Virus record (IMG/VR): IMGVR_UViG_3300042386_001233
Coordinates: 179,822 to 243,821 of that record
Strand: one strand, 5' to 3'
DNA: 64,000 nucleotides
Below, one piece after another: positions 1 to 64,000 of the stretch. How positions within the stretch are numbered: the first letter of the stretch is position 1; each line of letters starts with the position of its first letter. The notes beneath the pieces are model-generated. The model searched no databases and was not told where the DNA came from. It saw only the letters and a list, made by a program, of their open reading frames with translations. The position numbers were made by a program, and so were the translations under genes.

Positions 1-9
1 GTTTTACAC

Positions 10-246
10 TCATATTTGATCCTCCGTATATAATATTTCAAACTCTTCTAATGGACAAAGTTCTTCATCCCAAAAACCATTTCTTAAACCTCTACCAAGT
101 ATATGTCCTGCTTTTAGCCAAGTATTATGATAGCTATCAAGAGTCATTCTTTTGGTAATTCTGCCCCAATCACATATTGTAGCATCAAAAACTTCTGTTC
201 CAGCATCAAACCATTCGTCTGATTTAGACACAAATTTGACATACAT
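10..246 (-). CDS. hypothetical protein
   Basis: ORF in tightly packed co-oriented run. Confidence 0.6.
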   Translation of the reverse strand: MYVKFVSKSDEWFDAGTEVFDATICDWGRITKRMTLDSYHNTWLKAGHILGRGLRNGFWDEELCPLEEFEILYTEDQI

Positions 247-944
247 TATTCTTTTGCCTCTTTAAATTCATAAAAGTATTCTTCTTCTTCTGATTTGCTT
301 ACCCACCTACTACCAGTATGCTCACAACTAAATTCTTTGCTAAAAACTTTCCAATCTGGTTTCTTGTCAAATGTTCTACTGATAAAACTTCCTCCATCCA
401 TCCACAGTACCCTATTGTTTGGTTGTATAAAAAATTGTCCACCTTCACCTAAGAATACATGACCACATTTATGACCAGCAGCCATTTCACCATAACCAGA
501 TTTGTACTGTGGGCCAAAACACCAATCTAAAGTAAACAAATATTTGGATCTATGTAATGAATGATCCTTTAGCATTATTTTAGCTGCTCTGTTTTTTGTA
601 TATTCATTAATATTGCACGACACATAGTAGCTCATACTATCCCACAGTTGTATCCAGTCCAATGGATATTCGCTACCTCCCTCATCATTACCTCTTAGAT
701 AATGAATTGGAACTCTGGCGTGTTGACTTCCATATTCTGTCATAATAGAAAACATACCACATCTTTGTGGGATGCTGGTGAAGCTAAAAACTTCAACCAC
801 TATTCTTTCATTTTTGACATTAGGGAGTTCATCGTTTAGAAAGCCCGTATCAAGAAAACACCAAAATGGAGGAATGTCTATATTTAGGTAATTGCTCACG
901 GTACTGTTCTTTCTGAAGGAATATTTGGCTCCTGTAAATTCCAC
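246..944 (-). CDS. hypothetical protein
   Basis: 232-aa ORF, stop/start overlap with neighbour. Confidence 0.75.
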   Translation of the reverse strand: MEFTGAKYSFRKNSTVSNYLNIDIPPFWCFLDTGFLNDELPNVKNERIVVEVFSFTSIPQRCGMFSIMTEYGSQHARVPIHYLRGNDEGGSEYPLDWIQLWDSMSYYVSCNINEYTKNRAAKIMLKDHSLHRSKYLFTLDWCFGPQYKSGYGEMAAGHKCGHVFLGEGGQFFIQPNNRVLWMDGGSFISRTFDKKPDWKVFSKEFSCEHTGSRWVSKSEEEEYFYEFKEAKE

Positions 945-1123
945 ATAGGATTAGCACCAAAGTATATCTCATGACTATCTACATGAATACACTCTCTTGT
1001 TGAGAACAAATCTACTACCCAAATAGTATTAATGTCTGGCCCATAATCTATAACCAATCTAGCAAAACCTTCTCCTTTTGGAGTAAAAACATTGATAGGA
1101 GGATTTAATTGCAAAATATACAT
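896..1123 (-). CDS. hypothetical protein
   Basis: co-oriented ORF. Confidence 0.6.
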   Translation of the reverse strand: MYILQLNPPINVFTPKGEGFARLVIDYGPDINTIWVVDLFSTRECIHVDSHEIYFGANPMWNLQEPNIPSERTVP

Positions 1124-1368
1124 TAATAATCGCTCACTGTAAATTTAACATCGGCTTTTTCTTCTTTAAACTTGGTTTGATGTTCAACCCATTTATCTTC
1201 TGTCATATGATTAAAAATAGCGGTAGCTACTTTGCTAACACTTTTTGCTACTCCACTAGCATCCGGCCCAGCATCTAACTTAGCCCAATAATAAAGACCA
1301 TCTTCCTTGTCTTTAATTACTTCATAACCCTGTGTTTTAGCCCATTTTTTGATTTCGGAGATCATCAT
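1123..1368 (-). CDS. hypothetical protein
   Basis: co-oriented ORF, overlapping junctions. Confidence 0.65.
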   Translation of the reverse strand: MMISEIKKWAKTQGYEVIKDKEDGLYYWAKLDAGPDASGVAKSVSKVATAIFNHMTEDKWVEHQTKFKEEKADVKFTVSDY

Positions 1369-1369
1369 A

Positions 1370-1681
1370 TTAACAACTCATGTTACCAGACTTGGGTGGT
1401 TTGTCAACATACTTTCTTGTGGTTGGATCGTAATTTTCTATAGGTTTATCATAATGCTTCCATGCTTTTTCATGTCGCAAAGCAATGATCTCTTTTTCTT
1501 GCTCAAATATTCTTTTCTTTTGATATTCAATTAACTTATATAGCTCAATGATGTAATCTAAAACCTGCTGTCCTTTATATTGTGACAGGATACTGCTGAC
1601 TTTAGACAAATTCATAGGCTCATACTTGAGTGTCATATCGTAATCGTCTGGATTCCAGTTAGGATCATATGCCTCGCTCAT
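1370..1681 (-). CDS. hypothetical protein
   Basis: co-oriented ORF. Confidence 0.65.
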   Translation of the reverse strand: MSEAYDPNWNPDDYDMTLKYEPMNLSKVSSILSQYKGQQVLDYIIELYKLIEYQKKRIFEQEKEIIALRHEKAWKHYDKPIENYDPTTRKYVDKPPKSGNMSC

Positions 1682-2025
1682 TTTTGCATAGCCTCTTCAT
1701 GGGAAATTGTTCTCTTATGATCAAATCCCATAGAGAATCCCTGCATATAAACAGTTTTAAGTAGACGAGAATTTTCTCCAACAAGTTGTCTATTATCTTT
1801 TGCCCAAAGAACAAAACTTTTCTCTTCATCGCAAATATCAGACAAGTCTGGATAATAAATATCATCAAACCAATAATAATGTTTTTGTAGCATAGTATCT
1901 AATGCTATAAATACTGGTGGTTTTGGATCATAACTATGGTCTATTGCTGATATAACAAGCTCATCCATAAACACATTAACAATCTTGTCTCCAACCTTTA
2001 ATCCCATAGCCAAATCAAGACGCAT
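1678..2025 (-). CDS. hypothetical protein
   Basis: ORF; start chosen after AAGGAG RBS. Confidence 0.65.
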   Translation of the reverse strand: MRLDLAMGLKVGDKIVNVFMDELVISAIDHSYDPKPPVFIALDTMLQKHYYWFDDIYYPDLSDICDEEKSFVLWAKDNRQLVGENSRLLKTVYMQGFSMGFDHKRTISHEEAMQK

Positions 2026-2215
2026 TAGTAGTCTCCTTACTAAATTGATCCATATATGAATTGTAGGCATCTTCTAGATTTTCAATAAGCTTAAATTTCC
2101 AGATTGGAGCCTTGTTCCATTCTGTACTCTCGTCAATGCTTTCAATCAAACACTGTAATGCTTTTTCTGTGCCTATTGTTTCTAATGCTTTTTTAATTTG
2201 GTCTTTATTAGTCAT
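2015..2215 (-). CDS. hypothetical protein
   Basis: ORF; start chosen after RBS. Confidence 0.6.
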   Translation of the reverse strand: MTNKDQIKKALETIGTEKALQCLIESIDESTEWNKAPIWKFKLIENLEDAYNSYMDQFSKETTNAS

Positions 2216-2538
2216 CCCATCCTCTTGTATAAATAACTTCCTGCCCAATCACACTCATCAATAAGTTTTTTGTGGTCATGAAATAGATTGTATCTAGCAT
2301 CTTTATATGGAGCTTTATAGCTTGCTGGCTTATAAACATCTCCGGTGTTTTTATCTACGAAAGCATGAATAGTCTCAACACCTTCCCAAACTTGAGTAAT
2401 CTTGTAGTATTTCTTATTCTCTTTGAAGAAATAATAAACAGCTTGTTCATCTCCATAGGTCTGTTTTTTAGCTTTTACTTCAAGAGCATCTAACCATATG
2501 TTAATATGGTCATGAAAATTAGTAGCTGTAGAGTTCAC
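2212..2538 (-). CDS. conserved phage hypothetical protein
   Basis: IHAFVDKNTGDVYKPASYKAP motif typical of phage early hypotheticals. Confidence 0.7.
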   Translation of the reverse strand: MNSTATNFHDHINIWLDALEVKAKKQTYGDEQAVYYFFKENKKYYKITQVWEGVETIHAFVDKNTGDVYKPASYKAPYKDARYNLFHDHKKLIDECDWAGSYLYKRMG

Positions 2539-2634
2539 CAGTTAACCCCTAAAAAATAACCAAAAACAAAAAATACAATAATCACTAAAGTTAGTTCGAT
2601 TAACCAAGTAAAATCCCAATCCATCCAGTTCCTC

Positions 2635-2663
2635 ATTCTATCTTATCGGTTTTCTCTTGTCAA
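2635..2663 (-). promoter_or_regulatory. sigma70-type promoter TTGACA-17-TAGAAT
   Basis: direct match; CGATA in spacer. Confidence 0.7.
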
Positions 2664-2667
2664 GACT

Positions 2668-2895
2668 TCAAGCAAAACCAATTCTTTGCTTTGTTGTAGA
2701 TAGAGTGCTTTCAATTTCATAGTCAGCAAAACTCTTGCAGTCATAACTTCGTCCATTCCACCAGCCAATTTCATAGCTGATCGAATTATTTCCACGAATA
2801 TTAATCCCTGTTACCTTGCCGAATACATCTTCAGCCAGTTTAACGTCAGTACCAATAGCAAAAACTTCTGTCTTATCTTTCATTATTATCTCCAT
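2668..2895 (-). CDS. hypothetical protein
   Basis: co-oriented ORF. Confidence 0.6.
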   Translation of the reverse strand: MEIIMKDKTEVFAIGTDVKLAEDVFGKVTGINIRGNNSISYEIGWWNGRSYDCKSFADYEIESTLSTTKQRIGFA

Positions 2896-3109
2896 TTTCT
2901 ATCCATAGGTTGTGGTCGAACATCGGCGGCTTGTCTTGATCTAATAGCGATCTGCGTTCTTCTCGCAAAGAACCTATTTCTTTTCTTTGGGTTCTAATCT
3001 CATTTTTAAGAGACTCTATTGTATATTTTTGCTGTTCTATTGTTTTTTCCAGACGATTGATATAAGTATCTATATCAAAAAATGGATCTTTTTTATCTAA
3101 CTGTTTCAT
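2873..3109 (-). CDS. hypothetical coiled-coil protein
   Basis: heptad-like sequence. Confidence 0.6.
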   Translation of the reverse strand: MKQLDKKDPFFDIDTYINRLEKTIEQQKYTIESLKNEIRTQRKEIGSLREERRSLLDQDKPPMFDHNLWIENGDNNER

Positions 3110-3308
3110 GATTCCATGCTTTTTCTAGATAGCTTAGTGTTGTATCGGTTTTGTTATCGTTATAAAAACAATCTAAGTCTGTTGAGATTAATTCTCTATG
3201 CTTATCGGGCCAAACTTCTGATAAGGAATTCATAACTGTTTGACCATACCTTAAACCATACTTTTTAAGATCATGATCAATTTTGTTTTTAAAATCAGAG
3301 TAGGTCAC
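3093..3308 (-). CDS. hypothetical protein
   Basis: co-oriented ORF. Confidence 0.6.
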   Translation of the reverse strand: MTYSDFKNKIDHDLKKYGLRYGQTVMNSLSEVWPDKHRELISTDLDCFYNDNKTDTTLSYLEKAWNHETVR

Positions 3309-3520
3309 TTATGTCTCTTTTTAAGAAGAGTCACAATATCTCCGGCGGTATCTACAACATTGTTCCCGCCAAGATAATACTGTCCAGTAATCTGAATCAT
3401 TTCATCCAAAGTATCTTCAGCATTATAAAGTCTGGCCCACTTTGGCTTATATTCAGCTTTCATATAATTCCAAACACTATTATAGAAATCACAAATAGCT
3501 TGATTTACTGACTCGTTCAT
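3305..3520 (-). CDS. hypothetical protein
   Basis: co-oriented ORF with RBS. Confidence 0.6.
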   Translation of the reverse strand: MNESVNQAICDFYNSVWNYMKAEYKPKWARLYNAEDTLDEMIQITGQYYLGGNNVVDTAGDIVTLLKKRHK

Positions 3521-3663
3521 TGCTTTTCCTTTTTAGTAGATGATTCGTCTTTCACTTCTAGTTTAACGTCCTCTGGTTCCTTTGTCAAGCCCTCTGGTTG
3601 CTCGTTATAAGGGCAGTTAAAGCATCCAAGGGGCAGCAGTACCCTCTTTTTAATAGGAACTCC

Positions 3664-4017
3664 CTAGATAGCATCAACCTGTTCGCTCTGAGGATATTCT
3701 TTGATAGTCCATCCTAGCTGTAGTAAGTCTGATCGAATTTCATCAGTAACAAAACTCTCCCCAACATATCCATCATGATGATTACCTATTCCAGAACAAT
3801 ACCAATCAATATAACTCTCTCCCTTATTTCTTATATCTGCAATAACACCCCCAGCATATCTCCAAGAACAACTCCATTCTTCATCATTCTTGTAGAATAA
3901 ATTATTGCACATGGCGGAATATAAATTTTGGCTGTAAGATTCGCTGTTAACACATTTGTCTGTAATATAATCCGATTTGATAAGATCGTGTTCTAAACTA
4001 ACTGTTCTCATGACCAC
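3664..4017 (-). CDS. hypothetical protein
   Basis: 117-aa ORF. Confidence 0.7.
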   Translation of the reverse strand: MVMRTVSLEHDLIKSDYITDKCVNSESYSQNLYSAMCNNLFYKNDEEWSCSWRYAGGVIADIRNKGESYIDWYCSGIGNHHDGYVGESFVTDEIRSDLLQLGWTIKEYPQSEQVDAI

Positions 4018-4790
4018 AACTCCTTACGGATTTTAATTAGTTCAATGAGCATTTTTGTATCTTCTTTTTCGTAGTCTGCTTCAATCTTTTCAAGCTTTTT
4101 AAATTCCAGTAGTTCTTTTTTAGATATCTTTCCACCCATCAAGTTGTCTTCTTTATTCTGATCCCAGTTTAATCCAGCAACAGTCATTGGTTCTGGTCGA
4201 TTAGGACGATCTTTCCACCAGAGATAAAGTTCTTTAATCTTTTGTGCAGAGATGGCTTGGTGGGTTGGTTTTCCGTACTTTGGGTCTTTTTTATCTACTC
4301 CCCAATCTTTGGTATACTTTAAAGAACAAGCCCACTTTAGATAAGCTAATCCTGCTTCAATTGATCGACCATGTTTGAACTTGTATTTTTTAGTACCTTT
4401 TTTAAGAGACCATTTTGCTAGGTGTGCATATTCAATCTCTACAAAATCCACAAGCTCATTAAATAACCCATGAAGAATTCTATAATCAAGCTCATAGTAA
4501 TGTCCTGGCTTTAGTCTAGTTTTTAGATAGTGTGTTTTAGTTATCCAACGATTGTTGATATAGTATCTAATCTCAGTGTAAACGTCCACAGGAAACATGA
4601 TCAAATCCTGTAGTTTAGGTAATACTTCTTCTGCCAGCCAATATCTTACTGGTCTTTTCTTTTTTTGTTTTTTATTCCATTCGTCCCATTTGCCCCACTC
4701 TAAAGCAAAGGGTTTCTTCTCTCCGCGAATAAAATCCGCGAACCTAGAACAATTCCAATGATGAACTCTTGATTTTGGTCTTAGCCACAT
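4008..4790 (-). CDS. hypothetical protein
   Basis: 260-aa ORF. Confidence 0.75.
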   Translation of the reverse strand: MWLRPKSRVHHWNCSRFADFIRGEKKPFALEWGKWDEWNKKQKKKRPVRYWLAEEVLPKLQDLIMFPVDVYTEIRYYINNRWITKTHYLKTRLKPGHYYELDYRILHGLFNELVDFVEIEYAHLAKWSLKKGTKKYKFKHGRSIEAGLAYLKWACSLKYTKDWGVDKKDPKYGKPTHQAISAQKIKELYLWWKDRPNRPEPMTVAGLNWDQNKEDNLMGGKISKKELLEFKKLEKIEADYEKEDTKMLIELIKIRKELWS

Positions 4791-4912
4791 AATTTATTCC
4801 TGTACTTTAGTTCCAATATCATAAGGATATCCATCTTCTACTTCTTCACTATAAGTATCTTCATAATGATTATCCCACCAAGGAATTTTACTATCTGGTA
4901 ATGTACTCATGA

Positions 4913-5095
4913 TTAAAATTGAAATTCTTTTAGGATATTTAATATTCGTCGTGCTAATGCAGCACCACCGACAATTCTACCATCATTATAATCTTCACCA
5001 TATCCAGCACTAGCCTCATGATCTTTTTGTGCTTTGATCTTTTGGTTACACAATTTCATAATTTCAAGTATGCTAGTTTTTTCTTTGTCGTTCAT
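4913..5095 (-). CDS. hypothetical protein (YxDGRIVG family)
   Basis: paralogous to 6685-6846. Confidence 0.6.
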   Translation of the reverse strand: MNDKEKTSILEIMKLCNQKIKAQKDHEASAGYGEDYNDGRIVGGAALARRILNILKEFQF

Positions 5096-5243
5096 ACAAA
5101 TAATCTATCCTGCAATAGTTTTCTAACTGTTTCTGTTACATTAATCCCATTAAGTATAATGTCGTCAGAGCCATAAGGATTACTTGGCATCTTTTTAGCA
5201 ACCGTATTGTATAGCCAAAATATAACAAACCGCTCATTTTCTG

Positions 5244-5465
5244 TCACAGAATGGCCTCCTTGGTTTCCTCATCAAGAACAGGATTATCAAAAGATTCTAT
5301 TAGTCTTTGTAGGGTAACTTTAAGATCTTCTAAGCCTTCTTCCATAATTCTAATAGGTTCTTCTGTCCAGCCTTTTACTTTCCCATCTTCATCATAATAA
5401 ACTTCATGGATAGCATAATAAATACTGTCATCATCAATATGTCTAATTATTCTATGATTCCACAT
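5244..5465 (-). CDS. hypothetical protein
   Basis: WNHRI..IHEVYY motif; similar to 9955-10215. Confidence 0.65.
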   Translation of the reverse strand: MWNHRIIRHIDDDSIYYAIHEVYYDEDGKVKGWTEEPIRIMEEGLEDLKVTLQRLIESFDNPVLDEETKEAIL

Positions 5466-5592
5466 GATATAATCCTTTGTATTAAAGCAGAATTGGTTTT
5501 GGTCATTTACGAAAACTTTTCTGCAAACAAAACCTACGGCTGTTGATTATTGAGGATACCCGCGACCCCAACCTTTCGGCATCAACATTTTA

Positions 5593-5620
5593 ATTATACT
5601 ACCCGATACTAGACTGTCAA
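5593..5620 (-). promoter_or_regulatory. sigma70-type promoter TTGACA-16-TATAAT
   Basis: direct match. Confidence 0.6.
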
Positions 5621-6220
5621 TAGTTCAGTTTCCAATTCGTTTAAACATCTGAAATCCGTACCACTTATATTCATATTCCAACTCTTATGATAATGACCAA
5701 ATCGCCATTTCTTAGGTTGATGAATATTAAATAGCTCTTGCAAAGCCCATCCTGTTAGGTTCTCATATTTTCTTTGGTTGGAATCTAGTATTTGTAAACT
5801 AACTTCGTCTGGACAATCATGAGTTAAAACAATATCAGGCTTGATCTGTCTATAAAGCTCTCTGGCCTTCAAGAATTGATCAATAGTAACCTGTTCTTGC
5901 TGCCACCAATTTATTCCAATAGTTCGATCTTGACGATCAATACTATAGGCTCCACGATAAAAAAAGAAGGATATTCCATTCAATGTGGTAAAACCATAAT
6001 CTCCCAAGTAATGAGGAATATGAATAATCCTATCATAATGATCATGATTTCCTCCTATGATCTTGTGTTTTTCATCGTCCACATTAAATACTGTACCATA
6101 ATCAAAACCAAAATCTCCTAATTGAATAGTATATGGATGACGATCTTTTTCTCTGATAATTTCATGGTAGCGTTTATATTTACCATGAACGTCGCCAATA
6201 AGAGTTATTGAATCTTTCAT
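5609..6220 (-). CDS. calcineurin-like metallophosphoesterase
   Basis: GDVHG, GDFG, GNHD, THD, GHYH motifs. Confidence 0.85.
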   Translation of the reverse strand: MKDSITLIGDVHGKYKRYHEIIREKDRHPYTIQLGDFGFDYGTVFNVDDEKHKIIGGNHDHYDRIIHIPHYLGDYGFTTLNGISFFFYRGAYSIDRQDRTIGINWWQQEQVTIDQFLKARELYRQIKPDIVLTHDCPDEVSLQILDSNQRKYENLTGWALQELFNIHQPKKWRFGHYHKSWNMNISGTDFRCLNELETELLTV

Positions 6221-6498
6221 ACTCCATCCAAAGGATCGTTTTCATAAGGATAACTAAACGGCCCTAAAACACTTTTTCTTTTTTCTTTCAGTAAATCAAT
6301 TACATCATTGAAGCACGACTCGCACAGATCAACCTCAAATCTTGATCCATCATTCTTTGAGCCATATCCCCAACAAGATTCAAGAGTGGCATAATCTGGC
6401 CCAACATCTGGATAGTTAGTGGTACTTTTCCCACAAGCATCACATGAAACGTCATCAAGAACTTTTCTAATTTCTTCTTTAAATGTTCTCATTACCAT
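6217..6498 (-). CDS. zinc-ribbon hypothetical protein
   Basis: CxxC ... CxxC. Confidence 0.6.
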   Translation of the reverse strand: MVMRTFKEEIRKVLDDVSCDACGKSTTNYPDVGPDYATLESCWGYGSKNDGSRFEVDLCESCFNDVIDLLKEKRKSVLGPFSYPYENDPLDGV

Positions 6499-6692
6499 CT
6501 TCGTGACGGGTCACGCCTTTTTGGTTTCTTATTTTTAAGTTTAGTCATAGACCAACCGTATGGTACTGTATTGTATTGACTTTTAGAAAGGCCAATATAT
6601 TCTGCCCAGTAATCCATAGTTTTTTTGTATCCATCAATAATAACGTCTTTGGAACAAGTTTTCTTCAACAAATCTTCAAAACTCTTAGCCAT
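6492..6692 (-). CDS. hypothetical protein
   Basis: co-oriented ORF. Confidence 0.55.
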   Translation of the reverse strand: MAKSFEDLLKKTCSKDVIIDGYKKTMDYWAEYIGLSKSQYNTVPYGWSMTKLKNKKPKRRDPSRRW

Positions 6693-6846
6693 TGTTAATA
6701 ATCTCCAGAATAGTTTCTGCTAGTGTTGAACGCCCAACAATTCGTCCATCCTCATAAGGATCATTATAACTAGATTTTTGACTCCAACATTGCATAATAC
6801 CCAAGCACATTCGCCTAATTTCTTCCAGTTTTTCTTCTTTAGTCAT
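6685..6846 (-). CDS. small hypothetical protein (YxDGRIVG family), 53 aa
   Basis: hand-translated MTKEEKLEEIRRMC...YEDGRIVGRSTLAETILEII; below ORF-track cutoff. Confidence 0.6.
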   Translation of the reverse strand: MTKEEKLEEIRRMCLGIMQCWSQKSSYNDPYEDGRIVGRSTLAETILEIINNG

Positions 6847-7150
6847 TTTCTACCTCTGTTGGAATATAGAGCGGTTGTTTAATATTGCATCGTCCAAGAG
6901 CAATTCTAACGCCCAGCTTTTTATTATAGTTTTCTTTCTTGCTACAAATAGCCAGCCCTTCGTAATGATCACCAGATGGACTGTCAATTACAATTTGAGT
7001 TGATCCACCTTTAGTATCTGGATCAACAGGCCCATAACCATGATCTCCACTAGGCTTGCTACCTACTTGCCACTTATAGTAGCCGTTATAAAGACGATTA
7101 TGAAGAACCCTAACCTTGTAGCCATCATTACGAAGCTGTTGAATTGTCAT
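6839..7150 (-). CDS. conserved phage hypothetical protein
   Basis: AxCSxKENYNKKLGVRIALGR motif. Confidence 0.65.
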   Translation of the reverse strand: MTIQQLRNDGYKVRVLHNRLYNGYYKWQVGSKPSGDHGYGPVDPDTKGGSTQIVIDSPSGDHYEGLAICSKKENYNKKLGVRIALGRCNIKQPLYIPTEVEND

Positions 7151-7354
7151 ATTTTCTCCAATTTATTAATGTAGACCACAAACTTCCACTGTACGAGTGA
7201 TAATAATAGTATTATATTCCTGCAAAAAACTATTTAGATCATCTTGTTTAATAACTAGTTCACAGTTATTCTGACCGATAAAATACTTGTCAAGCAAATT
7301 TTGAACTTTTTGTTGAACTGTTGGACTCATTAGATTTTCTCCAAGGTATGCCCT

Positions 7355-7382
7355 AGTATACTACAGTATCGGCGTTTGTCAA
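7355..7382 (-). promoter_or_regulatory. sigma70-type promoter TTGACA-16-TATACT
   Basis: direct match; CGATA in spacer. Confidence 0.55.
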
Positions 7383-7398
7383 CAACCAACTTTAAAAA

Positions 7399-7608
7399 TC
7401 AGCTAGGAACTTTTTCTTTGTAGTCCTTTACTTCTGCTATGAGTTTTTTCAGTTTTTCATTATCTTTCAAATCAGATAACGTATAGTTAACTCTACGATT
7501 TTGTCTAGAGTCTGGATTCATGTCGCCCAAAAACAAAATACTAATAGCTAAACCGGAACTAACAATTAAAGTAATTATTAGCCCTGCAAAAAAAATAAAC
7601 ATTTCCAT
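7399..7608 (-). CDS. small membrane protein
   Basis: N-terminal hydrophobic helix. Confidence 0.6.
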   Translation of the reverse strand: MEMFIFFAGLIITLIVSSGLAISILFLGDMNPDSRQNRRVNYTLSDLKDNEKLKKLIAEVKDYKEKVPS

Positions 7609-7610
7609 GA

Positions 7611-7781
7611 TTAATCTCCCTTATAAGAGAATAGATTACCAAGACTAAGAATACTAGGAACCCACAAACCTACAAAAAGTCCACTATCTTTAGCCTCTGG
7701 CATACCACTGAACCAAAGACCAACACTAAGAGCAAAGCTCAAAAAAGCAGCAACCAAAACACTAATCTTAAAAACGCTCAT
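7611..7781 (-). CDS. small membrane protein
   Basis: two hydrophobic segments, GLFVGLWVPSILSLG. Confidence 0.6.
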   Translation of the reverse strand: MSVFKISVLVAAFLSFALSVGLWFSGMPEAKDSGLFVGLWVPSILSLGNLFSYKGD

Positions 7782-7867
7782 AATAAAACTCCGGTTTGTG
7801 TTTGTTAAAATAACCTTTCGATACCCTTGCATTATACATCGTCATACTCAGCAGTCAACTTGAATTT

Positions 7868-8077
7868 TTAGGTATTGTCCTTATAAAGACCAACGCTCAC
7901 TCCAGAATCAGCACTTTGATAATACTCTCCCTTACGATATTCTGGAAAATCAACTTCATTGACCCCAAATCCTATCCTAAGATACTCATTAGCATGAATC
8001 TCTCCCTGAAAATAATCGTCAAATACTTTCACTTGTTCGATAGTTGAATTTCTAGCCACAATAAAAACCCATCTCAT
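7868..8077 (-). CDS. hypothetical protein
   Basis: co-oriented ORF. Confidence 0.55.
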   Translation of the reverse strand: MRWVFIVARNSTIEQVKVFDDYFQGEIHANEYLRIGFGVNEVDFPEYRKGEYYQSADSGVSVGLYKDNT

Positions 8078-8463
8078 GTAAATTTCTCCAAAAGGCAGTC
8101 TTTAGCGTAAATTATACCACGTTTAACTGGAGGGTCAACTGGATTTTCAAATTTATTGACAGATTTTACAACCCATCCAAACTTAGGCTTATCATCTTTC
8201 CAACCATACTCATTAGTAATATGAACACAATGTCTTTCATAATCAAAAGCCCAGTGACCTTTATTCTGATATTGAAAACAATGACTAAAAGTTATGGTTC
8301 CGATAATTCTACTCTTAAACTTAGCCGATTTCCCCGGAGTTTCAATTAGTGCCAACTCAACTCCCTCTAATCTTGTGGGGAGTCGATAGGAGCGGGTTTC
8401 GACCGTTTTCTGACCATTAATTAAAAGGGTAGACCACGGGGCTTGAATATTTAAACCAGTCAC
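8074..8463 (-). CDS. ASCH domain protein
   Basis: GLNIQAPWSTLLINGQKTVETR signature. Confidence 0.8.
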   Translation of the reverse strand: MTGLNIQAPWSTLLINGQKTVETRSYRLPTRLEGVELALIETPGKSAKFKSRIIGTITFSHCFQYQNKGHWAFDYERHCVHITNEYGWKDDKPKFGWVVKSVNKFENPVDPPVKRGIIYAKDCLLEKFT

Positions 8464-8549
8464 GAATTACTAAGCTCCAAACTGACATTTAGGACATCTT
8501 TTCCAATTACTACCACAAATTTTGCAAACCGCTCTATAAAACATAGTCA

Positions 8550-9008
8550 TCATTTATGTTCCTGATCGTATTCCTTTTGAGTCATATACGAACCATCTTT
8601 CTTCACTGTAGTAAATTGGCCCATTCCCATACATTTTTCACAAGCCGCCATATCTATTTTCGGCCCAGCAGCACCATATTCTTGAAGCAAAATCTTGTAT
8701 TTGTTCTGAACAATATCGCAATAATCGTAACCATCACCATAGGGTAGTCTAACACACTTTTCACACTTGTCAACCATAAGATGATGATTTATGAATAATG
8801 CCAAACTAGCATCCATCATGAGTTTATTAACGTCTGTTGGATATTCTCCAGAGCCTTTACATTGATTGCAAGTTATCAGTGGTGGTTCTGATAGTTTTTG
8901 TACTTTCTTTTTGTGGATAGGATTAAGAACAAAAATAGAGAATAATAACCCTATAACTGTTCCTAATACTATTATTGTTGGTTTAATATCAAAATTAGTT
9001 TCGTTCAT
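8550..9008 (-). CDS. membrane-anchored protein with DnaJ-type Zn-finger motifs
   Basis: TM helix; CNQCKGSG and CEKCMGMG (CxxCxGxG). Confidence 0.6.
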   Translation of the reverse strand: MNETNFDIKPTIIVLGTVIGLLFSIFVLNPIHKKKVQKLSEPPLITCNQCKGSGEYPTDVNKLMMDASLALFINHHLMVDKCEKCVRLPYGDGYDYCDIVQNKYKILLQEYGAAGPKIDMAACEKCMGMGQFTTVKKDGSYMTQKEYDQEHK

Positions 9009-9228
9009 AAAGAATCCTTAATATTTTACTTGCCATATGAGATATTCCCGCCTCTAATCCTTCTGAATATGTTAATTTTTTACTACCCTCAAGCACCTTC
9101 ATAAACTCTATAGTATCAAGATAAGGCCCGAATGGTTCAGCAGCCTCTTCTTTGCATAAATCTTCTATCTTTTCTATTTTAGTGATAAGATAGAGTAATT
9201 GTTTTTGAAAATCTTTAGTCGTTGTCAT
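8995..9228 (-). CDS. hypothetical protein
   Basis: co-oriented ORF. Confidence 0.6.
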   Translation of the reverse strand: MTTTKDFQKQLLYLITKIEKIEDLCKEEAAEPFGPYLDTIEFMKVLEGSKKLTYSEGLEAGISHMASKILRILYERN

Positions 9229-9403
9229 TTTCCTTGTAGTAAATTACTACTTTGGTTCCATAATCAGTAGTTACTTTAATTTTATAAGGATCATAAGAAA
9301 CTTTTAAGTGATGACACAAATCCTCACCAGCTCTTAATACTTCTTTTAGAGTTGGGGATTGTAGATAAATATCATTATCTTTCGATATATCAAATGTTTT
9401 CAT
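9215..9403 (-). CDS. hypothetical protein
   Basis: co-oriented ORF. Confidence 0.55.
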   Translation of the reverse strand: MKTFDISKDNDIYLQSPTLKEVLRAGEDLCHHLKVSYDPYKIKVTTDYGTKVVIYYKENDND

Positions 9404-9623
9404 TTGTGTATGCTTTCATTATCGACAAAAATTGTTCTATACTTTTTTGTGTAGTTTCTTTTGTGTCTCCATAATCTATAAATAACCATCCATTCAATTC
9501 TGACCATATAAATAATTTAGTTGGACAATCAGAAATCTTAAACAATTTACCATTATATTCTAATATACAAGATATTAGGGTATTGCCATCTATTTGAGAT
9601 CGTCTTTCGTTAATGATTCTCAT
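9390..9623 (-). CDS. hypothetical protein
   Basis: co-oriented ORF. Confidence 0.6.
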   Translation of the reverse strand: MRIINERRSQIDGNTLISCILEYNGKLFKISDCPTKLFIWSELNGWLFIDYGDTKETTQKSIEQFLSIMKAYTNENI

Positions 9624-9644
9624 ACTACTTGTAATATTCCTATA

Positions 9645-9730
9645 GTTAACCCCGCCCCGCCTACTCTGTCGGCAATTAGCCTAGTTGATCTACGCACTAA
9701 GCGTAAACATTCGACGGGAACAGGGTTAAC
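9645..9730 (-). ncRNA. candidate structured intergenic RNA, unclassified
   Basis: closing stem GUUAACCC/GGGUUAAC and inner GUUUACGC/GCGUAGAU with G-U pairs. Confidence 0.35.
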
Positions 9731-9739
9731 ATTTTTATG

Positions 9740-9958
9740 TTATTCTAGTCCTAGTTCTTGATCAAGTTGGCTCAATTTATTTAGTGCTTGTAGTCGCTGA
9801 TAGTTCAAACCCGCCGCAAATCCACATTGGAAATAATAAAAATCATTAGGAGTTCCTTCATGATCTCCCTCTAGCCATACTTCTTCTGCTAATTGTTTGG
9901 CTTGGTCATAGCCAGACTGAATACTTTCTTTTTGTTTTTGTTGCCAAGTTTTTTTCAT
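9740..9958 (-). CDS. hypothetical protein
   Basis: co-oriented ORF. Confidence 0.6.
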   Translation of the reverse strand: MKKTWQQKQKESIQSGYDQAKQLAEEVWLEGDHEGTPNDFYYFQCGFAAGLNYQRLQALNKLSQLDQELGLE

Positions 9959-10215
9959 TTTTTCTCCAGTTCATTTACTCTGTCTTGTAATCCTTGATAG
10001 TCAATCATGGGTTTATTACAACCCTCCAGCATATTCTGAATCTCAGTTTTCAACTCATCAACAGTTTCACACATAAATACAGGCATAGAGCGAATATAAG
10101 TAATATCCCCATTCTCGCCAACAAATACTTTTTTAATCCCAAAAACTATCTTAGGATCATAGCGAAGATGCTTATGTGTTTGTATTTCTTTGCTAATTCG
10201 GTATTCCCAGCCCAT
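9955..10215 (-). CDS. hypothetical protein
   Basis: similar to 5244-5465. Confidence 0.6.
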   Translation of the reverse strand: MGWEYRISKEIQTHKHLRYDPKIVFGIKKVFVGENGDITYIRSMPVFMCETVDELKTEIQNMLEGCNKPMIDYQGLQDRVNELEKK

Positions 10216-10415
10216 TATTTTGTCCTTTTAGGAGACTTTTTAGATTTCACAGTAGATTTATTTTGTTCATTTATTTCTGGAAGATTCAACTCATCGAACT
10301 GTGCTGATTTAATAGCATCTAACATCTTATTCAGATTTTGTAGTCTTGTGACCAATTCCTCCCCAACATTAATTTGTTCGTTAGAACTCATATCATTTTT
10401 TCCAGAGTTTCTTGG

Positions 10416-10622
10416 CTATTCATGAGTCACCACAATCTTCACACCATCAAATTCATGACGATCACAAGAATCATACATTCCACATGAATATGGTTTATTG
10501 ATAACGACAAAATCAAAATTAAAATCTCCGCTCAACTTATGCTCTTTAGTCAAATGATCAAAAAGAATAGTTTGAACATCTTGGACACTGAGAACAATTT
10601 CTTTCTTGTTTTGAATTTTCAT
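10416..10622 (-). CDS. hypothetical protein
   Basis: co-oriented ORF. Confidence 0.6.
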   Translation of the reverse strand: MKIQNKKEIVLSVQDVQTILFDHLTKEHKLSGDFNFDFVVINKPYSCGMYDSCDRHEFDGVKIVVTHE

Positions 10623-10807
10623 AATAGATAGTATTCTTTAAGAGTTTGATATAGATTGTTGACTTGATTTTCGTCCACTCTGAGTTCAGTAGGGTCACTA
10701 CTATTATAGCTAAAAACCCTGATCAAGTAAGGTTTATTCTTCAAAAGTTCATTGTAATGAATCTCAACAATATCATATTCAAGAATCAAAGTTCTTAATA
10801 GAGTCAT
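10619..10807 (-). CDS. hypothetical protein
   Basis: co-oriented ORF. Confidence 0.55.
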   Translation of the reverse strand: MTLLRTLILEYDIVEIHYNELLKNKPYLIRVFSYNSSDPTELRVDENQVNNLYQTLKEYYLL

Positions 10808-11018
10808 TATTATTTTTACTTAAATTCCTAAGACACTCACTATCTTGTTTCATAATCTCTCTAGCAATTTCCATTTGCTTGTTATTATTTGTTCTTTCTA
10901 ATAGATTGCGTAGGGGCATCATCTTGACAAAATCTCTGTCGAGGACGGGTAACGACAAACACCACTCAATCGCCTCAATTTCTTCGTTAGTCAAAGTTAT
11001 TGGTTCTTGTTTAGTCAT
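10779..11018 (-). CDS. hypothetical protein
   Basis: co-oriented ORF. Confidence 0.55.
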   Translation of the reverse strand: MTKQEPITLTNEEIEAIEWCLSLPVLDRDFVKMMPLRNLLERTNNNKQMEIAREIMKQDSECLRNLSKNNNDSIKNFDS

Positions 11019-11087
11019 AATATATGAGCATTTGTGTGTGTTTTATGATATCAAGTGATAATATGTTATCGTTTGCAAGACAAAGTG

Positions 11088-11116
11088 AGTATACCATAGG
11101 TATCGGATGTTGTCAA
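11088..11116 (-). promoter_or_regulatory. sigma70-type promoter TTGACA-17-TATACT
   Basis: direct match; CGATA in spacer. Confidence 0.65.
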
Positions 11117-11316
11117 GACTCACTTGAATCAAAATCTAATAGGTCGGGGTTAATAAGGTCAATCATATAGTCTTTTGTAGCAGCCAACATAATTTCATCA
11201 CCCACATCAACTAGAAGATCACTAAGATCAGATATAATTAGATCAACCAGATTATGAACTGCCGCAAAATCATTACGATCAAGATTTTTCAGTTCTTTTT
11301 TTATATTAATTTGCAC
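11113..11316 (-). CDS. hypothetical protein
   Basis: co-oriented ORF. Confidence 0.55.
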   Translation of the reverse strand: MQINIKKELKNLDRNDFAAVHNLVDLIISDLSDLLVDVGDEIMLAATKDYMIDLINPDLLDFDSSES

Positions 11317-11537
11317 TAAAACATCCTTTTAATTTCTAGTGGCTTATTTTCGATAATCTCAATAAGAACATTAGTAGATTGATTCACAGCATAAATGAAG
11401 GATGCCATAGCAGGGTCATCGACTTTGTGTTTGGCAAATACTCTACATAGTTCTTTCATCTCTTTTAGTAAAGTAAGACAATCCTCTTTATTATCTTCAC
11501 TAGTCATTAAAACAACTCCCCATATCCATTCCACCAA
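11316..11537 (-). CDS. hypothetical protein
   Basis: co-oriented ORF; start uncertain. Confidence 0.5.
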   Translation of the reverse strand: MVEWIWGVVLMTSEDNKEDCLTLLKEMKELCRVFAKHKVDDPAMASFIYAVNQSTNVLIEIIENKPLEIKRMF

Positions 11538-11595
11538 TCATAAATTCGTATACAAGCCATATATCCTAGTATACCAAATAATACAAGTCCAGCCA

Positions 11596-11805
11596 TTATT
11601 TATTCTCCTTGTCTCTCCACAAAGGATAATCATTTTCATTTTTAGCCAATTTGTTCGCTAAATTCACTATCTCTCTTTCGCTCCAACCGCTAAAATGCCC
11701 TCTCATATGTATTTGGGTCAATTCATTACTACGAGTATTCTCATAATATTTCTGGACTGCTTCTATCCAAGCTTTAGTTGCTAGTTGTAGCGGATTTTCG
11801 GTCAT
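11596..11805 (-). CDS. hypothetical protein
   Basis: co-oriented ORF with RBS. Confidence 0.6.
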   Translation of the reverse strand: MTENPLQLATKAWIEAVQKYYENTRSNELTQIHMRGHFSGWSEREIVNLANKLAKNENDYPLWRDKENK

Positions 11806-12021
11806 TATTTATTCTCCAAAACTTCTTTCAAAAGATTAACAGCAGTCTCAAGCCACAAATCATAATCAGCCATATTAAAATCATTCTCAGTATTATCATA
11901 ATCTACAATAAAGTTCCTGATATTACTTTTCAGTTTATCGTTCATGGGTTGTCCTCCAAATTAGGTGTATTATATGATGTTGAGGGTGTGGTCAGACACT
12001 TTTGACACTACAATACAAACG

Positions 12022-12050
12022 ATTATACTCGACGCCCAAGCTGTTGTCAA
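12022..12050 (-). promoter_or_regulatory. sigma70-type promoter TTGACA-17-TATAAT
   Basis: perfect consensus. Confidence 0.75.
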
Positions 12051-12094
12051 CTGACCTTGACTCTGCTTGGGTTGTTGTTTTAATAGGCTAATTT

Positions 12095-12784
12095 ATGGAC
12101 ACTAAATTTTGTAATAAATGTAAAGAAGAAAAACCTTTTACTTGTTTTCATAAGAAAAAAAGGCCGAATAATGAAAATGGATTAGCTCATGCCTGTAAAA
12201 TATGTTTAAACAAATACTACAAAGAATATCACTTAAATAACAAAGAAAAAAGAAAGGAAAAATCTAAAACATGGTATTTGAATAATAAAGACAAGTTAAT
12301 AGAAATGAATAAAACATATCATTCAAATAATAGAGACAAAAGATTACAAAAACAGAAAGAATACTACTTAATTAATAGAGAAAAAATTATTGAACAAAAT
12401 AAAATTTATGCCACAAATAATAGAGACAAAATTAATAAAAGGACTATTGAGAATTGTCGTAAAAACCCATTGCTTAAATTAAAGAAATCACTCAGAGGTA
12501 GATTGTATCAAGCCTTAGCTCATGGACTAAAATCTGAGTCGTCTATTGAATTGGTAGGATGTTCTATTGAGAAATTAAAACTGCATTTAGAGTCTCAATT
12601 TAAAGAAGGTATGAGTTGGGAAAACTGGTCATTTAAAGGATGGCACGTTGACCATATTCGCCCAATATCATCTTTCGATTTCTCTGATCCTGAGCAAGTT
12701 AAACAATGCTTCAATTACTCAAATCTTCAGCCATTATGGGCCAAAGATAATTTGTTAAAAGGAAGCAAATTCATTTCTGATTGA
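12095..12784 (+). CDS. HNH-type homing endonuclease
   Basis: GWHVDHIRP..FD......CFNYSNLQPLWAKDNLLKGSK C-terminal HNH; isolated antisense gene. Confidence 0.8.
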   Translation: MDTKFCNKCKEEKPFTCFHKKKRPNNENGLAHACKICLNKYYKEYHLNNKEKRKEKSKTWYLNNKDKLIEMNKTYHSNNRDKRLQKQKEYYLINREKIIEQNKIYATNNRDKINKRTIENCRKNPLLKLKKSLRGRLYQALAHGLKSESSIELVGCSIEKLKLHLESQFKEGMSWENWSFKGWHVDHIRPISSFDFSDPEQVKQCFNYSNLQPLWAKDNLLKGSKFISD

Positions 12785-12802
12785 TTTGTTTTTGATTTGG
12801 GT

Positions 12803-12988
12803 TTACTTACCACTAAAAGCTATTTGATTACTCCCTTTACGGGCATTAATCCCACAGATATGACGTAGCATAATGTGAGCATTATTGATTTCAAAGCCCG
12901 GTTTGTCCTTCTTTTGGTCAATATAATATTGGATCATAGAGGCTAAAAGATCTAGTTCACTGTTGGTTAATTGAATCTGTTTATACAT
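12803..12988 (-). CDS. hypothetical protein
   Basis: ORF after promoter at 13046-13074. Confidence 0.55.
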   Translation of the reverse strand: MYKQIQLTNSELDLLASMIQYYIDQKKDKPGFEINNAHIMLRHICGINARKGSNQIAFSGK

Positions 12989-13045
12989 CCTAAAACCTCA
13001 AATTTCCCCTGCATTATTACTTTTACTACCCGTATCCACCATAGC

Positions 13046-13074
13046 AGTATATCACAAAGAATCGCTTTCGTCAA
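13046..13074 (-). promoter_or_regulatory. sigma70-type promoter TTGACG-17-TATACT
   Basis: direct match. Confidence 0.6.
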
Positions 13075-13091
13075 GTATCGACATAGGGGGC

Positions 13092-13120
13092 TTGACAACT
13101 TTATTCAAATCCTGTACAAT
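13092..13120 (+). promoter_or_regulatory. sigma70-type promoter TTGACA-17-TACAAT (divergent, no ORF downstream)
   Basis: direct match. Confidence 0.55.
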
Positions 13121-13216
13121 TAGCCTGTTATCCCACAAATTTCACCACGGGATAAGATAATAAGTGGATTTTAATACTTTTAGCCGATAAATAGGTGATA
13201 TTAGCTAAGAACAACC

Positions 13217-13393
13217 TCACTTGAGCGTACTCTGGGATTGTTCAGATGTATAAGTTGATGATTGTTGGGGTACTGATAATGATTTTGTAAGATAATAATG
13301 TACAGAAACCATAGAAACTATAGTAACTAGAGCCACAAAAACTAGATTCTTAATGAAAGGAACGTGAAATTCTTCAAATTTTGATTTACTCAT
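13217..13393 (-). CDS. small membrane protein, 58 aa
   Basis: hand-translated MSKSKFEEFHVPFIKNLVFVALVTIVSMVSV... Confidence 0.55.
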   Translation of the reverse strand: MSKSKFEEFHVPFIKNLVFVALVTIVSMVSVHYYLTKSLSVPQQSSTYTSEQSQSTLK

Positions 13394-13500
13394 AATTATC
13401 GTCCTTATTGAAAAGATACTCTAAATAGTCTATCAAAAACGAATGAATTGTGATGCAGGCAAGAATTATCCATGCTCCGTGTAAAATAAGGGGATCATTC

Positions 13501-13692
13501 TCAATCATTTAAAGCTCTCAGTATTCTGTAAAAGATGGCCGATAGGGCTAAGAGTAGTATGAGGATTATGAATATTCTGGTAGGATCATCATGAATGAAT
13601 GTGGGGCAAATTGGTCTTTTAACAATATTAGTTACCTGAGCTATCATTGTCGTCTTTCCTTGATAGATAGGAGACAAAATATAAACTCCCAA
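13501..13692 (-). CDS. small membrane protein
   Basis: C-terminal hydrophobic helix; start uncertain. Confidence 0.5.
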   Translation of the reverse strand: MGVYILSPIYQGKTTMIAQVTNIVKRPICPTFIHDDPTRIFIILILLLALSAIFYRILRALND

Positions 13693-13754
13693 AATATACT
13701 GCTGATTCTACTAGGATCAAGGATATCATAAAGAATCCTAAGATACGGAATATC

Positions 13755-13922
13755 TCATTCATAACCAAAAACTTTCTTAATTAAGCCCAGAAAATATTCT
13801 GATTTAGTTTCAGTCTTTGGTTCAACCTGCTCAATTTTGTCACAACTTTTCGGAGCACAATTCTTTTTACAAACTTTCTTAGAGCAGGCTTTCTTTTTAG
13901 GACTAGATTTCTTTTTTGCCAT
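13755..13922 (-). CDS. small Lys/Cys-rich basic protein
   Basis: MAKKKSSPKKKACSKKVCKK; start directly after repeat B1. Confidence 0.55.
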   Translation of the reverse strand: MAKKKSSPKKKACSKKVCKKNCAPKSCDKIEQVEPKTETKSEYFLGLIKKVFGYE

Positions 13923-13932
13923 AGTACAAATC

Positions 13933-13980
13933 CTCGCTGACTGTTTCCATAAATTCCAAATCGGAAGTTTTAGGTGAGAC
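13933..13980. repeat. 48-bp repeat family B, copy 1
   Basis: YTCGCTGACT...CAAATC...TTAG..GA.AC, gap-free alignment. Confidence 0.8.
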
Positions 13981-14036
13981 ACATAAGCTATATATCTCAA
14001 GAGTATTATAAAGAGGCCAGACTACTCTATCAAGAT

Positions 14037-14225
14037 TTATTCAGTCTTAAATTCCAACTTGGGTATCAGACTATCAGTATCAGCGGACACTTTCTTAATG
14101 TCGATAACTATTAGAGTATCAGACATGTCAGGACTATTTTGTTGATATTTTAGTATGGCCTGATGAATCTTTTGACAAATATGCTCACAATTCATCTGAG
14201 ATTCTATTTTAATGGTTGTTATCAT
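14037..14225 (-). CDS. hypothetical protein
   Basis: start directly after repeat B2. Confidence 0.6.
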   Translation of the reverse strand: MITTIKIESQMNCEHICQKIHQAILKYQQNSPDMSDTLIVIDIKKVSADTDSLIPKLEFKTE

Positions 14226-14232
14226 ACTAAAG

Positions 14233-14280
14233 TTCGCTGACTATATCCATAAAATCCAAACCGACTTTATTAGCTGATAC
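14233..14280. repeat. 48-bp repeat family B, copy 2
   Basis: gap-free alignment to family. Confidence 0.8.
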
Positions 14281-14296
14281 AATTGAGACTATTAAA

Positions 14297-14368
14297 AGCA
14301 AGAGAAGAGACTCGAACTCTCAACATTCAGGTTGGAAACCTAACGCTCTACCATTGAGCTACTCTTGC
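14297..14368 (-). tRNA. tRNA-Gly(TCC)
   Basis: cloverleaf, TTAGG-TTTCCAA-CCTGA anticodon arm, TTCGAGT T-loop. Confidence 0.9.
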
Positions 14369-14377
14369 CTGAAGATA

Positions 14378-14722
14378 TTATCTCCAAGACCTTACTCTAT
14401 ACCATTTACCATTCTTACCTTGTGCTGACGCATCTCCTGTTAGTCTCATATTGTTACCTGGAGTACAAGTGTTACAATTGGGAGACGAACCATAACCAAC
14501 TCCTTCAAAGCTACCAATAACACCCCACACATGACCAGTAATGTTATTAGCTGCCATATGATTAGCTTCGGCCTGACAACGTTCCTGATCATTATTTCCA
14601 ACATAGTTTTTTGTATAACTTTCTACCCGATAAGTTGGCTGACTATAATACTTTGGTCGAGCCGCCTCTGCGGTAAAAGTAGTGACAAAAACTAGAGCAA
14701 TTGCAATCATAAAAATCTTCAT
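14378..14722 (-). CDS. secreted CAP/SCP-like Cys-containing protein
   Basis: signal peptide ending AEA; FEGVG, CxxC. Confidence 0.55.
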   Translation of the reverse strand: MKIFMIAIALVFVTTFTAEAARPKYYSQPTYRVESYTKNYVGNNDQERCQAEANHMAANNITGHVWGVIGSFEGVGYGSSPNCNTCTPGNNMRLTGDASAQGKNGKWYRVRSWR

Positions 14723-14753
14723 AAGTTCCTCCGTGAAAGTAATAAGTCTATTT

Positions 14754-14782
14754 AAGAAAAGACCCCCGAGTTTATTCGGGGG
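14754..14782 (-). terminator. intrinsic terminator
   Basis: CCCCCGA-ATAAAC-TCGGGGG then TCTTTTCTT. Confidence 0.7.
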
Positions 14783-14848
14783 AATTCTCTAATGATCTAT
14801 AATCAAACAAATCTGTCCTATGATCCTTTTGATTATCGACCATGAATA

Positions 14849-15064
14849 TTAACGAACAACACTGCGAACGCGAGCTACAGTTCTTCGACCAACATTACGG
14901 GTAGCCTCAACTGTTCGGCGTGTTACTTCTACTGGGACTGAAATAACTTCCCTAGTAACATTGACAACTCGACTTCGTAGTGTACAATTGCCACTAGCAC
15001 ACTCACCAGCATAGGTTGACGAACCAAGAACCATAAGAGCAAACACAAGAACAAACTTAATCAT
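14849..15064 (-). CDS. small secreted protein
   Basis: signal peptide, CASGNC, Arg/Val-rich tail. Confidence 0.6.
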   Translation of the reverse strand: MIKFVLVFALMVLGSSTYAGECASGNCTLRSRVVNVTREVISVPVEVTRRTVEATRNVGRRTVARVRSVVR

Positions 15065-15182
15065 AAACTTTCTCCTGTTGAAGTAATGTCGCGTCCCTGC
15101 GACTGTCATTTATGTTATAGTAAGTTCGGGGGATATGTGGTCAAGTTGCAGCCTATTACCATTTTTTAACTGACCCTCTAAT

Positions 15183-15230
15183 CTCGCTGACTATCACCAA
15201 CAAAACCAAATCCGGAGGATTAGCCGAGAC
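15183..15230. repeat. 48-bp repeat family B, copy 3
   Basis: gap-free alignment to family. Confidence 0.8.
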
Positions 15231-15388
15231 TAACCCTACCGGATTAAAATAACATCAAATTACTATTGTTTACTATTTAATAGTTGGAGGAGAACAATGG
15301 CATGAGTAATAATATAAAGATACTAATGCTAACAATGTTACTATTATTCCAACGCTCCAATAAACTAATGTATAATTCATAAAGCACC

Positions 15389-15640
15389 TCATTTGTTAAT
15401 TGTAAAAGTTTCTGTATCTGCCTTATCAGTTTTACTAATTTTACTCTTGCGAGTCATTTTAGTAATACGTCCACGACGATCATCATGAGAAGATTCTAAG
15501 AAACATTTATCTTCATGGTTGTCATGAAAACCCTTGAATCTCCAGTCATAACTTTTGATAATATCTTCTGGCTTAGTAGAGTGATCATATATTTCACCCT
15601 CTACCTCAAAAGAAATTATTCTATGAAAAGTTTTAGGCAT
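15389..15640 (-). CDS. hypothetical protein
   Basis: ORF with RBS. Confidence 0.6.
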   Translation of the reverse strand: MPKTFHRIISFEVEGEIYDHSTKPEDIIKSYDWRFKGFHDNHEDKCFLESSHDDRRGRITKMTRKSKISKTDKADTETFTINK

Positions 15641-15887
15641 GATAATGCTCCTCTTCTGTGAGAGTAGCAGGCCCATTAAAATCTTCCCAATTTTCCACCA
15701 GAACTTCTGGCGCTTCTTTCCGTATCTCAGATTCTAAGGCATAATTAGATTCTTTGTCTTTCTCATGCTGAAGATAGTCTCTTAACCTATCTTTGATCTG
15801 CATGAAATCTAATTCACCCAAGATCTGGTCAATATACTTTCTCTGAATTTCCTTACGATTACTTTCACCGATATATCTAGCACGCAT
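15633..15887 (-). CDS. hypothetical protein
   Basis: resembles 17068-17274. Confidence 0.6.
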   Translation of the reverse strand: MRARYIGESNRKEIQRKYIDQILGELDFMQIKDRLRDYLQHEKDKESNYALESEIRKEAPEVLVENWEDFNGPATLTEEEHYHA

Positions 15888-16060
15888 AAATCACCTCATG
15901 GTTTAAAAGTTAAAAACACTTTTGCCCATGATTCCCTTAGTCCCGCATTTGTCTCACCATATGCTTGACTATTGGCTCCGTTGACTCCTGTATTATACCA
16001 TGATGGGGTGGTGCATGGAAATGTTATTTCTTATTTGTATTTTTTAACTGACCCCCATTG

Positions 16061-16108
16061 TTCGCTGACTATCGCCACGGTCGCCAAATCTGAAAGATTA
16101 GATGATAC
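16061..16108. repeat. 48-bp repeat family B, copy 4
   Basis: gap-free alignment; shares TTTTTAACTGACCC flank with copy 3. Confidence 0.8.
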
Positions 16109-16112
16109 AAAA

Positions 16113-16337
16113 TCAATTATCAAATAAATCATCATCAATTTGATAATCATCAGATAAGAATTGTGTCGGACTAGATTCTGGTTCTGTCGCTCGTTTTTTA
16201 ATGACAATTTCTTTTTCTTCCTGATTCAAGAACATATCACAAACTATACTAACAGAACCAAATAAGAAGAAGAATAGAATTCCAGAAATTATGTAATATC
16301 CAGCCATAAGATCATTCATAAGATTAAGCATCACCAA
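16113..16337 (-). CDS. small membrane protein
   Basis: hydrophobic helix, acidic tail. Confidence 0.55.
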   Translation of the reverse strand: MVMLNLMNDLMAGYYIISGILFFFLFGSVSIVCDMFLNQEEKEIVIKKRATEPESSPTQFLSDDYQIDDDLFDN

Positions 16338-16692
16338 TAGTACAACGTGTTGAAGTAGTTATTATTTTCTCGTGAGGAGAATTGACAGAGTATATCGATG
16401 TGCAAATAAGTTAATAACTAACCTTGGATTTGACAGTAACCAGAGACAAGACCCATACAAACACCAAATACAAGGCAAACTTCTAGCATATAATCTCCCA
16501 AAGTTAGAGGATAGAACAACCACAAAATATTCCACCAATAGCAACAAGCTAGCTGGGGAAAAGAACTTGACAGATACCCTGAATTGGATTATATATTATG
16601 CAGGTGCGGAGGTGATATATACTATACATACTAATAACACCAACCTTGCCCTTCCCTGCCACAGTCCTAGTATACCATATCGTCACGTTGCA

Positions 16693-16721
16693 CACAAACC
16701 CTTGAGGACAGATAACTTACA
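16693..16721. repeat. solo 29-bp family A site
   Basis: CACAA-N19-TTACA. Confidence 0.4.
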
Positions 16722-17067
16722 AACGTAACCGGACTCTCACCACCGTTTACTATTCTTTGACAACCTCCTTTAGTTTTTTAGTAATATTGTCGAACGTTTT
16801 ATGAACTGCGCCCGTAACAGTATAGTCTTTCATATATGCCTTGATAGCATCTATTAGTTTCCAAGCTTCTTGTTTACTAATATCAATTTCCATTAGTTCT
16901 CCACATAAGAGTTGTCAAAACTTTGAAATAGACCAGAAACATCTTCTTCAGAGTAAGGTCAGACAGAAGGAAGTCCAAAAGCTTTTCTATTTTTAATAGT
17001 TTCGCTCATATGTTCCAGAGCATCCAAGATTATTTCCATATCATGTTTTTCGATATAATAATTCATA

Positions 17068-17274
17068 TTAGTTCTCCAGAATATCAGGGTAGTAGTCAGA
17101 GATTTGATCTTCCAACATTTTATTAGTCAAACCCTCTTTATTATCTCTCAACATATCATAAGCAAAAGTCCACAGAGTATTAAAGTCCATGTCATCCAAA
17201 AGTCTGTGACAATAGATGTTAGTAATATCCTGTCGATTTTCATCAGTTACAATAATTTTTTCTTTCTGCATCAC
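17068..17274 (-). CDS. hypothetical protein
   Basis: resembles 15633-15887. Confidence 0.6.
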   Translation of the reverse strand: MMQKEKIIVTDENRQDITNIYCHRLLDDMDFNTLWTFAYDMLRDNKEGLTNKMLEDQISDYYPDILEN

Positions 17275-17416
17275 AAAGGGCTCCCGGTTTTTGCCTGACT
17301 ATAAGACTATATAACAAAATCTAACTAACTTTATCTATTGAGAATAAATCTCAACTATTAGTCGCTTTGTTACTATCGTTGTTACACTGTTCAGTATACC
17401 ACACTCTGCAACTTGA

Positions 17417-17445
17417 CGCAACTGGTTGAAACATAAGAACTTAGG
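17417..17445. repeat. solo 29-bp family A site
   Basis: CGCAA-N19-TTAGG with ATAAGAAC right arm. Confidence 0.45.
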
Positions 17446-17476
17446 AACAGAGTAGCTTGTTACTATTGACATAATT

Positions 17477-17524
17477 CTCGCTGACTAACAGCAACGGCAG
17501 CAAATCCGCTGGATTAGGCGAGAC
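17477..17524. repeat. 48-bp repeat family B, copy 5
   Basis: gap-free alignment to family. Confidence 0.8.
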
Positions 17525-17568
17525 AAATGAATATAATCCTATCTTTACATTATTCATTATTATTTTAA

Positions 17569-17597
17569 CCTAACCCTTTGCCCAGTAACCACTTACG
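17569..17597. repeat. solo 29-bp family A site
   Basis: CCTAA-N19-TTACG. Confidence 0.45.
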
Positions 17598-17668
17598 TCC
17601 ACATACAGTATATCGTCATCGTAACCCATTGCCAACAGCCAACTTATGAGATTCTTTTACTAAATTGA

Positions 17669-17750
17669 CGCAAGTCGTTGGTATCAAATAACTTAGAGAA
17701 ATTTCGGGCGCCCCGGCTTGTCGTAAGTCCTTTGAGCATAAGGGTTTGCG
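17669..17750. repeat. 82-bp paired-palindrome element A1
   Basis: 29+24+29 geometry. Confidence 0.9.
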
Positions 17751-17766
17751 TCAAGTGATCTAGACA

Positions 17767-17803
17767 CAAAAAAGAACCGCCACCCATTGCTGAGTGGCGG
17801 CTC
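17767..17803 (-). terminator. intrinsic terminator after DUF932 gene
   Basis: GCCGCCAC/GTGGCGGT stem then TCTTTTTT. Confidence 0.75.
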
Positions 17804-17828
17804 CCGTGTCAACCCCTATTGCGAGGGA

Positions 17829-18779
17829 TTAGAGTGCTTGAGCGAACTGCATGGCCTTTTCCAGAGCCTTGGTGTTGTCGTTCGCGTTCAGTCCGAACCA
17901 CAGGCTGTCGAGCCGATTATCTTCGGTGCGACCCTTATTGTAATTCAGATACTCGTTGTAGCCGTTATACGCGGCCCACCACGTTCCACGCACACCCGTT
18001 GCACTCTGTTTCGGGCCTTCGACCAGAGCCAGAATCTCGTCCATAATGTTACGGGTGCGAGTCTTGATCTGATCGTCCGGCGTACCGTCAATGTCGAGCA
18101 TCACCTTGACATAGCGACGAACGTCGGCCTGATTGAAGTTCTTCGACGCGAGGAACTTGAACTGTTCCGCAGTCGCCTCAAACTCCATGTTGATATTGTC
18201 CATAATATCTCGCACATTTTCCAGATTGGTCTTGCTGGAACGTGTGTGACGAATACGGATCAACTTGGAACCACTAGCCTTGCTATGGGCCATCGCCATA
18301 GTGTTAGCACACACAACGCGGATCGGCGTGTAGCCAACCCGGATAGCGGTCGTGCCATCGTGCGAGTTGCTGAGAAGAATGAACTTCCCAACCTCGTCAC
18401 CCTTCACGATCTCGCTGTTGTCGCGGTTCAGTTGGGCCAGAACCCAAACTTTCTGACCGCTGTGGAGCGAACCGGCAGTATGCAATGCACACTCGCCAGC
18501 GTCCAGAAACGGCTGGAACCAATCGAACGCCTCGCTGTTTTGTAGCGGGGTGTATCGCGGGCCGACAACGCCCAAAATGCTGTCATCGGTCTTGCGATAG
18601 GTCGCACGGGCCGGAACGGGTTGCCCGTCCACCGTGACCAAATCCTTCAGACCAACTTCCCAATCCAAACCGGCGGCAGTCATCGCCTCCGAAACCGTGG
18701 GAGCCTCGTCGAGCTTATTGCCCAGACCGTGCCACGGGGTCGCACCAACAAACATCATCTGTTCAACTGCATGAGCCAT
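17829..18779 (-). CDS. DUF932 family protein (phage/plasmid-like TIGR03299 type)
   Basis: PWHGLG, YTPLQNSEAF, TAGSL..G.KVW, NSHDG, TPIRVVCANT motifs. Confidence 0.85.
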   Translation of the reverse strand: MAHAVEQMMFVGATPWHGLGNKLDEAPTVSEAMTAAGLDWEVGLKDLVTVDGQPVPARATYRKTDDSILGVVGPRYTPLQNSEAFDWFQPFLDAGECALHTAGSLHSGQKVWVLAQLNRDNSEIVKGDEVGKFILLSNSHDGTTAIRVGYTPIRVVCANTMAMAHSKASGSKLIRIRHTRSSKTNLENVRDIMDNINMEFEATAEQFKFLASKNFNQADVRRYVKVMLDIDGTPDDQIKTRTRNIMDEILALVEGPKQSATGVRGTWWAAYNGYNEYLNYNKGRTEDNRLDSLWFGLNANDNTKALEKAMQFAQAL

Positions 18780-18822
18780 AATCATCCCTTTCGTGTTGCT
18801 GTTCAATCGTTCTTATGCACTG

Positions 18823-18851
18823 ATTCTACACTATATTATCGGCAGTGTCAA
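18823..18851 (-). promoter_or_regulatory. sigma70-type promoter TTGACA-17-TAGAAT
   Basis: direct match; CGATA in spacer. Confidence 0.75.
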
Positions 18852-18879
18852 GCGAAAACTTTGGAAAAATTCCGCAGGT

Positions 18880-18961
18880 CGTAAGTGGTTGGCAGATAAG
18901 GACTTACGGCGACCGGGGCCGCCCCGCCTTGTCCTAAGTCTTTGGCTGGTAAGGGTTTAGG
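18880..18961. repeat. 82-bp element A2
   Basis: 29+24+29; supplies TAG stop of PRTase gene. Confidence 0.9.
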
Positions 18962-19437
18962 ATGATCGTCCCAAACTGCTTCTCAAAATATTTAGAATTA
19001 GAAGCATTGAAAGCACACTCCTCACCAAGATAGAAATATGCCCCGATACACTTTGCTCTTGGAGTATCGTCATTGATACTATCCATAATATGTTTGATAG
19101 TATTTCCAGAACAAATCAAATCATCAATAATAACGTATCGAGATGGAGTAACGCCTTCAATAAAAAATTCGCTATATCGTTTTTCATCCTTGCGAACGAT
19201 AATAATATTTTTATTAAGAATCTCTGCAATCTGTGGCACTACCATCAAACCACTTACGCCACAACAGGCAATGCTATCAAAATCATTCTCAATCTTACGC
19301 AGAGAGCAGATAGCCTTGATAATCACACCATTCCTATATTTGTGATTTAACACTCGGCTAGTATGAGCAGCCCCTTGAATTATCTTGCCGTCTGGGGTAC
19401 GCCGAAAATCATCAAGCTCTTGCTGAAAAGCGTTCAT
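18934..19437 (-). CDS. type I phosphoribosyltransferase-like protein
   Basis: YVIIDDLICSGNT PRPP-binding loop. Confidence 0.8.
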   Translation of the reverse strand: MNAFQQELDDFRRTPDGKIIQGAAHTSRVLNHKYRNGVIIKAICSLRKIENDFDSIACCGVSGLMVVPQIAEILNKNIIIVRKDEKRYSEFFIEGVTPSRYVIIDDLICSGNTIKHIMDSINDDTPRAKCIGAYFYLGEECAFNASNSKYFEKQFGTIILNPYQPKT

Positions 19438-19439
19438 AA

Positions 19440-19524
19440 AGTGTGTGGTCGGATTTGAACCGACAATCCCGATAAGAAAGAAAGGAATTAAGAATAGGGT
19501 CTAGTCCCACCTAGATGCACACAC
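19440..19524 (-). tRNA. tRNA-like gene with 13-nt pyrimidine-rich insertion in anticodon loop (pseudo or intron-containing; anticodon ambiguous)
   Basis: GTGTGTG/CACACAC acceptor, TCTA/TAGA D-stem, GTCGG-TTCAAAT-CCGAC T-arm; 20-nt anticodon loop. Confidence 0.6.
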
Positions 19525-19530
19525 AAAAAA

Positions 19531-19707
19531 TCAATCTTCATCTTCCTCAATACTAGGATAATAGTTCTTGCCATAAGATGGAACCTCGTCATCTTCTTCC
19601 TCAAGATCATTCATCCAAGGTTCTTCATCCAGACCAAGATCCTCGGTATTTTCTACCAATTCATCGTAGTCATAGTTATAGCCGTCATAGTAATCTTCAT
19701 ATCTCAT
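19531..19707 (-). CDS. hyperacidic small protein, 58 aa
   Basis: hand-translated; 24 D/E vs 2 K/R; own promoter. Confidence 0.65.
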   Translation of the reverse strand: MRYEDYYDGYNYDYDELVENTEDLGLDEEPWMNDLEEEDDEVPSYGKNYYPSIEEDED

Positions 19708-19731
19708 ATTTCTACTCCCTTTCTTACCTCT

Positions 19732-19759
19732 ATTCTACACCAACAATCGTCACTGTCAA
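19732..19759 (-). promoter_or_regulatory. sigma70-type promoter TTGACA-16-TAGAAT
   Basis: direct match. Confidence 0.6.
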
Positions 19760-19760
19760 G

Positions 19761-19833
19761 TGGGCCCTCGGGGACTCGAACCCCGAACCTATCGGTTAAA
19801 AGCCGAATGCTCTGCCAATTGAGCTAAAGGCCC
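19761..19833 (-). tRNA. tRNA-Lys(TTT)
   Basis: canonical cloverleaf, CTTTTAA loop. Confidence 0.92.
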
Positions 19834-19839
19834 GCCTTA

Positions 19840-20016
19840 TTATTCGGTTACGGTAATTTCCTCGTAAGAATAACTTTGGATATTTTCGGTTGTAAAATCA
19901 TACAGCTTGTCGAAAACATCGACCCAATCAAAATCCTCTTGCATAGAGAGAGTAATTTCGGCCAGAGATTTACCATCCTCAGTCAGAATATCATAGATGC
20001 GAAGGTTCTTCATCAT
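19840..20016 (-). CDS. hypothetical acidic protein
   Basis: ORF after promoter 20039-20067 and RBS. Confidence 0.6.
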   Translation of the reverse strand: MMKNLRIYDILTEDGKSLAEITLSMQEDFDWVDVFDKLYDFTTENIQSYSYEEITVTE

Positions 20017-20038
20017 CACTTTCCTTTCTTGTTCCAAC

Positions 20039-20067
20039 AGTCTACCATACCAATATCGTCCTGTCAA
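20039..20067 (-). promoter_or_regulatory. sigma70-type promoter TTGACA-17-TAGACT
   Basis: direct match; CGATA in spacer. Confidence 0.65.
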
Positions 20068-20086
20068 CACCCAAAACTTTAAGATT

Positions 20087-20134
20087 CTCGCTGACTATCG
20101 CCAAGACCACCAAATCCGTAGGATTAGCAGAAAC
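20087..20134. repeat. 48-bp repeat family B, copy 6
   Basis: gap-free alignment to family. Confidence 0.8.
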
Positions 20135-20137
20135 AAA

Positions 20138-20209
20138 TGACCCCACTGGGTTACGCTCCCAGGTCTCCGGCGTGAAAGGCCAGCGTACTAACTACTATAC
20201 TATGGGGCC
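20138..20209 (-). tRNA. tRNA-Glu(TTC), non-canonical T-loop AGCGTAA
   Basis: cloverleaf, CTGGC-CTTTCAC-GCCGG. Confidence 0.8.
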
Positions 20210-20244
20210 GCACTCGCAACTCAAACATCAGCCTCCGATTAGCA

Positions 20245-20273
20245 ATCATACATCTGTTATCGGCAGTTGTCAA
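20245..20273 (-). promoter_or_regulatory. sigma70-type promoter TTGACA-17-TATGAT
   Basis: direct match; CGATA in spacer. Confidence 0.65.
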
Positions 20274-20291
20274 GGCCAGCCTTTAGAAAAT

Positions 20292-20373
20292 CCTAAGTCT
20301 TTATGGTACAAGCACTTACGTCGAAGGCGGTCCGCCACATTTGTTCTAAGTCCTTTCATACCAACAACTTAGT
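20292..20373. repeat. 82-bp element A3
   Basis: 29+24+29; last base coincides with tRNA-Tyr discriminator. Confidence 0.9.
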
Positions 20374-20454
20374 GGTAGATGCTGGATTCGAACCAGCGAA
20401 GGCAATGCCAGCAGATTTACAGTCTGCCCTCGTTGTCCACTTGAGTAATCTACC
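20373..20454 (-). tRNA. tRNA-Tyr(GTA)
   Basis: cloverleaf with long variable arm. Confidence 0.92.
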
Positions 20455-20458
20455 TAAA

Positions 20459-20545
20459 CGGCTGGAACAGGATTCGAACCTGTGGACGGTTTTAATCGTC
20501 ACATCTTTAGCAAAGATGCGCATTAGACCACTCTGCCATCCAGCC
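20459..20545 (-). tRNA. tRNA-Ser(GCT)
   Basis: cloverleaf, long variable arm, G73. Confidence 0.92.
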
Positions 20546-21224
20546 TCAGTTCTTTTCTATTAGTATTTATCCCGTATTCTTTTGCCCATTTTCTTACAGC
20601 ATTATCTGATACGTCAAATATTGCAGCAGTTTGTGTCCAATTATTCTTTATAAGTAACGCTATTAATTCTTCTTTTGATGGTCTTTCTTTTACTTTTCTT
20701 CTATTTATTTTTGCACAAGTATATGAGCAGTATTTTTTATTGTATGTATTATTGTAACAAACAACACATGCATTGTATTGTTTTTTTTGTTTTTTTCTAG
20801 AGATAGACGATTCTAGATCTACTGCTCTATAGGTCTGTTGTTTTATATTAGTTCTAGATTCTTTATATCCATTTAACTCTTCATGTAGTTCTCTATGACA
20901 GTTAGAGCATAACAATAAACACTTATCCGCTTCTTGTGTTAATTTTTTCCAACTCTGAGTATTTCCATTACTAGACAATCCAAAATCTTTTTCGTTTGGA
21001 TCCTTATGATGGAAATCTAAAGCTGAAACGCACTTATTATAACCGCACTTTTCACACTTTCCACCCTTATAGTCTACTAAATCTTTTTTGAGTCTTTTTC
21101 TTTTTCTACTAACAGCATCCATCCTGCATTTAGTACAACGATAATATCCTCTATTTTCCAGAATAAACTTTACATCACCATGATGTTTACAGTTTCTAGT
21201 TATATACCTATCTTTATTTTCCAT
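20523..21224 (-). CDS. HNH endonuclease with C-terminal HTH-like domain
   Basis: CEKCG..LDFHH..KCLLLCSNCHRELH; 3' end overlaps tRNA-Ser. Confidence 0.85.
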   Translation of the reverse strand: MENKDRYITRNCKHHGDVKFILENRGYYRCTKCRMDAVSRKRKRLKKDLVDYKGGKCEKCGYNKCVSALDFHHKDPNEKDFGLSSNGNTQSWKKLTQEADKCLLLCSNCHRELHEELNGYKESRTNIKQQTYRAVDLESSISRKKQKKQYNACVVCYNNTYNKKYCSYTCAKINRRKVKERPSKEELIALLIKNNWTQTAAIFDVSDNAVRKWAKEYGINTNRKELRLDGRVV

Positions 21225-21242
21225 GACCTATTTTTCTAAAAG

Positions 21243-21314
21243 CTGTGGGAACTGGTTCTGCCCCAGTATCTTACACTTTAACAGAGTGCCGCATTACTGT
21301 TATGCTATCCCACA
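21243..21314 (-). tRNA. tRNA-Asn(GTT), non-canonical T-loop GGCAGAA
   Basis: cloverleaf GCACT-CTGTTAA-AGTGT. Confidence 0.8.
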
Positions 21315-21385
21315 ATGGTATGTCTTGATCGTTATACCATATAATACACCAAAGTTCGATTTTTAATCTGTTTTTCAATTAAATA

Positions 21386-21458
21386 ATCCGCGGGGTGGAT
21401 TTGAACCACCACTCAGCTGATCCAAAGTCAGCCGCTTTGCCAGTTAAGCTACCGCGGA
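21386..21458 (-). tRNA. tRNA-Gln(TTG)
   Basis: cloverleaf, U1-A72. Confidence 0.9.
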
Positions 21459-21463
21459 ACAAG

Positions 21464-21536
21464 AGCCAGTGGCAGGAGTTGCACCCGCGACATTCAAATT
21501 ACAAATTTGACGCTCTGCTGACTGAGCTACACTGGC
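21464..21536 (-). tRNA. tRNA-Thr(TGT)
   Basis: cloverleaf; T-loop TGCAACT. Confidence 0.85.
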
Positions 21537-21552
21537 ATACTACTAATTATAC

Positions 21553-21714
21553 TCAATAGTCCCCATTCTCGCAAGCCCTGCGATTTTCAGCGGATCGGGT
21601 TCGGGTTCGCTTGGGGCGATTGTCCATAACGGTATGACGGTGTTCCTTGTGACCCGTAGGAACTTGCCACTGCGGTCGAACCTTGATTTTGATATGGTTG
21701 CGTTTGGGTCGCAT
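21553..21714 (-). CDS. small basic protein
   Basis: MRPKRNHIKIK...DNRPKRTRTR; overlaps next ORF in another frame. Confidence 0.45.
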   Translation of the reverse strand: MRPKRNHIKIKVRPQWQVPTGHKEHRHTVMDNRPKRTRTRSAENRRACENGDY

Positions 21715-21961
21715 ATCGTCGTTGTTGTGGAGCGTAATCATGCCATTGTCCATTTTCGTGTAAGTAGAAAACCTTGTCAATATTAGGATCGTAAGCCATC
21801 AGACAGTATTGTACCGGATAAACTGGCTTTGTCAATACTTGTTTTTGCTCTTGTGAAGGATGACGCAAAGGTGGAATTTTTATATCACCCTTTTGGTAGT
21901 CCTTAACCCCATTATACGCCAGACCCACCACAGCAATCAATATCCCAATCCACTGGATCAT
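21587..21961 (-). CDS. membrane-anchored/secreted hypothetical protein
   Basis: N-terminal hydrophobic helix, RBS GGCGAG. Confidence 0.55.
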   Translation of the reverse strand: MIQWIGILIAVVGLAYNGVKDYQKGDIKIPPLRHPSQEQKQVLTKPVYPVQYCLMAYDPNIDKVFYLHENGQWHDYAPQQRRYATQTQPYQNQGSTAVASSYGSQGTPSYRYGQSPQANPNPIR

Positions 21962-22051
21962 TCTCTCGCCCTTTGTTGATTCCCTTCTCGTTCTCATATC
22001 CTTATTATCGACCAATCACCACCCTAAACTTTAGGAGTTTTCTGGAATTTC

Positions 22052-22133
22052 TCTAAGTCCGCATCCTGCAACAACTTACGTCAAATCCGGCCGCCCCCGC
22101 TCGCCCTAAGTGCTTATGCAGTAAGGGTTTGCG
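22052..22133. repeat. 82-bp element A4
   Basis: 29+24+29. Confidence 0.9.
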
Positions 22134-22304
22134 GAAAGTGTTACATATCCACTTCTGTCCTAATATACTCCATATCCTTCTCACACTTTGTGCAAAAGGG
22201 TTCGCCATTTTCGGAATAGAACCAAGGTTCAACATAAACTAGATTATCACAATCTGCACATTCCCACAAGTGCCTTACTTTTTTATCGTCTATTTTTGTC
22301 CACA

Positions 22305-22535
22305 TTATTCAATACTCCATCCGGCATCTTTGAGAATATGAGTAGTATGCAACACACAAGTTAATCCATCAGCATTTGTATAGTTTCTATATCCGCGTTC
22401 ATCAAGGTAGATATGTTCATCCAGCGTGTCGTTTTCATTTGTTTCCCATATAGCATCCATCGCAGCATCCCTCGGACATTTGTTGCAGGAATAAATTAGT
22501 TCTAGTGTCCCACATTTGATATAATACTTTGCCAT
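22305..22535 (-). CDS. hypothetical protein
   Basis: co-oriented ORF. Confidence 0.6.
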   Translation of the reverse strand: MAKYYIKCGTLELIYSCNKCPRDAAMDAIWETNENDTLDEHIYLDERGYRNYTNADGLTCVLHTTHILKDAGWSIE

Positions 22536-22537
22536 GA

Positions 22538-23107
22538 TTATCCCCTGTCTCTAAATTGTTGGCAGTGAACACAATTACACGCCCCATAACCATCAACATC
22601 TTCATCAGCATCATAATCAAACTTTCCATAAATATCTTCATCCCAATCAGTAAAACTCTCAATCCCAAGGTCAATCACAACCGGAACCCATGATCCTTTG
22701 CGTCGAACATAACCAAAGTTACCCTTGTGAGAATCATTATACTCTAAGCCATGCTCACCCAAATCATAAACTAGCTCAGAGATAGTAGTACCGTTCTTAC
22801 ATTCGCTCTGAAAACATTCACCATCACAATCCTCATCATGACATTCCGGCATAGTACGAGCCACTTCGGTCAAATAACCATGAGCAGTCAACTCACCATC
22901 ATGCCTACGAATCATACCAACATCCCCATATACCATAGGAGCCAAATTAAACTCGGCCAGATATTTTTGAACCCGATGGGCAAACTCTGCTTCTTGTTTA
23001 TTCTCAAATTCTTTAAAGCCCACACGTTTACGGCCAATCTTTTTGTCTTTAATAATATAGAAAGCATTTTTACTTCCTGCATCATCATACAATCCAACGT
23101 AGCTCAT
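22538..23107 (-). CDS. minimal protein-kinase-like (RIO/APH-type) protein
   Basis: GFK (beta3 Lys), DSHKGNFG catalytic loop, VIDLG metal-binding loop. Confidence 0.55.
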   Translation of the reverse strand: MSYVGLYDDAGSKNAFYIIKDKKIGRKRVGFKEFENKQEAEFAHRVQKYLAEFNLAPMVYGDVGMIRRHDGELTAHGYLTEVARTMPECHDEDCDGECFQSECKNGTTISELVYDLGEHGLEYNDSHKGNFGYVRRKGSWVPVVIDLGIESFTDWDEDIYGKFDYDADEDVDGYGACNCVHCQQFRDRG

Positions 23108-23140
23108 AGCTTTCCCTTTCCAAGTTGGTGATACTCCACC

Positions 23141-23169
23141 ATTCTACAGTATCTTATCGACAAATGCAA
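23141..23169 (-). promoter_or_regulatory. sigma70-type promoter TTGCAT-17-TAGAAT
   Basis: direct match; CGATA in spacer. Confidence 0.6.
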
Positions 23170-23188
23170 TAGTGAAACTTGAATAATC

Positions 23189-23270
23189 TCTAAAGTCTTA
23201 TGAGTCAAGGACTTACGACCGATCCGTCCGCTCGCCCTTGCCGTAAGTCTTTTACTGACAAGGATTTATA
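23189..23270. repeat. 82-bp element A5
   Basis: 29+24+29. Confidence 0.9.
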
Positions 23271-23324
23271 GAAAATCTCCTCTCCCCGTCAATTTTTGGT
23301 GTATTATTATTTAAAGGAGCTTTT

Positions 23325-23915
23325 ATGAAAAAAACACCCCAGTCCAAGATTGATAATAATTGTAAATGGGCTAAAAATAATGTTAATAAAGTACGTCAAT
23401 ATAAACGCAAATACAAACACGAACAAAAAAGATTAGCCAGAGAACATATTAAATTCATAAAAGAACTTTCTGGTTGTAAAACTTGTGGAAATAAAAATAT
23501 CCACTGTCTAGATTTCCATCATCGCCCTAAAACTAAAAAGAAAAATACAGTATGTAATCTTGTACGTCATGGATATTCTCTTGAAATAATTAAAAGAGAA
23601 ATAAAAAAATGTGATATTATTTGCTCTAATTGCCATAGAACATATCATTACACTGGCAAGTATATGAGGAATAAAAAAGGTGCCTTAGTACATACTATTA
23701 AATCAAATAGTAAGTGCTTATATTGTAGTTGTAATAATATAGAATGTCTAGATTTTCATCACACAGATGACAATAAAGAACATAGTATAGGTGCAATGAT
23801 ACGAGATAAAGCCGTATCTATAGAACAGTTAAAAACAGAGATTGAAAAATGTATCATACTCTGCTCTAACTGTCATAGAACGCTTCATGCTAATGACAGG
23901 GAAAAAGAACATTAG
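23325..23915 (+). CDS. HNH endonuclease with two tandem HNH modules
   Basis: two copies of CxxC..CLDFHH...KC..xCSNCHRTxH. Confidence 0.8.
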   Translation: MKKTPQSKIDNNCKWAKNNVNKVRQYKRKYKHEQKRLAREHIKFIKELSGCKTCGNKNIHCLDFHHRPKTKKKNTVCNLVRHGYSLEIIKREIKKCDIICSNCHRTYHYTGKYMRNKKGALVHTIKSNSKCLYCSCNNIECLDFHHTDDNKEHSIGAMIRDKAVSIEQLKTEIEKCIILCSNCHRTLHANDREKEH

Positions 23916-24600
23916 GCTTATCTTTATCGAGACACATATTGCAAGCCTGACTATCCTTTGTTCCAGTGCATGTAACAAATGAACGACCACGACGAATCTC
24001 TGGACAAGTGATAAACTTTTCACCTTCAAGTATTACCAGTTTCGGTAGAGCCTGACGCCATGCGTCTGCCTTTGCTTTATTTTTGGGTCGCTTTGGTGCA
24101 ATTTTTTGGTCGCTGTCACACCATGCGAACTTGGTAAAACCCTTAGATTTTGCAATCTTCATATGTTCACCATTATGAATACTAGCAAAGATAGAAAAAT
24201 ACTTGCCAAGTTGTGCTGGAATACGCTCGTCATAAACATGGGTATAAAACCACATTTTTGGCAAAGTATCACCATCGGCCAGAATACTATCGCAAGCCCA
24301 GACTACATTCTCTACAAAGCTAATATCAAGTTCGCCATTCAGCAACCAATCGCCACGTTCCATAAATCGAATACTACGATTACGACGCTTGGCTTCTAGA
24401 ATCATAGAGCGGATACGATTCTTTTCTGTGATAAGATTCTGCATACCAGCAGGGCGAACACCCGGATAAATCTTCTCAGTGTTTTCGGCATAACAACCAT
24501 TATCAAGAAATGCACAGTCTGGCGGGCAAGTATCCCCAACCGGGCGAGAAACTACCAGACAATTTTTGCCGAGCTTGTCATTACCTTCAGCGTACTTCAT
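23890..24600 (-). CDS. GP88-like Cys-rich phage protein
   Basis: GNDKLG, TCPPDC..GCYA, C-terminal CP...C....C..C pattern. Confidence 0.6.
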   Translation of the reverse strand: MKYAEGNDKLGKNCLVVSRPVGDTCPPDCAFLDNGCYAENTEKIYPGVRPAGMQNLITEKNRIRSMILEAKRRNRSIRFMERGDWLLNGELDISFVENVVWACDSILADGDTLPKMWFYTHVYDERIPAQLGKYFSIFASIHNGEHMKIAKSKGFTKFAWCDSDQKIAPKRPKNKAKADAWRQALPKLVILEGEKFITCPEIRRGRSFVTCTGTKDSQACNMCLDKDKPNVLFPCH

Positions 24601-24621
24601 GTTCTTCTCCTGTGTCTACTG

Positions 24622-24650
24622 ATTCTACACTATGGTATCGGCATAGTCAA
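24622..24650 (-). promoter_or_regulatory. sigma70-type promoter TTGACT-17-TAGAAT
   Basis: direct match; CGATA in spacer. Confidence 0.7.
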
Positions 24651-24678
24651 GCGAAAAACTTCAAAAAATTATTCTTGA

Positions 24679-24760
24679 TGCAAGTTGTTGTGAAATAAGG
24701 ACTTACGACGAACCGGGGCGGCCGGGCTTGTCCTAAGTGCTTATGCAGTAAGGGTTTATG
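24679..24760. repeat. 82-bp element A6
   Basis: 29+24+29; site-2 N19 identical to A4. Confidence 0.9.
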
Positions 24761-24765
24761 ACAAA

Positions 24766-24839
24766 CGAGAGCGACGGGACTCGAACCCGCAACCTCTAGC
24801 GTGACAAGCTAGCGATCTAACCAATTGATCTACGCCCCC
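24766..24839 (-). tRNA. tRNA-Asp(GTC)
   Basis: canonical cloverleaf. Confidence 0.92.
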
Positions 24840-24844
24840 AATAA

Positions 24845-24916
24845 TAGCCCCAAGAGGAATCGAACCTCTAACCAGTGCTTAGAAGGCACTTGTTATATCC
24901 ATTTAACTATGGGGCC
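24845..24916 (-). tRNA. tRNA-Arg(TCT)
   Basis: canonical cloverleaf. Confidence 0.92.
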
Positions 24917-24981
24917 GCAATACCGCAAGCCCCCACGGCGTCCCGTGGAGGCTCGCAGCCATTATAACTCCTTAGAGTCGA

Positions 24982-25239
24982 TCACGCAACTGCTTCAGTA
25001 GTTTCCTTTTCTACCTTACCGTCATGGGCATCACCAGCCTGTTCAGCAGTCACACCCGTAACCCTCGCTCGCCACACCTTATAACCTTGCTCGCTGAAAG
25101 CCTTGACCTCACCGGCCTTGACATTAGCGTGAACATCGCCAGGAAGGCTATCGCTCAGGCAATCACGAATCGAATCAACCACGCCGTCACGATCAAGCTC
25201 ATCGGCCACAACATCAACCACAAAACTAAACTTCTTCAT
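24982..25239 (-). CDS. hypothetical protein
   Basis: ORF with GGAG RBS. Confidence 0.65.
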   Translation of the reverse strand: MKKFSFVVDVVADELDRDGVVDSIRDCLSDSLPGDVHANVKAGEVKAFSEQGYKVWRARVTGVTAEQAGDAHDGKVEKETTEAVA

Positions 25240-25375
25240 CTTACATTCTCCAAAAAGTGTTACAGTTACCAAATCGTTCTAGTATCAGTATACGCTACTG
25301 TTACCCACTTGTCAAGTCCGTCGTGATGGTTTCTGTTGTTGGCATCATCGCGGAGTCTTGTCTCGTGATACTCTC

Positions 25376-25404
25376 ATTCTACAGTATAGTATCGTCATTG
25401 TCAA
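25376..25404 (-). promoter_or_regulatory. sigma70-type promoter TTGACA-17-TAGAAT
   Basis: direct match; CGATA in spacer. Confidence 0.75.
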
Positions 25405-25443
25405 GCCGGAACTTGAGTGTCCCTCAAAAATTTTTGTTTTTGT

Positions 25444-25525
25444 CCTAAGTTGTTTGCTGATAAGGACTTATGTCAAATTCGGCCCGCCCCGTTTGCCGTA
25501 AGTCTTTACAGCATAGGGGTTTAGG
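25444..25525. repeat. 82-bp element A7
   Basis: 29+24+29; abuts stop of bL12-like gene. Confidence 0.9.
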
Positions 25526-25900
25526 TTATGAGAGATAACCCTCACAACCCAATCCAGCCAGATCACGCAGCAGTGCCTCTGCCGCTTCGGGCGTTTTCAG
25601 CATCATGCTCTGCTTGGTTCCTGCCGGTGCCGGATACCACTTGTCGTACTTCCAACCACCAACCAGAAAGTCGGTCCAATCCTTTGCCTCTTTCAGTCCC
25701 CACCCGGTGTGAAGACGAATAGCTTTGATGCAAGGGATACGATTATCCGTATTCATTCCAGCAGTAATCGTCACACAACGACGCTGGTTCACACCCAGTG
25801 CAACTTCCAACGAGCAAACAATCTTCTCGAACATGTCGAGACTGCAACCGTTGGCAATCATGTTCAGAGACTCACGGACGCTCAGTTCGACTTTGATCAT
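25526..25900 (-). CDS. ribosomal protein bL12 (L7/L12) C-terminal-domain-like protein
   Basis: NRIPCIKAIRLHTGWGLKEAKDWTD resembles KIxVIKxVRxxTGLGLKEAKxLVE. Confidence 0.7.
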   Translation of the reverse strand: MIKVELSVRESLNMIANGCSLDMFEKIVCSLEVALGVNQRRCVTITAGMNTDNRIPCIKAIRLHTGWGLKEAKDWTDFLVGGWKYDKWYPAPAGTKQSMMLKTPEAAEALLRDLAGLGCEGYLS

Positions 25901-26381
25901 AAATTCCAAAACTTTCTGTATACTTAGGGTCTATCTCGTAAATGCCGTCAAAATTTCCGTTACGTTCTTCCAGAATATGTACCTGTCGCCCATCGGTAAC
26001 TAAGGTGTCATACTCACTGTTATCCCAAACAAATTCACCACCATCACTCTCCCTACGCCAATGTACGTCTTTGATTGGGTTATAATACAACTTCTCAAGA
26101 TTGTCAATAGGCAAAGAGGGATAAAAATCCTTGCGAAGCATAACTTCTTCACACTGCACCCAACCACTAACATTCTTTTTCTGTTTCTTATTGACCCATT
26201 TTGCCCTAGCTACCTTATTTACCAGCTTGCAACCACGCATCTCTAACTGGTATTCTGTAGGATCTACATAAAATTGGTCAACCCTTTTCTTACCCTGCAT
26301 AATATTTACTTGCCACTTCCGATAGTTCTGCCCATTGAGCAGATGGAATCGTACTTCGGCGTGTTTTTCGACCGTTTTCAT
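25872..26381 (-). CDS. hypothetical protein
   Basis: 169-aa ORF. Confidence 0.7.
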   Translation of the reverse strand: MKTVEKHAEVRFHLLNGQNYRKWQVNIMQGKKRVDQFYVDPTEYQLEMRGCKLVNKVARAKWVNKKQKKNVSGWVQCEEVMLRKDFYPSLPIDNLEKLYYNPIKDVHWRRESDGGEFVWDNSEYDTLVTDGRQVHILEERNGNFDGIYEIDPKYTESFGIYDQSRTERP

Positions 26382-26623
26382 TTACCTCTCCCGATAACAA
26401 CGCATGACGTAGGCTCGTCGCCTTCCATATCCTTGTAGTACGTTGCGTGTCGCCCATTATACCAATAAAGCTTTTCTTGTCCATCCCAATTATCATCAAC
26501 AACAACAGCCCCATTCCTCTGAACTTCGATATTGTCGTATCCACCCTCGTAACCCGGCACCAGTACCAGCATATCTTGGGGTAGCTTGTTCAGTTCTTCG
26601 ATCAATTCGGCAACAGTCATCAT
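26378..26623 (-). CDS. hypothetical protein
   Basis: MTVAELIEELNKLPQDMLV..GYEGG phage motif. Confidence 0.7.
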   Translation of the reverse strand: MMTVAELIEELNKLPQDMLVLVPGYEGGYDNIEVQRNGAVVVDDNWDGQEKLYWYNGRHATYYKDMEGDEPTSCVVIGRGK

Positions 26624-26644
26624 ATTCCCTTTCGTGTTACCACT

Positions 26645-26673
26645 ATCTTACACTACTATTATCGACAAGTCAA
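26645..26673 (-). promoter_or_regulatory. sigma70-type promoter TTGACT-17-TAAGAT
   Basis: direct match; CGATA in spacer. Confidence 0.6.
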
Positions 26674-26701
26674 GAGGGAATCTTGAAAAAATATTGCTAA
26701 T

Positions 26702-26783
26702 CGTAAAGTCTTTAGAGATAAGGACTTACGTCGAAACCGGCCCGCCCGATTTGCTCTAAGTCGTTATGTAGCGGTAACTTATG
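26702..26783. repeat. 82-bp element A8
   Basis: 29+24+29; supplies TAG stop of 26756-26890. Confidence 0.9.
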
Positions 26784-26890
26784 TACCACCAACCACAATC
26801 TCCGCATAAACTCCAAACAAGACCATGCTTATCAACAGTATACATAATTTCATTACAGTTGCCACAACCACACATGTTAAAAGTTTTCAT
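26756..26890 (-). CDS. small zinc-ribbon protein
   Basis: CGCGNC...CGDC. Confidence 0.5.
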   Translation of the reverse strand: MKTFNMCGCGNCNEIMYTVDKHGLVWSLCGDCGWWYISYRYITT

Positions 26891-26894
26891 AATT

Positions 26895-27152
26895 TCAACC
26901 ACTAGGATAATCTGGTGGGTAAGGCTGTTCTGGTGGTGGTGGTTTTGGTTGCCCCTCATCGGGTTGCCAGTATGGAGCATCCATATAATCTACATTACCG
27001 GGAGCTTCACTACAATCAATATTGTGAATACAAAAAGGATCATTATAGTTTATCCTATATGTTCCACGCCACACACCAATAGGCTCACCATAATAGATGA
27101 TCTTCTGACCATTAATAGGACGACGAGGTCCGTGGAAACTAATCCATTCCAT
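26895..27152 (-). CDS. hypothetical protein
   Basis: MEWIS..P.. N-terminus, Pro-rich tail. Confidence 0.6.
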   Translation of the reverse strand: MEWISFHGPRRPINGQKIIYYGEPIGVWRGTYRINYNDPFCIHNIDCSEAPGNVDYMDAPYWQPDEGQPKPPPPEQPYPPDYPSG

Positions 27153-27668
27153 TAGGATGCCACCTCTGTTTCGCAGTCCATCAGTTTATTAAAAACACGT
27201 TCTTGCATCTTCATAAACTGATTCTGATTTCCCCAATATTCTCCACGCTCCATATTCTCACATACCAGATTATACAAATAGTTAATTTCGGTTTTGGTCA
27301 GCTCAAGCGTTGTAGTTTTCATCCCTTAGTAACCTCAATACTCCACTTAGTACCCTTCAACTCAGCAATCACACACATGTCCAACTTAACCAGTTCAGCC
27401 ACAATTTCGGCCAAACGCTCAATCTCATTAATATTTAAGTAGATCATTATACCCTCATCACTATCTTTTCGTACTCAGTAATCAAATCAGTCACCGTTAT
27501 ACCATACTTCTCTGCTAAAGTCAATGCGTCTTTTTTAGCAGGACTCCTGATCATCATTGGGTTTTTAAGAACCCTAAGAACATAAACTATCGCTGCGTTT
27601 CTATCTGATTCTTCTTTATTCATCACTTCTCCTTTGTATTGTTATACCGGCTGTTAATGGATCGACTT

Positions 27669-27741
27669 ACCAGATAACAGGGTTTGAACCTGTAACTCCT
27701 CTCATCTCTGAGTGGAACTCTGCCATTTGAGTTATATCCAG
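27669..27741 (-). pseudogene. tRNA-like element with non-canonical anticodon arm
   Basis: intact acceptor, D (ACTC/GAGT) and T (ACAGG-TTCAAAC-CCTGT) arms; no 7-nt anticodon loop. Confidence 0.6.
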
Positions 27742-28230
27742 CGATAGTTTTACAGATAATGTCCGGTATCACGCATTAACTAACCTCAAGGTTTTACCTT
27801 ATCTAAGGTTTCTATCCGACCCCTGTTTGTAATCAGCGAACCATTTACGACTCCGGTTCTATACTCCACTAATACCCGATATTTTTAACCCTTGGGCCAG
27901 GTAAACACTAGTGGAAACCGTCCACGGAAACCTCCCTGAGATTGTTCATGAAGCAATCTGTCTGGCTCTTGGGAACGATTACTGATTGTATTATAACGTG
28001 GTGAGGACGCGATCCCCCATAGATTGGCACTACTATCCAGTGCGTAACCGGCACTGTCAGCATCATCGCTGCCGCGACATGCGATGCTTATCGTAATGAG
28101 TTACCCAACCTAGTCCAAGGCATGGACCCACGAGTTTTGTATTGTAAAGCAGATAGGGTTGAGCCATACTCGACAGCCATTTAACCGTGGCTACTTTGAT
28201 ATCATTCTGCCAGCGGCCCTCATCTGCTTG
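27742..28230 (-). ncRNA. candidate large structured ncRNA (~490 nt), unclassified
   Basis: no plausible ORF, own promoter (TTGACA-16-TATAGT, ~28238-28265), at least 7 hairpins, followed by tRNA-like element. Confidence 0.5.
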
Positions 28231-28422
28231 TTTCTTAACTATACCTCATTATTTTTTGTTGTCAAGTATTTTTGAAAGAACAGGACAGGCAGCACTGGGC
28301 GTCGCACCCACCATAGTACGCGAACTATGTTGCTTCAACGTAGGTCTATTTAGCAGTTTATCTTGGCCTTCGATAAACGCGAACAACCTTGTGCTACCTG
28401 TCTTGTCCTCTCTTGTTCAATC

Positions 28423-28451
28423 ATTCTACATCTATTATCGTCACTTGTCAA
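28423..28451 (-). promoter_or_regulatory. sigma70-type promoter TTGACA-17-TAGAAT
   Basis: direct match; CGATA in spacer. Confidence 0.75.
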
Positions 28452-28490
28452 GAGGCTTCTGTAGGAATTCCAAAAATTTTTTAGTATTGA

Positions 28491-28572
28491 CGTAACCCTA
28501 TGATACACAAGCACTTACATCAAAGTCGGCCGCCCGCCCTATCCCTAAGTTCTTTAAGGATAAGGACTTACG
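28491..28572. repeat. 82-bp element A9
   Basis: 29+24+29. Confidence 0.9.
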
Positions 28573-28573
28573 A

Positions 28574-28753
28574 TCAGTAGTCTTCAGCCTCAATAGGCTC
28601 GTCGGCAGAGTAATTGGAGTTGGTCAACACTTCTGGCCTATACTTACTCAACTTTTTATCCAGACACTCCAAACAAACCCTACCCAGTGGAATTCCCCTA
28701 GCATCACTTTCCCACCAACTTTTCTTGCCAGACCCACATGGACAAACTCTCAT
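28574..28753 (-). CDS. small SEC-C-motif-like protein, 59 aa
   Basis: hand-translated MRVCPCGSGKKSWW...CLEC. Confidence 0.6.
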   Translation of the reverse strand: MRVCPCGSGKKSWWESDARGIPLGRVCLECLDKKLSKYRPEVLTNSNYSADEPIEAEDY

Positions 28754-28762
28754 GATATCCCC

Positions 28763-28966
28763 TTAGTTATTACTAGCCCCAATAGACTCACGAACCCTAA
28801 CCGCACCTTCGTTCTTGGCAATCTCAAGAGCCCTACAAAAGAACTCAAAGAAAATATCCAACTCATCATGAATAGACTGCTCATCCACAGTAGCAGCATT
28901 AAACAGACGAATGGAAAAATCGGCCACACAATCACAAACAGCCATACGTTCATCATCTGTCAACAT
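28763..28966 (-). CDS. hypothetical protein
   Basis: ORF with RBS after promoter. Confidence 0.6.
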   Translation of the reverse strand: MLTDDERMAVCDCVADFSIRLFNAATVDEQSIHDELDIFFEFFCRALEIAKNEGAVRVRESIGASNN

Positions 28967-29025
28967 AAAATTCTCCCTTTCTGCTCAATATACTCTATGA
29001 AAAACTCTTTGTCAAGCCCCAACTA

Positions 29026-29073
29026 TTGGCTGACTATACCCACTCAGCCCGACCCGCTAGGGTTAGGCGGGAC
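29026..29073. repeat. 48-bp repeat family B, copy 7 (diverged)
   Basis: gap-free alignment. Confidence 0.65.
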
Positions 29074-29208
29074 AACTATGGGTAATTCGCTCAATGAGCA
29101 AATTCTTCCCATACAACTTTTCGGCCTGAGACAACGCATGATAGGTACTGTACGCATGAACATATCCTACCACCTTATTACCCTTCATGACCATATAGGT
29201 ATCGGTAC

Positions 29209-29481
29209 TCATTCGTCATCCTCCGATCCGGCAAACATACTATTCCAGCACTCATCGTCAAATCCCGTCATCAGAATTTCACGCTGTTCAGCATTGAGAT
29301 GAAGAAAGCAGTTTTGAATCAACTCTCCATTGAGCCAACGCTGTGCGTCAGCAAGTCGAGTAGAGATTGCAAAATCCTTGCCGCTCTTGGTCTGACCCTC
29401 AAACATCACCCAAGAGCCATCGCTGCTAACAGTTCGCGTGACATCATCACTAAAAGCAAACGGCTTACCGAGCATAAACAT
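29209..29481 (-). CDS. hypothetical protein
   Basis: LIQNCFLHLNAEQREILMTG phage motif. Confidence 0.7.
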   Translation of the reverse strand: MFMLGKPFAFSDDVTRTVSSDGSWVMFEGQTKSGKDFAISTRLADAQRWLNGELIQNCFLHLNAEQREILMTGFDDECWNSMFAGSEDDE

Positions 29482-29508
29482 CTTCTTTTTCTCCTTTTGA
29501 TTCCTTGT

Positions 29509-29537
29509 ATTCTACACTACTATTATCGACCTGTCAA
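29509..29537 (-). promoter_or_regulatory. sigma70-type promoter TTGACA-17-TAGAAT
   Basis: direct match; CGATA in spacer. Confidence 0.75.
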
Positions 29538-29566
29538 GAGGAAAAACTTGAGCAAAAAAAGATTGT

Positions 29567-29648
29567 CGTAAAGTGTTGTGAGATAAAGACTTACGACTCG
29601 CGGGGCGGGCCGACCTCGCCCTAAGTCCTTTGGTGTCAAAGAGTTAGG
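29567..29648. repeat. 82-bp element A10
   Basis: 29+24+29. Confidence 0.9.
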
Positions 29649-29682
29649 GGTTGGTCAGTTAGTAGGCAGAGACTGCTAGTTT

Positions 29683-30087
29683 TTAGAACAGGTTAGCAAA
29701 CCCGCTCTTGAACAAAGCACCGGCCAGCAACGGCTTTCGGCACTTCGTTACACGTTCTGCGTAGAAATTACGCACCTTACCATCCGCAGTTCGACACGTT
29801 ACCAGATTACTGGTACGCACAAACTCAGGATCATTGATACGATACCGACTCTTGCGATTGAGTCTCGCAATCTGATCGGCAGTCAACGTCTGCTTGCCAA
29901 TCACCTTAGCAAGAAAACGCTCATGCGTTCCATGCAAAGGCTGCTCGTAAACAAAGTTGAAAACCTGACCCTCTTGGGCATTCGCCAAGCTAGCTTTCGA
30001 TCCACCATAGACCGAATAGAAGACGAAACCCACAACAGCAACGGCAGCAGCCGCAAAAATCGCACCAAACAGAATCACATCGTTCAT
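29683..30087 (-). CDS. membrane-anchored WYL-like domain protein
   Basis: TM helix; FNFVY...R..; RNFYAERV resembles RxFRLDRI. Confidence 0.5.
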   Translation of the reverse strand: MNDVILFGAIFAAAAVAVVGFVFYSVYGGSKASLANAQEGQVFNFVYEQPLHGTHERFLAKVIGKQTLTADQIARLNRKSRYRINDPEFVRTSNLVTCRTADGKVRNFYAERVTKCRKPLLAGALFKSGFANLF

Positions 30088-30132
30088 AGAAACCCTTTCA
30101 AATTGAAAACCGATCACAACATCCATGCCACA

Positions 30133-30161
30133 AGTCTACACTAATTATCGTCATTTGTCAA
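30133..30161 (-). promoter_or_regulatory. sigma70-type promoter TTGACA-17-TAGACT
   Basis: direct match; CGATA in spacer. Confidence 0.7.
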
Positions 30162-30421
30162 GCGGGAACTTTAGAAAAATTTTCTTCCCAATACTCTACC
30201 ATTTCAGCCATGTTGATACCACTATCATTCCAAGCCACACAATCGGGCGTTTCGAACCGAATAGGACTCACTTCAAAAATCTCACGAATCAAAATTCTAA
30301 AATGATCGTAAGAGCCACACTGTTTGGCTAGAGTATACAAACCCTCATCGTTGCTGATCCACAAGCAGACATTCCAAGTTTGATAGTTTTGATAGCCGTT
30401 ATAGGTTCCGTCGGGACTCAT
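30158..30421 (-). CDS. conserved phage hypothetical protein
   Basis: YNGYQNYQTWNVCLWISNDEGLY motif. Confidence 0.7.
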   Translation of the reverse strand: MSPDGTYNGYQNYQTWNVCLWISNDEGLYTLAKQCGSYDHFRILIREIFEVSPIRFETPDCVAWNDSGINMAEMVEYWEENFSKVPA

Positions 30422-30451
30422 GTTCTCACCCTTGCCTTTCTTCTATACTGC

Positions 30452-30480
30452 ATTCTACTATCTATTATCGTCAATTGCAA
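30452..30480 (-). promoter_or_regulatory. sigma70-type promoter TTGCAA-17-TAGAAT
   Basis: direct match; CGATA in spacer. Confidence 0.65.
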
Positions 30481-30516
30481 GTGGTAAACTTGAATCTTTC
30501 AGCATTGCAAGGTTTC

Positions 30517-30598
30517 CGTAAGTCTTTATTCGATAAGGAGTTACAACAATCTGGGGCGCCCGCCCTTACCCCAAGTTCTTTGGAGTTAAGGACTTGCG
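30517..30598. repeat. 82-bp element A11
   Basis: 29+24+29; abuts TGA stop of nuclease gene. Confidence 0.9.
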
Positions 30599-31144
30599 TC
30601 AAGCTTTCACTTTCTGCTTTTTCTTTTTTGTTACGGGCATCTTGAGCTTTTTCCAAGCTGTTCCTTCAAGATTACGAAAAGAAGAAGTAGTAACATCGAT
30701 CTGGCTTGCCTTAGAACGATGATTACCAACAAACTCCCTCGCTGTCGCTTTGGTCATCCATCGGACTTTAGGCCCATTAGGAGTAACATATACCAGAAAA
30801 AGAATATCAAACTTAGACAATTGCACATGCTTGAATGAAAATTTATATCTAGTAATTTTCTTAGTCCTGCTACTAACCAGAGGAGTAGCTAAAGCTGATT
30901 TCACTTCAATCCTAACATCCTTATTCAAGGTAATGTCGTGGGAATGAGATCCACCATGATAGCTTGTCTTGTGCTTCTTCAGCAGTCCATCCCTAACCAT
31001 CTTTTCAATTGCATGACCACGAAACTGCGACCCCATCTTAGAGAGTTTATATGCTGATTCGCTCTTGGATGGAGAGAAAATAGCAGGCCGCTTCAATCCC
31101 TTGAGTTCTGGAAGCACACGACTCAAATCTTTCATCGTGAACAT
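30599..31144 (-). CDS. PD-(D/E)XK restriction-endonuclease-like protein
   Basis: GHAIE ... HDI ... RIEVKS catalytic pattern. Confidence 0.6.
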   Translation of the reverse strand: MFTMKDLSRVLPELKGLKRPAIFSPSKSESAYKLSKMGSQFRGHAIEKMVRDGLLKKHKTSYHGGSHSHDITLNKDVRIEVKSALATPLVSSRTKKITRYKFSFKHVQLSKFDILFLVYVTPNGPKVRWMTKATAREFVGNHRSKASQIDVTTSSFRNLEGTAWKKLKMPVTKKKKQKVKA

Positions 31145-31168
31145 AGCTTGTCCTCCTTTGGTTGAGTC

Positions 31169-31196
31169 ATTCTACAGGAGTATCGGCTATTGTCAA
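31169..31196 (-). promoter_or_regulatory. sigma70-type promoter TTGACA-16-TAGAAT
   Basis: direct match; CGATA in spacer. Confidence 0.65.
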
Positions 31197-31223
31197 TAGA
31201 TTCGGTAAGAAATTCTCTTTCGT

Positions 31224-31305
31224 CACAATCCTATGCAAGATAAGGACTTACGTCAAATCCGGCTCCCCGCGTCGGCCCTAAGTGCTTGAACACAAAGGGT
31301 TTACG
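31224..31305. repeat. 82-bp element A12
   Basis: 29+24+29. Confidence 0.9.
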
Positions 31306-31320
31306 ACGAGAGATTATTTT

Positions 31321-31551
31321 TTACTCAAAATCAACAAAGATGATTTGAGCATAGCCGCGAGGCTTAACGGTATAGCCATCGCCATAGTCAAGAGTATCGG
31401 CCTTGACCGCAGTCATACCGGCCAGAGCCTTGGCCTTACGAATAACACTACGCTGAGAAGCATTCTTCTTGGGGATGAACTCATAACGATTCACCCAACC
31501 ATAGTTAGCTTCACCACCAAAAGTATCCGTATGGGTAACAACGCACTTCAT
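31321..31551 (-). CDS. hypothetical protein
   Basis: TDTFGGEANYGWV phage motif. Confidence 0.7.
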   Translation of the reverse strand: MKCVVTHTDTFGGEANYGWVNRYEFIPKKNASQRSVIRKAKALAGMTAVKADTLDYGDGYTVKPRGYAQIIFVDFE

Positions 31552-31694
31552 TTAACAAGTTCCTTTGCTTTCATGGTTTCAAGATACAACTGTTCCAACA
31601 TCTTCACACGATTCACTGCACGACTAGCTTCACGATTCATGAGTATAACAGCTTTCTGGTGTGCTGTCAAGGGCTTTTTGTTTTTAGTTTTCAT
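31548..31694 (-). CDS. small hypothetical protein
   Basis: RBS GAGG before MKTKNKK. Confidence 0.5.
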   Translation of the reverse strand: MKTKNKKPLTAHQKAVILMNREASRAVNRVKMLEQLYLETMKAKELVK

Positions 31695-31710
31695 TTTATT
31701 CCTCACTAGA

Positions 31711-31917
31711 CTACCACCCATTACGGCGGCACTCTTCATTCCAAGCTTCCACTTCTTCCCGTTGCTTACGAGTAACCGCCGGACCCTCACCAGTCAGATA
31801 AGCATCACGAGCAGCATCATACCCATCGTCACTATCCACAAACGGTTCGCAGTGTTCCTTGCAACGCGAGCAAATATCACCACGATAGATCATCACACCA
31901 CAGCAATCACTCAACAT
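31711..31917 (-). CDS. zinc-ribbon hypothetical protein
   Basis: SDCCG..CSRCKEHC. Confidence 0.6.
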   Translation of the reverse strand: MLSDCCGVMIYRGDICSRCKEHCEPFVDSDDGYDAARDAYLTGEGPAVTRKQREEVEAWNEECRRNGW

Positions 31918-32036
31918 CTTTCACTCTCTCTTTCTCTATCTCTTATATCGACAAGTATAGCATAGAAACTTTAGGTGTCAAGCAGAAAATTTTGAAAAAA
32001 AAGAAAAGATTTTTTGGCACGACATCTGCTATGAGT

Positions 32037-32118
32037 CATAAGTCCTTACTGCTAAAGGATTTACGTCAAATCCGGCCCGCCCCGCCAGCCCTAAGTGCTT
32101 ACGCACAAAGGGTTTAGG
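32037..32118. repeat. 82-bp element A13
   Basis: 29+24+29. Confidence 0.9.
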
Positions 32119-32126
32119 GCGAGTGC

Positions 32127-32519
32127 TTAGAATTTTCCTCCAAAATCTGGACTAATTCCAAGTTGCTCCTGAACATCTTCATCGTTCAGGGTATCTTCAT
32201 CCATCATGAAATCCATATCATCAAAGAACATTTCGATTTCTGGCTGTCCATCATGGGCCATAATAGCAGCAAAATCATAGATCATAAAGTAAGCCGTAGC
32301 TTGCACCCATGATTCTACAAGTCCCGAATGTAACTCAATAGTGTCTCTATTAAGATAAACATACTCTATTGCAGAACACTTTGTGCTATCATTCATCTCA
32401 TCCCATACCGGAATTTCATACTTATTCAATTCTTCAGCAAGAACGCCATCTTCTAGCCACTGTGAATAATTCTCATATGTAGCTTCAATCATTCCCGTCG
32501 CAATCTTTCGATACTGCAT
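32127..32519 (-). CDS. acidic hypothetical protein
   Basis: 130-aa ORF with RBS. Confidence 0.7.
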   Translation of the reverse strand: MQYRKIATGMIEATYENYSQWLEDGVLAEELNKYEIPVWDEMNDSTKCSAIEYVYLNRDTIELHSGLVESWVQATAYFMIYDFAAIMAHDGQPEIEMFFDDMDFMMDEDTLNDEDVQEQLGISPDFGGKF

Positions 32520-32535
32520 TGTTCTTTCCTTTTAA

Positions 32536-32811
32536 TTAGTCGTTATATGGCCCGTCTTCATTGTAGTCCACAAATCCCACAGCCTCATCGGCGTGGAAAT
32601 CTTCTACTCCATCGTCACCATAGTAACCGTAATCCTCGTCGGTTCCCCATCCAGCGGAAGCCAACGCAGATTCAGCATCACCATCCATACTATCATCAAA
32701 CGAATCATCAGAATCATTCTCCAGGTCATCATTTCCAGCCCAATAATCGTTAGTACGATCATCAGCGTCGATACCGTAAAAATCTTCAAGATCGTCATAT
32801 TCGTAGCTCAT
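32536..32811 (-). CDS. hyperacidic protein (DNA-mimic candidate)
   Basis: 33 D/E, 1 R, 0 K in 91 aa. Confidence 0.65.
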   Translation of the reverse strand: MSYEYDDLEDFYGIDADDRTNDYWAGNDDLENDSDDSFDDSMDGDAESALASAGWGTDEDYGYYGDDGVEDFHADEAVGFVDYNEDGPYND

Positions 32812-32877
32812 GATCAATCCCTCACGATGGTAGTAACGTAAAACAAACCCACATAGCCCACAACAAAAGCAATTGCA

Positions 32878-33051
32878 CTAAGCATTAGTATACTCCTCGG
32901 GAACGAATTCGTCAACAGCACCTACAACGTCAGCCCAATCCCAAAAATTGACTTCCACACTGGGGTCATCGATAGGCTCGACCATCGGCTCAACAATCCC
33001 CGCTTCGGCCATGTCGTTCAGAATATCGTTGATCTCGTCGAAGTTCAGCAT
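32878..33051 (-). CDS. acidic small protein
   Basis: 16 D/E, no K/R in 57 aa. Confidence 0.6.
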   Translation of the reverse strand: MLNFDEINDILNDMAEAGIVEPMVEPIDDPSVEVNFWDWADVVGAVDEFVPEEYTNA

Positions 33052-33088
33052 GATTCTGGTTCCTGTGGTTTCCGTTCGTGATGCTGCG

Positions 33089-33117
33089 ATTATACTCTTA
33101 TTATCGGCCAGCGTCAA
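33089..33117 (-). promoter_or_regulatory. sigma70-type promoter TTGACG-17-TATAAT
   Basis: direct match; CGATA in spacer. Confidence 0.75.
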
Positions 33118-33179
33118 GCAGAAACTTGGAAAATTCCAGAATATAATTTCATGCCAAAGACGAAAAATCTTTTAGTTAA

Positions 33180-33261
33180 CGTAAAGTCTTGGTGCATAAA
33201 CACTTACGCTTCGCGGGGGCGGCCGGACTCGACGTAAGTCCTTACAGGTGAAGGAGATACG
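33180..33261. repeat. 82-bp element A14
   Basis: 29+24+29; contains stop of 33242-33430. Confidence 0.85.
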
Positions 33262-33430
33262 TCATAGTGCAGCCAATAATAAAACACACCCCCCACAATA
33301 TGTAGTCACTCACTTTCATCATTTTCCTCCATATACATGATATTTGACATACTAGCGTACAGTACAATACCACAAATATAACCGAAAGCAACACTAATAA
33401 AGTCGAACTGATACATCCGTGTATCTCCAT
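33242..33430 (-). CDS. small membrane protein (start uncertain)
   Basis: hydrophobic ORF. Confidence 0.4.
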   Translation of the reverse strand: MEIHGCISSTLLVLLSVIFVVLYCTLVCQISCIWRKMMKVSDYILWGVCFIIGCTMTYLLHL

Positions 33431-33443
33431 TTTGTTTAAGTGG

Positions 33444-33632
33444 TCAATCCCCGTATCCTACCCAGAAATCATCACCCTTATCATTCTTCATAAGAGTAAA
33501 ACCCCTGGCCCGCATATTCTCATACTCGTTTATTCTCTGCCAAACTTCTCCCACAATAGTGAGAAAATAAGCAAAGAACAAAACCCCACACATAACCGCC
33601 ACCCAGACCCACACCATAATAAAATCGCTCAT
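33444..33632 (-). CDS. small membrane protein
   Basis: GGAGG RBS, TM helix. Confidence 0.6.
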   Translation of the reverse strand: MSDFIMVWVWVAVMCGVLFFAYFLTIVGEVWQRINEYENMRARGFTLMKNDKGDDFWVGYGD

Positions 33633-33634
33633 AT

Positions 33635-33838
33635 TCAAGCCTCCGGTTGAGTAGAGATAGCAGTTAGATTCCCGCACTGCTCAAGATAGCACGAACGATA
33701 CTTACCCTCACCCAATTTCACAATCATCAAATGACCCTTGGGCTTATCATAAACCCTACGAACCTCACCCCTGAAGCTCTTACCCTTATAATCAAAAGCT
33801 ACCCAATCATGTCTCTGTGGCAACGTGAGATTGTCCAT
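33635..33838 (-). CDS. small WYL/Sm-like protein
   Basis: VAFDYKGKSFRGEV...GKYRSCYLE. Confidence 0.5.
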   Translation of the reverse strand: MDNLTLPQRHDWVAFDYKGKSFRGEVRRVYDKPKGHLMIVKLGEGKYRSCYLEQCGNLTAISTQPEA

Positions 33839-33919
33839 ACTTTTCCTCTTTGTTGTTAGTTCTCGTTTTCCCTATACCTATTATCGACATTCTACCATAT
33901 CAACCTTTAGCCTGCAATA

Positions 33920-33937
33920 CCTTACAGTATCGATAGG
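33920..33937. promoter_or_regulatory. 18-bp palindromic operator family C, copy 1
   Basis: CCTTAC-AGTATC-GATAGG, 2 bp upstream of -35. Confidence 0.55.
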
Positions 33938-33944
33938 TTGGCCT

Positions 33945-34157
33945 CTAACCCCTCTTAGGGGCTACGAGATCAACCCTCACGATTTCCTTGGTGTCGAAAC
34001 CCTGAGAACGCATATACTGGTAAACCGCACGGTCTGAACCGCAACGGTAAACTCTATAGGCTTTCCCATTCTTCATATGCACGATATGATCGTAAATATA
34101 AATAGAGGGAAGCGAACGGGTGAAACTTTCGACTGAAACTGACTCTCTCATCTTCAA
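33945..34157 (-). CDS. hypothetical protein
   Basis: ORF after perfect promoter. Confidence 0.55.
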   Translation of the reverse strand: MKMRESVSVESFTRSLPSIYIYDHIVHMKNGKAYRVYRCGSDRAVYQYMRSQGFDTKEIVRVDLVAPKRG

Positions 34158-34180
34158 CTCTCTTTCTTTCTTGTCCTACG

Positions 34181-34209
34181 ATTATACATCTATTATCGTC
34201 CAGTGTCAA
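34181..34209 (-). promoter_or_regulatory. sigma70-type promoter TTGACA-17-TATAAT
   Basis: perfect consensus; CGATA in spacer. Confidence 0.8.
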
Positions 34210-34230
34210 GCTATTTCTAGAGAAAAGAAT

Positions 34231-34248
34231 CCTTACAATATCGTAAGG
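34231..34248. promoter_or_regulatory. family C operator, copy 2
   Basis: CCTTAC-AATATC-GTAAGG. Confidence 0.7.
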
Positions 34249-34249
34249 T

Positions 34250-34331
34250 TGCAAGTTGTTGCGTCATAAGGAGTTACATCAAATCGGGGCGGTCGCGTTT
34301 GCCCTAAGTCCTTATAGGGTAACGCTTTAGG
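34250..34331. repeat. 82-bp element A15
   Basis: 29+24+29. Confidence 0.9.
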
Positions 34332-34364
34332 TCAACTGCTATATGTTTGTGCAGTAGTGATCGT

Positions 34365-34739
34365 TCATTCATCACTCTTGAAGCTGAACGGGCTGAGTTC
34401 CAGATGGGCGACCACACCATACTGTTTGGTCAGTTCCTCGATACGTTCACGGCTTCCCGGCTTTCCAACCGGAACGATCATGGTATCCTCACCCCCCACA
34501 TAGCGGGGGTCAGCCTTTTCCTTGCGAACCTTGCCAATGTTCTTCAGTGCGGTACGATTGAATTTGAGTACCTTTTCGGTCACAACGTAACGCTTGTGGT
34601 CAGTCACACCGTGAACGTAGTCAACGTCGATGATGCACTGCTCATCGGTCACTTCGTGGCGAACTGGAATCGCGATACCCTTGAAGATCATACGGGCTTG
34701 ACGCTTGGCATTTTCGATGATTGGATACTTGGTTTTCAT
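34365..34739 (-). CDS. hypothetical protein
   Basis: GC-rich ORF; VGKPGSRERIE motif. Confidence 0.7.
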   Translation of the reverse strand: MKTKYPIIENAKRQARMIFKGIAIPVRHEVTDEQCIIDVDYVHGVTDHKRYVVTEKVLKFNRTALKNIGKVRKEKADPRYVGGEDTMIVPVGKPGSRERIEELTKQYGVVAHLELSPFSFKSDE

Positions 34740-34779
34740 TGTCTTTTTCTCTAAGGGTCTATCGTTCTCTTGTGCGATC

Positions 34780-34808
34780 ATTATACCAAACTGATTTTAT
34801 CGTGTCAA
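34780..34808 (-). promoter_or_regulatory. sigma70-type promoter TTGACA-17-TATAAT
   Basis: perfect consensus. Confidence 0.8.
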
Positions 34809-34826
34809 CCTTACAATACCGTTAGG
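34809..34826. promoter_or_regulatory. family C operator, copy 3
   Basis: CCTTAC-AATACC-GTTAGG directly abutting -35. Confidence 0.65.
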
Positions 34827-35007
34827 CCCAGGGATGGCCGTAGGCATCAACTGCGGGAGCTAGCTCATCGTCCGAAAAATATGCGTTCATACTTTCGGTT
34901 ACGGTTACTTCCCACACATTACCCTCATCGTATTCCCAGCCTACGATTTTGCCAAACTTTTTCTCTTTTCCCCACATGAACGATACGCTGTCACCAATTT
35001 CAAACAT
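34822..35007 (-). CDS. small SH3/KOW-like hypothetical protein
   Basis: MFEIGDSV..GKIVG.. Confidence 0.6.
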   Translation of the reverse strand: MFEIGDSVSFMWGKEKKFGKIVGWEYDEGNVWEVTVTESMNAYFSDDELAPAVDAYGHPWA

Positions 35008-35047
35008 TCTTTTCTCTCTTTCTTTCTTCTCTATGTCTTATATCGAC

Positions 35048-35076
35048 ATTATACCATGCTCATCTTGAGCTTGCAA
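35048..35076 (-). promoter_or_regulatory. sigma70-type promoter TTGCAA-17-TATAAT
   Basis: direct match; CGATA just downstream of -10. Confidence 0.7.
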
Positions 35077-35163
35077 GAGAAATCTAGAAATTTTATTGTC
35101 AAGAATTTTTGACAAAAGAATCGTCTATTTTCTATCCTATTGGCACAGCATTTGCTAGGTGAA

Positions 35164-35245
35164 CGTAAAGTGTTGCAGCATAAGGACTTACGTCGATCCC
35201 GGCCCGCCCGCCTCGCTGTAAGTCCTTTACAGACAAGGCTTTATG
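35164..35245. repeat. 82-bp element A16
   Basis: 29+24+29; abuts TAA stop. Confidence 0.9.
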
Positions 35246-35545
35246 TTAACTCACCACCATACGATCCTCAAACGGTGTGCCGTCTTTTAGGTACCATTCG
35301 TAGTTCTTCTGGTATACCTGTACGGGCGAATACTGGTTGATACGCTTCTTAGTGGTGTGCGTATGCCATCCACCACTATTGAGCATAACAGTATCGTCGG
35401 GATAAATCACCACGACATTCGTACCATGCAACTCTATTGCAACGCTACCATCGGCCTGGATATAGGCATAGGTATTGTTGCCAACCTTGCGAGTATCCTT
35501 ATTAGTCTTACCACGAACCATCTTTACTGCTTCAAAGTGTGTCAT
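35246..35545 (-). CDS. conserved phage hypothetical protein
   Basis: LHGTNVV..LNSGGWHTHTTKKRIN motif. Confidence 0.75.
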   Translation of the reverse strand: MTHFEAVKMVRGKTNKDTRKVGNNTYAYIQADGSVAIELHGTNVVVIYPDDTVMLNSGGWHTHTTKKRINQYSPVQVYQKNYEWYLKDGTPFEDRMVVS

Positions 35546-35806
35546 TTTGTTTACCAGCTTTCGCTAATGATTCCTAGTAATTGTTGAAGAAACTGTAAAA
35601 CTTCTTTGATATTGTATGTAGCATAATCTACATAACCATCAGGCAGATACCTAGACATATTCCCTCAGTCGTGAAGAATGGATTGAATAGCGTTACCCAC
35701 CTCGTGGGCGGTGTACGAGATGAAACCAGCAAAAGCAATCAAGGCAAACAACTGAACGTATTCGATAGTCGTAATCATTGGGATTCCTTTTCTTTCTTGT
35801 GTTCTT

Positions 35807-35835
35807 ATTCTACACCTATTATCGACCAACGTCAA
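35807..35835 (-). promoter_or_regulatory. sigma70-type promoter TTGACG-17-TAGAAT
   Basis: direct match; CGATA in spacer. Confidence 0.7.
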
Positions 35836-35855
35836 GCTCTAGCAATAGTTTTCTT

Positions 35856-35873
35856 CCTTACAATATCGTAAGG
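35856..35873. promoter_or_regulatory. family C operator, copy 4
   Basis: identical to copy 2. Confidence 0.7.
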
Positions 35874-35875
35874 TT

Positions 35876-35957
35876 CATAAGCCTATATGAGATAAGGACT
35901 TACGTCAGATGCGGGCGCCCGGCCTCGCCCTAAGTGTTTATAGGGTAAGGCTTTAGG
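35876..35957. repeat. 82-bp element A17
   Basis: 29+24+29; abuts TGA stop. Confidence 0.9.
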
Positions 35958-36173
35958 TCATGAGGCGTGAATGAAGACCTTTTCGCTTACTGTACGGTTA
36001 GTCACTGTCACGATCCAATTCTTTCCGCTACCATCCTCACGCATGATACCATTGATAAGGCCCACATGAGCGTTACCCTTTGGGTCGAGCACGCAGTGAT
36101 ACTTACCAGCTCGCATAGCAGAAAAAATCTTATCAAGGTTGTTCGTCACAGTTTTGTAGTTAGTCTGAAGCAT
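35958..36173 (-). CDS. hypothetical protein
   Basis: ORF with RBS after promoter. Confidence 0.7.
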   Translation of the reverse strand: MLQTNYKTVTNNLDKIFSAMRAGKYHCVLDPKGNAHVGLINGIMREDGSGKNWIVTVTNRTVSEKVFIHAS

Positions 36174-36237
36174 CTTTTTCCTTTTCTTTCTTGTGTTGTT
36201 TCTATTATAGGTTATCGGTTAGGGCGTTGTCAATACC

Positions 36238-36480
36238 TTAGTAGTAAAGAAAATCTTCCAGAATGTTTCCGTCCCGGTCAACGGTGATTCCCTCACCCTC
36301 ATCACCCATCGGAAAAAAGTCTCCAATGCAGGCGTTTCCGTCGCTCATTTCATAGTAGTGAAAAGCCTCTTCGAGCAACTCACCACCGATGCGAGCAATA
36401 CCAACAAGAGTTTCGGGCATGGTCGAATCAGCACCATAGAGGAAGTTTTCGAGTTCGTTGCGATTGTTGATGGTGATCAT
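36238..36480 (-). CDS. acidic hypothetical protein
   Basis: ORF with RBS after promoter. Confidence 0.65.
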   Translation of the reverse strand: MITINNRNELENFLYGADSTMPETLVGIARIGGELLEEAFHYYEMSDGNACIGDFFPMGDEGEGITVDRDGNILEDFLYY

Positions 36481-36562
36481 TTTCTTGTCCTCTTGTTTAT
36501 CGTTCTCTTGTTCTTATATCGACATTATACAGAGTATTCTTTAGCTTGCAAGCGAAAAGTTT

Positions 36563-36580
36563 CCTTGCATTTTCGTAAGG
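36563..36580. promoter_or_regulatory. family C operator, copy 5
   Basis: CCTTGC-ATTTTC-GTAAGG. Confidence 0.55.
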
Positions 36581-36583
36581 TTT

Positions 36584-36665
36584 CGCAAAGACAAACACCA
36601 TAAGGACTTACATCAAACGCGGGCTTCGTCATTCGTCGTAAGTCTTTATGTCACAAGGACTTGCA
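36584..36665. repeat. 82-bp element A18 (last copy)
   Basis: 29+24+29. Confidence 0.88.
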
Positions 36666-36789
36666 GACAGTTGCAGACAGGGGGTTTTTTCGTTTTAAAG
36701 GGGCCAAGGGGTCGCACAGTCAAAACCGCCGGGAGGTCCATAAACAATAAGCGCCTCCATACATAATTGGCCAGTTTATTAGCCATTTA

Positions 36790-38397
36790 TTATCTATTTA
36801 TGATTCTTTCCCAAGCTATTGAAACTTGTCTCGATATTGGATCGTAAATTACAATCTTCATATCATTAGTTCCTTTATGAAACCAGCTTCTATTCAAAGC
36901 TATATTAAATCCGTGTCTGGCGCTACCGACCACCGGAATTAACGCTGGTCTATACAAATTAGCCCACTGTCCAGTAACTATCCTTCCATTAATAATTACT
37001 CTAACAAGAACCGGAGATGCTCCGGACCTCTCACTAAAAGCCCACCCCGCCACTCTATCTAATCTTAAATATCCCACCCTAACAATCGGAGGAGGAATAG
37101 TAACTGTGGATGATGCTACAGAGGTCCAAGATCCTGTTTGAGAATCTCTGGCCTCAACACTTATAACATGCTCCCCTATTGTGAGACCGCCCAGATTAAA
37201 AACAAATGACCCACCAACCCCAGTCCATAGATACCCACTATCTGCACCATCTATTATTATTCTCACATAAATACTAGAGTTCGGAGAATTAAGATCTTTA
37301 GCCCATCCACTAATACTTCTTAAATTCTGACTGATTATGGCTCCTGTTGGTAATATGTTTCCATCATAAGGAACTCCCAACACATTAGATATAGCTGCCC
37401 CCACGTTCAATTTTCCTCCTGTTGCCACCTTTCCAAATAGTTCCGGAAGCTTATCTACTGATCCAAAAATAGCAGCCTTAACTTTTGAAATTGATAATCC
37501 AGGTTTAACAGAGTTCAACAAAGCTACAGCACCAGCCACTTGAGGAGCTGCCATACTAGTCCCCGCCATATATCCATAATTATTATATGGAATAGTAGAT
37601 AGTATCATGCTACCAGGAGCAGCAATATCTACATTAGTAGCTCCATAATTTGAAAAGCTAGCTAACTTTATTCCATCATATCCTAAAGCCCCTACACTAA
37701 TAATATTATCATTATCAAAACAACTAGGATATCTTAATGTAATATCATTATCGCTACCATTATTACCAGCCGCCACCGTCACCACCACCCCAGCATCATT
37801 TAATCTACCAATCGCCCCATACAACATATTACTAAAACCAGTCCCCCCACCCCAACTAGCATTAGCTACTACCACATTTACTCCATAAGTATTCTTCATC
37901 ATACTAATATAATCCATGGCTCGAATAGCCCCACCAGTATCGCCCACCCCCTTGTCGTTCATAAACTTTAAAGCCATTAAACTCACATTCCAATTAATCC
38001 CCGCCACCCCCAAACTATTGCTTCCTTCTGCGCCAATTATGCCTGCCACATGACTTCCGTGTCCGTATCGGTCCTGAATATCATTATTATTAGAATAAAA
38101 ATTCCAACCATTAATATCATCTATATATCCATTATTTTCATTATCTATCCCGTCCCCCGCTATCTCTCCAGGATTAGTCCATAGATTATTCTTCAAGTCC
38201 TGATTAGTTAAATCAATACCACTATCTATAATCGCAACAACAATGTCTTTTGAACCAGTTCCATACTGCCACGCTTGATATGCTGAAATACTTTGAAGAG
38301 CCCACTGATCATTAATTTTTGGATCATTAGGAACAACTGACAATAATTTTCTATTTTCTAGAGACTCTACAGTTAGACTAATAGCTTTTTTGCCCAT
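36790..38397 (-). CDS. subtilisin-like S8 serine protease with N-terminal LEPR-XLL-type motif
   Basis: IIDSG (Asp), HGSHVAG (His), GTSMAAP (Ser); ESLENRKLLS. Confidence 0.92.
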   Translation of the reverse strand: MGKKAISLTVESLENRKLLSVVPNDPKINDQWALQSISAYQAWQYGTGSKDIVVAIIDSGIDLTNQDLKNNLWTNPGEIAGDGIDNENNGYIDDINGWNFYSNNNDIQDRYGHGSHVAGIIGAEGSNSLGVAGINWNVSLMALKFMNDKGVGDTGGAIRAMDYISMMKNTYGVNVVVANASWGGGTGFSNMLYGAIGRLNDAGVVVTVAAGNNGSDNDITLRYPSCFDNDNIISVGALGYDGIKLASFSNYGATNVDIAAPGSMILSTIPYNNYGYMAGTSMAAPQVAGAVALLNSVKPGLSISKVKAAIFGSVDKLPELFGKVATGGKLNVGAAISNVLGVPYDGNILPTGAIISQNLRSISGWAKDLNSPNSSIYVRIIIDGADSGYLWTGVGGSFVFNLGGLTIGEHVISVEARDSQTGSWTSVASSTVTIPPPIVRVGYLRLDRVAGWAFSERSGASPVLVRVIINGRIVTGQWANLYRPALIPVVGSARHGFNIALNRSWFHKGTNDMKIVIYDPISRQVSIAWERIINR

Positions 38398-38468
38398 TGA
38401 TCACTTCCTTGCGTTTTTTTGTGATAAAATAAGAGACAACTCTCACCCTATCAGAAAAATTTGAGAAG

Positions 38469-38795
38469 TCAATACCTAATTGGAACATAAACTGTTTGAG
38501 GAACACTAACTACCTCATATCTCTTTAAAAGAGTCCAGCATCGACGTTCTACCACAAAGTTTTGATAAGTTGTTACTGGAACGAGCTGAGGAGCTGCAGG
38601 AGCTATTATAATCGGATAGTATACTGGAACATACTGAATAGCTGGAGCTTGTTGAACAGCCATTGGTTGCTGAGGAACATAACTCATCCAATCACTACCA
38701 TATGATACTGAACATAGAGCAAATACAAACAATCCGCTTAATAGCTTTAGCATAAAATTATCCTCTGAGGTTAAAAGAAATTGACCAGTTTCCAC
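38469..38795 (-). CDS. small secreted protein
   Basis: signal peptide ..CSVSYG; V/P/Y/Q-rich; resembles 46376-46690. Confidence 0.6.
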   Translation of the reverse strand: METGQFLLTSEDNFMLKLLSGLFVFALCSVSYGSDWMSYVPQQPMAVQQAPAIQYVPVYYPIIIAPAAPQLVPVTTYQNFVVERRCWTLLKRYEVVSVPQTVYVPIRY

Positions 38796-38827
38796 ACTTA
38801 TAGTATCGACAGTCCCGTATTGGAACT

Positions 38828-39127
38828 TTAGTCCTTATAAGGAACCAAATGTTTGCGAACAAAGACCATATTAATAAAAAATCCACAAAAAGCACTCAGT
38901 ATGTTACTAACCATTGGAGCTGTAAAATCTTGCAAAGGATTTAAAAAGAACGATAGGCCAAGACTAATCCAAAAACTAACACACTCATGACACAACAATG
39001 GTTTACGAACGTATGGAACTCGCGCTACCAAATTTCTTAGTGGCCGAGTAACTTCAGTATCACTCCAAGCGTACGACAAAGCTAAAGAAATAAATAAATA
39101 AATTATGAACATGCTCTTATTCCCCAA
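38828..39127 (-). CDS. DUF1360-like membrane protein
   Basis: LLCHECVSFW motif, TM helices. Confidence 0.6.
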   Translation of the reverse strand: MGNKSMFIIYLFISLALSYAWSDTEVTRPLRNLVARVPYVRKPLLCHECVSFWISLGLSFFLNPLQDFTAPMVSNILSAFCGFFINMVFVRKHLVPYKD

Positions 39128-39474
39128 GTTCCTGGACCCTGAGCATTTACGTGCGTATTAAAAAAAGTTCCTCCGCAGTATAATGCCCCTTGTTGTCTGA
39201 AGTACGTGGCACTTAGTGTTGCATTGCCATAATACCATTGATTGTTTGCATAAGCATAAGTGGCAGTGTTATACGAGGAGTTTCCAGTACCACAGTAGTT
39301 ATTGCCAGAGTTACATGCTGCTATAAGGATAAGGCAACTACCTGTTCCACAATATGATGATGTCCCATCACTACAACAGTACTCTCCCGCTGAACAATTA
39401 CTGTTAGATGTACAAGGAGCTAGTTTGTTTACCACTTGGCTATAAACTGGTCCGTTACTATTATCATATGCCAT
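39103..39474 (-). CDS. Cys-rich protein with shared N-terminal leader (1 of 3)
   Basis: MAYDNSNGPVYS leader then Cys/Gly/Ser/Asn-rich body. Confidence 0.65.
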   Translation of the reverse strand: MAYDNSNGPVYSQVVNKLAPCTSNSNCSAGEYCCSDGTSSYCGTGSCLILIAACNSGNNYCGTGNSSYNTATYAYANNQWYYGNATLSATYFRQQGALYCGGTFFNTHVNAQGPGTWGIRACS

Positions 39475-39490
39475 AATATTGTACCCTTTT

Positions 39491-40003
39491 TTATAAAGAT
39501 TCCCACAACTCCACATCAGAAGAATATGCTTCACGAATAAGAATTTTCTGTTCTTCCGTCAAGACTGGCTTGTCTTCTTCTAACTCCTCATTTAATATTG
39601 GTACAGGAGTCTCCAACCCTAACCATTGTGCGCAATCATCTATTTGATCAGGGAATCGAAAGTAGGTTATTCCTTCAGCCAATAGTCCCATAGATTCTAG
39701 TGTCCAGAAATGAACATCAAAAGATATTGATTCAAGTCCTTCTTCTACGGTTTTTTGTTGTCTAGCACAAGATGAGCGAAATCTTTCAACAGGGTCTCTA
39801 ACTAAGCAACACAAATTAGGAATATCATTATCGTCTAATGGCGAACCTATAGTATGTGTGGTTGCGTTAATGGGATGCCATCTTTCTCCTTCTGGATTTC
39901 TTAGTGACGTTGGTAATGCTTGCCATATTACACTGTAGCTTCCGCTACGAGCCACAAGAGCAAACCTTTTTCCATTTGGTAGTGTGATTTTTGCGCCTTT
40001 CAT
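39491..40003 (-). CDS. sulfotransferase family 2-like protein
   Basis: ARSGSYS 5'-PSB-like loop, VRDPVERFRS 3'-PB motif. Confidence 0.7.
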   Translation of the reverse strand: MKGAKITLPNGKRFALVARSGSYSVIWQALPTSLRNPEGERWHPINATTHTIGSPLDDNDIPNLCCLVRDPVERFRSSCARQQKTVEEGLESISFDVHFWTLESMGLLAEGITYFRFPDQIDDCAQWLGLETPVPILNEELEEDKPVLTEEQKILIREAYSSDVELWESL

Positions 40004-40014
40004 AGTATTTCTCC

Positions 40015-40848
40015 TTATGTGATTGTGATTGTGCCGGTGTATCCGCCGCTGTACCGCGACCCGCGCAGGTCAACAATATAATCGCCGGGGTTCATCGTAA
40101 GCGTCTTAGTCAAGCCATACGGGTACGGGGCCGAATAAGTGCCATTCTTATCTAATGTCCAACCCGAATTATTGTAGTTGACAATAGAACGTAGTGCATT
40201 TACGCCGCCGGTTGTTAAATCCCACCCGGTGTTATTTCCGCGTCTGTTTATAAACGCAATCGTTACTGAACGCGCTGAACCCGCAGGTACGGTAAAGAAG
40301 ACCTTGCCAGCATGTGCATTGGCATAAACGGTAAAGCTGGTCACCAGACCGCTTACGCTAACATTCGCTGCCGGATCGAAATTTGCAAAGTCGGTGCCAT
40401 CAGGGAATGGCTTGGCACTGGCAAGCACAGAGTTGGCAAACGTATACGTCGCTGTGGACGAGCTAGGATAGTTGTTAAAGTTGCCGCCGGGAACACTCAC
40501 ATAGTAAGTGCCAGCGTTTAGAGAGGACGGGTTGTCGTAGTTGAAAAGGCCGTCTTTATCTAGCTGACCGCCGCCGTGGTTGGTCACAGAGCGGAAAAAC
40601 TTGGGGGTGCCAGTGATGGTGCCGGAGTTTCCACTGAGGGTGAAAACATGGGTCCAGAGGGTCGAAGGATAAGAAGGAGAATAACCTTGGAAGGTTGTGC
40701 GTGTGAAAGAGTTGCTTGTGTTGGACCAAGTGGCGGGCCACGGCTGGACCCCAACGCTGCCGCCATAGTTGTCGGTGGGGCGCGCGAAGCCGGTGAATAA
40801 AGCAGGCTTCCCAGTTAACACGCTATAAATTGGCCCATTATCATTCAT
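40015..40848 (-). CDS. beta-rich protein with shared N-terminal leader (2 of 3)
   Basis: MNDNGPIYSVLTGKP leader; GC-rich body. Confidence 0.7.
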   Translation of the reverse strand: MNDNGPIYSVLTGKPALFTGFARPTDNYGGSVGVQPWPATWSNTSNSFTRTTFQGYSPSYPSTLWTHVFTLSGNSGTITGTPKFFRSVTNHGGGQLDKDGLFNYDNPSSLNAGTYYVSVPGGNFNNYPSSSTATYTFANSVLASAKPFPDGTDFANFDPAANVSVSGLVTSFTVYANAHAGKVFFTVPAGSARSVTIAFINRRGNNTGWDLTTGGVNALRSIVNYNNSGWTLDKNGTYSAPYPYGLTKTLTMNPGDYIVDLRGSRYSGGYTGTITIT

Positions 40849-40885
40849 GGTGTTGTATCCTGTTGAGTAAGTTATTCAATAATCA

Positions 40886-41290
40886 CTACAAGAAATACAC
40901 CACTACTTTATCATCTCTTTCAGCCACGCTAAACATTCGGAACATCTTGCCGGGTAAAGTTCCCGCAAATGCCGCCCACGCTTCTTCTCCCTTATCAACA
41001 AGGAAGACCTTACCAGCATAATTATTAGCAGCTCGTTCATCACTTAAAGATTGTAGCTTAACAGTTATTTCACTAGCATCTTTAACATACTGATCTAAAA
41101 TATTTGGATTAGCTTCTAGATGTTCAGAGAAGAATTTAAAAACTCTTCCTCGACAAGAACAATTAGGATTATCCTTAAAAGTCACAAGATCCGCCAGAAT
41201 GGAAGGAAAATCGTTCTTAAGACGGTTAAAAGTTTCTTCGTCCTTAATCAGAATAGGAAGAATATCGGCCACATTGTTTTTATTGATCAT
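40886..41290 (-). CDS. hypothetical protein
   Basis: 134-aa ORF with RBS; NCSCRG. Confidence 0.7.
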   Translation of the reverse strand: MINKNNVADILPILIKDEETFNRLKNDFPSILADLVTFKDNPNCSCRGRVFKFFSEHLEANPNILDQYVKDASEITVKLQSLSDERAANNYAGKVFLVDKGEEAWAAFAGTLPGKMFRMFSVAERDDKVVVYFL

Positions 41291-41365
41291 ATTTAGTCTC
41301 CTTTAGTTTATAATAGAGACCATTGAGGTATTGGCAAGATTATATCGTGGATAGATTTTAATCTC

Positions 41366-41677
41366 TCAAGATGGTGCGTTACAAAGAATAGTATCGTTAC
41401 AGAATTGTCCAACTTTAGACGCATCGCAAGTTCCGCAATAAGAAGTAAATCCCTCTGGTGTGCCGGTGCCGTTAACGTAATAACCACCGGTGAATTGATT
41501 GCAAGGAGCTGCTGTACAACAACCAGAGCAACCCGCGTAATTATGAACGGCATTTCCGAAGTCCCATTCGTAACCGCCATATCCATCACTTATACACTGT
41601 ACAGAAAAAGTTCCGCACTGCCCAGGCTTCCCAGTCAAAACACTATAAACTGTCCCATCATTATTATCATATACCAT
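41366..41677 (-). CDS. Cys-rich protein with shared N-terminal leader (3 of 3)
   Basis: MVYDNNDGTVYSVLTGKP leader; 10 Cys. Confidence 0.65.
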   Translation of the reverse strand: MVYDNNDGTVYSVLTGKPGQCGTFSVQCISDGYGGYEWDFGNAVHNYAGCSGCCTAAPCNQFTGGYYVNGTGTPEGFTSYCGTCDASKVGQFCNDTILCNAPS

Positions 41678-41736
41678 ATAACAATTTCCCTTACAACTAG
41701 TAGTAATTATAGACTATACACCCCAAACGGGGGAGA

Positions 41737-42912
41737 CTAGCAAAAAGTTATTTGATATTCCTTCAATATCTTTTTAAGTTGTGTTTTTTCGTTCTTTTCC
41801 AACTCCCTATCACTAGAAATTCTTACATTCAAATTCTCAAACTGAACTTGAACCAAGTTATTCTTAAAATCTAATTTGTTAATTTCTTCTTTTATTTGCG
41901 TTAACTTGGTAGTTCCTTTAAGAGCAAAGGGCCGATTTTCCAGCATCTTGAATGGCCGATACAATCTTCCACATTGACATCGCAAGTATTGGTCTTGAAT
42001 CTCACAAACATCTCCGTTCCAATAATTTACAAAAGGCGCAGCTAGTGAAAAATAATCCGTAGTTACTAATTTAGAATCTATACTTTTATGAAGCGTAATA
42101 TTATCTAATAAATGATAAGTTCCAAACTTACAAGTAAAGAAACTGGCCCCACCATCCCAACATCTCATATGATCACAGTGATAATCTATAAGCTTGTTAA
42201 TTTTCAAAAATTCAAAATCTCTTTGTAATGGAAATTCATTACTATGACTCAATAAATAACATAATTTTTTAGAATACTTTCTTTTTCTGATCTCATTACA
42301 TAGCTGGTTAATTATAGGTCCCGTACTAATTATAATATCAATTTCAGTACCGCTTAAATAATCGAACAATTTTTCATACCAATCAGTACTACCAAAATTT
42401 TGAAAGTTAATATAATCTACCGAACAATCCTTACTACCATGATTATACTGAAACTGATTTGAAACAGAGTGGTCCGATCTGACAAATTCACTATCTGAGA
42501 AAACAGACAATGTGTCTTTAAAATAATACATTATTGCTATTTTAATATGATGTTGATATAATCCAAACTCCTTGAGTATCAAACTCCAATGTTGATCATC
42601 TATTAAAAATCTAGCATATCTATTATATATAGAGTATGAAAAAGGATCTCCTGTAGTACTTCCGCTAGTGCTACGTATCCCACTATTCTCTTTTAGCTGT
42701 GGAACATACCAGTTTTCTTTATTAAGTAGATCATCCTTGATAAATATTCTGTCTGGCCGATATAAAGTCTTATAAACATTACTATGTTCAAGTGCCCAAT
42801 TTACTATATTCTTTTCCAAAAGCTCTTGATAGTATCTTAAAGTAGCATCGTCTTGATATAACAAGGTGTCTGCCATCTCAACATAACTATCTAATAGTTT
42901 TTCAGAATTCAT
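41737..42912 (-). CDS. phenylacetate-CoA ligase/CapK-like adenylate-forming protein
   Basis: STSGSTTG P-loop, ..GDV.., RCQCGR. Confidence 0.75.
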   Translation of the reverse strand: MNSEKLLDSYVEMADTLLYQDDATLRYYQELLEKNIVNWALEHSNVYKTLYRPDRIFIKDDLLNKENWYVPQLKENSGIRSTSGSTTGDPFSYSIYNRYARFLIDDQHWSLILKEFGLYQHHIKIAIMYYFKDTLSVFSDSEFVRSDHSVSNQFQYNHGSKDCSVDYINFQNFGSTDWYEKLFDYLSGTEIDIIISTGPIINQLCNEIRKRKYSKKLCYLLSHSNEFPLQRDFEFLKINKLIDYHCDHMRCWDGGASFFTCKFGTYHLLDNITLHKSIDSKLVTTDYFSLAAPFVNYWNGDVCEIQDQYLRCQCGRLYRPFKMLENRPFALKGTTKLTQIKEEINKLDFKNNLVQVQFENLNVRISSDRELEKNEKTQLKKILKEYQITFC

Positions 42913-43609
42913 TAGTCTTCTCTACAGTATCCTTCAGATTATAGATAAAAGAACAAGGAGTAAAAATATTATTATTAGGATTTAACAGTTTTTTCTTTTC
43001 ATTATATTTCATAATAATTTCATTATATTTTACCATTGTTTCCCAATCCATACCCTCTCCAAAATCTTTAATAGTATCTTTTTTACTATTAGATACCGGA
43101 GGAGTAATACTAGGAATACTTTTAAATTTATAGTCTAGATAGTTTGCTCGTAAAATAATATCATTATCATGAACTCCGGCAGGAAAAAAGTTTTCATCAT
43201 ATCCTCCTATCTTAACAAAGATTTCTTTGCTCATTCCTATTCTTCCATGAGTTCCTTTAAGATATTCATGACAATGAACTCCTTGATCAGAAGATCTTAT
43301 TTCATCAACTATATTATCTAAATAATTATCACAATCTAAATTAAAAACATAATCTCCAGAGGAAAATCGCACAGCAAAATTTTTAGCTATTGGAATAGAA
43401 TACTTAAAATCAAGAGCTTGATAGTATTTAACAAAACTATATTTTTCCAAATATTCCGCGATATATTCAGATAAGTTATCTGTTGATCCACAGTCCACAA
43501 TTATCCATTCAATATCTTGGTATTGTCCAAGAGTCTCCATATTTTTTAAAAAAGTCTTACTAAACTGATACAGTCTATTTTTTATTTGAGAGCATATTGA
43601 TATTTTCAT
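42902..43609 (-). CDS. glycosyltransferase family 2 (GT7-like C-terminus)
   Basis: IIVDCGSTD, NLDCD, GGYDENF..G.HD.D. Confidence 0.85.
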   Translation of the reverse strand: MKISICSQIKNRLYQFSKTFLKNMETLGQYQDIEWIIVDCGSTDNLSEYIAEYLEKYSFVKYYQALDFKYSIPIAKNFAVRFSSGDYVFNLDCDNYLDNIVDEIRSSDQGVHCHEYLKGTHGRIGMSKEIFVKIGGYDENFFPAGVHDNDIILRANYLDYKFKSIPSITPPVSNSKKDTIKDFGEGMDWETMVKYNEIIMKYNEKKKLLNPNNNIFTPCSFIYNLKDTVEKTNEF

Positions 43610-45426
43610 TCTACAGTAACGCTTTTTGCTAAGTTTCTTGGTCTATCAATATTACAGCCCCTTAGCTTTGCGCTATAATAAGAAAACAACTGCAGAGGAA
43701 CTACGGAAACTAGTGGACACACATGATCAATACATGAAGGAACATAAATATTATGATCTCCAGCAATATCTTGTTGTTGATTGCTTATAGTAATTACTTG
43801 ACCATCTCTTGCTTTTATTTCTTGAATATTGTTTTGTAATTTTTGATACTGATCCATATTATTAGATATAACAATTGTTGGAGTGTCTCTATCAACCAAA
43901 GCTAAAGGACCATGTTTCATTTCAGCAGCAGCATATCCTTCAGCATGAATGTAACTAATCTCTTTAAGCTTCAAAGCACCCTCTAGTGCTATAGGGAAAT
44001 TGTATCCTCTTCCAAGAAATAAACAATTCTTAATATCACAGTACTCCTCAGCAATACTCCATATCTCTTCTGAAGAGTCTAGTGTTTGTTTAATTAAGTT
44101 TGGAAGATTTAGTATTTCATTAATTATATTTCTTCTAATCTCAATATTGTATTTTTCTTGATTTTGATTAATCCATAAAGATAATAATAGAAGCACCAAA
44201 ACTTGATTTAAAAAAGTCTTGGTACTAGCAACACCAATTTCTACTCCTGACCTTAAAAATATGCCACAGTTAGTCATTCTTGCCATGGTTGAATTAGGAA
44301 CATTGCATATTCCAATGACAGTTGCTCCTTGAGCTTTTGCTTTTTCTAAAGCAGCAATAGTATCTGCGGTTTCTCCGCTCTGACTAATTCCAATAACAAT
44401 ATCTCCAGGACTAATTGCTGTTAATCGATATCTAAATTCGCTAGCATATTCAACACTAACTTTAATATCGTTTAATTCTTCAATATAGTATTTGCCTAAT
44501 AATCCAGCATTCCAGCTTGATCCACAAGCAACAATAGTAATATGTTTTGCTGAAGACAATACTTTTTCATATCCTAATAATCCACCAAGTTTAATTTTAT
44601 CTTTAGAGATACGCCCAGTAATACATTGAGTTATTGTTTCTGACTGTTCATAAATCTCTTTGAGCATGTACGACTCATAATCCCCTTTATCAGAAGGCAT
44701 TCTATGATCTAGTACTTTTTCTATTTCACAGTCTACTTCGATTCCGCATGTCATATCATAGGTGACAATTTGATCATTAATTTTACAGACGCTATTGTCT
44801 TTAAGATATACTATATTAGTAATCTTCTGATCAATACCCATTTTATCAGAGGATACATAGTATTCGCCATCTCCTATTCCTACTATCAAAGAGCTTCCTT
44901 TCCTAGCACAAACCAGAGTATCTGTACTATACCTATCGATTACAACAATAGCATAAGCCCCCATAACTTGCTCTAAGGCTAGTTTAGTTGCTTCAAATAA
45001 CGACAGATTATTAGAGATCATAATATCATATATCAAATATAATAGAACTTCACTGTCAGTATCTGATGAGAAAGTATACTTCGGACTTAATTCAGCCTTG
45101 AGTTCTTTATAGTTTTCAATAATTCCGTTATGAACTAATACTAATCTCTGATCACTAGTAACATGAGGATGACAGTTGTTTAGTGATGGTTTTCCATGAG
45201 TTGCCCAGCGAGTATGAGCAACAGCACAGTACGATCTCAGTAAGGACGAACCAGCCTGTTTTTTTAAAGACTCTACCGGTCCCACAGACTTATAAACTTT
45301 AAATTCTGGGCCACATACATAACACACCCCAGCACTATCATATCCTCTATATTCTAGAGACGATAGTTTGTCTAATATATCATTTGAACAATTGTTCTTT
45401 CCGACGTATGCTACAATTCCGCACAT
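43606..45426 (-). CDS. glmS: glutamine-fructose-6-phosphate aminotransferase
   Basis: MCGIV N-terminus, EYRGYDSAG, HTRWATHG, VASTK, PRNLAKSVTVE. Confidence 0.97.
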   Translation of the reverse strand: MCGIVAYVGKNNCSNDILDKLSSLEYRGYDSAGVCYVCGPEFKVYKSVGPVESLKKQAGSSLLRSYCAVAHTRWATHGKPSLNNCHPHVTSDQRLVLVHNGIIENYKELKAELSPKYTFSSDTDSEVLLYLIYDIMISNNLSLFEATKLALEQVMGAYAIVVIDRYSTDTLVCARKGSSLIVGIGDGEYYVSSDKMGIDQKITNIVYLKDNSVCKINDQIVTYDMTCGIEVDCEIEKVLDHRMPSDKGDYESYMLKEIYEQSETITQCITGRISKDKIKLGGLLGYEKVLSSAKHITIVACGSSWNAGLLGKYYIEELNDIKVSVEYASEFRYRLTAISPGDIVIGISQSGETADTIAALEKAKAQGATVIGICNVPNSTMARMTNCGIFLRSGVEIGVASTKTFLNQVLVLLLLSLWINQNQEKYNIEIRRNIINEILNLPNLIKQTLDSSEEIWSIAEEYCDIKNCLFLGRGYNFPIALEGALKLKEISYIHAEGYAAAEMKHGPLALVDRDTPTIVISNNMDQYQKLQNNIQEIKARDGQVITISNQQQDIAGDHNIYVPSCIDHVCPLVSVVPLQLFSYYSAKLRGCNIDRPRNLAKSVTVE

Positions 45427-46349
45427 GATTTAGTTTTTAAGTACCATTCTATGGTTTTTTTTAATCCTGATATAAACTCTTGCTTTGGCTCCCAGTCTAA
45501 TAGCTGCTTAGCTTTGGCAATATTCAAAACTCGTCTAGGCTGTCCATTTGGTTTAGAGCTATCCCAAAGAATATCTCCGCTATAATTAACCAATTCTTTA
45601 ATTTTGTCAACTAATAATAGAATACTAATTTCTTTGCCAGATCCCACATTAATAGGACCGGGATCCTTAACCTTTTCCATTCCGTCAACAACTGCTCGTG
45701 CTGCATCTTCAACGTACAAGAACTCTCTAGTTGCTGATCCATCTCCCCAACAAGAAACATTTGGGAAATTACGCTTTTTAGCAATTATGAATTTTCTAAT
45801 TAATGCAGGAATAACATGAGAAGAAGCTGGATCAAAGTTATCAAAAGGTCCATAAAGATTAGTTGGTACTATTACGCAACTATTTAATCCATACTGTTTT
45901 TTATAAGCCTCCAACATCACAAATAAGGCCTTTTTAGCAATCCCATAAGGAGCATTAGTTTCTTCAGGATATCCATCCCAAATATCCTCTTCCATAAAAG
46001 GAGCATCACAAAACTTTGGATAAGAACATACTGTACCAATTTGAACAAACTGGCTAACCCCGTACAGCCTGCTCATCTCAATAAGATTAGATCCCATAAC
46101 CATATTACTATAAAAGAATCTTCCAGGATTAGCCATATTCGCCCCGATACCTCCAACCTCTGCTGCCATATGAATCACAGTATCGGGCTTATGCTCTTCA
46201 AATAGTTTTTTAACAGTGCTATAATCAGTTAGATCATAGTCTTTCTTTCGTGGTATAAATATATCGGTTTGGCCGTAATTCCTATTCAGTAGTTCCTGAT
46301 AAACAAATCGGCCTAAAAATCCACCACCACCAGTTAATAATATCTTCAT
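45411..46349 (-). CDS. fcl: GDP-L-fucose synthase
   Basis: GGGGFLG, AAEVGGIGAN, YGIAK, SHVIPALIRK, WGDGSATREFL. Confidence 0.92.
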   Translation of the reverse strand: MKILLTGGGGFLGRFVYQELLNRNYGQTDIFIPRKKDYDLTDYSTVKKLFEEHKPDTVIHMAAEVGGIGANMANPGRFFYSNMVMGSNLIEMSRLYGVSQFVQIGTVCSYPKFCDAPFMEEDIWDGYPEETNAPYGIAKKALFVMLEAYKKQYGLNSCVIVPTNLYGPFDNFDPASSHVIPALIRKFIIAKKRNFPNVSCWGDGSATREFLYVEDAARAVVDGMEKVKDPGPINVGSGKEISILLLVDKIKELVNYSGDILWDSSKPNGQPRRVLNIAKAKQLLDWEPKQEFISGLKKTIEWYLKTKSCAEL

Positions 46350-46375
46350 AATCTTATTATATCCTTCTATATTTA

Positions 46376-46690
46376 TTAATACCTATAAGGACTTACAACT
46401 GGACTAGTAATATAATATGGTCCGCTATTACGAAACCAACAAGGTCTATGATAATATACAGGAGCAATATGCTGGTATTGATAAATCGTAAAATTAGGTA
46501 TGACTATTGGCCGAAATTCCCAAGTATTGACCAACACCTCTTTCTGCACCAATACTGGAACAAAAGAAACATTTGGAGCTTGATAGTATACGGTGGATTG
46601 AACGGGAACAGTTTGATATATTACATCTTGACCATAAGAAACTGAACAGAACACTAGAGCCAAAAGAACCAGGGCGCTTTTAATCATCAT
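46376..46690 (-). CDS. small secreted protein
   Basis: signal peptide ..CSVSYG. Confidence 0.6.
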   Translation of the reverse strand: MMIKSALVLLALVFCSVSYGQDVIYQTVPVQSTVYYQAPNVSFVPVLVQKEVLVNTWEFRPIVIPNFTIYQYQHIAPVYYHRPCWFRNSGPYYITSPVVSPYRY

Positions 46691-46759
46691 AAGATGCTTC
46701 CTTTACATGATAAAATAAGAATTATAGTATTACGATACAACTTAAACAATTTATATTCC

Positions 46760-46796
46760 AAAAATAAAAGCTACCAGCCTAAATAACCGGTAGCTT
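46760..46796 (-). terminator. probable intrinsic terminator
   Basis: AAGCTACC/GGTAGCTT stem then T-rich tract. Confidence 0.5.
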
Positions 46797-46826
46797 CTAT
46801 CTGGTTGTTAACTATTTTTAAATAGA

Positions 46827-47054
46827 TCAATTAACTGACGGAACAGCACCATCAGCTACCTTAGCAATTTTACGAGGACGACCTCTACTCTTCTTTAGAG
46901 CAAGCTTTCTTCGCTGTCTTCGCACCATAGCAGTAGTAATATTCTCTCCGGTCATCTTACTAAGAGATCCGGCCAGAAATTCGTCACACAAACTAGTGTG
47001 GTTATTTTGAATGTAGTCCAGTTCAGCAGATGTCCACTTTTTATAGTTGGCCAT
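46827..47054 (-). CDS. Myb-like HTH + AT-hook DNA-binding protein
   Basis: KKWTSAELDYI; RGRPRK. Confidence 0.6.
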   Translation of the reverse strand: MANYKKWTSAELDYIQNNHTSLCDEFLAGSLSKMTGENITTAMVRRQRRKLALKKSRGRPRKIAKVADGAVPSVN

Positions 47055-47120
47055 AATAACTCCTTAAAAATCTTGTTTAATAAATTGACAATTTGTCCAA
47101 CGAACATATTATAGTAAGAG

Positions 47121-47318
47121 TTGGCAAGTTTGAGGCAACAAAAAATGAACAAAATAAATATCAAAACGAATAATATTATCGACTCTGTATTGCACGTCAG
47201 GGCATCAGGCACCATAGAGGACGTATCCTCAGATCTAGAGTCTTTGCCCGCAAAAACTATAGCGCAACTACTAGATGAAAAAACAACAGAAACCAATCAA
47301 GACAAAACCTCAGAGTGA
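47121..47318 (+). CDS. hypothetical protein
   Basis: first ORF after divergent promoter; start uncertain. Confidence 0.4.
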   Translation: MASLRQQKMNKINIKTNNIIDSVLHVRASGTIEDVSSDLESLPAKTIAQLLDEKTTETNQDKTSE

Positions 47319-47952
47319 TTTGCCTAATGGTGTTAAAACAGAAGAGTTTTTACAAGCATTAGAAAATATTAGCAAAAGATTAGCTAATAAGTTTAGATTT
47401 GCATATCATAGTGTAGAGGACATGAAACAACAAGCCGCAATCTTCGCTCTTGAAGGCTTGGAAAACTATGATAATAAAAGACCATTAGAGAATTTTCTAT
47501 GGACCCATGTTCGCAATAGACTATTTAACTATAAGAGAAATAACTATCAGCGACCAGACAAACCCTGTCATTCTTGTCCTTTCTTTGACAAAACATGCAA
47601 AGTATCATTGAGTCAATGTGAAAAGTATAACAATAAGCATGATTGTGATTTATATGCCGCCTGGGCAAAACGTAACGAAGTTAAGAAAAATATTATACAA
47701 CCATCCTATATAGAAACCTCATTACATCAGTCTGTACAGCCAACAGATTTTGATCTTAACGTACAGAATCAAGAATTAATCAAATTTTTAGATATGCATG
47801 TTCAAAGCGAGTTTCGTGAAAGCTATCTGAAACTTAAACATGGGGCCAAAATTTCTAAGTTAGAACTTAAAAAATTACAACAACATATTTTTACTTTAAT
47901 GGAGACAAACAATTGGAAGCCAACAACATTCCAAGAAAACGAGGACAATTAA
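47275..47952 (+). CDS. phage sigma70-like factor (region 2) with Cys-rich insert
   Basis: EDMKQQAAIFALEGLENYD...ENFLWTHVRNRLFNYKR. Confidence 0.65.
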   Translation: MKKQQKPIKTKPQSDLPNGVKTEEFLQALENISKRLANKFRFAYHSVEDMKQQAAIFALEGLENYDNKRPLENFLWTHVRNRLFNYKRNNYQRPDKPCHSCPFFDKTCKVSLSQCEKYNNKHDCDLYAAWAKRNEVKKNIIQPSYIETSLHQSVQPTDFDLNVQNQELIKFLDMHVQSEFRESYLKLKHGAKISKLELKKLQQHIFTLMETNNWKPTTFQENEDN

Positions 47953-48734
47953 GCCTCGACGAAGAAAAATATATCAGAGAGAACTACAAAACATTAAGCT
48001 TACAGCAGATAGCTGATAACCTCAATCGTACTGTCTCTCCCGTACAAAGATATGTTTCTGAGAATCAACTATCTATTGTTGAGTCAGATAATGATGCAGA
48101 AATATTAAAACACAAGCTTCACACGAAAACTTTTTGGAGAGAAATACAGAGACAGTTTGATGTTGACACTGGAGAGCTTGAATACTTTGAAGATACGTGG
48201 GTAGGTTTAATAAAACAGTTTAGAGAAGACGTTTTACCAGCAGAAGAACTACAAATTAAACAATTCATCACCATAGATATTCTGATTAACAGAAGCATGA
48301 AGGAGCGTAAGAGACACATCGCTGAAACAGAAAAACTTCAGAAACAAGTAGACAAAGAATATGAAAAGACAGAAACAGAAAGAGACATTCCGAAACTTGC
48401 AAATCTGGAAACCCAACTGAGCTTTGCTCGCAATAGCATTGCCAATTATACCAATGAGTATACAAAGCTATTAAATGAACAACAGAAAATTAGTAAAGAT
48501 CTAAAGGCGACCCGAGAGCAGAGAATTAAAAGAATTGAAGACGGGAAAAGTAGCTGGGTCGGTTTAATTAGAATGTTAGAAGATGAAGAAGTGAGAGAAC
48601 GAGAAGGTAAGGAAATGGAAATTCTGAGCATGGCTACAGAAAAAGTTAAGTATAAGCTACAAGGATATCATAACTATCAAGACGGAGTTGTCGATAAACC
48701 CCTACTAACCCCAGAAAGTGTGGACAATGAATAA
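47913..48734 (+). CDS. putative terminase small subunit (HTH + coiled coil)
   Basis: N-terminal HTH, long coiled coil, position upstream of TerL. Confidence 0.4.
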   Translation: MEANNIPRKRGQLSLDEEKYIRENYKTLSLQQIADNLNRTVSPVQRYVSENQLSIVESDNDAEILKHKLHTKTFWREIQRQFDVDTGELEYFEDTWVGLIKQFREDVLPAEELQIKQFITIDILINRSMKERKRHIAETEKLQKQVDKEYEKTETERDIPKLANLETQLSFARNSIANYTNEYTKLLNEQQKISKDLKATREQRIKRIEDGKSSWVGLIRMLEDEEVREREGKEMEILSMATEKVKYKLQGYHNYQDGVVDKPLLTPESVDNE

Positions 48735-49731
48735 AACAGCACTGATAAGCGGAATAACAGGACAAGACGGTTCATATCTTGCAGAACTATTATTAGATTT
48801 AGACTATGCTGTTATAGGACTATATCGACGATCTAGTTCTTCTAATCTTGAAAGAATATCACACATTTCTAATCCAAATCTGCACCTAGAAGAATTTGAT
48901 CTAACCGATCCCAGCTCATGTATTTCAGTTATCAATAAGTATAAGCCAGATGAATTTTACAATTTAGCTGCACAAAGCCATGTTGGGACAAGTTTTAATC
49001 AGCCCACCACAACATTTGAAATTGACACTATAGGAGTTATTAATTTATTAGAGAGCATCAGGAAGTTTTCTAATAGTACAAAATTTTATCAGGCTAGCAC
49101 AAGTGAAATGTTTGGATCTAATTATTCTGTAGGAGTGGGTAATAATAAATATCAGAATGAAGATACTAAGTTTTTACCACAAAGCCCCTACGCTGTTGCC
49201 AAGATGGCAAGTCATAGAATGATACAAATATACAGAGAGGCTTATGGTCTATATACTTGTTCTGGAATTTTATTTAATCACGAAAGTCCACGACGAGGTG
49301 TAAATTTTGTTACTCGTAAGATAACTAATTTTATCGGTCAACTTGTTTCCGGATCAATATCACCTGCATCAAAACTTGGGTTGGGCAACTTAGAGGCTAG
49401 TAGAGATTGGGGACATGCTAGAGACTATGTCAAGGGCATGTTTTTAATGCTACAACAAGATGAAGCAGACGATTTTGTATTAAGTACTGGAGATACATAT
49501 ACTGTGAGAGAATTTTGTGAAAAAGCATTTTCTTATGTTAATTTAAATTGGTCCGATTACATATTTATTGATCCAGAGTTCTATAGACCCTGTGAGGTTA
49601 ATTATCTTAAAGGTGATAGTACTAAGGCAAGAAATAAGCTTGGGTGGTCTCCTAATGTGTCGTTTGATGATCTGGTCAAAGATATGGTAGATAGTGATAT
49701 TTCTAAATATAGAACCAACTCATATGTTTAA
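48727..49731 (+). CDS. gmd: GDP-mannose 4,6-dehydratase
   Basis: GITGQDGSYLAE, AAQSHV, YQASTSEMFG, SPYAVAK, NHESPRRG. Confidence 0.96.
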   Translation: MNKTALISGITGQDGSYLAELLLDLDYAVIGLYRRSSSSNLERISHISNPNLHLEEFDLTDPSSCISVINKYKPDEFYNLAAQSHVGTSFNQPTTTFEIDTIGVINLLESIRKFSNSTKFYQASTSEMFGSNYSVGVGNNKYQNEDTKFLPQSPYAVAKMASHRMIQIYREAYGLYTCSGILFNHESPRRGVNFVTRKITNFIGQLVSGSISPASKLGLGNLEASRDWGHARDYVKGMFLMLQQDEADDFVLSTGDTYTVREFCEKAFSYVNLNWSDYIFIDPEFYRPCEVNYLKGDSTKARNKLGWSPNVSFDDLVKDMVDSDISKYRTNSYV

Positions 49732-50002
49732 GCGTAATTTTGATGATCCAGAATATAAAAAGTGGAGAACCAAGGTATATAAAAGAGACAAACATCAGTG
49801 CCAATGGCTAGGATGTACTATGCGTAAAAGGCTAAATGCTCATCATATTAAAACTTGGGCTAATTTTCCTGGTTTGAGATTTGATGTTAATAATGGAATT
49901 ACTTTATGTTATTATCATCACAAACTAATCCAAGGATTAGAACATATATATGAAGCAGTATTCTTAAAAATATTAGCGGATAAAAAAAATGACTCATTAT
50001 AA
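49724..50002 (+). CDS. small HNH endonuclease
   Basis: CQWLGC..AHHI..NGITLCYYHH. Confidence 0.8.
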   Translation: MFKRNFDDPEYKKWRTKVYKRDKHQCQWLGCTMRKRLNAHHIKTWANFPGLRFDVNNGITLCYYHHKLIQGLEHIYEAVFLKILADKKNDSL

Positions 50003-50468
50003 TAACTTTACTATTATTGTAGACACAAGAGAACAACAACCCTGGGTTTTTGAGTCTTATACTACAGCAAATAAAAAACTAGATACTGGAGATTATAGCA
50101 TAGAAGGATTAGAGCACTTAATTTGTGTTGAAAGAAAAAAGAGTGCTAGTGAATTTGCTAACAATGTTGTAGAAAGCAGGTTCAAAGATGTAATAATGAG
50201 AATGAGCAATATCAAGTACGCATTTTTATTACTAGAATTCGATCTAGAAGACCTTCTAGTTTATCCTATAGGATCTACTGTTCCCAAAAAGATGTGGGAT
50301 AAGATTAAAATTAGTCCAGCTTTCTTAATTAAAAATATATTAGAGCTAGAGATGTCTCATAATATCAAAGTGTTCTTTTGTGGTAATGCTACAAACGCTG
50401 CTAAGCTTGCAGAAATGATTCTTAAAAAGATTCACTATTTAGAAGTGGTTAAACAGAATAATGTCTAA
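49989..50468 (+). CDS. ERCC4-domain nuclease
   Basis: IIVDTREQ, TGDYS, VERK. Confidence 0.8.
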   Translation: MTHYNNFTIIVDTREQQPWVFESYTTANKKLDTGDYSIEGLEHLICVERKKSASEFANNVVESRFKDVIMRMSNIKYAFLLLEFDLEDLLVYPIGSTVPKKMWDKIKISPAFLIKNILELEMSHNIKVFFCGNATNAAKLAEMILKKIHYLEVVKQNNV

Positions 50469-52482
50469 AAACGTAGCTTTCGACAATGCATGGCTCGGAT
50501 TAGGAGACCTATCGACTCTGTCGATTGATAGTAATCCTATGATTCATAGAAACGAACTGGATATAGAAAATCCAGATTTGCATTTAATGAAACTACTAAG
50601 AAACCCAAAGTATATTGGAGGCACATGTAAACTGTTGTTCGGTATAGAATTACATCCAATACAGATGACTATTCTTCAAGAACTATGGATTAGACCATTT
50701 CCTATGTATATTGCTAGTCGTGGGTGGGGTAAAAGTTTCTTGCTAGCCCTATACTGTGTTGTCAGAATGACATTTTATCCAGGAACAAAAATAGTAGTAG
50801 TTGGTGCTGCTTTTCGTCAAAGTAAAATCATTTTTGAATACATGGAAACTATATGGCGTAGTAGTCCCATATTAAGAAGTATTTTTGGCGGTGGGGATGA
50901 TGGTCCTCGTCGAGATGTTGATAGATGCACAATGAGATTAGGAGATAGTTGGACAGTAGCCATTCCCATGGGTGACGGAAGTAAAATCAGAGGACTAAGA
51001 GCACATATTATTATTGCAGACGAATTTGCCTCTATATCTCCAGATATTTATGAAACCGTAGTCTCTGGATTCGCAGCAGTATCGGCTAGTCCAATACAGA
51101 ACGTAAAAGAAGAAGCCAAAAAAGCAGCGATGGTTGAGGCTGGATTATGGAATACTGAGCTAGAAGCACTCAATGTTAAGATGGGCAATCAGGCCATTAT
51201 ATCAGGAACAGCAGATTACGCATTCAAGCACTTTGCATCATATTGGAAAAGATATAAAGCGATTATAGAGAGTAAGGGGGATGCTAAAAAACTAGAAGAA
51301 ATTTTTAAAGGAGAAGTTCCTAGTAATTTTAATTGGAAAGACTATAGTATCATTAGAATGCCATATGAGCTAATACCCAAAGGATTTATGGATGATAAAC
51401 AGGTTTCAAGAGCTAAGGCTACTATTCATAGCGGTATTTATAATATGGAATATGCTGCCTGCTTTGTTAGTGATAGTGAAGGATTCTTTAGAAGGAGCTT
51501 GATAGAAAATTGTGTCGTATCTAATAACAATATCATAATAGACAGTAAGCCAATTAAATTTTCAGCAGCAATTAACGGTGATCCTAATAAGCAATATATC
51601 TATGGTATTGACCCAGCATCCGAACAAGACAATTTCAGTATAGTAATACTAGAGGTTAATCCCACACATTCGCGTATAGTCTATTGCTGGACAACAAATC
51701 GTGCTAATTTTAAGGAAAGACAAAAAATAGGCTTGGTTACTGAACATGATTTTTATGGATTCTGTTGTAGAAAAATTCGTAATTTAATGAAGACCTTTAC
51801 TCCTATACGAATCGGTATGGATGCTCAGGGTGGTGGTGTCGCTATTGAAGAAGGACTACATGATCCTTTAAAAATAGATGGCGGAGAGCATCTAATATGG
51901 CCGGTGATAGATGATAACAAATCTAAAGATACTGATGATCAAACTGGATTGCATATTTTAGAGCTGGTTCAATTTGCCAAAGCAGAATGGACTAGTCAGG
52001 CTAATCATGGTATGAGAAAAGACTTTGAGGATAAAGTATTACTATTTCCAGAATTTGACAACTTAACCCTTGGTTTGGCATTAGAACAAGAAAATAAAAA
52101 TATTATCAGCACCGACCTAAGTGCCGCCTTATATGATAGTTTAAGTGAATGTATTTTAGAGATAGAAGAGCTTAAAAATGAATTAACAACTATTGTTATG
52201 ACACAAACAAGTAATAACGCCAACGCCAGAGACAGATGGGATACTCCTGAAACTAAACTATCTCATGGAAAAAAGGGCCGATTAAGAAAAGATAGATATA
52301 GTGCCTTATTAATTGCCAATATGTTAGCTCGTCAAATTAATAGAGCCCTTAAGCCAGTAGACTATGATGTGATTGGTGCAGATGCTCGTAATTCCGTAAA
52401 AAGTGATGGAAAGTTATATAAGGGTCCAGATTGGTTTGTATCTGGCGCCAATGATGATATTTATACGGGAATTTATAGATAA
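50461..52482 (+). CDS. terminase large subunit
   Basis: ASRGWGKS Walker A, IIIADE Walker B, YGIDPA RNase H motif, KDRYSA. Confidence 0.9.
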   Translation: MSKNVAFDNAWLGLGDLSTLSIDSNPMIHRNELDIENPDLHLMKLLRNPKYIGGTCKLLFGIELHPIQMTILQELWIRPFPMYIASRGWGKSFLLALYCVVRMTFYPGTKIVVVGAAFRQSKIIFEYMETIWRSSPILRSIFGGGDDGPRRDVDRCTMRLGDSWTVAIPMGDGSKIRGLRAHIIIADEFASISPDIYETVVSGFAAVSASPIQNVKEEAKKAAMVEAGLWNTELEALNVKMGNQAIISGTADYAFKHFASYWKRYKAIIESKGDAKKLEEIFKGEVPSNFNWKDYSIIRMPYELIPKGFMDDKQVSRAKATIHSGIYNMEYAACFVSDSEGFFRRSLIENCVVSNNNIIIDSKPIKFSAAINGDPNKQYIYGIDPASEQDNFSIVILEVNPTHSRIVYCWTTNRANFKERQKIGLVTEHDFYGFCCRKIRNLMKTFTPIRIGMDAQGGGVAIEEGLHDPLKIDGGEHLIWPVIDDNKSKDTDDQTGLHILELVQFAKAEWTSQANHGMRKDFEDKVLLFPEFDNLTLGLALEQENKNIISTDLSAALYDSLSECILEIEELKNELTTIVMTQTSNNANARDRWDTPETKLSHGKKGRLRKDRYSALLIANMLARQINRALKPVDYDVIGADARNSVKSDGKLYKGPDWFVSGANDDIYTGIYR

Positions 52483-52539
52483 AAGTGTATAAAGAACTAT
52501 AATACAATTACCGTTTGCATCGTAATACGATTAGATTTT

Positions 52540-53121
52540 ATGAAAATAGTAAAAGACAAAAATTATTGTAGATTATGTCGTCAATTTAATATTAACGCAA
52601 GTAATAATCGCACAAATTATTGTCAAAAATGTAAAAATAATATCGCTGTAAAAAATGATATTTTTGATAGATGGTCCTCTTCTAATGTTTTTATTAGTAC
52701 CTCATTTATTGATTGCGTTGATAAAAAAGAATGGTTAGGTTTTACAGACGTAAAATTTAATAATATGCTGATTGATCAAATATCTAATAAATTTTCTGAT
52801 TTATCCTATTGTATTTCTACTCCTGAAAGACAAAAACTTAAAAACTATATTGGTGGAAATTATTTATACTTACTTTCTGACGAAAAATGTAATTTATTAA
52901 AAATTGGTCAAACACAAAATCTGATTAATAGATTTAATAGATACTATAATGCGTCTGAGAGCAAACCAATTTATTATCATGTGTTTTCTGTTGACAGTTA
53001 TGAAAAACAAGACCTATACGAAGATAAAATTAGAAATTACTTAGAATTTTTGGGCTATGTTCTCCCACTCGATAACACTGGATCAAGACTCAAGTACATA
53101 CTACAAACCACAACAATATAA
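52540..53121 (+). CDS. GIY-YIG/T5orf172-like endonuclease
   Basis: YLYLL...LKIGQTQNL..R. Confidence 0.6.
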   Translation: MKIVKDKNYCRLCRQFNINASNNRTNYCQKCKNNIAVKNDIFDRWSSSNVFISTSFIDCVDKKEWLGFTDVKFNNMLIDQISNKFSDLSYCISTPERQKLKNYIGGNYLYLLSDEKCNLLKIGQTQNLINRFNRYYNASESKPIYYHVFSVDSYEKQDLYEDKIRNYLEFLGYVLPLDNTGSRLKYILQTTTI

Positions 53122-53130
53122 AATAACAAT

Positions 53131-55329
53131 ATGGCTAACAGAAAAACAAAAAACGAAATTATTAAAGACGCTAATATTATCCCAGAGGATGCGTATGTCA
53201 CATGGGGTGATGATTTGGCCAGTAAGCAGGAAGCTCTAAAAGCATCTGCTTCATCTTTAGACGAATTTACCTTAGTAGAAAGAGCTGTTGCTGCTGGTGG
53301 CAGAAGATATAGCTTAGACTTTTCTAATTTAGATGGTCAAACAGGAAGTCGTCCAGGTTTAACCAAATCAGATTACTATACTTTCCGTCCACAAGAAGCT
53401 CCTCCTAATCAAATAAAAGCCATCTTGCGCAGAGCAGATGAGGTTTATCAACGTGTGGGCTTGGTTAAAAATGTTATAGATTTGATGGGTGATTTTGCTA
53501 GTCAAGGCATCAGATTAGTTCACAGAAATAAAAGAATTGAAAGATTTTATAGGCAGTGGTTTAAAAAAATTAGTGGCAAAGATCGTAGCGAAAGATTTCT
53601 TAATAATATATACAAAAGCGGTAATATCGTTATTGATCGTAGAACAGCAAAAATAAGCGTTAAGGTTGCAGATAAGCTTTATAGGGCTTTGGGTTCTGCC
53701 GATATGCAATTGGCAGATCTTCCAGAAGTGTCTGTAGAAAAAAGAGAGATTCCTTGGAAATACACATTTATTGACCCTGCTTGTGTCGAGGTTGCTGCTG
53801 GAGCATTATCTTCATTTGTTAGCAACAAGACTTACGAATTACAATTACCACCATCATTACGAAGAATTATTAATAGTCCAAAAACAGAAGCTGAAAAAGC
53901 TGTTGTTTTAGGATTACCAGAACAGATTATAGAAGCAGCAAAAGCTAAGAAGCCATATCCTCTTGATCCTAATAAAACTCTAGTTTTTCATTATAAGAAA
54001 GACGATTGGCAATCATGGGCCTATCCTATGATTTATGCTATCATGGATGATATTACTGTTATTGAAAAGCTTAAACTAGCAGACATGGCTGCTCTCGACG
54101 GAGCAATTAGCAATATTCGCATATTCAAACTAGGTAGTCTAGAACATAAAATAGCGCCAACCAGAGCAGCTACTGCTAAACTAGCTAGTATTTTAGGTAA
54201 TAACGTTGGTGGTGGTACTATGGACTTGATTTGGGGGCCAGATATTGAACTGGTCGAATCAAATACTAACGTTCACAATTTTCTTGGAGAGGGTAAATAT
54301 ATTCCTCACTTGAATTCGGTATATGCTGGCCTGGGAATTCCTCCAACACTAACAGGAACGTTTGGTGCTGCTGGAACAACAAACAATTTCATTTCTCTAA
54401 AGACCCTCACTCAAAGACTACAATATGGCAGAGATGTTTTAATACAATTTTGGGAACAAGAAATTGCAATTGTACAGAAAGCAATGGGTTTCAAATATCC
54501 TGCTAAAATTGAATTTGATAGAATGGATCTTAGTAACGAAGATAGCGAAAAGGCATTACTAATACAACTAGCTGACAGAAATGTTATTAGCGATGAGTTG
54601 TTGCAAACAAGATTTGGTTTTGATCCAGACATTGAGAGATCAAGACTTAATCGTGAAAGCAGAGATAGGGCAGCTGAAAGGATGATACCAAAATCTGGAC
54701 CATGGCATGATCCACAATTTGAAAACGCTTTGCGTAAAATTTCTTTACAGCTTGGTATAGCTGCTCCTAGTCAAGTTGGTCTTGAGCTAGATCCTAAAAA
54801 GTCTGGAGAAAAAAATGCTCTAGAATTAAAACAAGCCTTAACTCCTCCTAAAATGCCGCCGGGATCAACTAATCCATCACCAGACAAGCTTCCTAAAGAA
54901 GCTGGAGAAGGAAGACCCAAACTATCTAAAGATAGTGAAAAACGAAAAGACAGAACATTCAGTCCAAGAACAGGTGCTTCATTAAGATTGTGGGCTACAG
55001 CAGCACAAGAAGATATTGGCGAAATTATTAACCCAATATTACTAGAGTTTTTTAATAAAAAGAATATTCGTAGCTTATCCAATATAGAAAATAAACAATT
55101 AGAAGACTTAAAAACAAATATATTGTTTAAATTTAATCCATACTCTAATATTAGTGAAGCAGAAATAGTTAAACAGATAAGTGAACCTATTGACCATAAT
55201 TTAATTAATAACTATTATAGTTGGTTAAAATTAATTTCGATAGATATAAACAGAGAATTAACAGTTGATGAAATCAAACAAGCTAAGGCTTCTTTCTATG
55301 ATATGGTGTATAACCAGTCAGCCAAATAA
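53131..55329 (+). CDS. portal protein
   Basis: 732 aa between TerL and protease; VYAGLGIP and helical clip/wing pattern. Confidence 0.75.
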   Translation: MANRKTKNEIIKDANIIPEDAYVTWGDDLASKQEALKASASSLDEFTLVERAVAAGGRRYSLDFSNLDGQTGSRPGLTKSDYYTFRPQEAPPNQIKAILRRADEVYQRVGLVKNVIDLMGDFASQGIRLVHRNKRIERFYRQWFKKISGKDRSERFLNNIYKSGNIVIDRRTAKISVKVADKLYRALGSADMQLADLPEVSVEKREIPWKYTFIDPACVEVAAGALSSFVSNKTYELQLPPSLRRIINSPKTEAEKAVVLGLPEQIIEAAKAKKPYPLDPNKTLVFHYKKDDWQSWAYPMIYAIMDDITVIEKLKLADMAALDGAISNIRIFKLGSLEHKIAPTRAATAKLASILGNNVGGGTMDLIWGPDIELVESNTNVHNFLGEGKYIPHLNSVYAGLGIPPTLTGTFGAAGTTNNFISLKTLTQRLQYGRDVLIQFWEQEIAIVQKAMGFKYPAKIEFDRMDLSNEDSEKALLIQLADRNVISDELLQTRFGFDPDIERSRLNRESRDRAAERMIPKSGPWHDPQFENALRKISLQLGIAAPSQVGLELDPKKSGEKNALELKQALTPPKMPPGSTNPSPDKLPKEAGEGRPKLSKDSEKRKDRTFSPRTGASLRLWATAAQEDIGEIINPILLEFFNKKNIRSLSNIENKQLEDLKTNILFKFNPYSNISEAEIVKQISEPIDHNLINNYYSWLKLISIDINRELTVDEIKQAKASFYDMVYNQSAK

Positions 55330-55343
55330 CTAAGGTAAAAACT

Positions 55344-56900
55344 ATGCAAATATTTGAACAAGAAAAAGCAGATGGTTTAGCTTCGGCTCTTCAAGCATCC
55401 GCCTCAATTTCTTATGCTAGTGTGGCACTGCCATACAACGGAGCTAATAAGGATATTAAATATCTAAAGAGCATAGCGTCGTTTAGCGATGAAGACTTAT
55501 ACTATGTTCAGTCCATTCTAGTATCGTCATCATGGAATAAAAATGATGATATATTTGATAAACTAGAAGTATGGAATGCTAGGAATACTCCAGAACATAA
55601 GCCTACCAATCTCGAACACAATGAAGAAACTATTATTGGTCATATTATTTCTAATTGGCCAATTACAGAAGATGGCATACTAATCGACGAAAATACTCCG
55701 GTAGATAATTTACCAGAAAAATATCATATATTAACTGGTTCTGTTATTTATAAGGGCTTTACTACTCCAGAACTCAGAGAAAGATCAGAAAAGCTGATTG
55801 CAGAAATCGAAAGTGGATCAAAGTACGTTAGTATGGAATGTTTCTTTAAGGGATTTGATTATGGTGTTTTAAATAAAGCTAGCGGAGAATACAAAATTCT
55901 TAGCAGAAATAATGAAACAGCATACCTAACAAAGTACCTGCGAGCATATGGTGGTCTTGGTGAACATGAAGACTATAAAATAGGTAGAGTTCTAAGAAAT
56001 ATTACCTTTACTGGTAAGGGTTATGTTGACAAACCAGCTAATCAAGATAGTATAATCTTTTCTAAGAATATGATTATTAAATCAGAACCAGAACCAGAAA
56101 CAATAATTGATAATTTTGAAGAAAAAAATGAAGAAATTGTCAATTCAGGTGTATTAAATTTTCAATCCAATACTAATTCGGAGATTTTAACTATGAGTGC
56201 AGCTAAAGAAGGGGTTGTAATGGCAAATACAGAAACTACAACAGAAGTCGTTGCGCAAGTAACTGAACTTAAAACAGCAAACGAAAAACTACAAGCAGAG
56301 CTTGCAGAAGTTGTTGCTGCCAAAGACAGTGAAATTGCTCAGATCAAAGAGCAGGCTGCACAATTACTAGCACAAGAAATCGAGAAGCTTCAAACAGAAA
56401 TGTTGGCTGAAGCTGCTAAGAAAATGGACGAAGAAAAGAAAGCTAAAGACGAAGAAATGACAAAAGTCAAGTCTGAGCTTGATGCCGCCAATGAAGTCAT
56501 TGCTGGCTATAAAATGAAAGAAGAAGAGATGGCCAAGAAAGAAAAGAAAATGAAACGTATGGCTTCTCTTGTTGAGGTTGGCTTTGATAACGAAGCAGCC
56601 TCTGCTACAGTAGATAAATTTGAGTCTCTTGATGATGTTTCTTTTGAGGCTATGACATCACTCTTTGCTGGCAAATTACCTCCTTGGTTAAACAAGAAGG
56701 ATAAGGAAGACGACAAAGAGAAGAAAGATAAGCCCAAAGCCTCGTCTGATAATGCCGATTCCCAGGTTTTGGAGCAGGCTGAAGAAGATGAGTCTGTTAA
56801 TTTGAGCGTCGGCGGCGAAACAGAATCCCAAGTGGATTCAACAAGAGCTGCTTTGGTCGAATTCGTATGTAGCAAACTAGGCAAAAAGAATAACAAATAA
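55344..56900 (+). CDS. prohead protease/scaffold fusion
   Basis: NLEH..IIGH, VSMEC, FTGKGYV.KPAN; coiled-coil C-terminus; internal in-frame start at 56193. Confidence 0.75.
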   Translation: MQIFEQEKADGLASALQASASISYASVALPYNGANKDIKYLKSIASFSDEDLYYVQSILVSSSWNKNDDIFDKLEVWNARNTPEHKPTNLEHNEETIIGHIISNWPITEDGILIDENTPVDNLPEKYHILTGSVIYKGFTTPELRERSEKLIAEIESGSKYVSMECFFKGFDYGVLNKASGEYKILSRNNETAYLTKYLRAYGGLGEHEDYKIGRVLRNITFTGKGYVDKPANQDSIIFSKNMIIKSEPEPETIIDNFEEKNEEIVNSGVLNFQSNTNSEILTMSAAKEGVVMANTETTTEVVAQVTELKTANEKLQAELAEVVAAKDSEIAQIKEQAAQLLAQEIEKLQTEMLAEAAKKMDEEKKAKDEEMTKVKSELDAANEVIAGYKMKEEEMAKKEKKMKRMASLVEVGFDNEAASATVDKFESLDDVSFEAMTSLFAGKLPPWLNKKDKEDDKEKKDKPKASSDNADSQVLEQAEEDESVNLSVGGETESQVDSTRAALVEFVCSKLGKKNNK

Positions 56901-56924
56901 CTCACTTTTAATGGAGATTTTACA

Positions 56925-57383
56925 ATGGCTCTAAAACCAGATCGTGTTGAACTTTTAACTGATGTTTCCTTTTTCATGAACACAACAGCCGAGCGTGGTG
57001 GTGTTGTCAGTGTTGTAACAGCCACCAGTGGTGTTGGCGTTTCAATGGACGACGCTAATGCTGTTGTTGCTTATGCTGCGGTTGCTTCTGGCGCCAAGCC
57101 AGTTGGCCTACTATTGAATGATGTTGTTAACCTTGATCTAACCAGACAGCACATCAACTGGCACAAAGACGAGACACAAGTTGGTGGCAAGGTCACCGTG
57201 CTTCGTGTTGGTCAGGTTACAACAAATATGTTAGTTGCTGCTATCACTCCTTCTGCTGGTGCTGATGCTTATGTTGGTGCTAGTGGCTTGATTGGAACAA
57301 GTAGTACGAATGCTGTTAAGATTGGTCAATTCCTTAGCGCCAAAGATACCGACGGCTACGTCAAAGTATCAGTTAACCTTTAA
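56925..57383 (+). CDS. capsid decoration/cement protein
   Basis: small gene between scaffold and capsid; Gly/Val beta-rich. Confidence 0.65.
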   Translation: MALKPDRVELLTDVSFFMNTTAERGGVVSVVTATSGVGVSMDDANAVVAYAAVASGAKPVGLLLNDVVNLDLTRQHINWHKDETQVGGKVTVLRVGQVTTNMLVAAITPSAGADAYVGASGLIGTSSTNAVKIGQFLSAKDTDGYVKVSVNL

Positions 57384-57412
57384 TCATTTTTCAATAACAG
57401 GGAGATAAACAC

Positions 57413-58423
57413 ATGTCAGCCAAAACCGAAAGATTTCAACCAACACCAGAGTTAACAGATCTTCTTGTTCGTTCTGGTTCGCCAAATAGAGAGGTCGCTC
57501 TTGCTGCTAATGCTGAATTTGCAAAAGCTCTTGAACTACCTCTTCGCAGAGGAGTTTTAAGTGGAGATATCCTAGACGGTATTTTCGAGCCAATTCAATT
57601 AGCTCAAAGTGCTACTCCAGAGTTTCCTCTTGATTTTCTAGCTCCTGGCACAGAAAAAGACTTTGTTGCCTATACAATCCCCAACCATGGATATATTCCA
57701 GAGCGCCATGTTGAAGGCGATTACGTCATGGTCCCAACATATGATGTTGGTGCATCCATCGACTATCTCCTAAAGTATGCCCGCGATGCTCGTTGGGACG
57801 TTGTTGGTCGTGCTATGGAAGTTCTAGAAGCTTCTTTCGTTAAGAAGATGAATGACGACGGCTGGCACACTATCTTGGCTGCTGGTGTTGATCGCAACAT
57901 CGTAGTATATGATAGTGATGCAAGCTCAAGTCAGTTCACAAAGAGACTAGTGAGTCTCATGAAGACTGTTATGCGTCGAAATGGTGGTGGTAACAGTACC
58001 AGTGCCAATAGAGGTCTCCTAACAGATCTTTATGTTTCTCCAGAAGCTATGGAAGATATTCGTAACTGGGGTCTTGATCAGGTTGACGAAGTTACTCGTA
58101 GAGAAATCTACACAGCTGCCGATGGCAGTCTCAACAGAGTATTCGGTGTCAATCTTCATGACCTAGATGAACTAGGTGTTGGACAACAGTATCAGTTGTT
58201 CTATTCCAACACGCTTGGAGCAAGTCTTCCAGGAAGTAAGACCGAAGTTGTTGTTGGTCTTGATCTTCGCAAGAGAGACAGCTTCATTATGCCAGTTCGT
58301 CAAGAAGTTCAGATCTTTGAAGACGATACACTACATCGTCAGAAGAGAGCTGGTTTCTACGGCTGGGCCGAACTAGGCTTTGCTGTTCTTGACAACCGCA
58401 GAGTTCTCGTTGGCGCACTATAA
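57413..58423 (+). CDS. major capsid protein (HK97 fold)
   Basis: 336 aa, position after scaffold/decoration, followed by strong terminator. Confidence 0.8.
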   Translation: MSAKTERFQPTPELTDLLVRSGSPNREVALAANAEFAKALELPLRRGVLSGDILDGIFEPIQLAQSATPEFPLDFLAPGTEKDFVAYTIPNHGYIPERHVEGDYVMVPTYDVGASIDYLLKYARDARWDVVGRAMEVLEASFVKKMNDDGWHTILAAGVDRNIVVYDSDASSSQFTKRLVSLMKTVMRRNGGGNSTSANRGLLTDLYVSPEAMEDIRNWGLDQVDEVTRREIYTAADGSLNRVFGVNLHDLDELGVGQQYQLFYSNTLGASLPGSKTEVVVGLDLRKRDSFIMPVRQEVQIFEDDTLHRQKRAGFYGWAELGFAVLDNRRVLVGAL

Positions 58424-58452
58424 TTTAGTGATCGTCAATAATTAATCAAAAG

Positions 58453-58489
58453 AAGATGGGCCAGTATTCGCTGGCCTGTCTTTTTTTTT
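58453..58489 (+). terminator. intrinsic terminator after capsid gene
   Basis: GGGCCAG-TATTCG-CTGGCCT then T-run. Confidence 0.85.
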
Positions 58490-58573
58490 ATACATATGCT
58501 TTTCAGCATAGTTATAGTTCCAAGGTGTATTAAACTATGAATATCTTACATAAAAATCTATTTAGGGCAGATT

Positions 58574-58981
58574 ATGGCAGCTAGTAAATACGATTTTATT
58601 ATCGAACAAGGTTCGTCTTTTAGATTAACATTAGTCTATAAAGATGAGAATGGCAACATTATTAATTTAAGTAATTGGTGTGCTAGACTAACCTGGAAAA
58701 CCAACACTAATATTACACAGGCTTTTACTACAGATAATTTAGATTATACCGTATATAAATTTACGATAGAACCAGAGCTAGGTAAACTGACTCTGCTTAT
58801 ACCAGCTAGTACAACCAATTCTTTTGCTTTTAATACGGCTAAGTATGACCTAGAATTACAAAGCGATGACGATTTGTATACTGGTGGAGGCAAATATATT
58901 AGTCGTTTACTTTTTGGAACAGCAACTATCGGCAAGAGATTTAGTCAATCTACAGATCTTTTGGAATGTGATAACACATGA
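58574..58981 (+). CDS. virion structural protein (baseplate/fibre adaptor-like)
   Basis: IEQGSSF..L.YKD..G..INL; YDLEL motif. Confidence 0.6.
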   Translation: MAASKYDFIIEQGSSFRLTLVYKDENGNIINLSNWCARLTWKTNTNITQAFTTDNLDYTVYKFTIEPELGKLTLLIPASTTNSFAFNTAKYDLELQSDDDLYTGGGKYISRLLFGTATIGKRFSQSTDLLECDNT

Positions 58982-59205
58982 GCAATTTTACATTAGAAAT
59001 TTTTGATACTAAGCATACTCTCGAAATAGAAACTGCTATAGCTAATACTTTTAATAATTTGACTATTGAGACTTCTTCAGATAAAAGTGTAGATATTACT
59101 GTTGGATATGCTGGTACTGTTGTATATGCTAGTGATATTTTAGGTTTAGATTCTTATTTAAGTAACTTTATAGACCAATATAGTATTGATTGTGGTTCAC
59201 CATAA
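58978..59205 (+). CDS. hypothetical structural protein
   Basis: ends IDCGSP like fibre proteins (IDGGTP). Confidence 0.55.
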   Translation: MSNFTLEIFDTKHTLEIETAIANTFNNLTIETSSDKSVDITVGYAGTVVYASDILGLDSYLSNFIDQYSIDCGSP

Positions 59206-59225
59206 TAATTATTAGGAGATGACAA

Positions 59226-60917
59226 ATGTCTGTTCAAACATTAATTCAAGTTCGTAGAGGCACAGCAAGCGAATGGAGAGTTGCCAATTCAACTCTTAGT
59301 GCTGGTGAATGGGGTTTTGAAACAGACACAAAAAGATACAAGATAGGTGATGGTCTAACCTCATGGAATAGTTTAGCATATTCCTCAATATTACCATCGT
59401 CTAATGATCTGACTGGAGTTAGTGGTATTGGGGTTAGTTTCACATCAAACTCCGGTATCCCTGTAAGAATAGCTGTTACGGGTATTGGCTCTTCTCAGGT
59501 GACAGATTTTAATAGTAGTGTGAGTGGACTATTACCAGTTAAAAGTCTAGTTGCTGGAACCAATATATCTGTTACTCCAACCGGAGACAAAGGATTTGTA
59601 ATATCCTCAGAGGGCCTAGACACCAATGCTGTAAAAGATGTTGTTGGATCTACTATTAGTGGTGTTAGTGGAGTAGCAGTTAGTTATAATAATACATCTA
59701 AAGTTGTTACAGTTAGTTTAAGTGATCCTTCTATCCAGTCTACCGATGTTACAGACTTTAATAGTGCTGTTAGTGGTTTAGTAAATGGTATTTACGCTCC
59801 TCTCAGCAGTCCGACATTCACCGGTTCTATAACAATTCCTAATGGTACTGGTAATTTTAGCTCTTTACAGGTTGGTAATGTCCCTGTTAGTGTTAGCGGA
59901 CATACTCATCTAGCAGCTAATATCACAAACTTTAATAGTGTAGTAAGTGGACTTATAGGAGTAAAGAGTTTAACTGGTACTAGTGGTATTGGAGTAGTAA
60001 ATAACGCTGGCAGCCATACCATTGCGATTACCGGGATTCCTAGCTCTCTAATTACGGACCTGGGTAATATCGCCACAACAGAGGTTGTTGGTAGAACGGG
60101 CATACTTCTTACTTATGATAGTGTTTATGATAAGATGTATATCGACACAACTGGTGTGTCTTTGGTAGGACATACTCATAGTTGGAGTAATATTTCAGAC
60201 GCTTCAGCTATTGTATCTCTTAATGAGTTAGCATATTTATCTGGAGTATCTGCCGGAACTGCTAGTGCAGGAAGGGCTTTGGTGCTTGATTCTAACAAGA
60301 ATATTACTTCTATTAATTCTATTACTACTACTGGAAACATTACTGTTGGTGGAAATTTAGTAGTACAAGGTACTACTACAACAGTTAACAGTACTACTGT
60401 AGAAATTGGTGATAATATTATTAGAGTCAATGCTAGTGGTCTTAATACCGGAGGTATGGAAGTTTATACTGGTAGTGATACAAAATCTTTTGTATGGAAT
60501 ACATCATCAAATAGATGGGAATTCACTGGTGGTAATATTTATACTAGTGGTAATTTTATTGGATCATTAAGCGGCAATGCTAGTACTGTTACTAACGGAG
60601 TATATACAACAGATACTGGTACAGTAACAAGTACAATGATTGCAAATGATACTATCGTTGATGCTGATATCAATAGTGCTGCCGCCATCTCTTATAGCAA
60701 ATTGAATCTTTCAGCAAGTATTACAAACTCTGATATTGCTAGTAATGCAGCTATCGCAGTTTCCAAACTAGCTAGTAGCGGAGTAACTATTGGTAGTACA
60801 GTTGTGAATCTTGGGTCATCAACTAATAGTATCGCTGGGCTAAGTAGTATTAGTGGCACCAGTGCCGGTAGCCCAACAACCCTCTACTACTGTGTCATCG
60901 ATGGCGGAACACCATAA
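59226..60917 (+). CDS. tail fibre-like protein with Mtd N-terminal domain
   Basis: IQVRRGTASEW..N..L.AGE.GFETDT...KIGDG..W.SL; TDFNSxVSGL repeats. Confidence 0.75.
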   Translation: MSVQTLIQVRRGTASEWRVANSTLSAGEWGFETDTKRYKIGDGLTSWNSLAYSSILPSSNDLTGVSGIGVSFTSNSGIPVRIAVTGIGSSQVTDFNSSVSGLLPVKSLVAGTNISVTPTGDKGFVISSEGLDTNAVKDVVGSTISGVSGVAVSYNNTSKVVTVSLSDPSIQSTDVTDFNSAVSGLVNGIYAPLSSPTFTGSITIPNGTGNFSSLQVGNVPVSVSGHTHLAANITNFNSVVSGLIGVKSLTGTSGIGVVNNAGSHTIAITGIPSSLITDLGNIATTEVVGRTGILLTYDSVYDKMYIDTTGVSLVGHTHSWSNISDASAIVSLNELAYLSGVSAGTASAGRALVLDSNKNITSINSITTTGNITVGGNLVVQGTTTTVNSTTVEIGDNIIRVNASGLNTGGMEVYTGSDTKSFVWNTSSNRWEFTGGNIYTSGNFIGSLSGNASTVTNGVYTTDTGTVTSTMIANDTIVDADINSAAAISYSKLNLSASITNSDIASNAAIAVSKLASSGVTIGSTVVNLGSSTNSIAGLSSISGTSAGSPTTLYYCVIDGGTP

Positions 60918-60948
60918 TTATTATTATTCAAAAATATAGGTAAAAACT

Positions 60949-62973
60949 ATGGCCTCATTATATACTTTTGGAAATAAATTTTCTTTCAAAAATAATAAAC
61001 TTACTATTAGAAATAGTTTGTTACCAGATTTTAATGGCGCAAATACTGGATTTGCTATTTGGAATGGTATTACTCGTCATTTAACAACTGTTGGAACAAA
61101 TGGTAGACCAAGCTATTATGGCTGTTTTGATATGACCGGTAATGCATATACTTGGAATGATTTAAATGGAACGGCTAGTGCGCAAAGAGGTTTAAGAGGC
61201 GGAGACTGGGACGATTACTATACTAATGATGAATCTTCAAAATTTCGTTTTTCTTATACAATAACTTCAACATGGTCAACTGTTGGTTTCCGTGTAGCCA
61301 GTTTATCTAATGAATACTCCTTAAATAATTTTGTTTTAGTTGGAGATATCAATAATTCTGCTGATACTACTGGATATGGAGCAGTTAGCTATTCTTATTA
61401 TATGAATAAATACCATGTAACTAATAATGAATATGTAGAATTTTTAAATGCTATTGCTAAGACTGATACATATAGCGTATATACAACTTCGATGAATAGT
61501 GACGCTAGAGCAGGAATTATCCGTAGTGGCTCTAGTGGTAATTACGTCTATAGCGTAAAAACGAATTACGGCAATAAACCAGCGGTATTGTTGAATTGGC
61601 TACACTCAGCAAGATACTGCAACTGGCTTCATAATAATAAACCGACAGGCGCACAAAATAGTGGAACTACAGAAGGAGGAGCATACACTCTAAATGGAAG
61701 AACTAGTGGTAATGCTGTAGTTAAAAACAGTGGAGCAAAATATCATATCCCAACAGAAAATGAATGGTACAAAGCGGGCTATTATAAAGGAGGAGGAACA
61801 AATAAAGGCTATTGGCTTTATGGTACACAAAGTAATACTCGCCCAGCTCCTGTTTATGCTGATGAGAATGGTAATGGTACTATAAGGCCAGTTAGTTTGA
61901 AGCCAACGACTGTTGTCGGATCCAATGTCTCAACAACTCCAGTTAGTGACAGAATTTATAATACTAATATCGTTGTGAATTATAGTAATGTGTCATCAGC
62001 TGGAATAACCGCAATTACTCCGATTACACAAAAAGACCCGAAACTTCCTGCTAATTTTAGCTTAAGTAATAATTTAGGCAAATATAATATTAGTACTAAT
62101 TCTTCTATATCTGGTAGTATAGACACCTGCTTCACACTACCGGCCTCTGTTACACAATCAGTTTTTGATAAAACAAGAATTTTTCATACCAATTCTTCCG
62201 GAGTTACTTCTGATGTAACAGTACTAACCGGCCCCAATGCTCCAAACTATTCTTTAAGAAAAATTTGTTGTAGAACTACTTCTTTTAGTGATTTTCATAT
62301 GGTGCCAGAAATAGACTTCGTTGATCAACCCATACCCAATTCTATTAGTGGAATTCCTGCTAATGGTACTATTGATTTAAGTTGGTCTATAAGTGATACT
62401 ACAGATATAGAAAACTATATCATAAAATATAGTACTGACACAGGATCTTCATGGACAGAATTTAACCATAATGCTTCTACAGGATTAGCTATTACTGTTG
62501 ATGGATTAACAAATAATACCAGCTATATCTTCACAATATCTTCGGTATCATCTTCTGGTATGAGCAACTTCTCCAATCCTAGTTCTTCTTTTACTCCAAT
62601 TCCTAGTATCCCTGATAGTCCAACCAATGTTGTTGGAATTCCCGGTATTGAGTCTGTTGACTTAAGATGGGACGTTCCTAACGACGGAGGCTCATCCATT
62701 ACTGATTATATTGTACAATATAGCTCTGATAGTGGGGCGACATGGACCACAACCAGCGAATCTATTATTTTATTTGCTGATGATATATCTACTACTAGAA
62801 ATTTTACAGTTTATAATTTAGGAATTATACCATATATCTTTAAAGTTTGTGCTGTCACTGAAGCTGGGAATAGTGATTTCTCCACCCCCTCGGACCCTGT
62901 AACACCATATTCTGATTCTTATGATATTTACATAGCAACCTATTCTACTATTGATCCTAATTTAATACCCTAG
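60949..62973 (+). CDS. FGE/SUMF1 (C-type lectin fold) + fibronectin III protein, permuted lectin domain
   Basis: DMTGN..W, RGGDW, GFRVAS precede VTNNEY..PTENEWYKA; two FN3 repeats. Confidence 0.75.
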   Translation: MASLYTFGNKFSFKNNKLTIRNSLLPDFNGANTGFAIWNGITRHLTTVGTNGRPSYYGCFDMTGNAYTWNDLNGTASAQRGLRGGDWDDYYTNDESSKFRFSYTITSTWSTVGFRVASLSNEYSLNNFVLVGDINNSADTTGYGAVSYSYYMNKYHVTNNEYVEFLNAIAKTDTYSVYTTSMNSDARAGIIRSGSSGNYVYSVKTNYGNKPAVLLNWLHSARYCNWLHNNKPTGAQNSGTTEGGAYTLNGRTSGNAVVKNSGAKYHIPTENEWYKAGYYKGGGTNKGYWLYGTQSNTRPAPVYADENGNGTIRPVSLKPTTVVGSNVSTTPVSDRIYNTNIVVNYSNVSSAGITAITPITQKDPKLPANFSLSNNLGKYNISTNSSISGSIDTCFTLPASVTQSVFDKTRIFHTNSSGVTSDVTVLTGPNAPNYSLRKICCRTTSFSDFHMVPEIDFVDQPIPNSISGIPANGTIDLSWSISDTTDIENYIIKYSTDTGSSWTEFNHNASTGLAITVDGLTNNTSYIFTISSVSSSGMSNFSNPSSSFTPIPSIPDSPTNVVGIPGIESVDLRWDVPNDGGSSITDYIVQYSSDSGATWTTTSESIILFADDISTTRNFTVYNLGIIPYIFKVCAVTEAGNSDFSTPSDPVTPYSDSYDIYIATYSTIDPNLIP

Positions 62974-63069
62974 AACCATTGTTCTTTTATAGTGGCTTTG
63001 GTATTGTCTGGGGCGTATAATTAACTATTATGATTTAATACATCCAATTCTCAGGAATAATACTTAAAG

Positions 63070-63756
63070 ATGGCCGTAAATGATCTGATCACATTTCGCA
63101 AAGGGACAGCTTCAGCATGGACTTCTGCTAATCCAGTATTAGCTAGTGGTGAGCCAGGATACGATCTGACCAATAAAATTTTTAAAATTGGGGACGGAGC
63201 ATCCAACTGGACTAGTTTAGGTAGTATAAACCTAGCTTCATCTAATATAACAGATTTTAATAGTAGTGTGAGTGGACTATTACCAGTAACTAATATTGTG
63301 GCCGGATCTGGTATTACAATATCTTCTTCTAATGCAATCTACACCATAAATTCTACAGCAACAGGAGGAACACCTTCTCCTACTGGGAATTTCGTGGTTG
63401 AATCTTTACACGTATCTAATAGATATACGGAAACGGTTTCAGCTATCAGTATTTCATCAAATACCCTAGTTATAAATCTAGATACTTGTAATTTATTTAA
63501 CTGTGCTCTTAATTCCAATATCAACACTCTTACCATATCAAATGTTCCGTCAACTTCTGGAGTCTCTATTGGTTTTACTATTATTTTTACAGCAGACGGA
63601 ACGCCAAGAAGTGTATCCTGGCCTAATAGCGTGAAGTGGCAAGCTGGCACGGCTCCTAACATAACTAGCGTAAATGGTAAAATAGACACATTTAGCTTTT
63701 TATCAGTGAACAACGGAACTTCGTGGCTAGGCTTTGTTGGAGGGCAGAATTACTAA
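63070..63756 (+). CDS. fibre protein with Mtd N-terminal domain
   Basis: FRKGTASAWTSANPVLASGEPG..KIGDG; SVSWP..VKW..GTAP. Confidence 0.75.
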   Translation: MAVNDLITFRKGTASAWTSANPVLASGEPGYDLTNKIFKIGDGASNWTSLGSINLASSNITDFNSSVSGLLPVTNIVAGSGITISSSNAIYTINSTATGGTPSPTGNFVVESLHVSNRYTETVSAISISSNTLVINLDTCNLFNCALNSNINTLTISNVPSTSGVSIGFTIIFTADGTPRSVSWPNSVKWQAGTAPNITSVNGKIDTFSFLSVNNGTSWLGFVGGQNY

Positions 63757-64000
63757 TGTTTAGTGGCATGTCCTATAAAATAGCCAGTAGATCCAGTAAG
63801 TCTTCTGCTGGGTTTAATATGCTTATTGCGGGGGAATTTGATTCCATGCAACTGCCATGCTCTAGTTTAGTTAGATTTGACTCTAACACAGTTAACTCAG
63901 AGCCAGATTTTTCTTTTTCTGTTGCCATGGGAAGCGGATTTGATAGTTCTGTAACCGCTATCGCTATTCAAAGTGACGACAAAATAATATGCGGCGGAAC
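63756..64000 (+). CDS. delta-60 repeat (beta-propeller) protein, partial
   Basis: hand-translated open frame ending GFDSSVTAIAIQSDDKIICGG. Confidence 0.6.
   Translation, partial: MFSGMSYKIASRSSKSSAGFNMLIAGEFDSMQLPCSSLVRFDSNTVNSEPDFSFSVAMGSGFDSSVTAIAIQSDDKIICGG

Follow-up and report, generated by a model that had tools for sequence, protein, structure and literature searches.

Proteins in which a conserved N-terminal part precedes a variable remainder are known from several systems. In phage tail fibers and receptor-binding proteins of the constant-anchor type, e.g., those with T7 gp17-type anchors or the S-proteins of Mu and P1 with their constant and variable parts, the N-terminal part is kept, the distal part varies, and exchange proceeds by recombination at the junction, where the composition jumps. 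In the multigene conotoxin-type superfamilies, a conserved N-terminal region stands before a hypervariable, disulfide-rich mature region. RiPP precursors combine a conserved leader with a variable, Cys-rich core and are accompanied by a protease and tailoring-type enzymes; in class I lanthipeptides, S8 proteases act as the leader peptidases. A further case is represented by the T4-type CTS internal proteins, small, clustered, and fast-evolving, whose sole common feature is a short conserved N-terminal peptide (PMC3012670).

The locus considered here belongs to a lake-water jumbo phage (genome of 243.8 kb), of which a stretch of 64,000 nucleotides was analyzed (hereafter, the window, to which the coordinates below refer unless stated otherwise). 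As in the T4-type proteins, unrelated bodies follow a conserved N-terminal peptide, but the leader bears no sequence likeness to the CTS. In common with the conotoxin superfamilies, it has a conserved N-terminus before hypervariable disulfide-type bodies in a multigene family; however, the conotoxin N-terminus is an animal Sec signal plus pro-region, whereas the phage leader is not hydrophobic. The constant N-terminal and variable distal parts, with recombinational exchange and a composition jump at the junction, link the locus to the constant-anchor fibers, from which it differs in that the constant part measures just 16–19 residues, several cassettes coexist as separate genes of an array, the window genes lie outside the tail module, and no invertase was identified. 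The likeness to RiPP precursors, with their leader, Cys-rich core, and nearby protease and tailoring-type enzymes, is that of this one genome; the enzyme linkage is not conserved here, and the bodies far exceed the size of a RiPP core.

Leader Peptide and Its Copies in the Genome

Three ORFs, all on the minus strand, share the leader M-x-YDN-x-x-GP[IV]YS-x-[LV]-x-x-K-P. They are termed A (39103..39474; 123 aa, leader residues 1–19 at 39418-39474, profile E 1e-13), B (40015..40848; 277 aa, leader residues 1–16 at 40801-40848), and C (41366..41677; 103 aa, leader residues 1–19 at 41621-41677). The bodies of A and C contain 10 Cys each, and that of B is Cys-free. The N-termini align across ~18 residues, and the bodies show no alignment past that point; the three starts and the N-terminal sequences given in the first-pass annotation are correct. 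The leader similarity, on which that annotation hinged, is significant: the leader profile, run against 4,533 six-frame segments of the 243,821-bp genome, returned four matches at E 9e-15 to 2e-9, the next one having E = 1. The fourth copy, D, is a 56-aa protein with 8 Cys encoded beyond the limits of the window, at ~117.28 kb of the genome (L001:9283-9453).

The consensus of the leader family is M-x-Y-D-N-N-D-G-P-I-Y-S-x-L-x-G-K-P (16–19 residues), with invariant Ser and Lys and an almost invariant Pro; many of the proteins contain no Lys other than that of the leader, and one member (P0086) carries the leader as a tandem duplicate. Selection acts on the leader at the protein level, since synonymous codons are diverse at its conserved residues (GGG, GGA, and GGT for Gly, four codons for Pro, five for Leu, AAA and AAG for Lys).

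Protein A has no Pfam or PHROG family match. Its Atlas look-alikes are only generic disulfide mini-proteins of the knotted-toxin kind, the best score of 0.72 being at noise level. Its orthologue in L004 has a longer and altered N-terminus, apparently starting with ATT, in which the GPIYSQVVNK core is kept. The orthologues of C (P0002 and P0003) are found on other phage contigs in different neighborhoods. A search of IMG/VR for the A and C bodies fused to something other than the leader returned only identical copies from the same phage.

Size of the Family and Diversity of the Bodies

Among 1.84 billion proteins, the leader profile found 85 matches at E <= 1e-3, including ~45 clusters of short proteins (42–300 aa) matched at residue 1; a DNA-pattern scan for the leader in 596 Gb of bacterial genomes gave chance matches only. 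When grouped by BLASTP at E < 1e-3, the 70 distinct bodies fall into 49 clusters without detectable mutual similarity. Thus, the diverse C-termini expected behind the leader were found, and the first-pass notion of a constant leader with unrelated cores and a swapped payload holds and extends to a phage-restricted family. The leader genes constitute an undescribed multigene family, so far encountered only on viral contigs, of an uncultured freshwater jumbo-phage lineage; the literature search found no report on such a leader family or on the fiber repeat motif discussed below.

The bodies are 25–335 aa long, and the variable parts are often disulfide-type mini-domains of 25–110 residues. The number of Cys is even and non-zero in 56 of the 70 bodies, odd in 6, and zero in 8. 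Most bodies are rich in Gly, Ser, Thr, Asn, and Tyr, 58 of the 70 are net acidic, and Lys accounts for 1.3% of their residues. Such a make-up appears to be that of disulfide-bonded, surface-exposed binding domains, and a binding function is suggested by it. An Erv1/ALR oxidase was looked for in G000–G002 and is absent; thioredoxins are present in the relatives only.

Cassette Arrays and Their Turnover

In the related genomes G001–G004, the leader genes form tandem arrays of 3–8, and the array content differs completely between syntenic relatives. The complete relative G002 retains the gene framework of the window but has wholly different bodies in the corresponding slots. Leader-only stubs and one sulfotransferase fragment also occur.

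In some relatives, a head of ~110 nt, comprising an upstream motif (conserved stretch of ~45 nt) and the leader, recurs at the DNA level both within one phage and from phage to phage, and the DNA identity of the repeated heads stops at the leader end. A cassette-specific 22-nt upstream motif is present exactly three times in G001, each time before a leader, as well as in another phage; it is absent from the genome studied here. At genes B and C of the window, the upstream DNA is not conserved, and the leader peptide is kept. A general late promoter was rejected, there being no motif common to the regions upstream of the structural genes and the leader genes of the window, as was a DGR as the source of variation, the genome being devoid of reverse transcriptase.

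Protein B and Its Alternative Carriers

The body of B is compositionally foreign. As compared with a GC3 of 0.17–0.32 in the neighboring genes and 0.375 in its own leader, the body has a GC3 of 0.588 (GC 0.525), and the jump takes place at the leader/body junction; the GC-rich character assigned to it at first reading is thus correct and sharper than was claimed. The same anomaly recurs in the B homologues of three other phages.

Homologues of B (50–74% identity) occur with and without the leader. Three kinds of N-terminal part precede the body, each joined to it at an identical residue (FTGFAR): the leader, an fn3-containing protein (P0009), and a domain with a PT-linker (L012). The last of these carriers resides in a block of 1,000–2,000-aa Laminin_G/fn3 proteins of the fiber/adhesin type. 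Leaderless fusions were found for the B body only, not for A or C.

The structure of B was predicted with low confidence: AF2 gave a pLDDT of 33 from the single sequence and 53 from an 11-row alignment, the latter model being all-beta with an unstructured leader. Neither Foldseek against PDB nor the Atlas shape search found a match to the model above TM 0.35.

In four independent contexts, the B homologue is directly followed by a gene for a sulfotransferase-like protein (71–86% identity); the gene follows the B body even in L012, where the leader is absent. This is the sole constant pairing of the family with a neighboring enzyme.

Neighboring Genes

The genes given with start..end coordinates in this section are, like A, B, and C, encoded on the minus strand. 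The window copy of the B partner (39491..40003; 170 aa) displays an RDPxERFxS motif, and in the language-model-based Atlas it resembles viral Sulfotransfer_2 clusters, with which it shares 184 features at a score of 0.96; its first-pass assignment as a sulfotransferase is putative, and the protein has no sequence match in Pfam, NCBIfam, or PDB. The acyl-CoA ligase-like assignment of the next enzyme, a 391-aa adenylate-forming protein of the PaaK/CapK-like type (41737..42912), is likewise tentative: a phenylacetate-CoA ligase (PDB 9s3l) is matched weakly at E 4.9e-4, and Pfam and NCBIfam yield no family. Its homologues, with 45–54% identity, are found in G001 (four paralogues) and G002.

The remaining neighbors named at first reading were identified properly. 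These are a family-2 glycosyltransferase of the sugar module (42902..43609; Pfam Glyco_tranf_2_2 5e-11, Glycos_transf_2 7e-10), an S8 subtilase (36790..38397; Pfam Peptidase_S8 2.8e-48, with a Planc_extracel N-terminal motif at E 0.038), and a 99-aa CxxC membrane protein (38828..39127) in which the C-H-E-C motif is seen and for which no Pfam or NCBIfam match was obtained. The subtilase was also the only gene matched by defense-system models. The 99-aa protein is a framework gene product with homologues of 62–81% identity, whose genes in G001 and G002 directly follow that of another framework protein (40886..41290; 134 aa, C-S-C motif; homologues of 59–78% identity in both genomes), without family or PDB match.

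At the downstream edge of the island, a small Sec-signal protein rich in Tyr, Pro, and Val is encoded (38469..38795), with a paralogue at 46376-46690 (BLASTP E 2e-7) and a homologue that occupies the corresponding position in G002; both small exported proteins flanking the island carry classical signal peptides. The rest of the neighborhood consists of common sugar-nucleotide genes (GlmS, Fcl, Gmd, and GT2). Altogether, Pfam and NCBIfam matches among the neighbors are limited to GT2 and Peptidase_S8 and, further out, GlmS and Fcl, so no recognizable RiPP maturase, leader-recognition domain, or export peptidase is encoded there.

Likeness of the Leader to Fiber Repeats

Outside the family, the leader profile matched only long phage fiber proteins with 4–17 tandem units of the form SGSYSDLTNKPALF, e.g., P0016 with its collagen-like N-terminus and P0022 (Pfam PTR 4.5e-21); the E-values of 3e-40 to 1e-8 are summed over the 4–17 units. 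The repeat comprises 14 residues of the ‘SYSDLTNKPxLF’ type, and the core of the leader, x-Y-S-x-L-x-[GN]-K-P, resembles a single unit of this kind, as exemplified by the leader region of B, GPIYSVLTGKPALFTG, and the unit GVYSDLTGKPTLFTG. Unlike the shaft repeats, the leader consists of one unit only (two in P0086), right at the N-terminus, and is not recognized by the PTR model (PF12789), which gave no match at E <= 0.1 to A, B, or C.

The likeness is short and is strongest in B, where one portion of the match, LFTG, comes from the body. In the reciprocal search, a profile of the repeat units ranked B first (E 0.029) and C only 17th among the 4,533 genome segments. Within the genome, a trace of PTR is confined to an Mtd_N fiber (14.6 bits, below the cut-off). 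No protein of the phage lineage carries tandem repeats of the leader-like type, and no solved structure with the 14-residue repeat was found.

Possible Functions of the Leader

The favored reading, with a probability of roughly 40%, is that the leader may be a handle anchoring interchangeable surface modules to the virion. It would be kept on the protein, not cut off in RiPP fashion, and, as the equivalent of one 14-residue unit of a tail-fiber shaft, would dock each variable body at a common virion site, most likely a fiber or another surface structure. The phage would display several exchangeable binding modules at once, the bodies being presumably gained, lost, and swapped by recombination between conserved heads. 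This reading is favored because the B body rides on fn3 and PT-linker carriers and the leader resembles a fiber-repeat unit. Moreover, the leader proteins have no Sec or hydrophobic signal while the exported proteins flanking the island do have one, so they would be expected, like virion parts, to remain cytoplasmic up to lysis. A virion location, a retained leader with a docking role, and binding by the bodies are inferred from such features. The location of the window leader genes among sugar-metabolism genes, outside the tail module, speaks against the reading, as do the shortness of the fiber-repeat likeness, the lack of tandem fiber repeats of this type in the phage lineage, the unstructured leader in the monomer models of B, and the restriction of leaderless fusions to the B body. 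A virion-docking peptide had been named in the first-pass annotation as the alternative; it fits the B carriers and the fiber-repeat likeness better than the RiPP proposal does, as a putative role.

Alternatively, the proteins might be released or exported effectors, i.e., soluble disulfide-rich lectins, toxins, or host-surface modifiers, with the leader acting as a pro-peptide or a sorting, export, or modification tag, perhaps removed. The composition and Cys parity of the bodies suit secreted mini-proteins, protein A is likened in the Atlas to generic knots of the toxin or inhibitor type (at noise-level scores), the frequently single Lys of the protein lies in the leader, and the island offers Sec-exported small proteins, a subtilase with an extracellular motif, a CxxC membrane protein, and glycan enzymes. 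Nevertheless, this is considered unlikely: a hydrophobic signal is missing, the phage employs ordinary Sec signals for its exported proteins, no transporter or conserved peptidase adjoins the arrays, to which the subtilase is not linked in the relatives, and the B body is the C-terminal domain of fiber-module proteins.

Among documented systems, the T4 internal proteins come closest to having one conserved N-terminal peptide shared by unrelated phage proteins, and they suggest that the leader might be a capsid-targeting sequence, which would send its cargo into the prohead and be cut by the head maturation protease, the cargo being ejected with the DNA. The leader genes are small, clustered, and hypervariable, and the genome does encode such a protease (phrog_94 2.5e-21; L001:15896-16567), 6.5 kb from D. 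The T4 internal proteins, however, are basic and DNA-associated, whereas the bodies of the family are acidic, Lys-poor, and of the disulfide type; their junction with the leader has no conserved Glu-type cleavage motif, and fn3 and PT-linker proteins of a fiber/adhesin block carry the B body as their terminal module. Capsid targeting is therefore deemed rather improbable. About as improbable is a natural, portable tag of the covalent or strand-insertion type, in which the leader, as a single fiber-repeat unit, would dock as a beta-strand on a fiber or capsid protein and then be locked there in an isopeptide-like manner by its invariant Lys and Ser.

There is a slim chance that the head is a DNA or expression device, viz., a portable promoter, RBS, and start region doubling as a recombination substrate, with a peptide of little function. 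The repetition of the ~110-nt head as DNA with its sharp end at the leader/body junction, together with the stubs pointing to frequent recombination, would be in line with it; the codon diversity at invariant residues argues for selection on the peptide instead, as does its persistence without upstream conservation (window B and C) and behind the apparent ATT start.

Enzyme Linkage and the RiPP Proposal

The main proposal of the first-pass annotation was RiPP-like: the leader would recruit the sulfotransferase, the ligase-like enzyme, and the glycosyltransferase, the S8 protease would remove it, and the cores would become modified peptides. The leader/core architecture is real, a protease of the type serving lanthipeptide leader removal is nearby, the sulfotransferase-like gene always comes after B, and the genes for the PaaK-like, 134-aa, and CxxC membrane proteins are found mixed with cassettes both in the window and in G002. 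In G001, however, these three framework genes adjoin one another without any intervening cassette, and the array is 145 kb away; the arrays of L003, L004, and G004 have no tailoring-type enzymes nearby. The S8 relatives in G001 and G002 share only 35–37% identity and occupy distant positions, unlinked to the arrays. Thus, the co-occurrence of enzymes with the leader is not conserved, except for the sulfotransferase-like protein with B, which follows its body regardless of the leader. Sulfation of the leader Tyr was rejected as well, both Tyr being dispensable (replaced by Phe, or missing in leaders without YDN) and the enzyme tracking the B body, not the leader. With no RiPP enzyme family among the neighbors and with bodies that reach 335 aa, apparently fold as domains, and in several cases have no Cys, unlike typical RiPP cores, the proposal is largely refuted by the missing co-occurrence and retains hardly any probability. 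A tempting RiPP annotation is hereby corrected: the adjacency of enzymes in one genome failed across the relatives.

Implications

Whatever its function, the leader family is a clear case of phage cassette turnover at a defined junction. Its at least 49 unrelated, compact, and probably disulfide-bonded folds without known relatives represent a source of binding scaffolds. If the leader is a covalent or strand-insertion tag, a single phage could cover its particle with an exchangeable set of unrelated disulfide mini-binders numbering in the dozens; what the virion binds would then be changed at the protein level by cassettes, as an alternative to diversity-generating retroelements. If it is a docking handle, it would be a minimal address of 16–19 residues for loading arbitrary small domains on the phage particle, and a widespread lineage of lake jumbo phages would be able to vary its surface with the fiber genes unchanged.

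Leader genes and the family to which they belong

Genes A (39103–39474), B (40015–40848), and C (41366–41677), all real open reading frames on the minus strand of the window, encode proteins alike in their first 16–19 residues only. Among 4,533 six-frame segments of the genome, the leader profile found four matches (E 9e-15 to 2e-9), the next segment having E = 1. The first-pass annotation was right in placing one leader in front of unrelated cores. The fourth copy, D, lies outside the window (L001:9283–9453, genome ~117.28 kb) and encodes 56 aa with 8 Cys. It lies between a cluster of glycosyltransferase genes on one side and small genes of membrane or structural-like type on the other, and a head maturation protease gene (L001:15896–16567; phrog_94, 2.5e-21) is located 6.5 kb away.

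A profile of eleven leaders, run against 1.84 billion representative proteins at E <= 1e-3, returned 85 matches. About 45 of these were short proteins (42–300 aa) matched from residue 1 and carrying bodies of many kinds; diverse C-termini were what the first-pass annotation proposed to look for. Database matches and extracted loci pooled, 70 distinct bodies fell into 49 clusters with no similarity detectable across them. The number of Cys was even and non-zero in 56 bodies and odd in six, with eight bodies having none. Most bodies (58 of 70) are net acidic, and Lys makes up 1.3% of their residues, so the invariant Lys of the leader is often the sole one in the protein. The conserved leader residues are encoded by many synonymous codons, indicating that selection acts on the peptide. 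When leader-encoding DNA was searched for with a degenerate pattern, 13 viral loci matched, every one of them a true leader gene; 596 Gb of bacterial genomes yielded only 11 sites, all matched by chance. None of the members falls into a Pfam, PHROG, NCBIfam, or PADLOC family, and the literature search found no paper on such a family or on the fibre-repeat motif described below.

Variants of the leader (seen in P0086, P0094, and L055:10082–10324) include a full tandem duplication (database protein P0086), a partial one (P0094), and the minimal form M-E-T-I-Y-S-N-L-G-G-K. The C orthologue in contig L003 (1100–1405, plus strand) has no ATG, GTG, or TTG ahead of its leader; the probable start is an ATT codon located 7 nt downstream of a ribosome-binding site, AGGGG. 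Gene callers placed its start 14 codons later, and the leader was lost.

Likeness to tail-fibre repeats

The remaining profile matches were long proteins with 4–17 matches apiece, namely phage tail-fibre proteins composed of tandem 14-residue units, e.g., SGSYSDLTNKPALF; one of them has a collagen-like N-terminus and another matches Pfam PTR at 4.5e-21. Since the long matches are fibre proteins of such units, the leader core G-P-I-Y-S-x-L-x-G-K-P looks like one unit of the fibre repeat, which is a lead, not a proof. A reciprocal search of this genome with a profile of 83 units ranked B first (E 0.029), but not C. None of the solved structures contains the 14-residue repeat, and the phage lineage itself lacks proteins with such repeats in tandem.

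Arrays and turnover of cassettes

In related viral records, leader genes are lined up in tandem arrays, with 6–8 of them in G001 (381 kb), four in the complete G002 (238 kb), and several each in G003 and G004. G002 is syntenic with the window (PaaK-like gene, cassettes, 134-aa gene, gene of the 99-aa CxxC membrane protein, cassettes, small exported protein), and its four bodies of 351, 120, 138, and 67 aa are all unrelated to A, B, and C. The proposed swapping of payloads behind a constant leader is upheld.

Leader-only stubs of 17 aa (L009:11410–11463, after a sulfotransferase gene) and of 19 and 35 aa (G001; L010:8943–9235 and L010 ~5426) are relics of deleted cassettes; one of them precedes a fragment with homology to the C-terminal end of the sulfotransferase-like protein. 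Exactly three copies of a 22-nt motif, CATATATAAGTCAAAAGAGGTA, occur in G001 (positions 262200, 265711, and 266736), each directly upstream of a leader gene or stub and nowhere else. An unrelated contig (L003, ~165–186) has the motif as well; neither the window's genome nor G002 does. DNA identity of the heads bearing it stops at the last leader codons. Collectively, the stubs, the motif, and the DNA identity ending at the leader are evidence of cassette turnover.

The body of B and its carriers

The body of B is the sole part of the family with informative relatives. Three fusions share its first residues, FTGFAR, and differ in what precedes them: the leader; an N-terminal region with an fn3 domain (P0009); or a ~180-aa domain with a long (SETPTPTPT)n linker (L012). 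The last of these fusions resides inside a block of 1,000–2,000-aa Laminin_G/fn3 proteins. Fn3 domains and PT linkers carry exposed modules. These carriers are the main evidence that at least the B body would be a virion-surface module for which the leader would serve as an alternative, minimal carrier. In predicted models of B, the leader is unstructured.

The B body is GC-richer than its surroundings, as noticed at first pass: its GC3 is 0.588 vs. 0.375 in its own leader and 0.17–0.32 in the neighboring genes. The same anomaly is displayed by its homologues in three other phages (GC3 0.48–0.52). In all four (window 40015–40800, minus strand; L009:10001–10888; L010:10001–10939; L012:9860–10675), other genes have GC3 of 0.17–0.32, and the jump falls exactly at the leader/body junction. 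The search for a donor found none. In four of four contexts, the B body is followed by a sulfotransferase-like 170-aa protein (71–86% identity) lacking family or PDB sequence matches; its language-model look-alikes are viral Sulfotransfer_2 clusters.

The phage and its setting

The record is one contig of 243,821 bp with direct terminal repeats and a GC content of 35.6%, of which the window forms the final 64 kb. The phage has no cultured relatives; it recurs, essentially identical, in at least 24 metagenome runs from lake water (2018–2024) and on several IMG/VR contigs. Its tailed-phage structural module (window 50–63 kb, plus strand) comprises a large terminase, a portal, a major head protein distantly resembling that of Bacillus phage G, an Mtd_N-type fibre (59226–60917, plus), and an FGE-sulfatase (C-type-lectin fold)/fn3 protein (60949–62973, plus). 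Such a pair is the usual appearance of diversity-generating retroelement targets; a search for RVT_1 revealed no reverse transcriptase in the genome. Between terminase and portal, a 193-aa ORF (52540–53121, plus) with weak T5orf172/endonuclease-like matches (E 0.004) may encode a homing endonuclease.

A sugar-nucleotide module (42902–46349, minus, and 48718–49731, plus) encodes GT2, GlmS (E 1e-217), GDP-L-fucose synthase, and GDP-mannose 4,6-dehydratase, and further glycosyltransferases lie at genome ~112–116 kb; the phage probably makes or modifies a glycan. The S8 subtilase (36790–38397, minus) bears a "Planctomycete extracellular" type motif, ESLENRKLLS (residues 8–22, Pfam E 0.038), a possible hint of a planctomycete host. 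The island is flanked by paralogous ~100-aa proteins (38469–38795 and 46376–46690, both minus; BLASTP E 2e-7) with classical signal peptides, Y/P/V-rich and ending in ...RY; a homologue occupies the same position in G002 (L054:12337–12633). In two more distant phages, a MoxR-type AAA ATPase and a DUF2201/VWA protein are encoded a few kb from the arrays (L003:5159–7627; L055:3216–5695), which may be synteny only.

Possible roles of the leader

The most likely reading, with a probability of roughly 0.4, is that the leader is a retained handle which would dock the bodies. This would explain the absence of Sec signals, though the small exported proteins of the phage have them, as well as the exposed-type composition of the bodies, the likeness of the leader to fibre repeats, the alternative carriers of the B body, the conservation of a very short peptide at the protein level, and several cassettes residing side by side in one genome. 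Released effectors, with the leader as a pro-peptide or tag, seem unlikely. A T4-like capsid targeting sequence has a precedent (PMC3012670), and a head protease is encoded in the genome, but the composition of the cargo is wrong, making this role decidedly improbable. Still harder to credit is an expression and recombination device in which the peptide itself would matter little.

The RiPP-like pathway proposed at first fares worst and is very improbable, since the linkage to enzymes did not hold beyond this genome: in G001, no cassette separates the PaaK-like, 134-aa, and 99-aa genes, which adjoin one another, and the array is 145 kb away; relatives of the S8 protease in G001 and G002 (only 35–37%) are located elsewhere; and the arrays in L003, L004, and G004 have no such enzymes nearby. 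A covalent tag system has a small chance.

That diverse phage proteins can share a conserved N-terminal address, or that a variable tip can sit on a constant anchor, is already known as a principle; this leader, its repertoire of disulfide mini-proteins, and their organization in arrays are not.
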